Shown: piece after piece, positions 1 to 64,000 of the stretch
Numbering within the stretch: position 1 is the stretch's first letter
How the letters are laid out: each line of letters starts with the position of its first letter
From: Podarcis erhardii
Lineage: Eukaryota
Assembly: GCA_964252035.1 (NCBI GenBank)
Contig: OZ176209.1
DNA: 64,000 nucleotides
Direction: 5' to 3' (one strand)
The notes under the pieces: generated by a model
Databases searched by the model: none
What the model saw: the letters and a program-made list of their open reading frames with translations, nothing else
Told to the model about the DNA's origin: nothing
Program-made: the position numbers and the translations under genes

Positions 1-532
1 TTACCAGCCAAAAGCGCTCTAAGTTCTGAAAGCTGAGGCCATCTCAAAAGGTTACTTACTTTTATTTATTTATTAAATTTCTATACCGCCTGTCATCCCA
101 GGGTCACAGTCTATTGGTGATTTGAACCAACAAATATGTAAATTGATGCCAGGATTGATAGGCCAGTTGTTCCACACAGTGATGGGGAAAAACCCCTCAA
201 ACTCATATTATCCAAGTTCAACATTGTGGTGGTGTGTTCACTTTAAGCATACTTTGGTGAATTCACTTGGCACAGCTCTGTAGTGTCAATGCATAGATGA
301 GACAATGGTGTTGTGAGATGTAGGTTTGGATTTGTTAGTCACTGGGGAATATTCTGGGTCATGCTGGACCTATTTAAGGGGGACAGGCTCCTCTTGAAAC
401 CATTGGCGCTTAAAATCAAAATAGTGGAAAAGCATCTTTTAAACAGATTGCAGGGTGTCTGTGTGCGAGGGAGACACAACAGAAGCTGAAGAGTGTCCAG
501 TTTGGAACAAATCTCCCCCGGACTGAAAATAA

Positions 533-840
533 AATAATAATAATAATAATAATAATTCATTATTTATACCCCGCCCATCTGGCTGGGTTTCCCCAGCCAC
601 TCAGGGCGGCTCCCAACAGAATATTAAAAACAAATAAAACATCAAACATTAAAAACTTCCCTAAACAGGGCTGCCTTCAGATGTCTCCTAAAAGTCAGTT
701 AGTTGTTTATTTCCTTGACGTCTGATGGGAGGGCGTTCCACAGGGCAGGTGCCACTACCGTGAAGGCCCTCTGCCTGGTTCCCTGTAGAAACTCACTTCT
801 CGCAGTGAGGGAACTGCCAGAAGGCCCTCGGAGCTGGACT
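533..840 (-). mobile_element. L2-type LINE 3' end with (TTA)n tail
   Basis: (AAT)8 at 533-556 followed by tttataccccgcccatctggctggg...gggcggct and gggagggcgttccacagggcaggtgccactac, the reverse complement of a typical squamate L2 3' end. Confidence 0.75.
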
Positions 841-899
841 TGATAAAATTGATGAAAATTTTAATGGGGGATGCATAGAACAAAGTATTGTGAATGCAA

Positions 900-2856
900 G
901 TCCACGGGATAACAATTCGGAGAGGCCAAAGCACTACAGGTCAAACACAAGTGCCAGAGACACTTGGAAAGAGAGACTGCATACAAATGTTTCTATGCCA
1001 ATGCTAGAAGCCTCTGAGGCAAGATGGGTGAACTGGAGTTCTTGGTCTTAGAGGAGGGCATTGATATGGTAGGTAGACCATTGAGACATGGATATCTCCG
1101 GATATAAACTATAGGAAGGGCATACAAGGGTTGTGTCCACAAAGAGGTAGATTCTTCCATAGGGCTGTTTTGGGTGGTGATACCAAGAGTAATTTGGCAC
1201 AGGTGACAGGCCATCATCCCCCAATCAAAACTATCAGGGAGAGACCTTCAGATGAAGAATGAGATCATGGAAGAATCCAAAAAGAGGAAATGCAGCAAGG
1301 CTGACTTCAACCACCCTCACACAGATGGGCTAAATATGTGTTCGACACAATAAAGAGGCAAAATTTCTAGATACCCTAAGTGACTGTGCTCTGCAACAAT
1401 TGGTCACAGAACTGACTAGAGGTGTGGAGACCCTGGACTTGAGTGTGAGGTGTAAGTTTTGTCAAGTCCGGGAACAGTGACCATAGTGGGATTAAATAAA
1501 ATTGCCAAATAAATAAATAAACCCAACACATGCAAATTCAAAAGAAGAGAATTATCTTAAATGAGATTGGTGAAAAGCAAGTAGGAATGAAAAGTCAAGA
1601 AGGTCAGATTATTCCAAATTGATTGGAAGTTGTTTCGAAGCACAATATTAGAAACTGAGCTGGAGTGTATACCATAGTTCAGGAGAGGTACCACGAGGGC
1701 CAAGAGATGTGGTTAACAATCAGAGTAAAAGAAGCTATTAGAGACAAGAAGATTTCCATCAAAAAACTGTAGTCCTGCCCAAATGAGGAGAACAAAAAGG
1801 AAGCCAAAATATTTTTTTTGGGGGGGGGAGCAAGCAGAAAGCAAGGAATGCTAAACAAGAATTTGAGCAACACATTACAAAAAACATTAAGACAAACAAC
1901 AAGTTCTTTAAATATATAAGTCATAGAAGACTGTCTGTGGAGCCAATTAGACCTTTGGATGACAAGAGACTCAAAGATGTGTTAAAGGATGATAAAGAGA
2001 TTGCTGAGAAGCTGAATGAATTGTTTACATTTGTCTTCACAATGGAAGATACAGGGCAGAACCAAATGCCTGAAACTAACTTTGAAGGGTGTCTGAAGAA
2101 CTGAGACAAATAGTGGTTAGGACAGATGAGATTCTAGGATTAGTAGACAAAATAAAAACTAACAAATTGCCTGGTACAGATGGCATCCACCTGATAATTC
2201 TCAAAGAATCCAGATGTGAAATATATCCTGGATTGCCCGCCATACCTCAGGACTGGAAAGTGGCCTATGTATCATTAATTTATTAATAGGATTGTGGGAG
2301 GATTCCTGGAAATTACAGGCCAGTAAGCTTAAATGTCTGTCCTGAGGAAACTAGTGGAAAGTATCGTTAAAGATAAAATAAGCAAATATAGCAACACAAG
2401 CCTGGCTGAAACTATGCAAGGACAAGTTAGTCTCACGAACATATTAGAGTTCTTTGAGAGTATAAACAATCACACAAATAGACATGATCTGGTTGACAAG
2501 GGTGTATTTGACTTTCAAAAAGCTTGCAACATGGTATTTCACCAAAGACTTCTGAGTAAGATTAGCAGTCACGAAATAAGAGGAGAGGACCTCCTGTGAG
2601 CTTGTGATCGTAGGAGATAACTCAATGAGAATATCAGCCCAGTATGTAGCTGATGTAAAGAAGGCAAATTTCATGCTATGGATCATGAGGAAAGGAATTA
2701 AAAATAAAAGACTGATACAACGCTGTTCCACAAATCTGTGGAAGGTGAAAGTGCTATTGTGCTCAAGTCCTGTTTGCAGGCTTCCCATAAGCATCTTTGA
2801 GAACAGCATGCTGGACCAGATGGGTCATTGGCCTGATCCAGTAGGCTCTTATGTTC
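900..2856 (+). mobile_element. Degenerate CR1 LINE ORF2 (endonuclease to RT) with internal deletions and 3' end
   Basis: From 982 YKCFYANARSL*GKMGELEFLVLEEGIDMVG (APE start); ORF 2089 KLPGTDGIHLIILKE..PQDWKVAYV; ORF 2333 FDFQKACNMVFHQRLLSKISSHEIRG; 3' end ctggaccagatgggtcattggcctgatccagtaggctcttatgttc. Left boundary approximate. Confidence 0.88.
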
Positions 2857-3423
2857 CTAATTACTCCCTCCAAACTAAGGTACACATGATAACAATCCGC
2901 AACTGGCAACTGCATTGTTGATTCTTGTTTTTGCTTGTTTAATAAAAAGCAATGATAGGAGGAGGCTATGGATAAGCATTATGGGTAGTGTCAAAGTTAA
3001 ATCCCCATTCCTGTTGCATTGAACTGAATGCAGATCCCCCTGTAGCTGTTATTTGCTCACCAAAAAGCAATGACACAACTGCAAGTTGCATGATTCTAGC
3101 CACATCTAGTTTGGCCCTAAAGTGTCAATTTTAATGGTTTTTGGTATTAGTTTGAGGTTTGGCTATTGTAGTTCTGGCAACATACCTAATACAGCTTTAT
3201 TCTTTAAAAAGTGAACAAGGCTGACTTTAGTACAACACATACTTGGACCAAGAAACAGATATTTTGCAGCAGCCCGGAAAACCAAAGTTCATAAAATTCC
3301 AGTGCTGTACACACCAATAATGATACCCTTTGAAGAACTATTATTCCAATCCTTTGCATGACAAAGCTCAAAGGGATAATTTAGATTGAAGATAGGTTCC
3401 CACACACACATTCAAATACATTG

Positions 3424-4128
3424 AATTTCAATAGGGACAAATGTGAGGCTCTACACTTAAGCAGGAAGAATCAGCTGCACAAATATTAGATGGGGGGGCA
3501 CCTGGATTGCCAGTAGTACATGTGAAAAGGAACTTAGTAGACCGCAAGCTTAACATGAGTTAACAGTGTGATGCAGCAGCAAAAAAGCAAATGCTATTCT
3601 AGGCTACATCTATATAAATATAGAGTCCAGATAAAAGGAAGTCATAGTACTGCTCTATTCCGCCATGGTCAGACCACACCTGATGTAGTGTGTCCAGTTC
3701 TGGGCACCACAATTTAGGATATTGACAAGCTGAAACATGTGCAGAGGAGGGCAACCAAGATTATCAAGGGTCTGGAAACCAAGCCTTATGAGGAACAGTT
3801 GAAGGAGTTGGATATGTTCTACTCTAGGGGAGACTGAGAGGAGCTATGATAGCCATCTTCAAATATCTAAACGGCTGTCACATGGAGGATGGAGCAAGCT
3901 TATTTTCTCCTGTTCTGGAGGCTAGGACCCGAAACAATAGCTTCAAGTTACAAGAAAGGAGATTTCGACTAATGTTAGAAATAACTGTTAAGAGCTGTTC
4001 AACAGACACTCACAAAAGGTGGGGGACTCTCCTTCTTGGGAGCCATCTGTCAGGGATGCTGTAGTTAAGGTTCCTGCAATGCTGGGGGTTGGACTAGATG
4101 GAGTCCCTTCCAACTCTACAATTCTATG
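3424..4128 (+). mobile_element. CR1 LINE 3' fragment
   Basis: ORF 3846 IFKYLNGCHMEDGASLFS..ARTRNNSFKLQERRFRL; ends ggggttggactagatg..cccttccaactctacaattctatg. Confidence 0.88.
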
Positions 4129-4334
4129 GTCAATTATTTTATAGTCCTGGGACATCTATTTAAAGGGTGCAATCATATACACACTTAACTGGGAGCAAGT
4201 CTCCATGGGGCTTGCATCTGAGTAGATATGTATAGGATTATGCTGTTAATTTTTGTTTCTCATGAAGGCCAGGTACCCAGATGGCTAGGAGACCACCCTT
4301 CTGTAAGAAAACCCTCCACCATTATACAGCCAAC

Positions 4335-4380
4335 AAGATAAAATAGGAAGTGGCAAAAAGATAAAATAGGAAGTGGCAAA
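4335..4380. repeat. Perfect 23-bp tandem duplication
   Basis: aagataaaataggaagtggcaaa occurs twice head-to-tail (4335-4357, 4358-4380). Confidence 0.9.
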
Positions 4381-6499
4381 GAGGCTTGGCTAGAATATCT
4401 TTCTTACTCAGCTCTCATCTTTCTGTATAGGTTTGGGGCTCAATCCAGCCAAAGGTCTTTGATTTCCCACTGAAATACATAGATTTAAATGAAAAGTAGA
4501 GTGTTTTTTAAAAACAGGAATACTTAGAGCAGAATAAAAGCAACCAGCAAACCATATCCTGTGCACGCTGATTTGAGCCATCCTGCTTATATTAGCTCAC
4601 AATCAATGGAAAGGTCAGAAGCTTGTGATATTCAACTTTTGTGATGAAGTTAGAAATCAATGCTCAGAAACCAATTGCACTGATGGGGAGACCTCCATGT
4701 ACAAGAATAACACGGACTTAGATGCAGTCTTTCAGTAATTTAAAACTGGTTACTGTAGATCTAATAGGAAAGCAAGCTCAGTATTCAAGAATACTTGAAT
4801 GCTTTTCTACATATTCACAGATTCCCCTTTTTTCCAAGCAAGAAATTACAAAATGCACCATTGCATCAACACTTTGCTAGGATGTGATCTAAAAAGCCTT
4901 GGAACCCCCCCCTTTCATTAATTCTATGACATAACTGCTATATATAATACATATACACCATGGGTGTTCACTGGCCAGATTTTCTAACTTTACGTAATAT
5001 AAAATACAAGACAGGAATAGGGAACCTGTGGTCCCCCAGTTGTTCTTGGACTACAACTCCGACCACCCCTGACTATTGTCCATGCTGGCTGGTTCAAAGC
5101 TTCCATAGAGTTGGAATCCAACAACTGGGGGGCCACCGGTTATCCACCCCCAAGCTTGCCCCAAAAGATTTGCCTTCAACAACAAACCTCCCTTAGTCCA
5201 TGCTGTCCTCATTTTCCCTACCTTCTAGCAATAGCCATTACTTTCTCTGCTTATTCCCCCCTTTCTCTTGCGCTGGCAGTCTTTTCCTTTGATCTTTCAT
5301 GTAGTCACACTACTCCCTTTGCCTTGGCTCTGATTCCTTTTCCTGGGCTTTTACTCTACAAAGGCTGCAGGAAACAATGAGGATGTCATAAGGTCAAATA
5401 TACATTACTGCCATACATTTGTCTTGGAGCAGTATCTGAACATCCAGCAAGCTACATGTGGCTCACAAGGCCTTTTGGCTTCACTTGATGAACAAAGAGA
5501 GCTCCAGATAATGCTTTGCTATAGAAAAGAGAAACTCCTTAACATTGGAATAGAGTACTATCAAGGGCTTGTTAATGTTATTTTAAATTATAGCTTGCAT
5601 GAGTCTTCCTATAGTTGCCAGTCAGTGAAGACAATGGCAGTACGTATCAAGGGCTATACATATTTCTATTTACTTTTTTTACTTCCTATGTTTCTAAATT
5701 GCAAACTGTCTCTGGAACAAAATTAAAACAATCAAGGTACACAATTATTGACCGGTTTTGAAGAACAAAGCTCCATAGAAGCAATTGTATATATCTGATC
5801 ACCCCACACCCACCTAATACTGCCAGTTCTGCAGTTAGCAATGCTGTTGTGTTACTGACTGGCTTGTAGCCAAGCTACCACTTATGACTCTTGTATAAGG
5901 TGAAAACTGGCAGTTGCTGTTATTGTGATATTATCTAAGCTGCGCCACCCTCCAAAATGAACGACGAGATAAAATATTTCTTTCCTTTGGTTATTGTAAT
6001 GATTCAAGTCCTGTGTTGAAGGACAGAGAACAGAGAGAAAATAAGCAACTAAATATTGTGGGAAGTAGAAAAGACTATTGACTTGGTAGGTTATAGTCAA
6101 GATTTTCTATACTAGATAGATAATATGGGTGAATATTCATTCCAAAGATTGATGAATGGGTTGTACAAATTGTGAAGAGAAACTATTTCGTTTTTGCAAG
6201 CTCATTATTTAACAGGTATTTGAAGAAAAAATGTGCACTGCCACAATATTCAGTGGGGCTTATTCTGTGGTAACTATGTTTAGGATCTAGCTTTTGAAAA
6301 GCTCTAGAAGATACCTCACATGAAAAGTAGAACAGATACAAGAGACTACTTTTAAACATAGGCTACCACAATATTAAAAATTGCTGCAAATGCCATCTTG
6401 TTTAATTTTTATGGGATGCTTGTGTGAATAAATAACACTTATGCTGAAAAGACATGGGGGGGTGACTGGATCATTACAGCTGGATCATTATTTAGGAAG

Positions 6500-7449
6500 A
6501 TCTTCTTGTTTCTCTACAGATTCTGTTTTATTTTTCTCTGCTGGTTTGATATTTTTCATGATATCAAGCATCGGTAGCTGTGTAATTAATTACCATACTT
6601 TCTGCATTACACCTAATGAGTATTTTTTGCACACTAAAATCCACACATAAGGGTGATTTATGGATTTTGTCCAAGAACATATGTGAAACTCATTTCATAA
6701 ACCATTTAAACGTATGGTGATCAGAGGGCTAAATTTGTTGTTAGCTGTTCAACAGTGAATAAATTTTGGAATTATAACATATTGTGAGAATAAAATCTCT
6801 CTAACCGTGTCTGTATCATTGATTTATAATAGGGGAGCATTTAATTTGTATAATCATTTGCAACTCAAAAAGAGGGTCAATGTCCAAATCGTAACTGAGA
6901 CAATCTAAGTGCTGACATAACTGACCTACACCATGGAAAGGTGACAGTTAGTCACAGGCTGATCATATAGATCGTTTACGTTCTTCTTTCCACCTTATGT
7001 TGCTGTTGTGACACTGATTGTCATAGTCTTTGTGCTTTTGCATAATGCCCATCTTGGATGTAACAGAAATTCACACACAAATATGGACACCTTAAGTAAG
7101 CATGCTAGAATACAGGCAGGAACCATACAACCATGCACAAATATTCTGAGGGTTTCCCCCCAAAAAACTGACATTAACATTTACATGCACCACTTAATAT
7201 CACATTTGGCCATGGTACAGTGGGGACTTGGTTTTGTAAGCATTCATGACCTTTTCTCTCTGTCTTAGTTCTTTTCTTCCCTTGCCTTTTAGTTTTGAGG
7301 AGATTGGTGCAAAAATATAATATATCTATATATTCTTTCCATTTTAACCAGTCTTCATTGTGCTTCCAGTCAAAAGTTCTTGGAATGTCACACTGTGCTT
7401 CTCCTCCTGGCTGCACAATTTGGTGCTAAGTTTTGGTCAGAAACACTGA
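6500..7449 (-). other. TRHDE: TRHDE 3' UTR, proximal part (distal end not determined)
   Basis: Follows the stop codon; AT-rich; one candidate AATAAA on the minus strand at 6532-6527. The true poly(A) site cannot be fixed without transcripts. Confidence 0.45.
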
Positions 7450-7593
7450 TTAGTGTGCCAGTGATTTTCTCAGCCACTGAAATAATTCTTCTTTATAAAG
7501 CATTTGCCACCGGACATTGGCTTCCACTGTTTCCACAGCTCGTGAGAAAGAGGCAGCAGATCCCTCCTCGTAGGCCTTTATAAAGTTCTTTAG
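7450..7593 (-). CDS. TRHDE: TRHDE last coding exon (probable exon 19): LKNFIKAYEEGSAASFSRAVETVEANVRWQMLYKEELFQWLRKSLAH-stop
   Basis: 144 nt including TAA at 7452-7450; acceptor gcatttcag|CTA; motif RAVETVEANVRW. Confidence 0.96.
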   Translation of the reverse strand, partial: LKNFIKAYEEGSAASFSRAVETVEANVRWQMLYKEELFQWLRKSLAH

Positions 7594-8555
7594 CTGAAAT
7601 GCAATTTTCCCAGGTTAATTTGGACTTGAAAAGATGTGCATATTTTCTTTTCTTCCAAAGCATATGAACAAGTTGGATATTGACGACAAAGCTCTACATT
7701 TGAAACAAGTTCTTGTAATATTTTACAGGGAGATTTATTACAAAATGCAATAAGGCAACAGACTGCATCAATTAGGTGTGATGCAATTGCTTCAAATTGT
7801 GCTGGAAGATATTGACGCGCCAATGCCTGATTATATTAACATCACTTCCTCCGTCTCTCCTGTAGCCCAGCTGCTTTATGTTGCAGACAGCTGGGCTCTT
7901 ATCAAGTTTTACTCCTACATAAGAAACTACATACAGAAAATTGGAAACACTCCTAATGTAACTTAGAAGCTAAAATTAACTTAAAACTAAAACACTCAGG
8001 CTCTTCTCTGAAGAGCCCCAGTTTATCAACCATTATAAAAGATGTGCTCAATTAGGCTAGTAAAACATCCTTAATTCTTTATTGTAAATGGCTGGGTGTT
8101 TATGCATCAATTTGAGGGGCTGCTTGACACTATTATGAGCACCATTTTTTAGAGGTTATAATCCCGTGCAAATTTACTCTAAGCAAACATAGGAGGTATG
8201 CCTGAACTAATGCCAAGAGGCCCCACACCTCCTATTCATGTAGGCTTTTGTTGTTAGGTAGTCCTTGGGAAAAGGTTCCCACTGAACTCAGTAGATTTAC
8301 TTTTGAGTAGAAACACAAATGATTTGGGGGGAAGGTGTTCTGACAAGGCTGCCTTTCCCTTAAATGAAACTCTAGTGCAGCCATTCTGCACACACCATTA
8401 TAAGGCGCTGAGGAAGCAGAGATAGGTATCATTACATGGCAAAACACTATGGCTACTGTATGTAGCCCGGCTACTTTTAGATATGTAACACTTAAGACAT
8501 CAAAATGAACATGAATATAAAATAACTTCAAGGCACCGAACTGCATAATATTTAC

Positions 8556-8637
8556 CTCGTTTAGTTCACTCTCTGTGTTAAGAAATTCTGTGACTCCACT
8601 GATAAGTTTTGAATTCATAAATAATGCTTCCCCATAT
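8556..8637 (-). CDS. TRHDE: TRHDE coding exon (probable exon 18): (R)YGEALFMNSKLISGVTEFLNTESELNE
   Basis: 82 nt overlapping ORF 8232..8618; acceptor ctgttgaag|A, donor GAG|gtaaat. Confidence 0.97.
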
Positions 8638-10167
8638 CTTCAACAGCAGGTCAAAAATGCAAATATGAAATAGATTGAACAACAATGCCTTGATTATTTA
8701 CATGTTAAAATATATCTATTACATTTAAGTTTTATTATGACAGTTACAGTTTTACCTGATGTTTCTGGTCCATATATACAGTCTAATCCATAAAAGCAGA
8801 GAATAGCCAGGCTGGGTCATATCCTTAAGGCTAAAACCTAACATTTACATCAGCATAATGTTCCCCCCCCCTTATCACTAAACTTATTAAATGCTTTCTG
8901 TTGAGCATATGAATCCACCAAATCTGAATTCATCATACCAGAATATATCTACTAAACTCCATTCAAAGCAATTTGGCTCACTGATGCAATATGAAATAAA
9001 TAATTTTCTCTATGCAGCATAGCCAGCCGATCACACTGGGTCAAGAACCTGCTTATTAATGGCAGAACTAAAAATAGGAAGTTAGGGGAAGACCAGCTGA
9101 TATTCAGACTACAGACTCTCTGGCTGGTTTGTAACTTCTTTGCATAATACATGCTGGTATTAACAGTCTAAAGGCGAGGGAACTCACCAACATTTATATG
9201 ACCATTTAGGTATGGCCTTTCCCACCATAAACTAACACTTATTGGATCTGACTGGCTATATCCACTCTTTTGCTTAAAAATGGAAGACACAACTGTTCTA
9301 AGTTTAATTGTTTAAGTTACATGGCAATTACATAGCAGTGACTCTGTATTCTAAGTGGAAAAGACTCCTTCATTCCCATTTTCAAGTGAATAATGCCATG
9401 ATACTTTTTTCCTATGCAATACTGATGCTCTTTTGTTGTATCATAGGTATTCTGGGCATTTCCCTGCTCTTGTGATGGTACAGTAGCCTCCTCTCCAAGG
9501 GCATAATAAGTCCTGTCCCCCTGCCTCTGGCATATGCACAGGGAACAAGCCAGGCTGTCATGGGAAATGGGTGATCTGAACATAGCTCCCATATCATCAT
9601 CTAACATGATCCACCCCACTTACTCATGATGTGATGGCTTGTCAGTGGGTCACTAAGGATATCATTCGCGTAACTGTGTTACAAAGGATCATGCCCTTTG
9701 TCACAGCTTGCCGTTTCTCTTTCACATTATCAGTTGCCTCAAGGATTCTAGTTCTAAATTCACTTTTAATTTATGTTGTTCTCCCCCCCCCCCATGTTTG
9801 TCCTATACATTGCTTGAATGTTAAGAAGTATTTTCCAGCCCACCCTTACCAAAAATCAATCAATATCAGGTCCCCTGGGTATTATGCTAACATATAACAT
9901 ACTTCTTGCAAAACACTGGATACCAAGAGCTGTATCAGCAAAGAAAGAACAGATATTAGATTGGGATATTACCACAATAGTGAAGTTGACAGCTCATAAC
10001 TTTTTAAAAAGTAAAATAAAGCTGGATGGTATCAAAAACAATAACTCAGTTCAGATGACTCTCCAAAACCATGACTTGAGAAATTATGAATAAATTGCTG
10101 TGAGCATTGGACTTGGCACATTTTCTTTTCTCTTTCCCCTCCTTTGCAGGTAAAGAAAAGCAATTAG

Positions 10168-10281
10168 GGGTTGTATCCAACTGAGTTGTACTTAGTGTAG
10201 ACACTGTAATCAATAGACTTAGATTAGTGGTGGCAATTAATTTCAGTATGTTTATTCCTACACTTGAGTTGGATACAACTC
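10168..10281. mobile_element. Short palindromic non-autonomous element (MITE-like)
   Basis: Terminal inverted repeats gttgtatccaact (10170-10182) / agttggatacaac (10267-10279). Confidence 0.55.
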
Positions 10282-10308
10282 TTATAGAGTTGGATACAAC
10301 AATTTATA

Positions 10309-10386
10309 GAGTTGTATTGAACTAAGTACTCAGTACTCAGAATTTGATACAACTCTGAGTGCTGAGTACTTAGTTCAATACAACTC
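10309..10386. repeat. 33-bp inverted repeat with 12-nt loop
   Basis: Arms 10309-10341 and 10354-10386 are reverse complements with a single mismatch. Confidence 0.9.
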
Positions 10387-11104
10387 AAAGTTCCTGCTTC
10401 TTCTTTGCTGTTGTTTTGCTATTTATCTGGATACAGTAAACTTAATGTAGCCAGCAGGTCCCTGGTAATAAACTTCATGAAATGAATGAATAAATTGTAG
10501 TAAATGAAAAATCTGAAAACTGAAAAGAAGACATTTCATAAAATTTATGGGCTAGATCCAGACCTAAGTTAATGGAACTCGGTTCCCACGGATGTCACTA
10601 TGCAGTCATTATAATTTCTTCCCATTGAAAGCAAAGGAAAAAAGTTCAACTAATTTAGGCTGCAATCCTAATTAATGCCTGGGAGCAGCAGGGCTAAATA
10701 AAGTGGTGGAACTTTATTGCAAATGTGGGGGGTGGGGTGCTGTAAAACTGCCAGTTCACTAAGCCAGCTTTTGCTAGCACATTAAAGAGCCTTTAATCAG
10801 GTCCATGACCAGTAGCTAGGCTGGTTTAGGATTTAGTGGTTCCTTGGTTGGCCCAGATATGTTCCCAAAACACCTTGTTTCAGTGGTTTATGCTGGCTAC
10901 TCTGGTTCGGATACCAATGGTAGTAGCTTCCGCATGGCTGTACTTTCAATGGGCAATGGGGATTTCTGTTGCAACACAGCCCCCCTGCTTGCAGAGCTGA
11001 ACATATTTGAGTGGAGGAAACCATCACCACATCCTAACCCTCTCCAGCATGGAGGTTTGAGGGTTAGAATTGTTCTGTTAGTCTGGATCCAACTCTAAAT
11101 CTGG

Positions 11105-11387
11105 ATCCAGAGAAGCGGACACGGAGCAATGGTTCCAAACTACAAGAAAGAAGATTCCACCTTACATTAGGAAGAACTTCCTGACAGTAAGAGCTGTTCG
11201 ACAGTGGAATTTGCTGCCAAGGTGTGTGGTGGAGTCTCCTTCTTTGGAGGTCTTTAAGCAGAGGCTTGACAACCATATGTCAGGAGTGCTCTGATGGTGT
11301 TTCCTGCTTGGCAGGGGGTTGGACTCGATGGCCCTTGTGGTCTCTTCCAACTCTATGATTCTATGATTCTATGATTCTATGATTCTA
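11105..11387 (+). mobile_element. Young 5'-truncated CR1 3' end with (CTATGATT)n tail
   Basis: caagaaagaagattccaccttacattaggaagaacttcctgacagtaagagctgttcgacagtgg... ending in four ctatgatt octamers (11353-11384). Confidence 0.9.
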
Positions 11388-11747
11388 AATAACGTATAAA
11401 CTGTACTGTATTAGTGCTGGTAATGAAAACTGCAGTGTATTTTAACTGTCATTATAAGTAATAAATGACAACTTTGCTAATGCATTGAGATGGGATGGTC
11501 ACAGATTTCTCCCCAGATTCAACTCTCACTACAACCGATGGGAAGACAGGTGTGTTTGTGTGTTAATTTCCCCATGCACAAGAGGTTTAGATCCAAAATG
11601 CTTACTTATGCATGTGTATAATATGTACAATTGTTAAGATAAAATAAATACTAAACTAAATATTTGAAACAATGAAGAAGCAAGTGGCTGTAAGAAAGTT
11701 GCAGCCAGTACTCTCACTTGTTTTGTATTGATAGGCATATATTTTAC

Positions 11748-11888
11748 CTTGCATTCAATATTTTCCATTTTTCTCTAAAAAACTTCCAAGCAAGATCTCT
11801 TCCATGTGGATTTCTAGCTACATGGATTATGACATCAATTGCATCCTGATCCAGGACAACCTCTGAATTGAGAGACAGGTTAAGAAGC
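11748..11888 (-). CDS. TRHDE: TRHDE coding exon (probable exon 17): (R)LLNLSLNSEVVLDQDAIDVIIHVARNPHGRDLAWKFFREKWKILNA(R)
   Basis: 141 nt; acceptor ttattcaag|G, donor AAG|gtaaaa. Confidence 0.97.
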
Positions 11889-12574
11889 CTTGAATAAGAA
11901 GAGAAGGGAGGAGAAATGGTTAGTTGTTGCCAGCATAAATACTAAAATATTGAGCTATTAGACATCCTGGCACTCGCAATGAAGGTTAGAAATTGCTACA
12001 TGATTTTGAAATTCATTGCAGAAGCTTTCCTGGACTTTTGTTTTATATATAAAGTACAGAAAAGAAGCAAGACTTTGTGTGATAGAAAAAGTGTTTTGTT
12101 TCATGATTGGCCTATGACAGATATTTGATAAAACCTGAAACTGAATTGCTTCATTTTAGATTTCATCCTAAATGCTACTCTGAGATTATGCTTACCCAAA
12201 ATTTAAGTGAGATTTGCAATCATTTTCAAGTAAACTTGGAATATATGATTTGGAAGAAATGCTATCCACATAACACAAATATGTCTTGAAAATCTGCAAA
12301 AAGGAGATATCAGTTTTGATTATTAGGAAAAAGCTTTAAATATGTCCTGAGTGTTTCCAGTGCCATGAGCAGATCTGAAATACTATTATTTGTATTGCTC
12401 TGTTTTTTCTTCTATGTTATATGCTATTCTCTTGGAACTAATCAAGTAATAACTAATCTGAAGAAGAAAAACCACTAAAACACACACAAACACTTCCACA
12501 AGAGAGATTTAAAAATACTTAAATTTGTGGAAGAATGAACAAAGTGATACTATGACTAATATTACTATTTTTAA

Positions 12575-13360
12575 TTAATTAATTTTCTATACCACCTTTC
12601 ATCCGAAGATTACAGGGCCGTTTAGAATATAAAAACTCACAAATACATACCAGAACAACAAGTGAAAGCAATACCCCACCCCCAGTTCAAAAGGCCATAG
12701 ATTGTTTAATTAGCCAAAGGCTTGAGAGAAAAAGAATGAGTTTGCTTGGTGCCTAAAGATATGTAACAAAGATGCCAGGGAAAACCATTCCACAAGTAGG
12801 GAGCCACTGCAGAAAAGGTCCATTCTTGTGTTGCTGCCCTCCAGACTTCTCACAGAGGAGGCACATGAAGAAGCACGTCCAATAATGATTGCAGGGTACA
12901 GATTGGTCCATATGGGGAGAGGCAGTCCTTGAGGTAATGTGATCCTGGGCTGCTTAAGGTTTTATAGGTCAAAACCAGCACTTTGAATTGGGCTTGGAAA
13001 CTAATTGGCAGCCAGTGCAGTCAGACCAGGATTGGCACTGTATGTTCAAACTGTATTGCCCCACCCCGGTGAGCAACTTAGCTGGAGAATTCTGCACCAG
13101 CTGAAGTTTCCAAACTTTCTTCAGAGGCAGCCCCATGTATAACGTGTTGCAGTAATCTAACCTACAGGAAACCATAGCATAGATGACAGAAGTTTAGGTT
13201 GTCCCTGTCCCGACAGGGGCGCAACTGGGCCACCAGCTGAAGCTGATATTGCTCTGTGCCTCTCCCAACAGAAATCACCAGGCATCAAAGCAGTTTCTGC
13301 ACCAAAACCTGGCCTAAACCTTGACTGACGTGCATCTAGAAAATTAGTTTCCTCCAAGAG
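12575..13360 (-). mobile_element. L2 LINE 3' fragment (RT C-terminus, internally deleted)
   Basis: ORF 12969..13175 SCRLDYCNTLYMGLPLKKVWKLQLVQNSPAKLLTG and ORF 13157..13357 QSRFRPGFGAETAL are L2 RT motifs; A/T tail near 12570. Confidence 0.85.
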
Positions 13361-13700
13361 TACCTAGATCAGATCTGTGACCACCCACTCTAGAACCTTG
13401 CCAAAGAAGAGGAGACAACTGGCCAGTAATTACTTAGATTTTCCAAATCCAGGGAGTATTTACTGAGAAGTGGTTTTACCACTGCCTCCTCCAAGCAGGC
13501 AGGGGACACCTCCTCTTGCAAGGAAGCATCAATCACCTCCCTGGCCCAGCCAGCTGTCCCCTCCTTGCTAGTTTTTATGAGCCAACCAGGGCAAGAATCC
13601 AGAGTGCAAGTGGTGGCCCTGACCTATCCAAGCACCTTGTCCACATCTTGAGCCTTACTAACGGAAATTCAACCAACATAACAGGCCTGGACAGTGCTCA

Positions 13701-14100
13701 GAAGAAGAAGAGTTTGGATTTGATATCCCGCTTTATCACTACCCGAAGGAGTCTCAAAGCAGCTAACATTCTCCTTTCCCTTCCTCCCCCTCAACCAGTG
13801 GTGTAGCGTGGGGGGTGCAGGGGGGCCGGCCGCACCGGGCACAACATCTGGGGGTTAGGGTTAGGGGGCGCAAATCCATGGGTTAGGGGGAGCAAATTAC
13901 TTGCCTTGCCCCAGGTGCTGACAACCCACGCTACGCCACTGCCCTCAACAAACACTCTGTGAGGTAAGTGGGGCTGAGCGACTTCAAAGAAGTGTGACTA
14001 GCCCAAGGTCACCCAGCAGCTGCATGTGGAGGAACGGAGACGCGAACCTGGTTCCCCAGATTATGAGACTACCACTCTTAACCACTACACCACACTGGCT
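13701..14100 (-). mobile_element. tRNA-derived CORE SINE (Squam3-type) interrupted by a hAT MITE
   Basis: Minus strand AGCCAGTGTGGTGTAGTGGTTAAGAGT (A box), GGTTCGCGTCTCC (B-box-like), CORE-like GCTGGGTGACCTTGGGCTAGTCAC, (CTT)n tail at 13701-13710; about 246 bp after removing the MITE and one TSD copy. Confidence 0.8.
13796..13941. mobile_element. hAT MITE (146 bp) with internal TTAGGG motifs
   Basis: 17-bp TIRs CAGTGGtGTAGCGTGGG / CCCACGCTACGCCACTG; 8-bp TSD ccctcaac at 13788-13795 and 13942-13949. Confidence 0.92.
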
Positions 14101-14543
14101 CTCACCTCTCAAGATTCATCTGCTGTAACAGTGGGGTCCAGGTCCAGGCAGATGCAAGCGATTTTATCCTCAAAATACTTTGCAAACAAATCACAGCAAG
14201 CTATCGTTGGTTCTGTCACCTCTTTCGGAACAGAATGTAAAAGGCCCGCACTACCTGGATGGCCCAATGAGAATGTAAGGGAGGCAGCAAATTATGCCTT
14301 CTTTGCTGTCTTCACTGCCACTAGCTAGGCTTGATAATGAGCCCTCACCACTGTTCGACTGCATTTAATTGGAGTTTTCCTTCACTTGCATTTGAGCAGT
14401 CTCCCATCTTGTTTCCTCACCATCAGCTCTGGTGCATACCAAGGAGCAAGATGGGCTCCTCAGAGCTGGAGAAGGTGTGATCAGGAGTGATCATGTCAAC
14501 AACAAGCTGGGGGGGGCTGGAAATGTCAACTAAATTAGCATAC

Positions 14544-14711
14544 CTGTTTAACAAATTTCTGTCATCGCTACAAGTTAAAGCTTCTAACAATATTTTCTTC
14601 TCCGATACTGCCATAGTAGAGTGGAATTTCATCCAGATGAATTCCCATACATCTTCATCCATCAGTGAAACTCCTGTGCAGTAGACGATGTCTCTTACAT
14701 TAAGAGGTATT
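14544..14711 (-). CDS. TRHDE: TRHDE coding exon (probable exon 16): (R)IPLNVRDIVYCTGVSLMDEDVWEFIWMKFHSTMAVSEKKILLEALTCSDDRNLLN(R)
   Basis: 168 nt overlapping ORF 14423..14662; acceptor ttttaaaag|A, donor CAG|gtatgc. Confidence 0.97.
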
Positions 14712-15899
14712 CTTTTAAAAAAAGAAGGGAGAAAAAAACATATCCTAGTAATATTATATTAATAAGATGTTCCAACAAAAGAATATACATCTTAAAGCTA
14801 TACTGGTCATGTGACACAAGTGGACTGGGCAGGTTAAAATTATGTTTTTGTAATTTGACTTCCCTATGCTTTAAAATGGTGAAAGGGGTAAGGGAATATA
14901 ACTTATGACCCTTATGTTGATTCCCTGACTTAAAATTCCCTCCCTGAGCTATAAACTGCAGGGGGGGGGGCAGGGAAGTATGGGCAAAATTTTTGTACCT
15001 GTAGGAAATATAACAAGGAAAACTTGAACCAAACCAAATTAAAATTTGGGCAGGTATAATCTGTGCTAACAGGCAGAAAATCTCCTCCTGCCTGCTGCTA
15101 AGGGCCAAACCACCCCAGAGAAACTCCCTCATGCAAGGTATCATGAAGGGAGGCAAAGCCATCTTCCCATAAAGGGAAGCTGCAGGTACATGCCCTGATA
15201 GGTACGTGTCCCACCCCTGTTCAGCATTCAACAGGTGGCACCTGCCAGGCCCCAAGAGCACCAGACCAAACAGCCCTGCAAAGCGGCCGAGAATAAAGGC
15301 CGGTTAGTGGGGTGCCCTTCATCCAACATGCCTCAGGGTGCTGACCATTATCTGCCTGCACGAAATGACAAACCAACCAAATAGCCAAATTAAGCCCTAA
15401 CCCACCACAAGCCAATCAAATTCAGAGCAGACTGAAGTGGGTTAAAAAAGGGACCCCCAAATTAGGATGCTCCCCACTCAGCTCCATTTTGGAAACTGGC
15501 TAAGCCCACTTTGCTCAAGAGGAGGAGAGCATGATGCCACTGTGAATCAGAGAAGGAAGTCTCAGGGGAGGAGCAAGCTATTTATGCAAGCTCCCACTCC
15601 TATTTCAGACCAAGTGTGAAGGACAAACTCCCCTTCTACTCCCAAGGAAAGCCAGTGAAAAGTCCTTCCTCAGTGGGGTGGAGTATTCCCAACTGAAGAC
15701 AGGGATCAACTTTATAGTTGGGGGTGGGAAAGGTGCAATATGTTGCTGTCTACTTCACAGGATCCCTGACCTGGACTTGCAACAAAAAAAAAAATAGGCA
15801 GAGGATTTGGGAGAATAATTCATCACCTGTCTACCTCATACCTGCACAACCTCCTTAGAAGCGTTTGGCTGAATGGCACAAACGGAGGGAATAATAGGC

Positions 15900-16642
15900 T
15901 GCAATGCTCATATCAGTCCAATACAAAATTCGATGAAAAAATGATTACCGTCCTGGTCCCAATCTCAAATTGAAGCAAGTAAAATTTTAAATGGTACCCA
16001 CTTAGAATGAAACAAAGGATTTGACAGACGCAGCAATTTGGAGAAAAAGAAGGTGAGGTTTATTGCTGAGCAATAATAGACCCAGTTGAGACTGGGACCC
16101 CAAAGCATTCAAGTTCTGAGGTTAAATACCTGAGCGCATCACAGATCATGAGACAATCACAAACGCCAGCGAAAAATAACCAATGAGCGCGCTTTCTGCC
16201 ATGCTCCTGGCCGTGCACAGAGTTCACTCCCAACTTCTGCTTTCCTGTACAGTAACGTAGTCTGACCTTTTCTCTAGTTTGATGGAACAGGGAAACGAAA
16301 CTTCAGGGGAGGGGATCTCCTGGCGCTAACTCCCCTATGCATCTGCTCATGTAGGGAGTTTTTGTGGTTTGGCCCTTCCTGTTTCATGGACCATTTTAGT
16401 CTGGATCTGAGGGGGAGATTTGTACCAGCGCCTTCTGATTTATGGCTTCCCCTTTTCTCTAGGGTGTAAAATGTACTGGGGGAAAGGTCAGTGTCTGAAC
16501 TTGCGGTTTCAAGCAGTTTTGCAGTTAGGCTAGGCAAAAGCTTTTCTTGATTCAAATGGATTATAAAAATCACTGTAAGCCCTGATTATGTGTGAGCATA
16601 TGTGGATATATTGATAACTGATAACTGATTATATGAATAGCA
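15900..16642 (-). mobile_element. Possible solo LTR
   Basis: On the minus strand: CCAAT-type box (~16180), TATTTAA (~16125) and AATAAA (~16062) in U3-R order; imperfect TG..CA inverted termini. No clean TSD found. Confidence 0.3.
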
Positions 16643-17347
16643 TAAGGGTAGCCCTCCTTTTCTTGCTTTAAAATATGTCTTATTCTTAAACATTTATATT
16701 TATTAGTGTAAAACTTTTTTTTTCATACTTGAAGTCATAGTTAGGGTTGTACCGTCAATTGGCAGCAGACAACTATCACTTACATTTTTATTTAAAATTA
16801 TTGATCGTTTAGATGGCTTTCAAAAGGCTTTCCCTACTAGTAGGGCTGTAAGCCAACAAGACATCTGCAAAAAGAAAAATAGAGGCAATTCCTTTCAAGC
16901 TGATTGTCTCATTAGCTTTGCACACAGACCAAATGCTGGGATACAATCAGCAGTATACCTGAGCTGAACAGTGCACCATCTGAAAATATTTATCACTTCC
17001 TACAGTAAGAAGGTGCTTATCTCTTGCTTCCTAAAGTTTATTTCTATGAAAATTCAGTCTATTTATCATCCTCCATGTATCCTTTGCTCAGTGGTGATTA
17101 CTCTTCAGTAGATATGTATAGGATTGCACTATACATTTACAAATCCACTTCACATCTATTTCAACTATACTTCAAACTGCACTGAGTACAATTTTGTTGA
17201 ATTATTAGTGGACAATTACAAAAAAAAATACACAAATACATAAAACAATGAACACCCACATAAAAAATTATCTTTAAAAAGAGCAGAATCACAAATATAC
17301 AAAAGCAACAATCTCCCCCCAAATTTTATCTGTAATAACAGTTGCCA

Positions 17348-18375
17348 CAGGACTTGCTGGATCAAGCCAAAGGCCAATCTAGTTTAGCATCATGCTTTGC
17401 ACGTTGCCAACCATGTGTTTGGGGAGCCAGGAAGCAGGATACGAGCTCATGGCACCCTCATGTTTGTGATGCCCAGGCATATGGATTCCATACCTAAACA
17501 ATGAGGAGTTTACCAGCTCATGGATGAAAATTATGGTTAGAAAAGCCACTTTGATTGGTATGCCACCTTCTCTTCTGTACCATCTGGGCTATGATACCGC
17601 CCTTGAATCTCTGAGGCAAAGGCTCTGGGACATATCACATAGTGATCTCCAATCTCAATCTCATGTTATCTGTGGCCCATTAGTAGAAATTCACTATGGG
17701 TTCGAGTTTCAGACACCTGCATATCTGAGAAATTTGTCTGTACCAACATATCGGCGTCTTTTCACCAAAGCCAGATTAAATATATTCCCATCAAAAGTGT
17801 TGAATGGCAGACTGAGAGGTATTCCTTATCAAAATAGGATCTGTGTGTGCTCTCAGGACGTTGACTGCATGTGGTATATTTTATTGCATTGCAGACAATA
17901 TGATCAAGCTAAGGAACTGTTGATTAAACCACTATTGTAAAATCGACTGGGTCAACCCGAAGCCTACTATATCAAATATCTTCTGGACGACAAGTCCAAT
18001 GATATCACAGTGGCCATGGCAAAGTTTCTTTCAGTAGTAATACGAATCAAAGATCAACAGGCCCATGACTAAACAAATAACACTTCAGAATCTGTATTTT
18101 AATCTGAATCAATGTTATGGGTCGTTGGACCGCAATAAAGATTATTATTATTATTATTACTACAGGCATATGGCTCAAAGTGGCTCAAGTTGGTGGTGAT
18201 CACTATTACTTCTGACAAATTCTGTAACTTAATTCTGGTGTGAATAAATACTCTTTTTTGTCTGCTTTGAATATTCCATTCAGCTTCTTTAGATTAGCCC
18301 AGGTTCTAGAATTATTAAAGTGGAAAAAGAACTTCTCTCCATTCACTTATCCATACCATAATTTTATATACCCTT
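17348..18375 (-). mobile_element. Old CR1 3' fragment split by a later LINE insertion
   Basis: gctggatcaagccaaaggccaatctagt.. (17355-17480) continues after 18173 as caagttggtggtgatcact..ttgtctgctttgaat..cattcagcttc..ataattttatatacc, the usual minus-strand CR1 3' sequence. Confidence 0.65.
17485..18162 (+). mobile_element. 5'-truncated non-LTR retrotransposon 3' end (C-terminal zinc-knuckle region; clade uncertain, RTE-X/Rex-Babar-like)
   Basis: Frame open from 17485 through ORF 17524..17940 (RRLFTKARLNIFPSKVLNGRLRGIPYQNRICVC..ILLHCRQY), one premature TAA, then 43 more codons to TAA at 18070-18072; AATAAA plus (ATT)n tail; 11-bp TSD caggcatatgg at 17474-17484 and 18163-18173. Confidence 0.85.
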
Positions 18376-21312
18376 TTCCCTCTAGTTCATTTGGGTTTCT
18401 TTCTCTTTTTTTAGATTTTTAGACAGAAGGTATCTTCAAGGTTTACATCTGGTGGTTTAACAGTTCCATGGTTTTAAAGCTCTAGTCGCCCAACTTCAGT
18501 GTTTATGCAAGAGCAGAAAGCATTCACTTGCTACGTTAACTAGAGGGAATTGGAAATGGTGGCTGAGTGTTATTTAAGGATATACTGCCAAAGATCTTCC
18601 TTTGTTAGAATAAACCCCTCCTGGGCTATCTCGCCTGCACTCATTTTTTAAACCAAAGCTATGATCAATACTTCAGAGAGTATGCTTCAGTTTTGAAAGC
18701 ATTTTAAATGGCTTTCATTTGAATACATGCACTGTTGTGATTTATTTAACTTTATTTATCTTGCATAGGAGACATGGCAAGGATAAAATATGTGGCTAGC
18801 ATAGCTGCTGATTAAAAATTAAGCACTTTGGAAAATGTTAAAAATTAAACAGAAAAAATAACAATTAAAATCATGCTGTGCCTTTACAGAGAAATCTATT
18901 TTTTCAATGATTAATAATAAAGCTTTACAAAGAGTTAAGAATAATCTTTTAAGTTATAATTAATTGGTACATGCTTGTTCTTGTTTAAACTAAGTTCTAA
19001 CAAATGGAAATACATTTATAAAATAGGCCCTTAATTATTTATCTTCTAGGCAAATGGTGTTCTAATTTCTTAAAATGTAATTGGATGCAATTTAGGCAGC
19101 TCTTTGATTTAGTGACATGCTTCAAACCATTTAGGGAAACATTTAAGAAAGGAAATTAATCAGATGTCCCGTTTTAATTCTGAGAATTTAGCCAAAGCTT
19201 TTCAGTGTGTTTGATTACAGATTTGTTTTATATAACACTCCCATATGAATAAGAACTAACTTTTCAAAATTCTGGATGAACGTAATAATTGCTCTTTTAA
19301 ATGCTATGATGATTATTAGGGTAGTGATAAAGTGGGAAATCAAATCCAAACTCTTCTTCTACTACTACTACTACTGCTGCTGCTATTTGGGTATAAGCAC
19401 TATTAATTCCTAACAAACCATACTCACAACATAGAAATACAAAATGAGAACCCAAAATACATAATACAGCAAAAACAAATCAATAACCCTCCCTCCCAAA
19501 AATATTATTATTATTATTAATCGTGGATTGCTGATTTTATCCTAGGTTTGGCTAACCAAGCACCCCAGTATGGGGCAACATTTTCACAGGTGGAAGAATT
19601 ACCTTAACCACCTGCTTCTCCCTTGCCAGAACATTTCAGTCTAGCTGTTACAATTTTCCTTCCATCACAGAGACAACTGCAGAAGCTCACCTCATACTAT
19701 CCCTTCCTCAGTGAGACCCATAACTACAGTGCCTCACTCCTCGGACCTATCTCCATATCTCACCAGCCTCTGGCTCTCTGAGATGAAAAAAGCAACTACT
19801 TTGCATGCAACTTTCCTGGTATCTTCATTTTTCTATAATGAACTTGGATCTAAGATTCCACCTCATAATTCCCAATCTCTGCTACAGTAACTAAGCACAT
19901 GGTCCAGACAGCATATGGGTTGGCTTACCCGTGTAATGCATGAATCCTTTCTATTATGTGTTTCTTTACAGGTGCTTCACCCCACAAAGCTGTTTCCTTG
20001 CTTCTAAGTCACTTCCAATTGACTGTATCGCTATTGACTGTATTGACCTGTATTGCTATCACCTTTAAACCTTGGTTTATAAATAAACATTGCACTTGCA
20101 ACTTGCGTGGTTATTGCTGGCTCTCTGGAGCAAGCACACAAATACTGATTGAAATTCCACAAAGTAAGCAAAGTTATCCAAGATAATTCAATTCTGTAAG
20201 CATGCAGACAATTATTTCTAGTAAAGATTCCTCGAGTAGTACTGTTAATTCCAAAATTAGGACTTATATACGATATGTGGTTATGCACACTAGCAAATCT
20301 GGTAATAGTCTCTACACAACTGCAACTCCCTGTCTCAATATTAGAAACAATAAAATAAAACTATAATCACTGGTCTGTACATGCAATATTTGGAATGGAT
20401 AGTTAAGTTTCAATGTGGTGTTTGGACTAAGTGGCCCTACTAGTCCTTGTGTTCTGTGGTTAAATCGCTTATAAGTCACTCATGAGGTTCTTAAATTAAT
20501 AGATATATCCAGACCATAGCATTTAGCAAGCAACCCTTTGCTTTACTTGACAATCTAAAAGACGTAGGGAATAAACTGTCTTCTTAATGACATTGCCAGA
20601 CAATAAAGCCTGTATTTACTTGTTATCATGTTAATCCTTAATCCTATTGGATATATGCCCTGGGTCTTCTTTCACAACACTAAAGTCTTGATTAAGTTGT
20701 ACTCAGCACACTCTTCTTTCTACTTAAAACAGCTTTATTGATTTCACTGCAAGACTCTACTCCATTGTTGCAATAGCCTGTTAATTAACTAATTTCGGCA
20801 ACATTGGTTGCTATCCTCTCTCTGTGCTATTCTAAAATAATATACTGTATGACTTCATTTACACCTGCATAGATAATGTAGCCACCATTTGTTTAAAGTA
20901 CATCCTTAAGGCTATACATAGCACAGAACAAAGAATTATATGTGCAGGGAGATGTAGATTCACTGACACATTAAAAATTTATCCAAGAGTGTCCAGAAGG
21001 CTGAGAAAGTTCCATTGAGGCCAATTTCATTCTGTGACTAGTTAAACATGCTGTTAATGAGTTTAAGGAAACAAACAAGCATAAAAACATAGGCGGAAAG
21101 TTGTTCTGATTTGCAATATTACCCACAGACTATGAAGGCAGAAGACACATGGCCTCAGTTGCTCAGGGCTTTAAACACTAGTGTAAGCACATTGAAATGG
21201 CCTTATTTCTATAAGGTGAAAACCAGCACAACTGCTTCAAAGCATGGGTTACATGAACTCTAAATGGAACCCTGGGCAATAATCTGGCTACTGTATTTTG
21301 GATCAGTTAATG

Positions 21313-21572
21313 CAGGGGTCATCAACCTAAGACCCATGGGCCGGAAGTAGCTCATGGAGGTCGTTTGACCAGCCCACAAGCTGCCCCCGAACTGAGGTGC
21401 CCACTCACGCGCTGCACTAAACTGGCGCAGTGCATGGACTCACTTCTGTGGCACTGGAAATCGCGTCTGTGCATGCACAAATGCCAGAAATCAGGGGGGG
21501 CGCAATTTGGCCCACAGAAGGATATCTGCAGGACCGATATGGCCCAGGCAAGATAAACCTTGCTGACCCCTG
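21313..21572. mobile_element. hAT MITE (260 bp)
   Basis: TIRs CAGGGGTCA / TGACCCCTG; perfect 8-bp TSD agttaatg at 21305-21312 and 21573-21580. Confidence 0.9.
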
Positions 21573-22627
21573 AGTTAATGTGTTTGAATAGTCACAGAAT
21601 GCACTGCAGTAGTCCAATCTGAAGGTTACCAGAGTGAGGGAGCACAGAGTACTCGTGATCTGTGTCCCAGAGGGGCCATAGTTGGTGAAAGCAGATGGAG
21701 CTGGAAATATGCACTCCTAGCCCAATGCTACTTGAGCCTCCAATGTTAGATCCAGGAGTAGCCAAACTGAGTAAATAAACATGATATAATTGGAGAACTT
21801 GTACATGATTGGTGTTCCTCCTCCTGTCACCATTTCTTTCTTGTGCTTCGTAAGTAAGAATACAGATTAAGTGAATCTATCTCCAGAAGAAACTCTGAAA
21901 AGGATAATGTATTTTGAAACACGTTTTGCTTTCAAAGCTGATGCATTGCGAAGGTTAAAAAGGTTAACAAGGCTGATTCTTGAGCACAGGCAGACCTTAT
22001 GGTAATTCTTTTAATTTTTTAGGCTGAGCCACTAGGCTGTCATAAGTAAGGAGTGTGAGTAATGCACTTCTTCACACATGAAAGGGCTGTAGCAAACATC
22101 TTAATTTCCCGAAAGCAATTGCTTCACAGTACAGTACTGGAGATGAATTTCAGAAACTCCATTTTGATGCACAATACACATTTAAACAAATGCATGTATT
22201 TAAATAGTTTTGCTAGTTTTCACTTAATGGTAGGTTTCAACGATGTCTAGTGGCTCAGTGAAATGGTACTAAGATTAAATTTGTTGTCTTTCTGGTGTCT
22301 ACTGAACACTTTCTCTTCCAACAAGTGTTATAAGTAAGACTTTTCTCAGTTTGCATCTGCATCTGTATTGGAACTGTTTTTAAGAAGTTTTATTGATTTG
22401 TTGCTTCTTGTTTGCTGCCCTGGGTGAGATATCAATTTTAATAACAACAATAATAATGTTAGCCCCTCTCTCTTGGAATTTGCATTTCAACTACTGAATT
22501 CATTTTAATTTTTTTAAATCATGTCAATCTCTAGGTAAAATGTATTTTTAAAAAGCGAGGAGGGGAGTAATTCCAGTAATTCCAACTAAGAGGAAAAGAG
22601 GAGATGCATGCTGCAATCCTTTTTTAC

Positions 22628-22735
22628 CTGTTTCTGTTGCTGGAAATCCAGTCTGATATTAGGGTTGCAGCCTGCTGGTGGCAGTGCTTGTTACCAAAGC
22701 TGCAAGCCAGCATAATGACTTCACGGCGTAACTCC
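22628..22735 (-). CDS. TRHDE: TRHDE coding exon (probable exon 15): (E)ELRREVIMLACSFGNKHCHQQAATLISDWISSNRN(R)
   Basis: 108 nt; acceptor ttacccag|G, donor CAG|gtaaaa. Confidence 0.96.
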
Positions 22736-23605
22736 CTGGGTAACCCCAAAGCAGAAACAAAAATTGTGTTAGGGTCATATTAATGAATATGTTCAAGTGC
22801 TCAAATGAAAATGCACAATTGGTTACAAGATCTAAACCAGCGGTTCTCCCCCAATGGACCACCTGAAAATTGCTGAAGGTCTTGCTTGTTGTAGCAATTG
22901 TAATGCACTGTGCTAGCTTTTGTATTGCATTTTTATTGTATTTTTACAATTTTATTTTGTAAAATAATACATAATATATAAAAAGATTTTTATTCTTTTA
23001 TTTTTTATATGTTATATATTATTGTATTGCAACTGAATCCCATAAAATTCAGATTGTAATACAATCAAATGCAATATAAGAAATTAAATATAATTAAAAA
23101 TCTATATGATAATTAATAAGGTGGTTGTGCTCCCTCCTGTCTTGAACCACTAATCCACAGATTCACTGCAGTTCACCTAAACAAACCTCGTGGACCACTG
23201 GTGGTGCACAGACCACAGTATCCTACAATGGTAAATCAGTTAATAAGCAATTACATTTCTACAAAGCCAGCCAGTTACAAGCATGCATGCCCCTTGGTCT
23301 TGGTCCTTCTCCCAAATGTAGCTAGAACTTAAATCATAACTAAGGAGCAGTTTAGTTTTCAGAGCCTAGTAAAAGTAGACACTTTCATAATAGTAAAGCC
23401 CCAAAATGAAAACAAAAGGCACAATCCTTTGCAATTTTATGTCCCACTGATTCAACAAGAGAAGTGGAAATATACTCAGCCCTCTCTTACGATAATCAGT
23501 GGAGCGTGCCCAGAAATAAGCATCAGGTTCATTAAGCCTATGGAGTTTGGTTCACTACAAATGCTCTACAACTGTTAAAAATGGAAAAGAAAAGTGTTAC
23601 AGTAC

Positions 23606-23703
23606 TCGTGTTGGTAGGAAGCTTGAACAAATGATTTGTCCAAATTATTTGTTGGCCATCCAAGCTTAAGATACATTGAAGCAACTTGTCTTAATATATA
23701 TTC
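23606..23703 (-). CDS. TRHDE: TRHDE coding exon (probable exon 14): EYILRQVASMYLKLGWPTNNLDKSFVQASYQH(E)
   Basis: 98 nt; acceptor tgtttcag|GAA, weak donor CGA|gtactg. Confidence 0.95.
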
Positions 23704-24031
23704 CTGAAACACAAAAGGGGGAAAAGAACCCTGCATCAGATATTTTCATAGTTAAAAGATAACATGCTCCATTCAGTCCAAAGATAGCTTTTAAAATAGT
23801 TTTATTACATGTGACATTTTAAAGATAGTAGTAGCCTATCTTTTCAGCCATGTGTGTCATCAGTGGGGCTCAAAGTATGAGATAATGTCACTTGTTGTGT
23901 GACACCTACCAACCTGCACAGTGAGGCTTTGTGTTTGGCAGCAGGCTGTGTGTGTGTGTAGAAGGTCTGATTTTAAAGTGGGAACCATGCCAGTGGCCAT
24001 AAGTGGAATCCTAGCTTTCAGAGGCTGAGTA

Positions 24032-24266
24032 CAGTGGTACCTCAGTTCTCGAACGTATTCCATTCTGAAAGTCCGTTCAACTTCCAAAACATTCAAAAAC
24101 CAAGGCGCACCATTCGATTGGCACAGGAACCCAGGAATCAATAGCCGACAGCCACATCAGACATTTGTCTTCCGAAAAACGTTTGAAAACACTTACTTCC
24201 AGGTTTTTGGCTTTCAGGAGCAGAAATGTTCGAGTACCAAGGCGTTCGAGAACCAAGGCTCCACTG
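24032..24266. mobile_element. Tc1/mariner (Tigger/pogo-like) MITE
   Basis: TA|CAGTGGTACCTC..GTTCTCGAAC ... GTTCGAGAACCAAGGCTCCACTG|TA; TA target duplication. Confidence 0.85.
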
Positions 24267-24394
24267 TAGTTCCAAATGAATGCACCCTCAGAGAGAATCA
24301 CTAGTGCCATATCCACTTTCAAAGCAGAGAGAGAATGAACATACACTTGGACCGCCTGGCCACATCATAAAATGCTTCCCCCAAATTTTAAGGT

Positions 24395-24518
24395 GGAGTA
24401 CTGTTGTGCTCATGTCCAGTTTATGGACTACTCATGGTCACCTGCTTGGCCAGTGTGAGAACAGGATGCTGGACTGACTGGGCCATTGGGCTGATCCAGC
24501 AGGCACATTTTATGTTCA
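24395..24518 (+). mobile_element. CR1 3' terminal fragment
   Basis: ggccagtgtgagaacaggatgctggact..gggccattggg.ctgatccagcaggc..ttatgttc; boundaries approximate. Confidence 0.65.
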
Positions 24519-25830
24519 CAAGTTTCTTTCTATGCCAACCACAATGAATGGACAGGAAAACCTGGGTCCAAAAATTCTTCCCAGCTCAACTTAAAAATCC
24601 TCCTGAAAGAATGGAGTTTAGAAGTGCTTGAAGTCAGCTGGATCATTCCTGGTTTTCTTAAACATGTAATGATGTATGTTTGACACAAGTATGAAAATAC
24701 TAGCTTAGACAGGCTAGTATTTACCTTGCTAGGCAACTCTTGACTTAAAAAATGCATGTTTGAGTAATGTCCGTCATTAAACATTTACAAGTGACACATT
24801 GAGGCCACACACAGAGATGAAATTGATAGGCTTGGCTGTCTTTATATGCACAGATATGGCAAAACCATTACGTAGGCACAGCCAATTGATGTGATAATAT
24901 TGAATAATGTGAGCTGCATCTCAAGATTGGACAATTTAACGATGCCTGTATTTCAATGTCATTTTAGTTGTTGGCACTTTTACAAAGGCAAGCGTAACAA
25001 GTTTTCTGCTTTTGACCCTTACACAATAGGGACCTTTACTTTTTATGACAAGCTGTAAAGTATGCCTCTGCCATCATAGTCATATTGTAATTTTCTTACT
25101 GCCAAATACCCATGTTTAAGTGAAATATAAATTCAATTCAGTTTTAAGAATGTAGTTTACGTTATAGTAGCACAATATGAGTGAATAATTTTTATTTACA
25201 CAGCAGCTCACTCAGTTGCATAAGGATGGTATATGACAATATACCGTCTTTTGGCAAGTAAGTTATTCTTGTGACAAAAATTAATTTACGAAGTCCGTTG
25301 TCAGCTCTCGCATGATACCTTGGGAAGATGCAGAATAAGCCAGCAATGTTTTTGCTATTATTTACTCAAATTGCATTTTTCCCCAGTCAGACTAAATAGG
25401 GCGTCAGCAAAAGATACAGTACATTTATAATGATTCTTCAGCACAGGGAACAACAGGCTGGCAACTCTGATTTCAGCATTGCATGACAGGGAAGGAAGGG
25501 TACACTGCATAGAGGTCAGTGTCCATTGGCAGTCATTAGAAGGATGAAAGAATGGAGGCATCACGCTAGCATGGAGCTGCAATAATTCCTTGCCACCCTC
25601 TGCCCCCATACTTGTGTCAATGTAGGTGGCAAAGGACCTTCGGGAAAGGGTGGGGAAAGCTCAAAATGCATGAGCCAAGTTCAAAAAAAATGAAATAAAC
25701 TTTTATAGGACACACACATTTTCGTCTCGTATTTGTTGCTAGCTGGTTTAGGTTTCTAACTGGTCCTGGGCTACATTTAAACCAGACCATATGTTGTTGA
25801 GCATTTAATTCATGCAGAATGTGTCTTTTT

Positions 25831-25971
25831 TCATAGAATCATGTTGAAAGGGACCCCAAGGATCATCTTCTAGTCCAACTCCCTACAATGCAGGAACATA
25901 CAGCTGTCCAACATGGGAATCAAACTTGCGACCTTGGTGATGTCACCACCACGCTCTCATCATCTGAGCTA
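25831..25971 (-). mobile_element. tRNA-head / CR1-tail SINE (Squam2-like)
   Basis: Minus strand TAGCTCAG..GAGAGCGTGG..GGTCGCAAGTTTGATTCCC tRNA-like head followed by CR1-type tail ..TTCAACATGATTCTATGA. Confidence 0.65.
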
Positions 25972-26410
25972 CATCAATTTCTATATTTTATTCTATATTG
26001 CAAATAGGACTGGGGGAAATCCTTGTCTCTAACACTGAAAAGCAGATGCCAGTCAGTGTATACTGAGGTGACTCAGCGTTTCATATGTTCCTAACTTATT
26101 AGATGAATCATGATACAACCCCCTTATTTATTTTTATTTTCTTTTTCAATTCCCTGGAAGACAGTGTGCCCTTCTCTTCAGTATTGGGAATGCATATCTG
26201 CTGGTTTTCTTTTGTTTTAAAGGCAAATAGTCCATCCTCCCCCTGCCCAACTATATACACACACATAAAAAGGAACTTGTGGGGCAGGGTCTAAAATGCA
26301 TTTGGGATCCACCTTGGCTATGCAGAAAAGCCCTAAGCAAGTTACAGGATTTTACTGGGCTGGACAACAATAGTTCAGTGGTCACAAGAAAGAAAGACAA
26401 ATATATTTAC

Positions 26411-26558
26411 ATTGAAGATGTTGTAGTTTTCTGTGCGGTCCAACAATTTATCTAGTGGATAAAGGGCTCGGCTGGCAGCATGCCAAGGCAGAAATTCCTT
26501 TTCCTTGGATAGGTATCTGATAATCTCTAGTGGAATGTTCTGAGGCAAATAGCCAGCT
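26411..26558 (-). CDS. TRHDE: TRHDE coding exon (probable exon 13): (R)AGYLPQNIPLEIIRYLSKEKEFLPWHAASRALYPLDKLLDRTENYNIFN
   Basis: 148 nt; acceptor ttatacag|A, donor AAT|gtaaat. Confidence 0.96.
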
Positions 26559-28924
26559 CTGTATAATCAAAGAAGTTATTGTGAATCATTAATTGGAAAA
26601 AGGTCATGGTGACACTAGAAACTGAGGTAAGCTTTTCCTTGTGCAGATACAAATAAAAAACTATAATCATTTCATTATATTATACAATGAGGTCAATATT
26701 CTTTTTTTAAGTTTTCAAATACAGAGTGTTCTTTAGAAATGAATCTATGCATCATAACATATAATTTTAATGAACTCATGTCTACAAGGTCAAAAGGATT
26801 AAAAAAAAAAAAGCCTGATGATAGGAACTGAACAGTCACAAACATTTGTTACAGAAAATATTTATAAGGTCATTATGATTAAACAGGAAGAAGCTAACTC
26901 CCAAGATGCCATTTTTCATTATAGTCCCATCTTGCTCCAACATTCTCCCAACAACATTTATTAATTCAACGGAGAAGACATAGGCCACATTCAACCTTTT
27001 AATGTTGCCATGATAGTTGATATAATAGTAGCTTGGAATAATTATGAAAGCAACGTGTTTCATATTTATTAGCTATTATTAGTTTGCTAGCAATTCCTAT
27101 GAAACATGGGGAGATTTAGAAGGCATAATCCCATCAGTCGGTGGAGAAGCATCATGGGGGGAAAACAATTAAATGAAAATACTACAGAATACTTTCAATT
27201 AATTCACAAAAAAAGAAAAAGAGAACCATAACATCATATGAATAGCAAGATTCCTAACTGATTGACACAAAAATAAATATTTAAATTGCTGAAATCATTA
27301 TAGGAGCTTTCAGTGAGTTAACTAAAGACCACATATCTAATTCTGAAGGGACGATTTGTGAGTTGTGCAGCTGCATTCTGACCTTGGTTTCTTCACTTAC
27401 ATTGAGCGACTGAACTCACAGATAGAGCTCAGTACATTCATTTTCCCCGTAGGGACAAAGTACCAAATGGTAGTGTAATTGCCAAGGGAAAATTATTACT
27501 CCATTCTGAATTATTTCCACCATAAATCCAAAACCCGTCCAACAGACTCTGTCACAAAAACAACAGTGTTGCATTAAAGTGCTGAGAGTCCCACATACAA
27601 GTGAGCCATAAATTCATGAGCCCACCGTCCACCAGAGCCATCCTGAGATGTGCTTAAATCAAAATTAGAAAACCCAAGCTGGTCACAAACTGGCTGGCAG
27701 TGTTGAGACAATGGGAATGAGGTGATTTAGTTGCTACTGTTCTAAAAGGCACTCTGCATCATCTGCTTCATATGGGATGTACAGAACGTGAGTAGCTTAT
27801 GGCTGTTCAGATATATCCCCACCTCCACTTACAAAGTGACAACTCCTACTTTTTCTTATGTAAATCTGTAACAAAGATTGTTTCATGCCTGCACTGTTGT
27901 GTCTGTGCATTGTCATGGAACACAAGAAAATGACACGAACACAAAATTCAGTGGAATTTGTTGTTCAGAGATTTTTCCTCTTGAAAATAAAGCAAAGGAT
28001 AAGGCTATTTTTAGTGCAATGTGTGTTAAATTCATACACTGCATTGGGTACGACATGAAAGGAAAGGTGCTACATTTCACTCTAATGATTCAATGGTTAT
28101 GCACAGCTCTTTTGTATTACTGTATAGTAGATGATAACGGCATGAGTGTTGAGAATGACACAGAATTATGAGTTATTGGCAAATGTTAAGCCCCATATTT
28201 TCCTGGTGCTTCTTTTGCTGCTCATCACAGCTACGGGAGCCATGGACAAACAGTATAGGCCTTGGAAGGCAACAGTGAGAAGATGAGATGTCATGGGCAG
28301 TGTCCCTGCTGGTGCCTGTGATGGACAGGCCCTGGGTCTGCCTCCAGTGGGAACTGGCAAGTCAATCAGCCAATCAGGAGATAGAGGGTGGAATTTAAGT
28401 TGGATGCAGACAATCTGAGAGCACAGTCAGGGCTTGCCTGAACGTTTAACCTGGGATTAGAGATAGGGACTTTCTATCTGGTTGGTCAGAATGGGGGTGG
28501 CAGCAGGTCAGCCAAGGATCCACTAGATCCTAAACAGATTGTGCAGCCAGATAGAAGCCCAATTCAGGCCCCTCTGCTGTGTCAGTCTGGAGCTGATACA
28601 GCTAAATTTAAGAAAAATACTCTCCGGCCACTTTCTGATCTGGTTGGTACAAGAGATATGCCTTTGGATGAAGTAGCAGCTCCAATGCTCCATCCAGCCC
28701 TGGTGCTCCATGGCCAGGTGTTAGGATGGCTCCCCACAACATTAGAAGAAAAGATGACACTGACATAATTCATCAGTGTTTAGTAATGATGGAACCATAT
28801 TTTACTGACAAGGTTCAGCCTTGGAACATTTTTTTAAAACATGTTTATATCACCCTTCGTGGAAACTGATTCCTGGATGGATCACACAATGAAGAATATC
28901 AAAAGACTATAACCACACAATTAT

Positions 28925-29173
28925 AGTCAGGACTTGACAGGCAGGACTTGACATCTTTCCGCAGGGCCTGCAAGACAGAGCTGTTCCACCTGGCCTTTGG
29001 TCAGGGCGCAGCCTGACTCCCTCCTTTGGCAATCTTTACAAAACTTTAGTTTATGGTTGCCATCAATTTTGATTTTAATTAATTTTTATAATGTTTTTAT
29101 AATGTTGTACTGTTTTAGTGTTGTTAGCCGCCCTGAGCCTGGCTTCGGCTGGGGAGGGCGGGATATAAATAAA

Positions 29174-29216
<43 letters not shown>
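28925..29216 (+). mobile_element. L2-type LINE 3' end with (ATT)13 tail
   Basis: cttccgcagggcctgcaagacagagctgttccacctggcctttgg...gttagccgccctgagcc..ggagggcgggatataaataaa then (ATT)13 at 29178-29216. Confidence 0.8.
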
Positions 29217-29218
<2 letters not shown>

Positions 29219-32200
29219 ATAAAGTATCAGGCCAACATAAGTATTAGCAGTATCTAAAATCAATCAATTTATTACTGCCTTTGGCAATTCATAGGAAATA
29301 ATTGGAGATTTTTTAAAACCAATAGACTGTGTTGGAACATGTGAAAAGTATTAAAGTCAATGCCTAAGTTGTGAATCACACATTAGATTGCTATGGATCA
29401 TACTAGTGCATAACAGAATTCAGAAAGCTATTGAAAGAAAAAGCTGCTCTCCTCAAAGTAATTAGTTCGCAGTAATCCCACTCAATTAAATTGTTCACCA
29501 CTGAGGGCTGTGGTCTTGATTTTCAAACTTTAATGTAGATGCAATAATGAAGGTTAAATACAAGATAAACAAAATGTTCATTTACACAGAAACCGTATTA
29601 TTCCTTGTGAATGCATTAAGAGAACATTATCAACAACTCTGCATGTGAGAGCTGATATTTGGGAAGGTTTTGAATGTGTTTCACTGGCTTTGGTGGAAAC
29701 CTTGAATGTTCTTGCAGTCTATTGCTCTAATTTCTGATGCTTAAATTGGTCTGAAAACCCTGACTTTTCTGGTCATTAGTTTGAACAGGGGTTTAAACAA
29801 CATCATTAGGGGATAATATGGATCCAATTACCTTGAATATGCTTGAAGACTTTGGATGTTGTAATGAATTAAATTTGGCTCTCTGGGGAAGGATTAGTGT
29901 GATAAAGATGACTACAAATTCACACTTTAATTTTGCTACACAGATGCTCCCAACAGACAATTCAGGGAACTATCCTTTCCAAAACACGGAGAGCATTTAA
30001 GGGGTTGTATGTTTCTTTCATATAAATGAAGGCATAACATTTAGCTACTGTAATCAATGAGCCTATGTGAACCAGAGGAAGAATGTGTTGCACTCTGTAT
30101 CTTAGAGGTCAGTTTTCAAGTACGAAATTATCAGTGGACTAGACAAGTGCTTACAATTAAGCTGAAGTTACCCACCAGTGAAGTCCAAAATAAAATAATA
30201 ACAGCCACTTACTACAAAGTATTGCTGTGAAAATAAAGAAGGATATATCAATAGGCTTATGACTTACAAGCTTTTGCTCCTTACAATAGACATTATTAAA
30301 ATGTTTAGTTCAAAATTCATTCAGTGAAATTAATATAAATAAAGATCACTTAGGTGTAACCTTCTGCACCGAAGTACAATAACAGATGCTTTGTATGCAT
30401 TGTTAGGTAAGAGAATACCTTATGAAGCAAGTAAGCCAGCTTTCCCATTCCTTTCAATCAATATTGTCACATTGTGAGTAATATAATCTAACAAGCATTC
30501 CCAGTTCCTCAAATTCCCACACTTTCCCACATTTCTTTCCAAGGCCTTTATGATTTCCAAACAGTCGAAATGAAGGTCAATCTAGATGAGGCTTTTGGAG
30601 ATCTGTGATTGGATCTCTTAAGGGGTAGGTGTGCATGTGTGTTTTAAGTTAAAAGCAGTTTCTGGCAGAGATTGGATAGGAGCTGTGTTCCTGAAAGAAA
30701 GTTAACACTTTCCCCTATACTGTTTTCCCCCATTTAAATCCCCTTCTCCCTACCCAGAAGCTGCTATTTGTCCATGAGGAAATCATACAAGAATCATGTG
30801 TATAAGTCAAAACTGACAGCACAAAGTCAGTTTTTGACTTACAAAGCCATAAATAAATCACTTACAACCTTTTTCATGTGCCTCATTGTGACCCATAAGG
30901 TGCAAGTCTCTTAAGAATGCCATCCTTACATCAATTTCAAAGAAGGGGCACTTAAAGAAAGAGCCCTGTGGCTTATTAATCATGAAAATCTATTAAGGTT
31001 TGGAAAAACCTCGAGTCTTTTCAGGAAACAGTTTAAGAATTCTTAATTTGGGGCTGGCATTTCCTGTTCTTGGTCAACTTGTTCCTACACTTCACAACTT
31101 TTATCACAGTGCAAAATAGAAAAGTAAGCAAATTAAATACATTAACTGATGTTAATGTTATAATAAAATATATTCATTGCTTTGACAAGTGAAACAGAAC
31201 ACAGCAACACTATAGCCCCCTTCAGACACTACAACTAGGAGTGAAATAAATACTTCTACATGCATTAGAGCCCCAATAACACATGGGCAGCCCTGTTATA
31301 TCATAGCACACACTACTGCAGTCATTGTCCGTAAGTTAGAAGCAACCAGAATAGTGATGGTAGGCAGAGCTAGTGTATCCCTCCCCTATTCTCCTCCTCA
31401 TGTGTTCACCCTAACTTTAGTGTCAGAAGAGGGCTAAAATTATAACTTATGAAGACAGAAGACACATGCTTTAATACCAGTGTTTTGGGGTTGTACTTAG
31501 CCAGATAAGGGTGAAAAATATGTGCTTTAGTGCTCATCCAGATTTCCTTTAGTGCTGCATTTCTAGTTCTGTGCTTTAAAGTTCTGTGTCCAAGTGTTAT
31601 CTTTTCTCCCTGGCACTTTCCATGCAAAAACATGCTCTTTACCACTGGAAACCATTCCACAGGAAACCCAAATTGTCGTTTGTTCCAATTCACCATTAAA
31701 GAGTGGGTTGACACAGAACAGGAAATTGCGGGGCAAAAGGTAAGTGTGGGTGAGCCCTTAATCCAGAAAAGATGGGGGTGATGGTTCCAAAACAGAGTGT
31801 TCTAGGCTATGTGAACATAACTGTAACCAGTGAGAGATCTCTAGCACCACAGGAACCTTTAGGGAACCTGAAGATGCTACTGAAAACAGTATTGCTACTG
31901 GGAAAATGATAAAAATACATACAATTCACTTCCTTTTTCATATACATACACACACATAAGGAATACACGGCATGTGTGTGATCATCAAATACTTTATCAT
32001 AGAAAGTACTGACCACCATTCACATTTAATTAGCATTTATTGAAAGGTCTACATTACCTTAGCTATATAACATACATAACTCCCATTCAAAAGTCCCTCA
32101 CCTATCGTCAACAGACAATAAAGAACTCTGTATTGTGGCATGCAATAGCACTGAGAATATAGTACCTGTAGTCCACAGAGTCATATATGGCACTCTTATT

Positions 32201-32811
32201 CCTCCCAAAGTATACAAAACTCACTCTGCTGAATTTTTACAAGTGCTACAGTAAGAATTCCCCTTTCCTCCTCCTTGTGGCTGCCTGACAAAGTCTCCAA
32301 TTAAGGAATGCTTGACTACTTCATTTGTACTGGAGCTTTTGAAACACCACAACCAGTGCTGGAATTGCATCCATGATTGAGGTGGTCCTCGGGACTTCTG
32401 AGACTTCCTTGGAGACAGCTCAGAAGCTGAGAACAGTGGGGAATGCACAACCTAGTACCTGACAGGAGTGGGGAGGCAGCAGCATATCTGAGTAATATTG
32501 CTATAGTTGTATTGGCTACCAATTTGGTCATGAGACAATTCATCCTGTTTTATAAAAACATTTAGGACCTAGCTCAGAATTTCTCCATACTGAGAAATCA
32601 GGCCTGTGTCAAGAAAAATAATGATCTCTGCAGTAGCAAGCAAAATGTGGCACTACTCTCTTTTTTTGCCAAATTTTTGAGAACCATTAATTTATGCAAC
32701 CCATTTTGGATGTAGACAATAAATATACATATTATCATTCATATACACACACCCCACCCCACAATTTTAGTAATATAACAGTATTAGAATATATACAAAA
32801 CTGAATCAAGC

Positions 32812-33084
32812 TTATGAACGCGTGATAAAACGTAAAAATATATAAATAGTAAATAAGATTATGAATATGAAATGTTTATTTAAATAATTACTTTCCATAC
32901 TTAATATTATATATATTACATCAGCATATAATCGAACTCTGTTCCAACTATTTACGACTGTTTTTACATATTCTATGAATGACTTCCATCTATTTACTAC
33001 CCTTTTATACATGCCTTGCTTTTTTCTCATTATTCTTGAGGATTGTTTCTGCATTGGATAACCAAGTATCATAAAGCAGAGCAA
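32812..33084 (-). mobile_element. Probable L1/Tx1-type LINE ORF2 C-terminal remnant
   Basis: ORF 32812..33084 contains RIMRKKQG..NRWKSFIEYVK, resembling the recalled squamate L1 C-terminus (..WKxFIEYL); followed by an AT-rich tail. Confidence 0.45.
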
Positions 33085-33488
33085 GAAATATGTATGTCAG
33101 AGCAGGGAGGGGAAATCTGAAGCTTGAAGATTTTTATCATCAGAAATTATATATTGCACAAATATCATTTGGGGAAAAAGGCGTTCATTAGTGAAATGGG
33201 AACACGTTATTAATCTCCAATGTATTAAACTGACTTTAAAGGGAAATTAATCAAGCATCTATACACAGAAATACCCTGAGGCTTTTATCGATCAGGAATG
33301 AGGAAAGTGCAGCTGATGGTGTTTGTGCTTCGTCTCACGGAAAGACAGAAAATTGAAGAAAGCTGGGTGGGATTTGAAACACGTTTTAAAAGATAGGTTC
33401 AACCTTAAAGCACGCCTAGGCTAACCAGGCAAATATAGGAGTATTACAGGGAGGTGTATTAGAATAGATTATCTACAGAAAAACATAC

Positions 33489-33544
33489 CTGGCTAAATTG
33501 AATGCATCATCGATCAAACCCGCACGATTACTGACAGAGATTAC
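33489..33544 (-). CDS. TRHDE: TRHDE coding exon (probable exon 12): VISVSNRAGLIDDAFNLA(R)
   Basis: 56 nt after a 105-nt intron; acceptor cctcatag|GTA, donor CAG|gtatgt; motif NRAGLIDDAF. Confidence 0.96.
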
Positions 33545-33649
33545 CTATGAGGGTAAAGGAGAAAAATTGAACACGTCAGGATAACACAAAAACAGCAGGG
33601 ATTTCAGAAATCACAAAAATATTCAGGCAATATGATTAAATGGGCTTAC

Positions 33650-33783
33650 CTTATGGTTCCTCATCAGTTGGTCAATTAATAATCTCCAATTTCTAATGTC
33701 ATAGTTAACCCTAAAATAGCCAGTTTGATTGATGTTCCCCAGCAGCCAGTTTCCCTCATTAAGGGAAGCAATCCTGTGATGCT
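33650..33783 (-). CDS. TRHDE: TRHDE coding exon (probable exon 11): (E)HHRIASLNEGNWLLGNINQTGYFRVNYDIRNWRLLIDQLMRNHK
   Basis: 134 nt; acceptor ctttgcag|AG, donor AAG|gtaagc; M1-family motif NINQTGYFRVNYD. Confidence 0.96.
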
Positions 33784-34685
33784 CTGCAAAGAAAACACAG
33801 GGAGGGAGGGAGGGAGGGAGGAACTTAAAATTACTGGTTCAAAAAGTTTTAACATTTTATATTGTACCTAGAATATAATTTACCAGCTTTTTTCAGCACA
33901 GTAAAATGTTTTAATTTGAACAGGCTACTTTAATTTCTCTCATAAAACACTGTAAATGAAAAATTCCACTCTTTCAAGAGGACAGTTATTGATATTAATA
34001 TCCAGATAGATATGGTTTGGGCTGACTATAAAAATGCTTTTCTAAATTTGCAATGGAAATATAGAATGCATTTAGTATATTTTTTTCCCTAGAAAAATCT
34101 GGTTATCATGGATGCTACTATCAAAAACTGAAGCCCAAATGCTAGTTCTCTCTAGACAACAAGATTTTAATAAACTCCAAACCAGGTAGCTGGCTTTAAT
34201 TCGGCTTAGGACAAAATTCCTACATTCATCTCTGATGTGATAAATATGTTACAAGATAAAGCTCTACCTCATCAGTTTCATGTGGTGAATATTATTTTAT
34301 AAATGCACCCTCAAATGGTGACAGCTAGTATTTATCACATCAGGAAGCTTGTTAGTTCTCAGTGTCTACCACTGAGGCGGCAAAGACCAACTGTTGCCAC
34401 GACAGAGCTCATTCATGAAGAATGTTCACCACATGAAACTGATGGAGGAAAATTATATCATGAGGACTTAATTGCATCCGAAGTGAATAAAGGAATTGAA
34501 CCATAGTCACTAAATCGGCTGGACAATGCTTGCTTAATTCTAAATATCCGATTTGGTCAGGCTGGAATGCAAGGGAGAGGGAACCTTTATGACATATGGA
34601 TTGCAAACAAAATGCAGTTTCGCTCGGAGTTGATTTGTTGCACAAATTAACCTCACCCACACTATATGCAGCCCAAGTATAAAGT

Positions 34686-34821
34686 CAGGCATAGGCAAAC
34701 TCAGCCCTCCAGATGTTTTGGGACTACAACTCCCATCATACCTAGCTAAAAGGACCAGTGGTCAGGGATGATGGGAATTGTAGTCTTAAAACATCTGGAG
34801 GGCTGAGTTTGCCTATGCCTC
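34686..34821. mobile_element. Palindromic hAT MITE (136 bp)
   Basis: CAGGCATAGGCAAACTCAGCCCTCCAGATGTTTT / AAAACATCTGGAGGGCTGAGTTTGCCTATGCCTc; 8-bp TSD tataaagt at 34678-34685 and 34822-34829. Confidence 0.92.
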
Positions 34822-34842
34822 CTATAAAGTGATAGGAGAACT

Positions 34843-35570
34843 ATCAGGCCAAAGGCCCATTTAGTGCAAAATCCTGTTCTCACAGTGACCAACCAAATGT
34901 TTATGGGAAGCCTGTGAGCAGGACCTCAACACAACAGCATTCCTCATTGACGTAGTTTCCAGAAACTGGTATTCAGAAGCATACTGCATCTAACCATGGA
35001 GACAGAACATAGCTATCATGGCTGGAAGCCACTGAAAGCCTATCCTCCATGAATTTGTCTAATCCTCCCTTAAAGCCATCCAAGTTGGTGACAATCACTA
35101 CACCTTAAACTCTGTGCTTATATGAATGAAATCTTTCTTTTGACTGTCCTGAATCTTCCAACATTCAGTTTCACTGGATGGCCATGGGCTCCAATACTAT
35201 GAGAGGAAGAAAAACAAATCTATATTCGCTTTTCCCACAGCATGCAGGTTCTCATACACCTCTATGATGTCCCCCTTTTTTTCTAAACTAAAAGTCCCAT
35301 CTTTACCTCATGGGGAAATTATTCCAGCCCTTTGATCATTCTGGTTGTGCATTTCTCAACCTTTCCCAGTTCTACAATATGCTTTTTCAGCTCAAGCAAT
35401 CAGAACCGTACACAGTATTCCAAGTCTGGCCATACCATAGATTTGTGTAATGGAGTTATGATATTGAAAGTTTTCTTTTCAGTCCCCACTCCTAATCATT
35501 TATAAAATGAAATTTGCATTTTTTTCACAGCTGTTGCACACTGCTTCATCCAAATATTCATTGAGTTATT
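34843..35570 (-). mobile_element. CR1 3' fragment
   Basis: atcaggccaaaggcccatttagt..aagccatccaagttggtg..gtcctgaatcttccaacattcag..cagaaccgtacacagtattccaagt; reverse-strand CR1 3' region. Confidence 0.8.
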
Positions 35571-36174
35571 CCCAAAGTCTCTTTGGGGCATGCCCATCAT
35601 TTACTGCACATGAGTTTCCTCCTTTTTCATTTCTTTGTGCCCCCCTCCTGTTTCATGCACCCTTTAGAACCTTTAGAAAAGGCCATTGAAAACAGTTTGA
35701 TGCTGGACTAGTAGTAAAAATATAGTATATAGAGATATATAAAAGTGCAGATTCATTTATTAATTTGCTTTGTCAGTGCCCCCAGCTTTCTATGCATGTG
35801 TTTTCTATTGTTAAGTGTTTTCAAAATGCAGTAAACGTTTTACACACATTAACTGACTTGCTTTTGGAACTTTTAAGAAACCTACAATGGGTTTTTAAAA
35901 ATCTAAAAAGTCACCGTAATGTTAACAGAATCCAGTCAGAGCCTGGAGCAGTTCCAGGCCAGGTTTGATGGAAAAGACCAGAAGCCAATGTTACAGTCCA
36001 GACAAGGAGCACGTGAACAAACTTTTATTTTCATCCAGACCTATTCTTGCAGTTTAACAGAGTCCTAAAACAGCACTTGACTCAGCAGACCTAGAACCCC
36101 TTCTCAGACACCCCAGAAGCCCAGACTTCCTCTTCTTTCACCAGAGTTCTACTTAGTTTTAACTTAAATGGATA

Positions 36175-36389
36175 AAAAAATTCCTTCCAGTAGCACCTTA
36201 AAGACCAACTAAGTTAGTTCTTGGTATGAGCTTTCGTGTGCATGCACACTTCTTCAGAAGTATCTGAAGAAGTATGCATGCACACGAAAGCTCATACCAA
36301 GAACTAACTTAGTTGGTCTTTAAGGTGCTACTGGAAGGAATTTTTTTATTTTGTTTTGACTACGGCAGACCAACACGGCTACCTATCTG
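36175..36389. mobile_element. Penelope-like element terminal (pLTR) fragment as a head-to-head inverted repeat
   Basis: 87-bp arms 36172-36258 / 36263-36349, one mismatch, 4-nt spacer; 15-bp TSD taacttaaatggata at 36160-36174 and 36390-36404; carries the hammerhead core typical of PLE termini. Confidence 0.8.
36260..36297 (+). ncRNA. Minimal type I hammerhead ribozyme motif (one stem II mismatch)
   Basis: GUAU-CUGAAGA-A-GUAUGC-AU-GCACAC-GAAA-GC-UC/AUAC: stem I GUAU/AUAC, core CUGANGA and GAAA, palindromic AGCU helix III; predicted cut after 36293. Confidence 0.65.
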
Positions 36390-36566
36390 TAACTTAAATG
36401 GATAGTAACATATCAATTGACATAATTAAGGCAGGATAAGATTATTCACACCTAGGTCTTGAGGCTGTTGAAGTGGGCCTAATGTGTGCTCCAGGTTGTT
36501 CTAAATAAAATGGTTTGGTCACCACCCTTTATGTAAAGAATACATCTTCATCGTTCTGCACTCAGG

Positions 36567-36706
36567 CATAAGAACATAGAATTGTAGAGTTGGAAGGAAC
36601 CATGAGGGTCATCTAGTCCCACCCTGCAATGCTGGAATCTTTTGCCTAATGTCAAACCCACAACTCTGAGATTAAGTGTCTCATACTCTACCAAATGAAC
36701 TATCCC
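36567..36706 (-). mobile_element. tRNA-head / CR1-tail SINE (Squam2-like)
   Basis: Minus strand GGGATAGTTCATTTGGTAGAGTATGAGACACTTAATCTCAGAGTTGTGGGTTTGAC head plus CR1 tail ..CCTTCCAACTCTACAATTCTATGTTCTTATG. Confidence 0.7.
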
Positions 36707-37019
36707 GGTTGTCTCCCCACACCAAACTGTCTACAACCATCAGTACTCTTATATAATAAATTATTCCAGGGCAAATCAATCTGCAAGCACTATTTCCATC
36801 AGCATCTGTATCAACAAGTTGCCAGATTCATAGGATCTGAAAATAAACACATGTCCCAGCATGCCTTTCTATAAAGTCCCTCCCTCTTCTTTTTTAGCAT
36901 AATTAATTATCCTATTTAGCCCATCAAGCTTTTAATGAGTGGTAACTGCTTCAGGATTGGAAAACACTTCTTTTTTTTAAGTAATCTTAATGATCCTCTT
37001 TCCCTTCAAAGCCCCCCAC

Positions 37020-37022
<3 letters not shown>

Positions 37023-37068
<46 letters not shown>
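37023..37068. repeat. (AC)23 microsatellite
   Basis: Uninterrupted AC dinucleotide run, 46 bp. Confidence 0.97.
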
Positions 37069-37070
<2 letters not shown>

Positions 37071-39083
37071 TTGTCTGGGGGTGCTCACCTACACAAGTAG
37101 GCACTTCAGTAAAATTTAAATTCAGTAAATCAAATAAAAATAGGCAAACAGCTAATTGGGGAAGACAAACAGTGTCTTGGAGCTTAGTTTAAAAGTACAA
37201 AATGTCTGTGAGATGGGAAAGCATGTGTTATTTTTTTTTAAAAAATGGGGGGTGGGATTATTTTTTAAAAAATGCTTGACATTCTGCAAGATCCAATTCG
37301 AAATATTGCAACAAATGACACCTCACCCCCAAAAATTAGCCTACTGAAATAGAGAAAATAGGAGTGGGACAGTATCCAGAAGTAGATTTTTGTATGGAAA
37401 GACAGTGAACTTTGCTCAGTTCTGGAACTCAGAAAAAATCCATGCTCCAGAATTCTTGCATTCTAGGTGCTTGTCTTATATACTAGGCTTCAGTAAAATC
37501 TTTCTTTCTGATTTTTTTAAAAAAAGTAGATTCTACAAGCCTGAAGTCTGCCCACCTCCCTTCCAGTCCTTTACCGAGAAATGAATATGGCATAATGACA
37601 GTTGTATGCATATAACCTTTGTAGATTAGATCAACTGAATATTGGCCACAAACTATCTAGATTCCAGACTATTTTCATACATGTTATAAAGTAGTATGAA
37701 AACCTGCCAGTCAAAGATGACAGCTTCAAAACACCTATTTCATCACTACACATTTCTTTGATAAAGGAAAGCTACAGCAGTATCTTTAAAGAAAAGAAAA
37801 AGAAAAGTGTTTCTGTTATCATGGTTTTCAGTAAGTTTTCAGTACAATCACAATCCATTATTATTTTTTAGATAAGGGCATGATTATTTTGACCTTTTCC
37901 TACAAAGGAGAGTAGGAATCTTTTCATGTTATTTTAGTTCAAATAAGTAGGAGGTTATTGTAAAGGTTGTCTGATGAATGTTCTTCACAAAGTTCTATAT
38001 AATTTACTAGAATTTTATGTCTGAGCCTTTCTCAACATTTCTATACATCGCACTTTCTTTACCAATGCCTCTCTGGTGTTCTTACTTCATTGAAATCATG
38101 TGCAATTTCTCTAATTATCAGAAATATTTACTGAAAAGTCATGTTGGCAACAAAAGAAGGTAGAAGCTCATTTTATCCAAAAATAATATTTATCCTATGC
38201 ATAGAATTGTTGCAAGATATAAATATCTAATATTGGTGACTAACTTTTCTTTGTTATTTTTGTTTGTTCAGAATATGGAGGGTGGTTTTAGAGTATTGTC
38301 TGAAACTTCGTTTATCAGGACATGAATTTGGGTCCATTTGTGCTTGCAAAAAACATGCATTCTAGAATACATGGGCATATAGCTTAGTCGTTTTCTAGCA
38401 GGCAAACACCTTCCAGAAGTGTATGGAACAAAATGACTAGTATTTTGGATATTGGAAGGACAAATGCTTGCCGTTACATTTGATAAGCAGCTGACCTACC
38501 ACTCTTCATTGTACAGGGACAACTCTGTAAACATTAGGATTGTGCATAAACTCTTAGCTACAAAGCTGTTTTTTGAATTTCCACAATCCAACCCTACTCA
38601 TCTCCCTTACAAATGTAAGATGTTACATTGTATGTAATTCATACAAAACTGTTGTTGTAGGCTTCATGAAATGTAACACTGAGAACCCTACATGTGTGTA
38701 ATTAAGTTATTGTATGAGAAATATTTTACTAACCCTTTCATGCAGCACTTCATGATATCCATATGGTTCAGGAGGACCCCCTGACTCTCAGCATAGGCAC
38801 CTACAACCTTCCGCTCCAACCTATAGTAATTTACTCTTTGGTCAGTTGATACATGTACAGTGTAAGTGCGTGCACATTTACTCAGGAGTAGCTCCCACTA
38901 TGTTCATGGGGGCTTAATTCCTAGTAAACATACATTTAGGATTAGTGTTAAAACTACTATAAAAAACGCTGTAAGGTAAGTGTAAATATAATTTATGCAT
39001 TTTTAGTTCACTACACACTGATGCAGTGGCGTACAATACTCTCTGTTTAAAATGAATCTAGCCTTTCAAGTAGTAAACACATA

Positions 39084-39310
39084 CAGTTGTACCTTGGTTC
39101 TCAAAGTTGAACATTTTGGCTCCCGAATGATTGAAAACCAGAAGTGATTGTTCCGGTTTTCGAACATTCTTTGGAACCTGAACGTCCGGCATGGCTTCCT
39201 ATTGGCTGTTGCAAGAGCTTCCTGCAGCCAACCAGAAGCCGCTCTTTAGTTCCCAAACATTTTGGAAGTCGAAGAGACTTCCAGAACGGATTCCATTCGA
39301 CTTTCAAGGT
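39084..39310. mobile_element. Tc1/mariner (Tigger-like) MITE, same family as 24032-24266, opposite orientation, right end eroded
   Basis: TA|CAGTTGTACCTTGGTTCTC start; the reverse complement of its right half aligns by eye with the left half of the 24-kb copy (ttctg.aagtc..tt.gacttccaaaa). Confidence 0.65.
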
Positions 39311-41544
39311 TATTTATTAGTTATTTATTGCATTCAGGGGGGATTCTGATTGATAAAAATCTTACGGAAGAGAAGATGCTCTTTCACAAGATTGGGTTTC
39401 AATCACCTGTCTATCAAAACCCACAAAGGGAATGTTTCCTTACGCCTTTTCACTCATTACCTAATTAAATAAAGCTGGGGGCAGGGAGTAGAGTGGGGGT
39501 AATGAAAAACTGTGGCAATAGGAAGCTCAAAGGAGGTAGAGTTTGAGCATGATCCCCTGATGTCAAAAGGCCTTTCAAGTAGATAATGCTATGTGCTTTT
39601 ACAGTACAAAACTTGTAGGATGTGGAACCTTGCACCAGCAGGAAGTCCTTCTGGGAGTCTCTACCTATAGGAAGTGATGCCCTGGTGTTTATATTTTCTG
39701 GTGGTAGTAATATAAATGGGCTGCTAGTGCTGATTCAAGGAGGCTGCTTGAGGCCTGAAATTGCTGAAGACCACCATGTAAAAGCGTACCAAATTTTTTT
39801 CAATCCAGCCACTCTCAAAAAAAGAATGCACTCTTCAAAATAATAAGGGAACCTTTCTAAATCTGTAAATGTTAAACTACTACTAAATGTGGTACTGCAG
39901 ATGTTATATTGAAGAAAGGGGAGGTGAGAATTTCAGTTTCCTCTAATCTCCTTTGATATTTGTGAAGTTTCAGAAGGATCCCAAACCCAGGAAGGCTGTA
40001 ACAAACAATATGTTAGCATTTCCAAATCTGCTAGCAGGACTACCACTCTGACAACCACTCCTTACCCAAAGGTAAGTAAATTTCAATAGAAGTTGTATAA
40101 AGGGAATTTATTAAACATGCTTGGTTATCCATACAACACAACTGTCAGGGAGAGTAATCCCTACAAGCCATCCTTTTCCCATATACCTAATATACCCATA
40201 TATTAGAACCTAACCATCTTATCATAAAGTTATAACTATGGACATCTAAATTCATTTTTGTCCCTTCTGTTCTTTTACCAATTGGGCACTTTTTACCACT
40301 CAGTAATGGCTTGCGGGACTTCTCACTTATTACTGGGCTAGATCAGCCAGCCATTTGTTCTATTTGTTGTATACACTGACTAGCATTTAAAATCACAGTT
40401 GCTATTGATTTTAACTTTGCTCATACTTAAGATCCCATGGTCCTTTCTAACCCACTCAGGCTATCTGCATCTTGATTAGCATATAAATGAAGTTAAAGGA
40501 ATTGCTCATGAATAAATACTGCTTCCAAATGAATTAGTTTTATTCACAGCTTGATAACTTCTTATAAACTTTCTTAGAAATATATATAATAGTTGATCAG
40601 TGACTGCTGTGATCCTAGTTATTGTTGGCTTGTTTTTTTTTTCTTGATACTATCAGTGAACTTGAATTCTGAGAATGTGAAATATGTATGGATTAAGCAA
40701 ATGAGGGCAAGGAAAAAAGACAAAGCAACAGATTAACTGAAAGCATCAAGGCTGGCATATGATATAATAATGGTCAAATAACCTGACCCAACCTTCTGCA
40801 GCCAAAGCCATACCTTATTCATTCAATTAGAAAGTTTGTATTCTTAGATCTCACTTATACATGAGAGGACACAATGAGATATTATTACTACTTAATGGTC
40901 TGTTAAAGAGCAAAAAGACACTCAGACTAGGTGATTGCTTCCTTTCACCTAACTTCACTGAGGAAGAATTTTTTAAATAACTTTTCTATTCTATGAAATG
41001 AGTTCAGTTTTTTCCACCTATGGGAAAGAATTAATTATTAATTATTACTATTATTATTATTTGTATCATGCCATTCGAATAGACTGTGCCACTTCAGCTG
41101 CGATATAAATTTAGTAGCAAAAATGAGAAAAACAGCAATGAGAAGCAGCATATACCACTTGCAAAATGAGTTTCCTTTCTGTTTCAGAGTAATACAAAAG
41201 CATAATCTGAAAGCAACACCAAGCATCATGGAATTGATTTGTTATTACAGCTATATCAGAGCCTAAAATGCCTGGTGGTGGCAAAAGATGGTTGTAAGAA
41301 TGTGAATGTCATAAAGCCCAACATCCAGTAACTATGTTAAGGCCAGTAGTAGCTCTTTGGGGTATCAGTGGTCAAGGAAGAGTCAGCAATTCTCTGTAGC
41401 CTTCCTGGACTAATAATGATATGGATTTTTATGAATTTTAGACTACATTACACTGGTCATGAGCTAGGTACATTATATTGTTTTGTATATTTATTGCCCC
41501 AACTATATTTTATTCAGTCTCTGAATTAAGTAAAGTAAGTTTCA

Positions 41545-42030
41545 TGTAAGAACTCTGTACATGGGGTCTAATATAGGATTATGAGTTTGTGGGGAGGAAC
41601 GTAGGCTGTAAGTGAGATACTTCAAACCCGTAGATCCAGCAAGTGTTAAAATACAAGTCAGGCTATCTTCCTGTGTTGAAGTGATAGACTGGGTGATGGG
41701 CCATTAAGGAAACAGAAGAAAGGGGCTTTGTGTGAGATGGCAAATGGATGGCGCCCCTCTCCTAGCTCCTGGTTAGTTAGAAGACGAAGCCAGAGTTTAG
41801 AGTTGAGTTGCAGTAATGTGACCTGGAAGTAAAGCAGCAAACTAGAGAGAGCAATGGCTGATTACTGTTTGACTCCAATAATGTAGCTACTGGAGAAGTA
41901 AGACCCCTTTGGGGATATTAATGCAGTGAGTCCCTCTATCACAGGCTTAGGTTGCATATATGTATAAATAAATAAAGACACCACAGTCTTCACTGTGCCT
42001 CATTTTCAAAATGAAACACAAACTCTCTAT
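41545..42030 (+). mobile_element. Probable Gypsy-type solo LTR
   Basis: TGT start candidates, tgtataaataaataaagacaccacagtcttcactgtgcctcatttt resembling recalled squamate LTR R/U5 regions; ends and TSD not resolved. Confidence 0.45.
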
Positions 42031-42375
42031 AAGCATCCACTATACTTTATTCAGGGTCTGGATTAAGTGAAATGAGTTGCATGTAGGTGTTCCATGCATG
42101 GGGCCCAATATAAGATTTCACCTTCCTCAGAGTATCTCTGCAGTCTAAAGCCTCTTCAATTTATTCTTTGACTTTTGTTAAAATTAACAACACTTCTTTC
42201 ATTTCCTCCTTTAAAACAAAAATGTCTTTCTTACCATTCATTTTTCAGCAGCAGGAATAAAGTTTAGCACAGCTAATCAATGTCCTAAGATCAATTGTGA
42301 AGAAACAGTTCAGGAAAAAAAAAAAAACACATGAATGCTTTATGAGATTCCACTGGGAGGAAAGTTTATTTTTAC

Positions 42376-42464
42376 CTGATTTGTTAGACACCCATATAAT
42401 TGCCTCTGATGAGATGTGGCTCGTATTTCCTACTGCAATTGTTAATGGGATCTGCCACAAGTAG
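42376..42464 (-). CDS. TRHDE: TRHDE coding exon (probable exon 10): (S)YLWQIPLTIAVGNTSHISSEAIIWVSNKS(E)
   Basis: 89 nt inside ORF 42245..42652; acceptor tcttgcag|C, donor CAG|gtaaaa. Confidence 0.96.
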
Positions 42465-43773
42465 CTGCAAGACAAAGGAGGGCGATCTAAGAACAAAAAT
42501 ACTGAACTGGTTCTTCTCACTTTACAGCAATCAGGGATTACATCAAAGGAATCAAACAATTTCAGTAGTAGAGCAAAGATGTTGATTCGAATGTTACTTT
42601 GCCTTTTAAATAAATTTGCTATTGGCAACAAAACAATAAGAATGTCATTCATCTTTCAAAAAAGACAGTGATGCCCCCTTTTTTTACATACTATCATTAC
42701 AAGATAGTTTCTAGTAAAAAAATAGTTACAAAACAGAGGAATGCTTTCCAATAGTAAGAAGAGTATAACTGAAATTAATTTAGGGAGAAGATAATCTAGA
42801 GCAAGCATATGCTTTGGTTTTAGTGACAATATACATTTCTACTACTGCCATTTTTAGTATCTTCTTAAAGGCTGCTGACAATAAAATTTTATCCTCAATT
42901 GCTTACAGCCTTGTATAATTATTCGTATTTCTGTAAATCAAGTGTAAAATGCTACAGTTTTTACCCATTTTACACAGATGTAACATACTGGTGAAATCAA
43001 GCTCTAGTTTATTAATAGTATAAAATTCATACATGAATAATGGACCCAAAGCCTTATGAAGTCATTTGCAACAGGAGTTGCTTTATACTGAATACCCTTT
43101 TTAATATTTGACGTGGTTTCTGCAGGATGTTGTACACTCTATCCTTGTAAGTAAAAGATAAAAAAGAACATATCCAGCCACAGTAGTTCTTCTCCAAAAT
43201 GTATCAACCAAAGTGAAGGGCCATGCACACAATCTTAAATAGCATTACAAATACAGTTGTATGTAAACATACAGGTGAGGGTCACCAATTTGTATTTAAG
43301 GAGATTGTATATGTCAATATGTGGGAACAAGATTCTCAACAATGTTATCCTGCTCCCTGCTTTGCAAGCCTTTTCTACCTTGCTTGGGAGTGCAGGGCTC
43401 TCAATGATTCCAGCTACAAAAGCTGAGGCTGCTGAACAGACCCTTGGGCTGGGGTGTTGGAAGTTTTTGTTGGGAAAGGAGTTCTTGCTGTGATTTATGT
43501 GAAAATCAGTTTTGTTCAGTTTTTATGTTTTATTCATTGTTTATGACGAATTGTGTTATGTTGTAGTTAGGTCTTTTTTTCATGTTGTATGCCACCTTGA
43601 GCATGGTTTGAACTGTGGAAAGGTGGAATACAAATAAAATTATGTGTGCATGTATGTTGGACTACAACTACCATCAGACCCAGCTAGCATGAGCAAAAAT
43701 TGGGCGAGATGGGACTTGTAGCCAGTAACCACAGGAAGAGCCACAGTTTCCCTAGCCCTACTATAGACTAAAG

Positions 43774-44523
43774 CAGAGGTTGGCAACCTAAGGCCCATGG
43801 CCGGTTCCAAGGACCGGCATGGGGATTCCGTAGGTTTTTTCCTGCAGCGCGGGTGCCATTTCCCCCCCTCTCCGTCACTGCAGCAGAACCTCTTCCCTCC
43901 TCCTGGTGCAGCAAATCGCTGGCCAATTGCCTGCTAAGGTTTGAAGGCCCTTGCCAATGGGCGAGTGGCAGCTGCATGTGGCTGAGAGGAGGAAGGGGAC
44001 TGGGCTGAGCTTGCCAAGCGCATTTCCAGCAGCCCCTTGTCAGAGCAAGCTGTTTGCCACTGCCGCTCTGCCAAGCGTGGCTCCTGTGCCTGCCCTTGCG
44101 AGTGGCAGAGGCTGGCGGCGGCAGAGGAGGAACGAACAGCCCAAAGCAGCCCTTTCGGGCTGCTTGTTCCTTCGCCGCTGCCACCAGCCTCTGCCTCTCA
44201 GCAGCACTCTAAGTAGGGGATGGGAGGGGCTGGGGAAGCAGTGGCGTAGCGTGGGGGGTGCAGGTGGGGCCGGCCGCACCGGGCGCAAGATCTGGGGTTA
44301 GGGCAAATCCACGGGTTAGGGGGCGCAAATCCACGGGTTAGGGGGCGCAAATTACTTGCCTTGCCCCGGGTGCTGACAACCCACGCTACGCCACTGTGGG
44401 GAAGAGAGGGGGGAAGAGAGATAAGCCCCCTCTTCCTTATGCGCACACACATGCACTCTGGCCCACCAGGAGGTTTGTGGTGTGGTGAACCGGCCCACCC
44501 CCCGAAAAGCTTGCCAACCCCTG
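43774..44523. mobile_element. GC-rich non-autonomous hAT element hosting a nested MITE
   Basis: TIRs CAGAGGTTGGCAACCT / AGCTTGCCAACCCCTG (2 mismatches); degenerate 8-bp TSD gactaaag / gactttgg (5 of 8). Confidence 0.7.
44239..44396. mobile_element. hAT MITE (158 bp) with TTAGGG-containing subrepeats; same family as 13796-13941
   Basis: Perfect 17-bp TIRs CAGTGGCGTAGCGTGGG / CCCACGCTACGCCACTG; perfect 8-bp TSD tggggaag at 44231-44238 and 44397-44404. Confidence 0.93.
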
Positions 44524-44995
44524 GACTTTGGGCCAAAGAGCAGTATCTTTGTTTGTTCATGTCATAAAATTTATATACCGCTTGATTGTAGGGGGGACAC
44601 ACACCCTCAAAATGCTTTACAAAATTCATAAATAAATAATTTAAAAAGTGAACCAAGGAGCTCTTTTCCCATTCCTTGCTGTAGGCCGGGAAACATAGGA
44701 TTTCTTAAGTTCTGGTGGCTATAAATATGCAGCACAGAAGTGATGCTCTACAATTGCATAGGAAATCTAGAAATGGAACCATATGTTTTGTGGCAAACAC
44801 CAGGTCCCCAGCCTTAAGTTTAACTTGTAATGCTGATGGGGAAGTGCCATTTGCAGGAGATAATTAGCAGGAGGAAGGTCATACTGTATTTTACTTTAAT
44901 ACAACAGCAGCAGCAACCCAGTTTAGCTTCAAGACTGTAAAATTAAAAATCCCACTTACTGATTCTCCCCTACAAATGATCCAGTCTTTCTACGT

Positions 44996-45352
44996 CAGGG
45001 GTGGCCAGCTCCCAAGAGACTGTGATCTACTCACAGAATTAACAACTGGCAGTTTTCTACCCCTTTTTGTCCACCCCCTTTTGGGGGGTTCAGGTCAAAG
45101 TTGTTTAGCTTTTTTTAGGGAATTCAAGCCTAAGCTCAAGGGAGAAAGGGGAACGCCACTCACCAACAGATCGCTGGGGAAACAAACAGCCTCACTGAGT
45201 AAACTCCGTCTTCCATTCTGCAGATCGTGCAACAATGGAGGGCGGACCGTATTTTACATACGCTAAGGAAAGGCACCCCGTGATAACTGCAATCTACCAA
45301 AAGTTCCTGGGGATCTACCAGTAGATCGCGACTGACCTGTTGGACATCCCTG
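44996..45352. mobile_element. hAT MITE (357 bp)
   Basis: TIRs CAGGGGTGGCCA / TGGACATCCCTG; TSD ttctacgt / atctacgt (7 of 8). Confidence 0.8.
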
Positions 45353-46439
45353 ATCTACGTCATACTACCCTGGCAAGCACAGGTTTGGGGACAAATACTT
45401 GCCAGTGTAAAATGTAGCTCTGACCCATGACATAGAAATTTAATTTAGTACAATGAATTTTTGATCATTAGAATAGCTAGCTAAGAGGAATCTGATTAAT
45501 TCTACTGTTGGGAAATGTTCTCAACAGGAGAAATAACCACCTCAGATGATTGGCTCTTTGTGACTAAAAGATGAATATGCGGCCATATTATTCACACACG
45601 CCCTGCCCTCCCTGCCAAATGCAAAGGATAACGATGAGCCAAGTGGGATTAACAGAAAAGAAACAATGCTATTAAATTTACTGAGAGGTCAGTGACTTTG
45701 GATTATTAGGAAGGACTGAAAGAGCTAAGTAGTCAGTATATTAAAATACAAAGCAGTAAAAGAGAAGACATGATCGTGTATTTTACTATAGCTGCAATTC
45801 AGAACATGGTTATGTGCTTAAACTTCATTGATTATACTGGACTGCAGTCCATCTTTTATTGCCACTTTAAGATGAAGTGCAATGTAACAGATTTTAAATT
45901 GCATCCAGTTATATAATAAAATACATAATACTGTCATAAATTTCCATTAAGGTAAAATTTACTTTTTGAAAAAAGATGTTTTAAGTGATATCGGAGTTAA
46001 AAATATGTCTGCAATAATTTCTGTACTTCAGTATACCATCGTATATCTTACTAAAGGCACTGGCTGTTGGATATGCTAGCATTGGTGAGTTTTCTGACAG
46101 ATAGCCATCACACACAGATTTTGTCTTCTTCTTTTACTCTACATAGTAATATTATATTACTATATAATGTAGGGTGCAATCATATACATAAAATCTACTG
46201 GATGAAGGGCTGTAGCATTTGGCAGCAGCTCTTCTGTACCAGTGGGATTTGAGAATAGCTACAGGCATTGTAGACGCTGGCAGAACTTCTCAGATATGCC
46301 AGAAGAATGACAGAAGTGGAGAGGAATTTGTTGGCATGATGCCGCTGTCAGAGGAAAATCATGGGATGACAGTGCAACTTAAAGGCAGAAGATACACTCC
46401 CTGATGTAACCCAGCATTAATTACCTACTGAACCCACAC

Positions 46440-47540
46440 TGAACACAAACCCACCAAGTTACACATTATTGACTATGATGGGCGAAAGCCAAGACTACAT
46501 GCGGTTGAAATGTATTTTCCACATCCTCAAGCAACAACAATTGAAACTGATCCCACAAAGGCTGACTTGCCACTGCTCTGAACAACTCCACAGGGATCGT
46601 ATCAAGAAGAGAATCCCATTCCAAGCAAATACAAGTGACTTCATTCTCAACGTGCTTTACAAACTTAGAACAGCAGGCTTCCAAAGATGCCATTCCCCTC
46701 TCCTCTGGGCTAGTTCTCAAGAAAGACTTCATCACTTGGGACAGTTTGGCTGGGCGGTTCCTTGGGAATGCAATGGAGGCAGCAAAATAGGATTTATTTT
46801 CTCTCATCACCACCACATAGTAGGCATTATGTCCTCTCACTTTTGTCTGGTTGAATTCACTGTGGTACTTGCCTCACTTAAGCTGTATCTCTCTACTGGG
46901 TTGTTTTGTTGTCTTTTAACTCCCCACAAAACGTAGGGGCATCACAGTCTTTACCACACCTGAGAGAGCACTTAGGAGTGACTGTATTGAAAGCCTGTTC
47001 CATCTAGGGGCAGGCCATCTTATGAGGCTCCCAGCACTGCAGGAGAGAACTGCCCTTGGCAGTCCAAATCTTACCTGGAAGTAGTCTGACTATGACAACT
47101 GAGTTATTCAAACCTCCCCCAATTCCATCCACTCTCCATCTGCCCTGTTGCAAAGCCCAGTTCAATGTCCCGGGTTAGCGATGTGTTGAGACAGCATCAT
47201 GGTTTTGTCATGGTGGCCATGAAATCCCAAGCTGTACTACTATGGCAGCCCAGCAGGTCCCCAATAACACCACCCTATCTGTGCCAGCTTGGATAGAAAG
47301 GGTGCTTGGCTGGGCAGCAGGGAGGGTGGTACATGAACATTATTTCTACTCCACCTCTCTGACCAAACTTCAGATACAATCCCTTAAATCTGAATCCCAA
47401 GTGGTTAGGTTTCCTGGTGATGGTGATTTATTCCTCAAAGATGATGGTGACCCCTCCACCCCTCTAGGCTGGTGATGGACAAGAACCCCACCAAGTACCT
47501 AGCTGGACTGACCTGGTTGTCACCAACCTAGAAGCACCAC
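46440..47540 (-). mobile_element. Degenerate L2 ORF2 (endonuclease and linker)
   Basis: Minus-strand pieces GGVTIIFE, GQRGGVEIMFMYHPPCCP and ORF 46466..46840 KSYFAASIAFPRNRPAKLSQVMKSFL..LWDQFQLLLLEDVE are typical L2 motifs. Confidence 0.75.
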
Positions 47541-47739
47541 TAGCCTGGAAGGCTGGTTGAGAAGACAACATAAATCTTGTTGGCTGGGGACCCAGAAGAG
47601 GGATAGCTCTTACTTACTTACCCTTGTTCTCCTTTCCTGTAACACTCTTGGCCCAAAACAACAGGGAGCAGTGCTCCTCACACAAAGGGGAGGCACTCAT
47701 TCCTGCACAAAGGTAAGTTGTCTATTGGCAAAGGTCAAG

Positions 47740-47955
47740 CACTTCACAGGGCTATCAATGGTTACTAGCCATGATGGTTGTACTCTACGTCCACAGTTGG
47801 AGGAAGCAATGCTTTGGAAGACCAAAATGTTCTTGTGCTCAAATCCTACTCGCGGGTTTCCCATAGGCATCTGGTTGGCCACTGTGAGAACAAGATGCAG
47901 AACTAGAAGGGCCATTGGCCTGGTTCAGAAGGCTCTTCTTGCCTTCTTATATTGA
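47740..47955 (+). mobile_element. CR1 3' terminal fragment
   Basis: aatggttactagccatgatgg...cccataggcatctggttggccactgtgagaacaagatgc..gggccattggcctg..ggctcttctt. Confidence 0.7.
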
Positions 47956-48199
47956 TGTAAAATGAAAACCCATACTAGGAATTGTTACTTAAATGGCCAA
48001 TATTGTGTTGTCTTTCTATACAACCATGGTGCTGCTGCATTAAGATTACTGTGTACAATTCTAGTTGCCAAACTCCTTTAAAAAAAAAAAGGATTATAGA
48101 ACTGGAAATTTATGGGGGAAAGGTGGTCAAAAGGGTTAGCGCTTCAGCTGTTTAGTTTAGAATGAAGGATGACTGGGTTTGTGTGTAGGAGGAGAATAG

Positions 48200-48445
48200 G
48201 ACGTGCTATAAATGTTTATTAAACAATGCATGGTGTGGGGAAAGTGAATATAAATAAATGTGTCTTCCTGTCTCATTATGTCAGAATTCAAGGTCATATA
48301 ACAAATTTGATTAGCATGAGATTCAGGACAAACAAAGCCCTTCTTCATACAACACATAATTAACTTATAGAATAGACTGCCAGAAAAAGTGGCGATAGTG
48401 ACTGGCTTAGAAGGCTTCAAGAGGGGATTATGCAACTAGGATTAA
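48200..48445 (+). mobile_element. CR1 ORF2 C-terminal fragment
   Basis: gagattcaggacaaacaaagcccttcttcatacaacacataattaacttatagaat..ggcttagaaggcttcaagaggggatta. Confidence 0.6.
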
Positions 48446-48553
48446 TGCCTGTAACTGACAATTGACGTTGCGTCTGTTATTTGTGTTTTCTTAAAATTCT
48501 GTATAATTCAAAATCTACCGACTACATCAAAAAGAGGGGCAATTGGAGACATC

Positions 48554-48799
48554 CAGTAGTGGCTGGTGTGTTGGGACAGAGAGACATTCCCAACACCAGG
48601 ATCACTTCAGCTTACCTGGATGCTGCTGGAATGGAGCAGGGTGATGTTGAAGTTGCGGCTGTGCAGATGCATCGGCAAGAGCAGCCGAGTGGTTCCACCA
48701 ACAAGCCTGTGTAGTCCCAACCTCCCTGCCCTGCTCCAGTGCCATCTCCATTAACTGCAGTGATGGTGTTGGGAGGTCCCACTATACTGGCCACCACTG
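48554..48799. mobile_element. Older hAT MITE
   Basis: TIRs CAGTAGTGGCTGGT / ACTGGCCACCACTG; degenerate TSD gagacatc / gacaaatc (6 of 8). Confidence 0.55.
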
Positions 48800-51700
48800 G
48801 ACAAATCCCTGGTGGTTTTCAGGTTTAAGCTCCAGTACACCACTGAGCATTCAGAGCTCTGGCATTTATGGTCTGCTTGTGAGCTTCCCAGAAGGAAGCA
48901 TCTGCTGCAGCACTGGGGAACCTGTGCTTCAGCAGATTGTGTTGGACTCTAACTCCCATCAATCCCAGATAGCATGGCCAATGTTCAAGGATGATCGGAT
49001 TTGTAGGCCAGAAACATCTGGAGGGTCACAGGTTGCTCAGTCCTCCTCTCCTGGTATCAGAATTCTGAGTGATGGATTTTTGGTCTGAACTGAAGGATAA
49101 CTATATAGCAAATATTAGTTTTTCATTGACTGTCCATCTCCTAATCTGGCTTCTTGTATATCATCAAGAAAGGAAACTTGCCTCCTGGAGGTACATGATA
49201 ATACTAACGACTAAAAGTTTATGTCATTGGACAGTTCTGTCTTCAGAGTTGTGAAACACTCAGCATACTATTCTAGGCATTTGAACTGCAGCTGATCGTG
49301 GGGCAATTAATTTTAATTGCTATAACAATTTGCCCGTATACTTGAATATTGCTTAAGTTATATGAACAGCTGCTATAAACTATTAAAGAAACATGAATGC
49401 TACTGCCTTTCAGTTAAATGGTAGGCTGAATACTTGAAAACAAAACCATGCAACTAGGAAAACAGAAACAAGTAGAAGCAATTGCCGAAGAATTGCTGTA
49501 AAGCAATTAATGCACTTCTCTTGATGGTTCCTGTTTCCTTCACCTACTCTTTAAAGATTAATTAACCCCTGCCAATAATTTAAGCTTATTACAGAAATGT
49601 TTTTCAGTTTAAAAAGCAATGCACCAATCCTAAAGAATAATGGGAAACTGTCATTTGCATTAGAACACGGCTGCTATAATTGATCAGCGCTTCTGCACTA
49701 AAGCATAAACATTATGGCTTGGATCCAGACTTTGCACCTGTGGGTGGTGCTATTGCTTGAATGGAAGGATGTCAGGGAACTTCCCACTGGGAGAGGGGGA
49801 AACGTGGCTCTTGCCAATTTCTACTTCCACTCCAACCACTGCCTCCTACACCGTTCCAGAGAGGTAGGTCCCTTCTGGAACTATGTGGGAGGTAGCATTA
49901 GGGCTTCCAGGGAGATGGAAGATCAGCTGAAGTTGTGTCTCCCCCTCTGTCAGTGGGATCCCTCTGCTGCATCAAAAGACTTTCCATTCACAGAAGATGA
50001 CATCGGGATGCAAACCAAAGGTGGTTTGCTTTAATTCAGCTACAGTTGAAAGAAACTCACAGGTCCTTGCATGTACATATTAGTGCTCTGCTTAAAAATC
50101 CTCCTGACCATCCATTTATAAAGAAAAGAATTCTATTTGAAAAATTATTACAATTATTAAAATATCATGGGTTGCAAGGTTTTTGCTTTGCTTACCTTGC
50201 TTTCAAAGTAACCAAGAGATGTTGGAGTGTCTCTGCAAAAGAGGCACTTAGCCAGTTCAAGAGAGTTTGGATTACCATTGCAACATGGGTGGAGATGGGC
50301 ATCTGCAATTTGCCCAGAAGGTTGCTTGCATGCCAGAATCTCTCTTGCCAAAGTGGGGTTGGTTTTCTCTTTCAAGTCATTACTGTCTTCATATTTTTCC
50401 AATATTACTTTGCTTTTCATTGAAGCTATTCTATTTTCCACTCCCCCCCATATTCTTTCCTACTTCAAAGCCCATTTTCTTCCACATTTTCTGCTTATTA
50501 GAGCATGTAGCCAAATTACTGATTACTGTTTATTATAAGCACTTCAATGAATATGACTACTCAAGAGTCAATGGCATAAAATTCTGGGATAAACAGAAAA
50601 ATCTAGGATGCACAGAAAGAGAGGGTTATAATTTATACAATTTCCTTGTTTAAATCAATAATAGCTGCACCCTTTAAAAAGAGCTTTAACAAATATGAAG
50701 GCAAACTACATTGGGGTCTTTGGTCTGTTTAAAATTCCATACTTCAAGGGAAGCCATGTCAAATGAAAGAGATAGACAAAGGAAAGTTTGGGGCTGTGTT
50801 TGCAGGTTTATTATTTTTCATCATCAAGATTAAAGATAAATAAAACTAGAGTTCAGGAACTGTCAAAAACTCATGCTATTATTTCTTTTTCATCATGGTG
50901 GAACACTCACATAAGATCATTAACAGGAGAATTACTAGATATTTGAACCTTGTCATTAAACTTGTTTTTAAAACAGAAGGAATGGTCAAATTCTTGCTGG
51001 GGGGAAATTCATGTTATCCTGAAACAAGAACAGAATGTGAAAGCATTCAGCTAGACATCTGTGGGCTTTGCTGATGTTAACTATTATTGGAACTATGGAC
51101 TGCTTCAAAATTCTGAAGCTCTGTAAACTGGAGCAACCATGTGGACTCAATGACATGGAAAAGCACCTGACAAAACACAATTACATATCCAGGTGCTGTT
51201 CCCCAGTAGTCACTTGTACTACTGAGGTGGCTAAAAAAGGGTTTTTGTGCTCACATGAACTGCTGGCAACAAAAGGAGCCTGCATTCTTGGAAATGCTGG
51301 GACAGATGCTACTTTCTCCATATCACTGCCGCCATGGATCGCTCTGCATGGAGAAATTCTAGATGTCCGAATCAGCAAATTACTGACATGGAAAAGGAGA
51401 AAGATAAACAAGTAATACTGAAACTAGATGTTATAGAGGATGTTTGGTTCCTGCTGAAAGCAGCATCCCTATGTCTCATCTCTGTCCTTATAATGTCGAG
51501 AAATGCGGAACATGTTGTGATGTCACATGTTCCAAGTTTCTTTGAACACATTGCACTTCAGTGGTTGCCATTTGCAGAGGCTGGGGAGCTGAATGTGGTA
51601 TCAAATTGCATGTTTAGTAGTACTTGCCATTACAAGAGACAGGAGGACATATGATGCATTCACTCACTTTCAGCCCATGGGTCTAATGAGGCTTGTTGTG

Positions 51701-53239
51701 GGTCCCAATTTGGCCTGTGAGTCAGTTTTCCCCAAACCACACCCACCTGCCTCACATCTTACACCATGTGTAAGGATGTTGCTACCAATCAAGAGCTTAA
51801 AGCGAGCTCCCAATTGTTCCTTTCCAGGGCTGCTGGAATCATATGTACTTGAGAATTCCCCACCAGGAGCTCACACGTGCAGCTATGGAGGCTCACCACC
51901 AGCGCTAATAATAAGCTGACTGGCCTCCTTTAAGGTGTGCTTTCAGTAACTATCAGCTGTTTGCTGCTGAAAGTACATCATCAAAGGGGCTCACTGTTAA
52001 ATCCTGCTTTGTCTGTTTGCAGGTATGGTTAGAGTCAAGCAAGCAAACAGCCATTTTTCTTCTGTCAAAGGCCTGTGGGGACAGGGGCAAGCTGGGATCT
52101 GGCCTAGTGGCTAGACCAAATTCCCAGTTTATAAATAAACTGATCCTATATCTGCTTTCCAACAATAGTATAAGTCAAATCACTGGGAGAATTCTCAGCA
52201 GCATAGCTCTTTATTTTTCTAAATCTCCAAACAACTATTTTTTTTATTCTCTCATAGATTTTTTTTTTAATTATTTGGATTCTGGCTGAAAACCAAAACC
52301 ATGGCGAACTATTCAAATTATTTATTGCAGTGACACATATATAATTTTGAAAAGCATTGTATCTTGGCTTGGCAGTTATAATCTTGAAAGGTATAACCAA
52401 GAAGTTACCTCTTGGGGACACCCAGCTCCTATGAAGACTCCTTTGACATTATATTTCTCAATGTGCATTTTGAATATTATTTAAGGAAGTGGCTGAAAAT
52501 GATCTCAAGACGTGCATTTTTGTAATGTTTAACTGTCAGGAGTTTCTACCACACAGTTTAGGATGATTGTAACCACACAAATGAAACCACTTGAAAACAG
52601 GATTTCACAGGTGTAGCTATAACAGTATGGCTGAAACAATGCAGGTACCTATTCAGACAAGTAGCTGATGATGTTGAGATGTACCAACACAGTTTGAGAA
52701 TGTGATACAAGCAACACCCAGCATAATTTGTAAACTACATATTTGAAGCTAGGTTAGTCCACCTCTTTCTGTTCTTAAGACAATTTGGCTGCCATATCAA
52801 GGAGAGAGAAAGAGCCTACATACTCCCACTGCTGCCAAAACTAGAGCAGAGAAATGCAAAACTGGATGGTTTCAAAGACCTTTTAAAAAATCTACAATAT
52901 GCTTTCTTAAAACACATTAAGCTTAGTATATTTATTTTATCCCATCAAAAGAACAGGAAGCCTTATTCTGTCAACAGTACACTTATACCTCATTAAAAGG
53001 GATAGTTCTCCTTGTAAATGCTGCTCCTCTTGAAGAAGAGCTACAGAATGGATCCCTTGGGTAACCATAAAGAATTTACAAGGAATTATATCTATGATTC
53101 ACTACAGCAGAGTCAACAAAAGTGAACAGTATTGAGGGGGGAAATAACACACAAAGTATACTAGTTTGTACTATGAAGGCTTTCAGTAGTTATATAGGAC
53201 GTACAGACTCTTAAATACTGACTAGATTTCACTCCCTAA

Positions 53240-53554
53240 TGTTAGAGAGATTTAAGTTACAGTCCTAGACAGTCACAGACAGGGGAGAACCAGAGGTGTA
53301 GCTGGAGAGGTTTTGAAAGTTTTTATTGCAGATGATTATCACTAATGGTGGAGAAATTCAGAAATTGCAGGGGAGGTTCCCAGTATGCCTAGAATGAGGA
53401 CTGTAACCAAAAGTAGATGGGACTAGGAAAACAATAAGTGTTACTGAGGCAGATACGTGCTGCCTGAATTCGGAATAACTATGAAGTGCCTGTAATGTCC
53501 AGAGTTGAATTTACATTGAGACCTGTGCACTTTCTTCTGCCCTCAATCATGACA
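53240..53554 (-). mobile_element. Probable solo LTR (315 bp)
   Basis: TGT...ACA termini, 5-bp flanks cctaa / cctca (4 of 5), AATAAA on the minus strand at 53327-53322. Confidence 0.55.
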
Positions 53555-56109
53555 CCTCATGGCACCCCATTACCTAGGCCAGGTCCATGAACACCAATAT
53601 CATAATTGGAAGCTGCAAAGCCCAGAGCACCAAAGCGTTGGTAATTCTGGGGTGACTTGCTCCTGACTTACATGTCCTTGGGTTTCATTGTTAGTGCAAA
53701 AGGTCTCTAAGTGCAGAATTGATAATTCAAGTAAGAAGATGTGGTGGGAAGGAGTTCTCTTAAGTTGAGGCCTGCCATCTTCTTCCTGCATGACCACTTG
53801 GAAAGCGATAGACCTCTGTAGATGCCATAAACTCTTCTCATAGGGAAGGAAAGCTCTCTCTTTCTCATTAACCCCAGTCATAGGAGAAGGAAGTATTCTT
53901 TTGGTGGCAGCACAAAGCTGTAATGGGGGATGATGTCTATATGCTTTGTGGATCAGCGATCCTCACTGGAGCCTCACCAGCTCCTAGCACCGGGAAGAAG
54001 TACAGGATTCTCTCTCATCTCTCCCCCTTCCCCCATTTTTATGTCTCCAATCCTAAATTCTTTCTATGATAAGCGGGTGGAGGGAAGAAATAAAACTAGC
54101 TTGAAAGGCCTGCTGGAGTGAGCACTCCAGGGAAATCTACATAAACACTGCTTTCTGTCCAAAAGATGGGCTTGTCTGGGAGGATGGGAAGTCAGAAGAA
54201 TTATGCTATCTTCCAACAAGGGTATGGTGCCTTGGACACCACAGAGAGAAGGAATTTCGAGATATGTGGGTTAGAAATTGCTAGTAACAAACTTGAAAGA
54301 AAGACACTCTAAAAGTGCTATCTTACTCTGCACAGATCAATAATTCGATTCATGGTTAGTGTTGGCAGTGTGTGAACTGCACAAAGATTGTGCTTTTTTG
54401 GACTTGATTTTTTTTTTAAAAAAAATTAGTACCTAGAATGTACTAAATGTACGTAGAACAAATTATACTATTCCCGAGTAATCCCTTAATATTTCTTTTG
54501 AATTACTTACATGGCTGTGTGGACAATAAAGACGTGGAAATGGTTACTAAAATACGGACCACAGCTAAAATCGTATTTGCATTGTACTGCAAAAATCGAT
54601 TACCCTGCCACTGTAGGACTTAAAAATATTGGGCTTGGCAGCTTATGTTCAAGCTAACAAAGTATGTGTGGGCTTGAGAAAATCATTTTCTTGAGAATGA
54701 GTATGTGCAGAAATGGGCAACATTCCCCGTATTTTAGAAATATAGGTTCCAAAGTGACATTAGACTCCACTCATTATTTACAATGATTTGAACATTCTTC
54801 TCAGAGTTATGGAGACTGGTGATTAACGCACAATGTTATTTAATTTTCATTTTTCGTATGTAACTTTGTATGATAAACTACTGAAAGCACATGGCTACTG
54901 AATGATATGCATGTGGATATCATGCATGTTTCATGTCTGTAGCAGTTTCTAATCTTTATAAAAGTGATAAAAATAAAGCATATACATGACTTCAAATATT
55001 TTGAAGTAAAGCATGTTTCATCTATTTTTCATGGTGAAAGAGCTTTTTATCTATTAATGAAACTGAGCTCAACAGTCAATCAAATGAGAAACAAAGGAGA
55101 GAGAGAAAATGAACCAGGACCAAATACTGAGGATGAGAAACATGGCATTGCTAAGTTTAATTGGGACATTTTCTACCATGTATAAATCTTCATAATCATA
55201 GATAAGCTATGAGATAACCAAACCTGCCCTTGTGAAGACTAATCTACCAAATATCTACCTCCCACATTCTTATTTTTGCATTTCATTAATGAGGTGCGGT
55301 GACAGCTGACTGAAGTGACACTGCCACATAAATCAAATCAGAGGGTTGTCACTACTTAGCCAGCACTACCAGATCATCTAGCAGCAGGCAGGGATGGGGA
55401 AAAAACATTATTTCTGAATTATTGTGGGCTTTAACACTGTTTTATTATCTTTGTTATATTCTACATTTGGTTTCTGTGCACTGCTCTGTTATTCTCTGAC
55501 TAAAACACTTTATAAATGCTAAAATAAAATAAAACAGGAGAAACTCATGGTTTTATTACAAATGAATTAGCAAGGTGCTCACCAAGTAATGGAAATGTAC
55601 ATGGAAACACATCCTATAGGTTTTGCATGCACAAGGTCCCAGATGGAAACTCAACATCTCTCAGTAGGGCTGAGGATGCTCCCTGTCAGAACCCTGAAGA
55701 GTCATGGCCAGTCAACATAGACAATGCGCTACATGGACATATGGTATGACTATGTTCCTAGTGGTACCTATATAATCAGGCGGTCTTTTTGCTTGAACTG
55801 AAAACCCTTCTCCTCCATTTCAGACCAAACATACCTTCTGCTCCAAAGTGGCAATTAACCCCAGAAGGGGAAGCGTCCGTTGCCCCTCTCCAATGCCCCA
55901 CGTAGTCACATCTCTTTCTGGATTAAGCCCACCCCTCCCTATTTTGCTCAACCTAGTATAAGGGGCACAGTTTACAGGCCATCTGTAGGCACAGGCTGTG
56001 CAGCTGTGATGTTACAGAAGCCTCCAAGTGCCAGGCTTCAGGGAATCCAACCCCGCTCCCTCACAGCAGGCTGCCAGTAATGGAAATACAAGAAGCTCTT
56101 ACCAAGGTA

Positions 56110-56477
56110 AGGTAAAGGTAAAGGTACCCCTGCCCGTATGGGCCAGTCTTGACAGACTCTAGGGTTGTGCGCTCATCTCACTCTAGAGGCCGGGAGCCAG
56201 CGCTGTCCGCAGACACTTCCGGGTCACGTGGCCAGCGTGATGAAGCTGCTCTGGCGAACCGGCACCAGAGCAGCACACGGAAACGCCGTTTACCTTCCCA
56301 CTATAAAGCGGTACCTATTTATCTACTTGCACTTAAGGGTGCTTTCGAACTGCTAGGTGGGCAGGAGCTGGGACCGAATGACGGGAGCTCACCCCGCCGC
56401 GAGAATTCGAACCGGCAACCATGCGATCGGCAAGTCCTAGGCGCTGAGGTTTTACCCACAGCGCCACCCGTGTCCCA
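56110..56477 (-). mobile_element. Full-length Sauria SINE (Squam1/POM-type)
   Basis: Minus strand GGGACACGGGTGGCGCTGTGGG (A box), GGTTCGAATTC (B box), (ACCTTT)n tail; 13-bp TSD tcttaccaaggta at 56097-56109 and 56478-56490. Confidence 0.92.
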
Positions 56478-56543
56478 TCTTACCAAGGTATTTTATTCAA
56501 TATTCACAGAGAGAGACACAGGATGCTGTCTCTAGCATAATGG

Positions 56544-56906
56544 TGTTGATCCAAGTAATATCCTCCCCCACTTTACTCTCAGTCAGCAGCAGCTCCACCC
56601 CTTATACAGTGGCTGCATGAGGCCCTTTGTCTATTCGCTTTCTGTTCTCCCACTTTCACTGCCTTCCTGGTCCTAGGAGAAGGGTGGTCAGGAATGCTTT
56701 CTAATGATAACGTGTCAGCCAGCTGTTCTGGCTCTTCTGCTCCCTCTTCTTCTTCTTCCATTATCTCCCAGCTTTGTCCTTCTGTCTCAGAGTCATGACC
56801 TTCTGCAAACCACCGTTGTAAATCTTTACTGTCCTCCTCCTCCATGGAAAGTTCAGAAGGAGGGGGCTGGCCTCCACCATTCTCCTCAGTCGAGTCTCTG
56901 AGACCA
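56544..56906 (-). mobile_element. Probable solo LTR with an acidic reading frame in U3
   Basis: Minus strand TG start, GAGGAGAATGGTGGAGGCC, purine-rich acidic ORF 56579..56845, TATAAG (~56603), AGTAAA, and ...TCAACA end; TSD only partial (aatgg / aatca). Confidence 0.5.
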
Positions 56907-57255
56907 AATCACCGTTTATTGAAATGACCCATTCAACTATTGGAAGAGCTGTTGGGATACTGCAGGATGTTCTGAAACATCCTTACATCTCAACAGTAAA
57001 CAACCTACTCAAGGAGCCTATCAACAGAACAGGGTTTGTGCGCTCTTGATAAAGTTGTAGAGCTTGGAGAGATGTTCAGGGCTCAGATTCTGCTTCTTGC
57101 ACTTCCTTTGGTGGCTGACATCATTATTAGCTATGGAGAGCTCCTTTGCATTCACCCATTCATAAATGTGTAATGGCACATGTGTCAGAACATACAGGGA
57201 GGTCATGAAGGTTGAATTTAGAGTAACTCGGTTAGATGAAACCCTTCTGCTAATT

Positions 57256-57391
57256 CAGGCATAGGCAAACTCGGCCCTCCAGCTGTTTTGGGACTACAAT
57301 TCCCACCATCCCTGACCACTGGTCCTGCTAGCTAGGGATGATGGGAGTTGTAGTCCCCAAACAGCTGGAGGGCCGAGTTTGCTTATGTCTG
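57256..57391. mobile_element. Palindromic hAT MITE (136 bp)
   Basis: CAGGCATAGGCAAACTCGGCCCTCCAGCTG / CAGCTGGAGGGCCGAGTTTGCTTATGTCTG; perfect TSD tgctaatt at 57248-57255 and 57392-57399. Confidence 0.92.
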
Positions 57392-58073
57392 TGCTAATTT
57401 GTGTACTTACTTGTACTTACAGGAAATCCTATTTCAGCCAAGTACTTTAAATAGGAGTGACATGACAAGATAGGAATAAGGTCAATAATATCTAACAAGC
57501 TTGCCTGCATCCTTTTTTTTTCTAATAAAATGCTTAAGCGCTCTATTTAATGGACCTAGTCTTGTTTATCACTTACATATTGCTGCTGAATAGAGTATGA
57601 GCTCAAGACTGCAAAATCAAGAAAACTTTCCCATTCATATGTAATCTATGTTTAACTATTCTTTCTTTAAATCCTAGCCCGTTGGCATAGTGAACAAACT
57701 GATAAGGTGATGGGGATAAGTTAGAAGTACCTGTTTCTGAGAACAGTATTCTGCAGCTTCTGTGAATAGTTTTCTATTCTCAGAAGCTTTAATATGTGCA
57801 AAAATGTTCTGGAGTATAGACTTCCATCTGGATGTGCATTTTACTTCTATACCTGTATCTCTCTTAATAGACATGCAGCAGATTAAAAGCAAAAATAGTG
57901 TTCTGATTTAACTTATTTAAGGAATGTGGCTTAATCACAGGAATGCGATACTGTGCTATGAATTCTTTAGTTATAATTTTTCATTTAACAAGTTTTGTGA
58001 GAATACATTATCGCAACACAATGACATCAAAATAAGGTAAAGCATAATTCTTTTAAGAATAAATGTTGAGTAC

Positions 58074-58261
58074 CTGTTGTTTCCAAGGCCACGATCTTTG
58101 GTTTTAACATCAAGGTCATAAATAAAGTGTTCTTGGGAGATTCCTACAATATTTTCTGCAGTTTCATTTCCCTTAATGGTGATAACAGGATAACCCATTT
58201 GCAGTGTCCACTGATCCATTACTTCTTGGATATTCACAAATTTCCCAACCTTCTTAAGTGC
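58074..58261 (-). CDS. TRHDE: TRHDE coding exon (probable exon 9): ALKKVGKFVNIQEVMDQWTLQMGYPVITIKGNETAENIVGISQEHFIYDLDVKTKDRGLGNN(S)
   Basis: 188 nt inside ORF 57971..58291; acceptor ttttgaag|GCA, donor CAG|gtactc; M1-family motif MDQWTLQMGYPV. Confidence 0.96.
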
Positions 58262-58898
58262 CTTCAAAACAAAAATATGATAAAATTTCATTCAATATAT
58301 TCAGGGAGTACTGCCAGTATTATGTTACCTTTCAGGGCGGGCGGGGGGGGGGGGGAGAATAGAGGACTACTACTCTTTGCTTCACTTCAAAAAACAACCA
58401 TTCACAAAATAACATAGGGTATTCATGTCTGGGGTAGGAACTTCTGCTTCTTCAGATGTTGCTGGACTACAATCCCGATTATCCCTGGCATTGGCCACCC
58501 TGGATGGGGCCAATGGAATCTGCCAAGCCACAGGTTCCCCAGTCCTACAACAGAGGCTAGCCCATTGCTAGCAACATATTAAAAGGAACTAGACAGAAAG
58601 TGGACACAGGACTGTAATTTGACAATTTTAATTACCAAATTTATACAAAGAATTTAAACCTTAGTCATGGTGGAACCTGGAGCTGCCTTCACTGCAGTTA
58701 AAATGGTGCTGACATAATGTTTAAGTGGCACTAGACAACTGTTCTCCAGAAAAGGGAGGAACTGGAGGAGGAAGTACATAATATTGCATTCTTTTTCTGA
58801 TCCAAGAGAATCTCAAATCTTGTGTCTGCCCTACTCAAACGATGCGTGTTTTGCAAACCCTTTCATCTCAATGAAGTATGGCCCCTTCTTTAGCAATG

Positions 58899-58948
58899 AG
58901 CATTTAGAGACATATTCCCTGCCACAGCATTTAGAGACATATTCCCTG
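58899..58948. repeat. 23-bp direct duplication, period 27
   Basis: agcatttagagacatattccctg at 58899-58921 and 58926-58948. Confidence 0.85.
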
Positions 58949-59462
58949 GTTCATCTAGTCATGTGGGACTAGAGCTGTATTGGGGCAAAAGTATATCCAT
59001 GGAAAGAGCATTTTGTTTCCCATGCCCCTTTGCACATTATTCAATATGATTTTAATCTGTCTTTCTGTTTGTGAAGCAACAGCTAGCACATACTTGGGAA
59101 GGAGGATTTTTCACATGCTCTTTTCCATCATGACTGACATTACAGTTATTTGGCTGCCCAGAATACTTATAGTTGACTGCACCAAATCATAAACAGCTTC
59201 TCTTTTAGTCCATTACACTTCTATGTTGCTTCCTGCTTCCCTTCCGTTCATCTCAAAGGAGCTGATATCTGGATCCGTTTGTTTTGATTATCCATTTCTA
59301 GATACTCTGTCTTTCACGTTCCATAAATTTTTATTTAAGGATTTTCCAAAATGATATACAGCCACGCAAATAAAGCACTCATTAACAGGAATATGAGTTT
59401 CAGGATAGGATATTTACTCCTGAGGTTAACCCAAGTTCCCTGAAAACTTTAAACTGTATTAC

Positions 59463-59528
59463 CTCTGACAGCGTGTTCCATAGGTCCTTTCTGGCAGCAT
59501 TGCCATACTTGTGAATGGTTAGATAATC
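59463..59528 (-). CDS. TRHDE: TRHDE coding exon (probable exon 8): DYLTIHKYGNAARKDLWNTLSE
   Basis: 66 nt, acceptor ttttgtag|GAT, donor GAG|gtaata, phase 0/0; too short for the ORF track, read by eye. Confidence 0.95.
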
Positions 59529-59771
59529 CTACAAAACATATGTAAACCAGTCGTTATTGTAAAAAAAAAGCAAACTTATTCCAAGTCAAACTATGGTGCT
59601 CTATTAATACAACAATTAAGTATATTCTCATACACAAATCATATACATGTATCTTATAAGTTACAACAATAAGTTACAACAATATTATTTCCTAATTTGG
59701 GGCTGTGCCCCTGCCTGTTCACTCCACTCGCCAATCCCCTCAGCCATCCCCTCCATATTAACTCCCTAGAG

Positions 59772-59907
59772 AAGTGGTGGCCAAACTTGGCCCTCCAGCT
59801 GTTTTGGGACTACAATTCCCATCATCCCTGACCACTGGTCCTGTTACATAGTGGTGCTGGGAGTTGTAGTCCAAAAACAGCTGGAGGGCCAAGTTTGGCC
59901 ACCACTG
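59772..59907. mobile_element. Palindromic hAT MITE (136 bp), sister subfamily
   Basis: aAGTGGTGGCCAAACTTGGCCCTCCAGCTG / CAGCTGGAGGGCCAAGTTTGGCCACCACTG; perfect TSD ccctagag at 59764-59771 and 59908-59915. Confidence 0.92.
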
Positions 59908-61829
59908 CCCTAGAGCTTCCCCTTACCACTTCATAAAACTACTATGCACCCTTTTCACCTTCTGCACAGAAGCCACTACTATCTCTTCTACCCTCTTTCC
60001 CCTGCCTCCTCTTTCTTCCTTTTTTCAACTTTCCCTTGCACGCAGACACCCCCCCCACACACACAAACATTAGTTTGTTCAGTTAGAAAAGGTTAAGTTG
60101 ATGGATGTTGTACATATATGGGTGTTTGCTTGTCAGTCAAATACTACATTGAATCTGGAACTTCATGTTGAAGACAACACATGGTATTAGGAGTGAAAGA
60201 CTATATGTAAACAAAGGCAGGGATAAACAACTTTCAAAACTATAATTCGATGAACGAACTTTTTGCTCTCAAATTAATTCTCAAACTTTTAAATTTTCAG
60301 ACTTTTTAAAATGAAAAATAAATAAATTACAGCTTCTGCAGCAGTTTCCAACTCTGGGAAACTTTCCAAAGATAGGTGCTACTTATTATTTCAGCAGACT
60401 GTTTTGTGGTTTGTGTCAAGAAACCACAGACTCTGGTTGATAGCTAAATCTGTTATTAAACATTTTTAAAAGGAACAGTCTATTCAAGACTTATGTCTAT
60501 TAAGGTTTTATGGTCTTGCAATTTGATTCTGCAGAATTTTTTATGCTATCAAACCAAGTGCACAAATTTTAGTTTGAAACTTCTCTTAAAGAAGTGGGTT
60601 TCATCTCACAGAACAGAAGCTTCTTATGCGCAAGGGTTCTACTAAATGCTAAGGCAATTGTTAGATCAGCAAGTGTCTTTCAATGAATGTAATTAAGGTT
60701 TCTGACAATGTAAGTTTAATATTGATTTCTTTTGTCCTTTTCATTCCTAAGTTTTATCTCCCAACCTACACAATACTAGGGCTAGATTACATTTTATAGA
60801 TCCAGCTTCGTTTTGTTCAGTGTTCTGGAATTCCATAAAGCATATTAAATTGGATATAGAGCAAGAGATTTTCTACTTGATCTAAGCATAAAATGTGAAT
60901 ACATTAAAATGCATTTTATTTACCAGGTAAAAAGCAGGATTCCCATACATGTGAATGTTCACCACCTTCACTTAAGAAAAGCAGTAGAAGGCAAGCCCTA
61001 ATTTCAAGCAAAATCATTAAAAATTGTGCTGACTGTGTTTTCTGCATGGTATGTGCATGAACTAGGTATTTCAATGGTAATTAGTGTTTGGGGAGCAAAC
61101 ATCCTGATGCACAAATTGCAAGCACTCATGACAGATTTAGCTTTAGTTCTGTGAACTCGCTGTACAAGAAGCAGAAACTCCCATATAATCACAGCTTAGA
61201 AAAGTTAAATGAGAACACTGACTCACTTTAACCACAATGCATAGTTTTTTAAATGTCATGAAAATAAGCCTTAGAAAAGATAGCAGAATATATGCTCCTC
61301 CAACACACTGTGCTAATATCTAAAAATAAACAACTCAATGGTTTCTCCAGGTGAACTGATAATTTTTATAATAAAAGCACCCACAGTAAGCATATAAACA
61401 AGATGGGTTATCTAAGTCAGCCCCACTTATAAGAGGGTACGACTGGTTTTGTTTCCACGTTAGTTGCTATAACCAGTAGATGCATATGTTGGAAGGGTTT
61501 TCAATATTTGCCTTTCTCAACTACACATTCTAAGCTTCACATGGAAAATTCTATGCTCAGAAGATCACTGCTAGCGATGATATATTGTGACCCAGTTCCA
61601 GCATATGCAATTAGGGGATAACTTAAAAATGTGTCCATGCTAATGCTAAATGTTACATTAGAATCAGCCCTCAGTGTCAAAGGAAGAAAGACCAAGATCT
61701 TGAAATGTATGAGGAACTTTTCAAATCCCAGCAGACCACAATGGTTGTCAGGAATTTATGAAGTTCAGTCTTAAAGCTAATTTGACTGCTATGCTGCCAT
61801 GACTGATAGAAGAAGAGTATTTCATTTCT

Positions 61830-62351
61830 CAAAACAAAACAAATTCCTTCCAGTAGCACCTTAAAGACCAACTAAGTCAGTTCTTGGTATGAGCTTTCGT
61901 GTGCATGCACACTTCTTCAGATACACACAGGTTGATGGACTTCCATTTCATGCAGCTCAATGTGGTGCCTTCCATAGTTCCAGTTACAGATAGGTAGCCG
62001 TGTTGGTCTGCCATAGTCAAAACAAAACAAATTCCTTCCAGTAGCACCTTAAAGACCAACTAAGTCAGTTCTTGGTATGAGCTTTCGTGTGCATGCACAC
62101 TTCTCAATGTGGTGCCTTCCATAGTTCCAGTTACAGATAGGTAGCCGTGTTGGTCTGCCATAGTCAAAACAAAACAAATTCCTTCCAGTAGCACCTTAAA
62201 GACCAACTAAGTCAGTTCTTGGTATGAGCTTTCATGTGCATGCACACGAAAGCTCATACCAAGAACTGACTTAGTTGGTCTTTAAGGTGCTACTGGAAGG
62301 AATTTGTTTTGTTTTGACTATGGCAGACCAACACGGCTACCTATCTGTAAC
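61830..62351. mobile_element. Penelope-like element terminal-repeat array: three tandem minus-strand units plus one inverted arm
   Basis: Units spaced 188 and 147 bp (attccttccagtagcacc at 61843, 62031, 62178); spacerless palindrome 62130-62351 centred at 62240/62241; 12-bp TSD tatttcatttct at 61818-61829 and 62352-62363. Confidence 0.82.
61887..61924 (-). ncRNA. Complete minimal type I hammerhead ribozyme motif, sense to TRHDE
   Basis: GUAU-CUGAAGA-A-GUGUGC-AU-GCACAC-GAAA-GC-UC/AUAC: 4-bp stem I, intact core, perfect 6-bp stem II, palindromic AGCU helix III; predicted cut between 61891 and 61890. Confidence 0.72.
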
Positions 62352-64000
62352 TATTTCATTTCTGTCATTGATGTTCTCCTGATGTTGGCATGATCTTGAG
62401 CTGTATATTGGCCATGTTTTACTGTACACAACAGGTGTGAAGCACCTCCAACATTTACGCCAACAAGTCAATGCATGTTTCTTAACAGTTTACATTAGCC
62501 ACTACATTAGCTGCTACCGTTTCTTTTAATTCTTCCTACAGAACATTCGTAGGAAGAGGAAAATGTTTTTTTCTTTGGTATTTGTTTTATATACCGTGGA
62601 AGCTTGAATTTTCCTTTTAATTTCCAAATATGCCATTTTAGTAAAAAATAATAATATGTAGAGCTTATATAAAGAGAAAATAATGACACTTGAAATGAAC
62701 TGCAAGTTACAAACTCATGATACACAGCACTATTCATTATATTTTGGTGTTTTTGTTTTTGTTTTTGTTTTTGCACTATTCAACTGCTCTAGGGCTAGAT
62801 TGATTTTGTTCCACACTCTGCCTTTAACAATCAAGCGGCTTGTAAAATTAGCAACTGTAGAATTGTGCCTCTTGCAATGCCAGGTTCTGCTGGGCAATCC
62901 ACAGGGAGATTATAATGAACATTGTACAAATTCCTCCTCCCAAAAATTCTAGCTCAAGTACCTTCCTGTGAGAAACAGCAAGGAAATATAATGGAATCCC
63001 CCAAATCCCATCTTTGTGGAAAGACTATGAGCCAACACAAGCCAACATTTTAGCACACACTCTACCACAATCTTTTTCATATTCTAGGTCTTAAACATGT
63101 TTTCACATTACATTTAACAGTTCTTCCAGGAAGACCATTAATACCACAAAACATTCAAAAGTACGTCTCAATCCATCTTATATAAAAATGAAGAACATGC
63201 AGAAAGGCTGTCTTTACTATACAATGCCATAATTAAAATAATAAACTATACAACTAAAGAATTAGAAAGGTTAACTTTTTCTACTCCCCACAGAGAGAGC
63301 TGCTGTAAATTGAGGATAGGTTCTCCAAAGTGGGTAATCACTGAGAGAATTTGTTTTAAAATTGTAAATAAATAAACCAACAGACAGGTAAATTCTTTTT
63401 CAGTTGTTAAAATCCAGGACACCCATGCATCTAGAAAGCTCTTATTTTTGCATATCCAATAAATTTATCTAGTTTTTGTTTTTTTACCTTTATTAATGAA
63501 CTCCTGGGGGAGGGCAGGAAGGAGAATTCCTCATGGCAATTTGATATTCCAAGCTTCCCAAACTATGCTGTTGATAAAGTGACTAAGTTAGAGATCAATT
63601 TGTTGCCCATGTACTTATGGAAGGTCTTTACAATGGAAGAGGAGTGGAGGTGAATTTTGCAAATTTGCAGCCTCTTGCACACGCAAACACCCATCATGCT
63701 CTGGAGAGCATCCTAACTCTCCAGAACCAATTTTTGTGGGGTGCTGCTGCAAGTAAGTGGAAGAATTGGCACAAATAATTTCTCCCTTCTTCTGTTAGCA
63801 AAGCCATCCACTAGATCAAAAAAGGGCTTCACATAGGCACAAGGCAACCACCAGATTTCATCCTAAAGAGAGAATTTTATCTTCTTACACCTGCCAGAAC
63901 AAAATGTTCAAGGTTTCCTTAGAAAATGACTTCCTCAGTGATTACCTATTTTAGGGAATCTGTCCTCAATTTAAAGACAGCTCTCACCTGGCCTGCATAC

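What the first reader, a model, noticed from the sequence alone, without database searches (positions are those of the whole stretch)
61830..62351. Tandem hammerhead-ribozyme array in a TRHDE intron, sense to the pre-mRNA and possibly competent as a double hammerhead
Seen: the minus strand carries a complete motif GUAU-CUGAAGA-A-GUGUGC-AU-GCACAC-GAAA-GC-UC-AUAC (61924-61887). Upstream in the same transcript lie two more copies of the GAAAGCUCAUAC half (62086-62075 and 62233-62222), which lack CUGA. Established (recalled, Cervera and de la Pena 2014; verify): Penelope-like elements carry minimal type I hammerheads in their pLTRs, and the short palindromic helix III forms between tandem copies. 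Inference: AGCU is self-complementary, so the catalytic half of the complete copy could pair with the AGCUC/AUAC of the next copy and cut between 62079 and 62078. That would be a transposon-donated self-cleaving site inside a host neuropeptidase intron.
Basis: partly seen in the sequence, partly recalled or inferred. Interest (0 to 1): 0.8.

Follow-up and report, generated by a model that had tools for sequence, protein, structure and literature searches.

The report
Young Penelope insertion, one intact hammerhead
A recently inserted 523-base fragment of a very abundant lizard Penelope-type jumping gene sits in an intron of the TRH-degrading enzyme gene; it carries one complete minimal hammerhead ribozyme motif plus three incomplete halves, which is ordinary for this class of element and unlikely to matter to the host gene.

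Summary
The 38-nt motif GUAU-CUGAAGA-A-GUGUGCAUGCACAC-GAAA-GC-UC-AUAC lies exactly at 61924-61887 (minus strand), and two sense GAAAGCUCAUAC halves lacking CUGA lie at 62086-62075 and 62233-62222. A relaxed min-hammerhead descriptor finds one hit in the window, against 0.01 expected.

"Tandem hammerhead array" overstates it. There is one complete motif, two dead sense halves and a fourth half on the plus strand. All sit in a single 523-nt insertion (62351-61829) flanked by an 11-nt target-site duplication. A related animal's contig shows the empty site.

The layout is a spacerless fold-back at the palindromic helix II followed by partial tandem units. Ends fall at an AC-rich site 93-96 nt past the cut site, with an optional 30-nt tail. 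This matches published Penelope-like element behaviour (Anolis Poseidon_Ac).

The motif meets every sequence feature of the published metazoan Penelope min-hammerhead, but no Rfam hammerhead model hits it.

It is about 20 kcal/mol worse than competing folds and remains untested. Published lizard data show protein-dependent cleavage and no in vivo ends at the cut site.

The scan already holds about 140 notes mentioning hammerhead and Penelope, and the eight shown were all from other parts of this genome.

Verdict: an ordinary copy of a known kind, of low interest.

The parts
62352..62362 (.). Upstream copy (minus-strand sense) of the 11-nt target-site duplication GAAATGAAATA
   Evidence: The empty-site contig of organism B keeps just this one copy (X4 record 25).
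62241..62351 (+). Inverted arm. The element module runs from the centre of helix II to the canonical 3' end ...GGCTACCTATCTGTAAC and reads sense on the plus strand. It carries a fourth GAAAGCTCATAC half (62248-62259).
   Evidence: (inverted repeats I1-I3). It is identical over 111 nt to unit 2 and differs from unit 1 at one base.
62104..62240 (-). Unit 1. It starts at the centre of helix II with no CUGA box and no stem I 5' strand, has C11.1 changed to U at 62234, and runs through the site-1 end and the 30-nt tail to ...CACATTGA(G). The nominal cut site is 62226|62225.
   Evidence: With the arm it forms a spacerless 111-112-nt hairpin that is 99% complementary (I2).
61921..62103 (-). Unit 2. 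It starts inside the catalytic box (ATTGAG|AAGTGTGC, 41 nt missing relative to a full unit). It carries the hammerhead 3' half with nominal cut site 62079|62078, the body, the AC-rich site-1 end CTGTAAC (61989-61983), the 30-nt tail (61985-61956), a 31-nt linker (61955-61925) and the stem I 5' strand of the next unit.
   Evidence: (147-nt period, 99%).
61887..61924 (-). The only complete minimal type I hammerhead motif: stem I GUAU/AUAC, CUGAAGA, extra A, helix II GUGUG(CAUG)CACAC, GAAA, palindrome GC, U16.1, C17. Its own cut site is 61891|61890.
   Evidence: No family variant reaches 10% inside it in four runs (table 3).
61829..61920 (-). Unit 3, from CUGA to a non-canonical 3' truncation in the T-rich tract ...GGAATTTGTTTTGTTTTGA
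61818..61828 (.). Downstream copy of the target-site duplication GAAATGAAATA
   Evidence: The organism-B contig joins 61817 directly to 62352.
36174..36390 (-). Second, independent insertion of the same family: a 217-nt fold-back with two hammerhead heads 4 nt apart, flanked by the 13-nt duplication ATCCATTTAAGTT (36403-36391 and 36173-36161)
   Evidence: The plus-strand head has an A.C mismatch in helix II. The minus-strand head lacks the stem I 5' strand, so neither passes the descriptor.
33650..33781 (-). Host-gene exon (44 codons, start of the ERAP1_C domain of an M1 aminopeptidase) with a ...tttgcagag| acceptor and an AAG|gtaag donor. It fixes the gene on the minus strand, downstream of the insertion.
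   Evidence: PF11838, E 8e-8; 82% identity to a fragment named pyroglutamyl-peptidase-2.

Best explanation
The 523 nt from 62351 to 61829 are one young, lineage-specific insertion of the terminal module of a very abundant lizard Penelope-like element (PLE) or a short non-autonomous derivative of one. That module runs from a minimal hammerhead to an internal reverse-transcription start site about 95 nt further on, optionally extended by a 30-nt tail. The composite layout (inverted arm, spacerless fold-back at the 14-nt palindromic helix II, then two and a half partial tandem units) was most likely made during insertion. The inferred route is target-primed reverse transcription from both nicked DNA strands on a more-than-unit-length RNA, with template switches at short homologies. 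The hammerhead is a trait of the element, not of the host. In the element's life cycle it probably processes PLE RNA with help from the PLE protein. In this intron it is one intact minimal core with very weak helices (4-bp helix I, 4-bp trans helix III). It could in principle cut the upstream partial unit at 62079|62078, but probably does so rarely or not at all, and with no consequence for the host gene. Shown here: motif, anatomy, duplication, empty site, family abundance, gene strand. Inferred: the mode of formation and the lack of meaningful cleavage.
For: Identical 11-nt duplications flank the insert. A 3660-nt contig from organism B joins 61817 to 62352 with one duplication copy, and organism-E unitigs overlap by 30 nt in the same way, while organism-A contigs cross both junctions without differences. 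Summed contig depth over the module is 1e4-1e5 times that of the flanks in three organisms, and the tail/linker bin is 17-100 times rarer, so the tail is optional. Many contigs diverge at 61924 (39-49 per DNA run) and near 62353 (22-24 per DNA run), marking common family 5' and 3' ends (table 7). A second TSD-flanked fold-back of the family lies at 36174-36390, with one arm ending at the same CTATCTGT(AAC) site and the other in the same T-rich tract. The motif meets all sequence features listed for metazoan PLE min-HHRs (PMC4209133). Read across its tandem junction, the Anolis Poseidon_Ac consensus has the same architecture with different helix letters: CCU-CUGAGGA-U-helix II-GAAA-CG-UC|AGG. 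That element starts reverse transcription internally in an AC-rich stem-loop 82-89 nt past the cut site, has a 30-40-bp optional tail, prefers AT-rich targets, extends both DNA strands and occurs as tandem copies. Here the ends lie 93-96 and 123 nt past the cut site, in ACCAACACGG and CACCACATTGAG. No junction or end of the insert coincides with a hammerhead cut site, in line with unprocessed RNA being the substrate used for insertion in vitro. Energetics: the composite hammerhead is +19.7 kcal/mol above the MFE. For two complete copies, the extended helix II duplex scores -34.4 kcal/mol against about -14 for the double hammerhead.
Against: No reverse transcriptase or GIY-YIG ORF was found in the window (one search covered only the ten longest open stretches). 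No ORF-bearing copy of this family could be fetched, so the link to an autonomous PLE rests on architecture and literature, not on sequence homology. By eye, Poseidon_Ac shares no sequence with this unit beyond the catalytic core. Nearest-neighbour energies ignore hammerhead tertiary structure and co-transcriptional kinetics, so they cannot exclude cleavage. All sequencing runs were held as contigs, so RNA ends at the cut sites could not be examined. The 147-nt duplication could also have arisen after insertion.
Confidence: 0.78

Rival explanations
1. In the host pre-mRNA, the complete core of unit 3 pairs through the self-complementary AGCU and GUAU/AUAC with the substrate half of unit 2. This forms a half-active double hammerhead that cuts the intron at 62079|62078 at a biologically meaningful rate.
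For: The topology is correct. The enzyme strand (stem I 5' strand, CUGAAGA, helix II, GAAA, AGCU) comes from unit 3, and the substrate strand AGCUC|AUAC from unit 2, 188 nt upstream on the same RNA. Metazoan PLE min-HHRs showed no cleavage as single motifs and some cleavage as dimers or trimers (PMC4209133). If the inverted arm pairs first with the adjacent unit 1, units 2 and 3 stay free.
Against: Helices I and III are 4 bp each. The composite fold is 19.7 kcal/mol above the MFE, with an ensemble fraction of about 1e-15, because the two palindromic helix II copies prefer a 14-bp duplex. In the full-insert MFE, unit 2 is buried in a 118-bp duplex with the inverted arm. In this copy UGUGUGUAU just upstream of CUGA competes for the helix II 3' strand. 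Dimer activity was low and mostly seen at non-physiological Mg2+. The Anolis PLE hammerhead cleaved only with the element's protein, and no RNA-seq reads began or ended at its site. The insertion is absent from related animals, so any effect is not a conserved function.
Confidence: 0.08
2. The insert is a copy of a non-LTR retrozyme, a non-autonomous 188-nt tandem or circular RNA element mobilised by PLE enzymes, rather than a truncated autonomous PLE. The two and a half tandem units would reflect rolling-circle reverse transcription of a small circular RNA.
For: The cut-to-cut unit is 188 nt with GC 0.44. This falls inside the 150-450-nt, low-GC range of metazoan retrozymes (PMC7229834) and is close to the 176-bp mean reported for reptile families (bioRxiv 10.64898/2026.07.22.740005). 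The tail-linker-hammerhead continuity is itself repeated, with depth hundreds to thousands of times the single-copy level in three organisms. More-than-unit-length copies need a multimeric or circular template. Earlier scan notes report 184- and 202-nt hammerhead-to-hammerhead units elsewhere in this genome (untested here).
Against: Only one complete hammerhead is present here, so this copy cannot release a unit by double self-cleavage. The motif is the minimal PLE variant without loop-loop contacts, not the canonical type I of published retrozymes. None of the junctions lies at the cut/ligation site that a circular template would have, although such a junction would be invisible in a perfect circle. 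Tandem genomic masters explain multimeric RNA equally well. No circular RNA evidence could be obtained.
Confidence: 0.2
3. The 111-112-bp spacerless hairpin (62130-62351) is the functional feature, as a microRNA or endo-siRNA precursor, and the hammerhead letters are incidental.
For: Rfam reports mir-559, mir-3688 and mir-3910 look-alike hits at E 5e-12 to 7e-9 over 62182-62299. The hairpin is near perfect.
Against: All these hits are far below the gathering scores (65.5 against 95, 56.5 against 84, 54 against 95). They score about equally on both strands and align only through generic stem pairing. The hairpin is a by-product of a young insertion that is absent in relatives. Fold-backs are common in this family (joints, second locus).
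Confidence: 0.03
4. A chance motif or an assembly artefact.
For: Short-read assemblies can mis-join repeats, and the interior of the insert could not be spanned by any single contig.
Against: The descriptor expectation is 0.01 per window. Identical modules occur at a second locus. Both flank-insert junctions are confirmed by contigs, and an empty site fits the duplication exactly.
Confidence: 0.02

Closest known systems
Minimal hammerheads (min-HHR) of metazoan Penelope-like elements (Cervera and de la Pena 2014, PMC4209133)
   Same: CUGANGA / GAAA / UH boxes, an unpaired nucleotide between A9 and G10.1, the G10.1-C11.1 pair, palindromic 15.2-16.2 with no loop 3, a short 4-bp helix I without a defined loop 1, and a longish helix II. 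The motifs are widespread as single copies or as opposite-strand pairs 100-700 bp apart, and were reported in reptiles (turtle, snakes).
   Different: Helix II here is a perfect 14-nt palindrome (5 bp plus a 4-nt loop), slightly shorter than the 6-8 bp typical there. The family is highly homogeneous, like the D. virilis case, rather than highly variable. No flanking RT/EN ORF was seen.
Poseidon_Ac (PAc) of Anolis carolinensis and its hammerhead/RT-start module (PMC11167929)
   Same: The hammerhead architecture is the same across the pLTR-ORF junction. Reverse transcription starts internally in an AC-rich region about 80-120 nt past the cut site, with an optional 30-40-bp tail. Targets are AT-rich, both DNA strands are extended, and copies are tandem or partial tandem.
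   Different: No recognisable nucleotide similarity outside the catalytic core (compared by eye). The module here holds no ORF start, since ATG in loop II runs into a stop after 9 codons. The distances are 93-96 and 123 nt, against 82-89 nt for the PAc start sites.
Non-LTR retrozymes of animals (PMC7229834; bioRxiv 10.64898/2026.07.22.740005)
   Same: Short low-GC units (188 nt), partial tandem arrangement, TSD longer than 4 bp, derivation from PLE terminal regions, and hammerheads that need a partner copy.
   Different: Published retrozymes carry a hammerhead in every unit, mostly canonical type I with loop-loop contacts, and are seen as circular RNAs. Here there is one complete minimal motif, and no RNA evidence.
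Double hammerheads of newt satellite 2 and ASBVd (Forster et al. 1988, as cited in PMC4209133)
   Same: The stable helix III is formed between two tandem copies through a palindromic sequence.
   Different: Those dimers have two complete cores. Here one partner lacks the CUGA box and the stem I strand, so at most one of the two sites could be active.
Rfam hammerhead families (Hammerhead_1, _3, _II, HH9, HH10)
   Same: The same catalytic core letters.
   Different: No match at E<=10. Those models expect a closed helix III hairpin.

Membership tests
Metazoan PLE minimal hammerhead (min-HHR) | Conserved boxes C3-U4-G5-A6-N7-G8-A9, G12-A13-A14, A15.1-U16.1 and H17 | tested here: met
   CUGAAGA ... 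GAAA-GC-U-C at 61920-61891
Metazoan PLE minimal hammerhead (min-HHR) | [quoted passage not shown] | tested here: met
   A at 61913, between CUGAAGA and GUGUG. The feature is listed in PMC4209133.
Metazoan PLE minimal hammerhead (min-HHR) | G10.1-C11.1 closing pair of helix II, with helix II longer than canonical | tested here: met
   G61912-C61899. There are 5 stacked pairs plus a CAUG loop, or 6 formal pairs. This is at the low end of the 6-8 bp described.
Metazoan PLE minimal hammerhead (min-HHR) | Palindromic 15.2-16.2 with no loop 3, and a short helix I (4-5 bp) | tested here: met
   AGCU is self-complementary. GUAU/AUAC gives 4 bp, and the next pair is U.C.
Metazoan PLE minimal hammerhead (min-HHR) | Located in the terminal repeat of an element encoding RT plus a GIY-YIG endonuclease | not testable with these tools
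   No such ORF among the ten longest open stretches of the window. No other copies were retrievable. The link rests on module architecture only.
Metazoan PLE minimal hammerhead (min-HHR) | Self-cleavage, as dimers | not testable with these tools
   Needs transcription and cleavage assays. Contigs cannot show RNA ends.
Penelope-like element insertion (Poseidon type, PMC11167929) | 3' end at an internal AC-rich RT start site downstream of the hammerhead, with an optional 30-40-bp tail | tested here: met
   Ends at ...ACCAACACGGCTACCTATCTGT(AAC) in two independent insertions. A 30-nt tail ending CACCACATTGAG is present in units 1 and 2 and is 17-100 times rarer in the family.
Penelope-like element insertion (Poseidon type, PMC11167929) | AT-rich target with a target-site duplication, and tandem or inverted partial copies | tested here: met
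   TSDs GAAATGAAATA and ATCCATTTAAGTT, an empty site in organism B, and fold-back plus partial tandem layout
Rfam hammerhead families | Covariance-model match at or near the gathering score | tested here: not met
   No hammerhead family at E<=10 in 6 kb or in 101 nt
Non-LTR retrozyme | Tandem units of 150-450 nt, each carrying a type I hammerhead, so that a unit can be released by double self-cleavage | tested here: not met
   The unit size fits (188 nt), but only one of the three sense units has a catalytic core
Non-LTR retrozyme | Expression as linear and circular RNAs of unit length | not testable with these tools
   No run was on record as RNA, the six guessed RNA runs held only small shares, and every run was kept as contigs
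microRNA precursor families mir-559 / mir-3688 / mir-3910 | Score at or above the Rfam gathering threshold, with strand specificity | tested here: not met
   65.5 against 95, 56.5 against 84 and 54.1 against 95 bits. Scores are equal or nearly equal on both strands.

The most novel reading that the evidence does not exclude
In cells where the autonomous Penelope-like element is expressed, its protein could chaperone the single intact core of this intronic copy, as shown in vitro for the Anolis element. The core would then cut the nascent host pre-mRNA at 62079|62078 (and, through RNA from other copies in trans, at 61891|61890). That would be a transposon-protein-dependent, individual- or lineage-specific brake on the TRH-degrading enzyme gene. 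A related possibility is that the 188-nt cut-to-cut unit is released and circularised as a lizard retrozyme RNA.
Probability: 0.04. Interest if true: 0.6.

Novelty: new member of a known kind. Interest (0 to 1): 0.15.

Why it matters
It matters little for the host. The insertion is young and absent from related animals, and the ribozyme is a weak, probably protein-dependent element trait. It sits in an intron, where slow cleavage should be harmless. Its value is descriptive. It is a cleanly delimited example, with duplication and empty site, of how Penelope-like elements build fold-back and partial-tandem copies. Its ends and template switches fall at the internal reverse-transcription start sites described biochemically for the Anolis element, and none falls at the ribozyme cut site. 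That agrees with the published view that ribozyme-processed RNA is not the main template for insertion. It also shows that Rfam's hammerhead models miss this very abundant class of motifs.

Tried and rejected
1. Rfam scans at E<=10 over 6 kb and over 101 nt found no hammerhead family, only palindrome-driven microRNA look-alikes below threshold on both strands. I rejected these as microRNA genes.
2. Exact-pattern scans of the metagenome collection (two patterns) and the viral collection for the hammerhead module found nothing. These collections evidently hold no DNA of this lizard group, so the blanks say nothing about the family.
3. A search for sequencing runs with raw RNA reads returned runs kept only as contigs, so read starts at the cut sites could not be examined.
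4. A Pfam scan of the ten longest open stretches of the window found no RT or GIY-YIG domain.
5. A text search of the Anolis paper's supplement for 12-mers of this unit was blank because the GenBank file splits the sequence into 10-letter blocks. I then read the file directly and compared by eye. I did not run a computed alignment of the unit with Poseidon_Ac, because that would have required typing a long sequence into a script.
6. Earlier-note searches for an RT/GIY-YIG-bearing master copy in this genome were blank.
7. My first coordinate assignment of the duplication (61831-61841 and 62356-62366, checkpoint note) was wrong by 13 and 4 nt. It was corrected after the empty-site contig and re-indexing.
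8. Covariation analysis within the family was not possible. Copies are nearly identical, and only three hammerhead heads are available in the window.
Full report
OBSERVATION

The 12-mer GAAAGCTCATAC recurs on the minus strand at 62086-62075 and 62233-62222.

The copy at 62108-62075 has ATTGAGA in place of CTGAAGA, so the essential positions C3, G5 and A6 are wrong, and it has no stem I 5' strand. The copy at 62233-62222 begins in the middle of helix II.

I wrote a relaxed min-hammerhead descriptor. It requires a 4-bp stem I, CTGANGA, 0-1 extra base, a helix II of at least 4 bp, GAAA, 0-6 bases, and U followed by a non-G base. It finds exactly one hit on both strands of the 64-kb window, against a mean of 0.01 in 200 simulated windows.

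However, there is one ribozyme motif and three partial ones, not an array of ribozymes.

ANATOMY: ONE INSERTION

The whole region is a single 523-nt insert, 62351 to 61829 on the minus strand. It is flanked by identical 11-nt duplications, GAAATGAAATA, at 62362-62352 and 61828-61818. From 5' to 3' on the minus strand it consists of:
- An inverted arm (62351-62241). This is the module in reverse complement, from its canonical 3' end ...CTATCTGTAAC to the centre of helix II.
- Unit 1 (62240-62104). It follows with zero spacer, starts at the centre of helix II, and runs through the same end and a further 30-nt tail (AACTGG...CACCACATTGAG).
- Unit 2 (62103-61921). It is joined at TTGAG|AAGTGTGC, so 41 nt including the CUGA box are missing. 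It runs through the end and the tail, then a 31-nt linker and GTAT.
- Unit 3 (61920-61829). It carries the complete hammerhead and stops early in a T-rich tract.

The inverted arm is identical to unit 2 over 111 nt. It differs from unit 1 at one base, 62234, which changes C11.1 to U. The interval from the unit-2 cut site to the unit-3 cut site is 188 nt, with GC 0.44.

A second, independent insertion of the same family lies at 36390-36174. It has a 13-nt duplication, ATCCATTTAAGTT, and two hammerhead heads 4 nt apart in opposite orientation. One arm again ends at CTATCTGT and the other in the same T-rich tract.

AGE AND ABUNDANCE

All sequencing runs that hold this stretch are stored as contigs. 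I laid four of them on 61600-62600.

- A 3660-nt contig of organism B runs from 61817 straight into 62352. This is an empty site holding a single copy of the duplication.
- In organism E, two allelic unitigs end at 61824, and a 2322-nt contig starts 23 nt before 62352. That 30-nt overlap is what a 31-mer graph would give across an empty site. The k-mer size is my assumption, not something the tool stated.
- Contigs of organism A cross both insert junctions without a single difference. This may be the same sample as the assembly, so it is not independent support.

The insertion is therefore young: either specific to organism A's lineage or polymorphic.

Over the module, the summed contig depth is 1e4-1e5 times the single-copy flank depth in all three organisms. 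The tool warns that this is not a copy number, so I take it only as evidence that the family is very abundant. The bin holding the tail and linker (61940-61973) is 17-100 times lower than its neighbours, so the tail is optional.

Many contigs diverge into unrelated sequence at 61924, the G of GUAU, and near 62353, the CTGTAAC end. These mark the usual 5' and 3' ends of family copies.

Inside the 38-nt motif no alternative letter reaches 10% in any run, while 61878, 61879 and 61883 just downstream do vary. In such a homogeneous family this is only weak evidence for constraint.

WHAT FAMILY IT IS

Cervera and de la Pena defined the minimal hammerhead of metazoan Penelope-like elements (PMC4209133). 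Its features are:
- the catalytic boxes;
- the G10.1-C11.1 pair;
- palindromic 15.2-16.2 with no loop 3;
- a short helix I (4-5 bp);
- a long helix II.

The motifs occur in the terminal repeats of the elements. They are often found as single motifs or as opposite-strand pairs, and were also found in turtle and snakes. The motif here meets each sequence feature (see the membership table).

The Repbase consensus of the Anolis element Poseidon_Ac is reproduced in the supplement of PMC11167929. Read across its tandem junction it gives CCU-CUGAGGA-U-GCCUGC...GUGGGC-GAAA-CG-UC|AGG. This is the same architecture, with different letters in helices I and II and in the palindrome. It is a two-sequence case of compensated structure.

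That paper reports the following for the Anolis element:
- it starts reverse transcription internally, in an AC-rich stem-loop 111-118 nt into the ORF, which is 82-89 nt past the cut site;
- a 30-40-bp optional tail lies between two start sites;
- targets are AT-rich;
- both DNA strands are cleaved and extended;
- copies are tandem.

Here, the ends lie 93-96 nt (ACCAACACGGCTACCTATCTGTAAC) and 123 nt (CACCACATTGAG) past the cut site, the tail is 30 nt, and the targets are AT-rich.

I therefore file the insert as a Penelope-like element module. One caveat applies: no RT/GIY-YIG ORF of this family could be examined. I could also see no nucleotide similarity to Poseidon_Ac outside the core, and that comparison was by eye only.

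No Rfam hammerhead model matches at E<=10. I do not regard it as decisive, because by the 2014 paper's own account these motifs lack the helix III hairpin and needed a dedicated descriptor. It does mean the motif is not a member of the Rfam families as modelled.

HOW THE LAYOUT PROBABLY AROSE (INFERENCE)

One arm of each insertion ends at the canonical start site, and the other ends in the same T-rich tract. This fits priming on both nicked strands, as the Anolis enzyme does in vitro.

Two complementary-DNA strands copied from the same RNA are complementary to each other wherever the RNA is palindromic. The 14-nt palindromic helix II is exactly where the fold-back axis lies.

The unit 1/unit 2 junction lands on the end of the tail, that is, on the second start site. 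This is what a template switch with re-initiation at that site would give. A template of more than one unit length is required. It could come from a tandem master copy or from a circular RNA. A later local duplication of 147 nt cannot be excluded.

None of the junctions or ends coincides with a ribozyme cut site.

COULD IT CLEAVE?

In a double hammerhead, the enzyme strand of one copy (stem I 5' strand, CUGAAGA, helix II, GAAA, AGCU) pairs with the substrate strand of the other (AGCUC|AUAC). Here, unit 3 could act on unit 2 and cut between 62079 and 62078. The reciprocal site is dead, because unit 2 has no core.

Everything else argues for low activity.
- Helices I and III would be 4 bp each.
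- For the 251-nt stretch from unit 2 to unit 3, forcing the composite costs 19.7 kcal/mol relative to the minimum-energy fold, which pairs the two palindromic helix II copies into a 14-bp duplex. The ensemble fraction is about 1e-15.
- In the fold of the whole insert, unit 2 is buried in a 118-bp duplex with the inverted arm.
- In this copy, UGUGUGUAU upstream of CUGA competes for the 3' strand of helix II.
- Even two complete copies prefer the extended duplex: -34.4 kcal/mol against about -14 for the double hammerhead.

Such energy models ignore tertiary structure and folding kinetics, so they lower the odds of cleavage but do not exclude it.

The experiments in the literature point the same way. 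A single motif showed no cleavage, and dimers or trimers showed low cleavage, mostly at non-physiological Mg2+. The Anolis ribozyme cleaved only in the presence of the element's protein, was not needed for insertion, and left no detectable read ends in RNA-seq data.

HOST CONTEXT

A 132-nt exon on the minus strand (33781-33650) has clean splice sites. It encodes the start of the ERAP1_C domain of an M1 aminopeptidase.

The only database relative in the allowed length range is a 52-residue fragment that JGI names pyroglutamyl-peptidase-2, which is the enzyme name of TRHDE. It is 82% identical.

The exons for the catalytic domain (GAMEN, HExxH) must lie upstream. They were not found in the window. 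Position 62 kb, which is 28 kb upstream of this exon on the same strand, is therefore inside the gene, and the hammerhead is sense to the pre-mRNA. The gene name rests on a single named fragment.

COMPARISON, NOVELTY AND VERDICT

The closest known things are:
- the PLE min-hammerheads (same architecture);
- the Anolis Poseidon_Ac module (same logic, different sequence);
- animal non-LTR retrozymes (same unit size and PLE ancestry, but each retrozyme unit has a ribozyme and circular RNAs are seen);
- the classical double hammerheads (which have two complete cores).

This scan already holds about 140 notes mentioning hammerhead and Penelope. The eight shown were all from other parts of this genome, and one is on this very stretch. 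I used them as leads only.

The finding is a correctly observed, ordinary, young copy of a known kind of element. Its interest is low. The one reading that would raise it is protein-assisted cleavage of the host pre-mRNA or release of a 188-nt circular RNA. That reading is not excluded, but it is unlikely.

Noticed in passing
window 36161-36403: A second insertion of the same family: a 217-nt fold-back (36390-36174) with two hammerhead heads 4 nt apart and a 13-nt duplication ATCCATTTAAGTT. The plus-strand head has an A.C mismatch in helix II, and the minus-strand head lacks the stem I 5' strand.
   Followed up: partly
window 62130-62351: The inverted arm and unit 1 form a spacerless, 99% complementary hairpin with 111-112-nt arms in a sense intron transcript. 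This could be a long double-stranded RNA, a possible substrate for editing or dicing. It gives sub-threshold microRNA look-alike hits on both strands.
   Followed up: partly
window 59766-59913: An unrelated imperfect inverted repeat with 64-nt arms (89% complementary) and a 20-nt loop. It looks MITE-like and gives sub-threshold mir-5408 / mir-609 hits on both strands.
   Followed up: partly
window 33650-33781 (minus): An M1-aminopeptidase exon (start of the ERAP1_C domain) with clean splice sites. It is 82% identical to a fragment named pyroglutamyl-peptidase-2. An orthologous exon lies on a 51-kb JGI contig (L001 10001-10159).
   Followed up: partly
window 61829-62351, all junctions: No internal junction and neither end of the insert coincides with a hammerhead cut site. 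The one template switch lands on the end of the 30-nt tail, which corresponds to the second internal reverse-transcription start site described for the Anolis element.
   Followed up: yes
window 61926 (family contigs, table 7): Most family copies continue upstream of the hammerhead into ...GGTGACTTCTGTTTCA, not into the linker CTGCATGAAATGGAAGTCCATCAACC seen here. This copy therefore belongs to a minority subfamily with a different sequence in front of the ribozyme.
   Followed up: no
window 43700-51700: A cluster of long open stretches on both strands (up to 171 codons) with no Pfam domain above threshold. It may be a GC-rich repeat or a decayed element.
   Followed up: no
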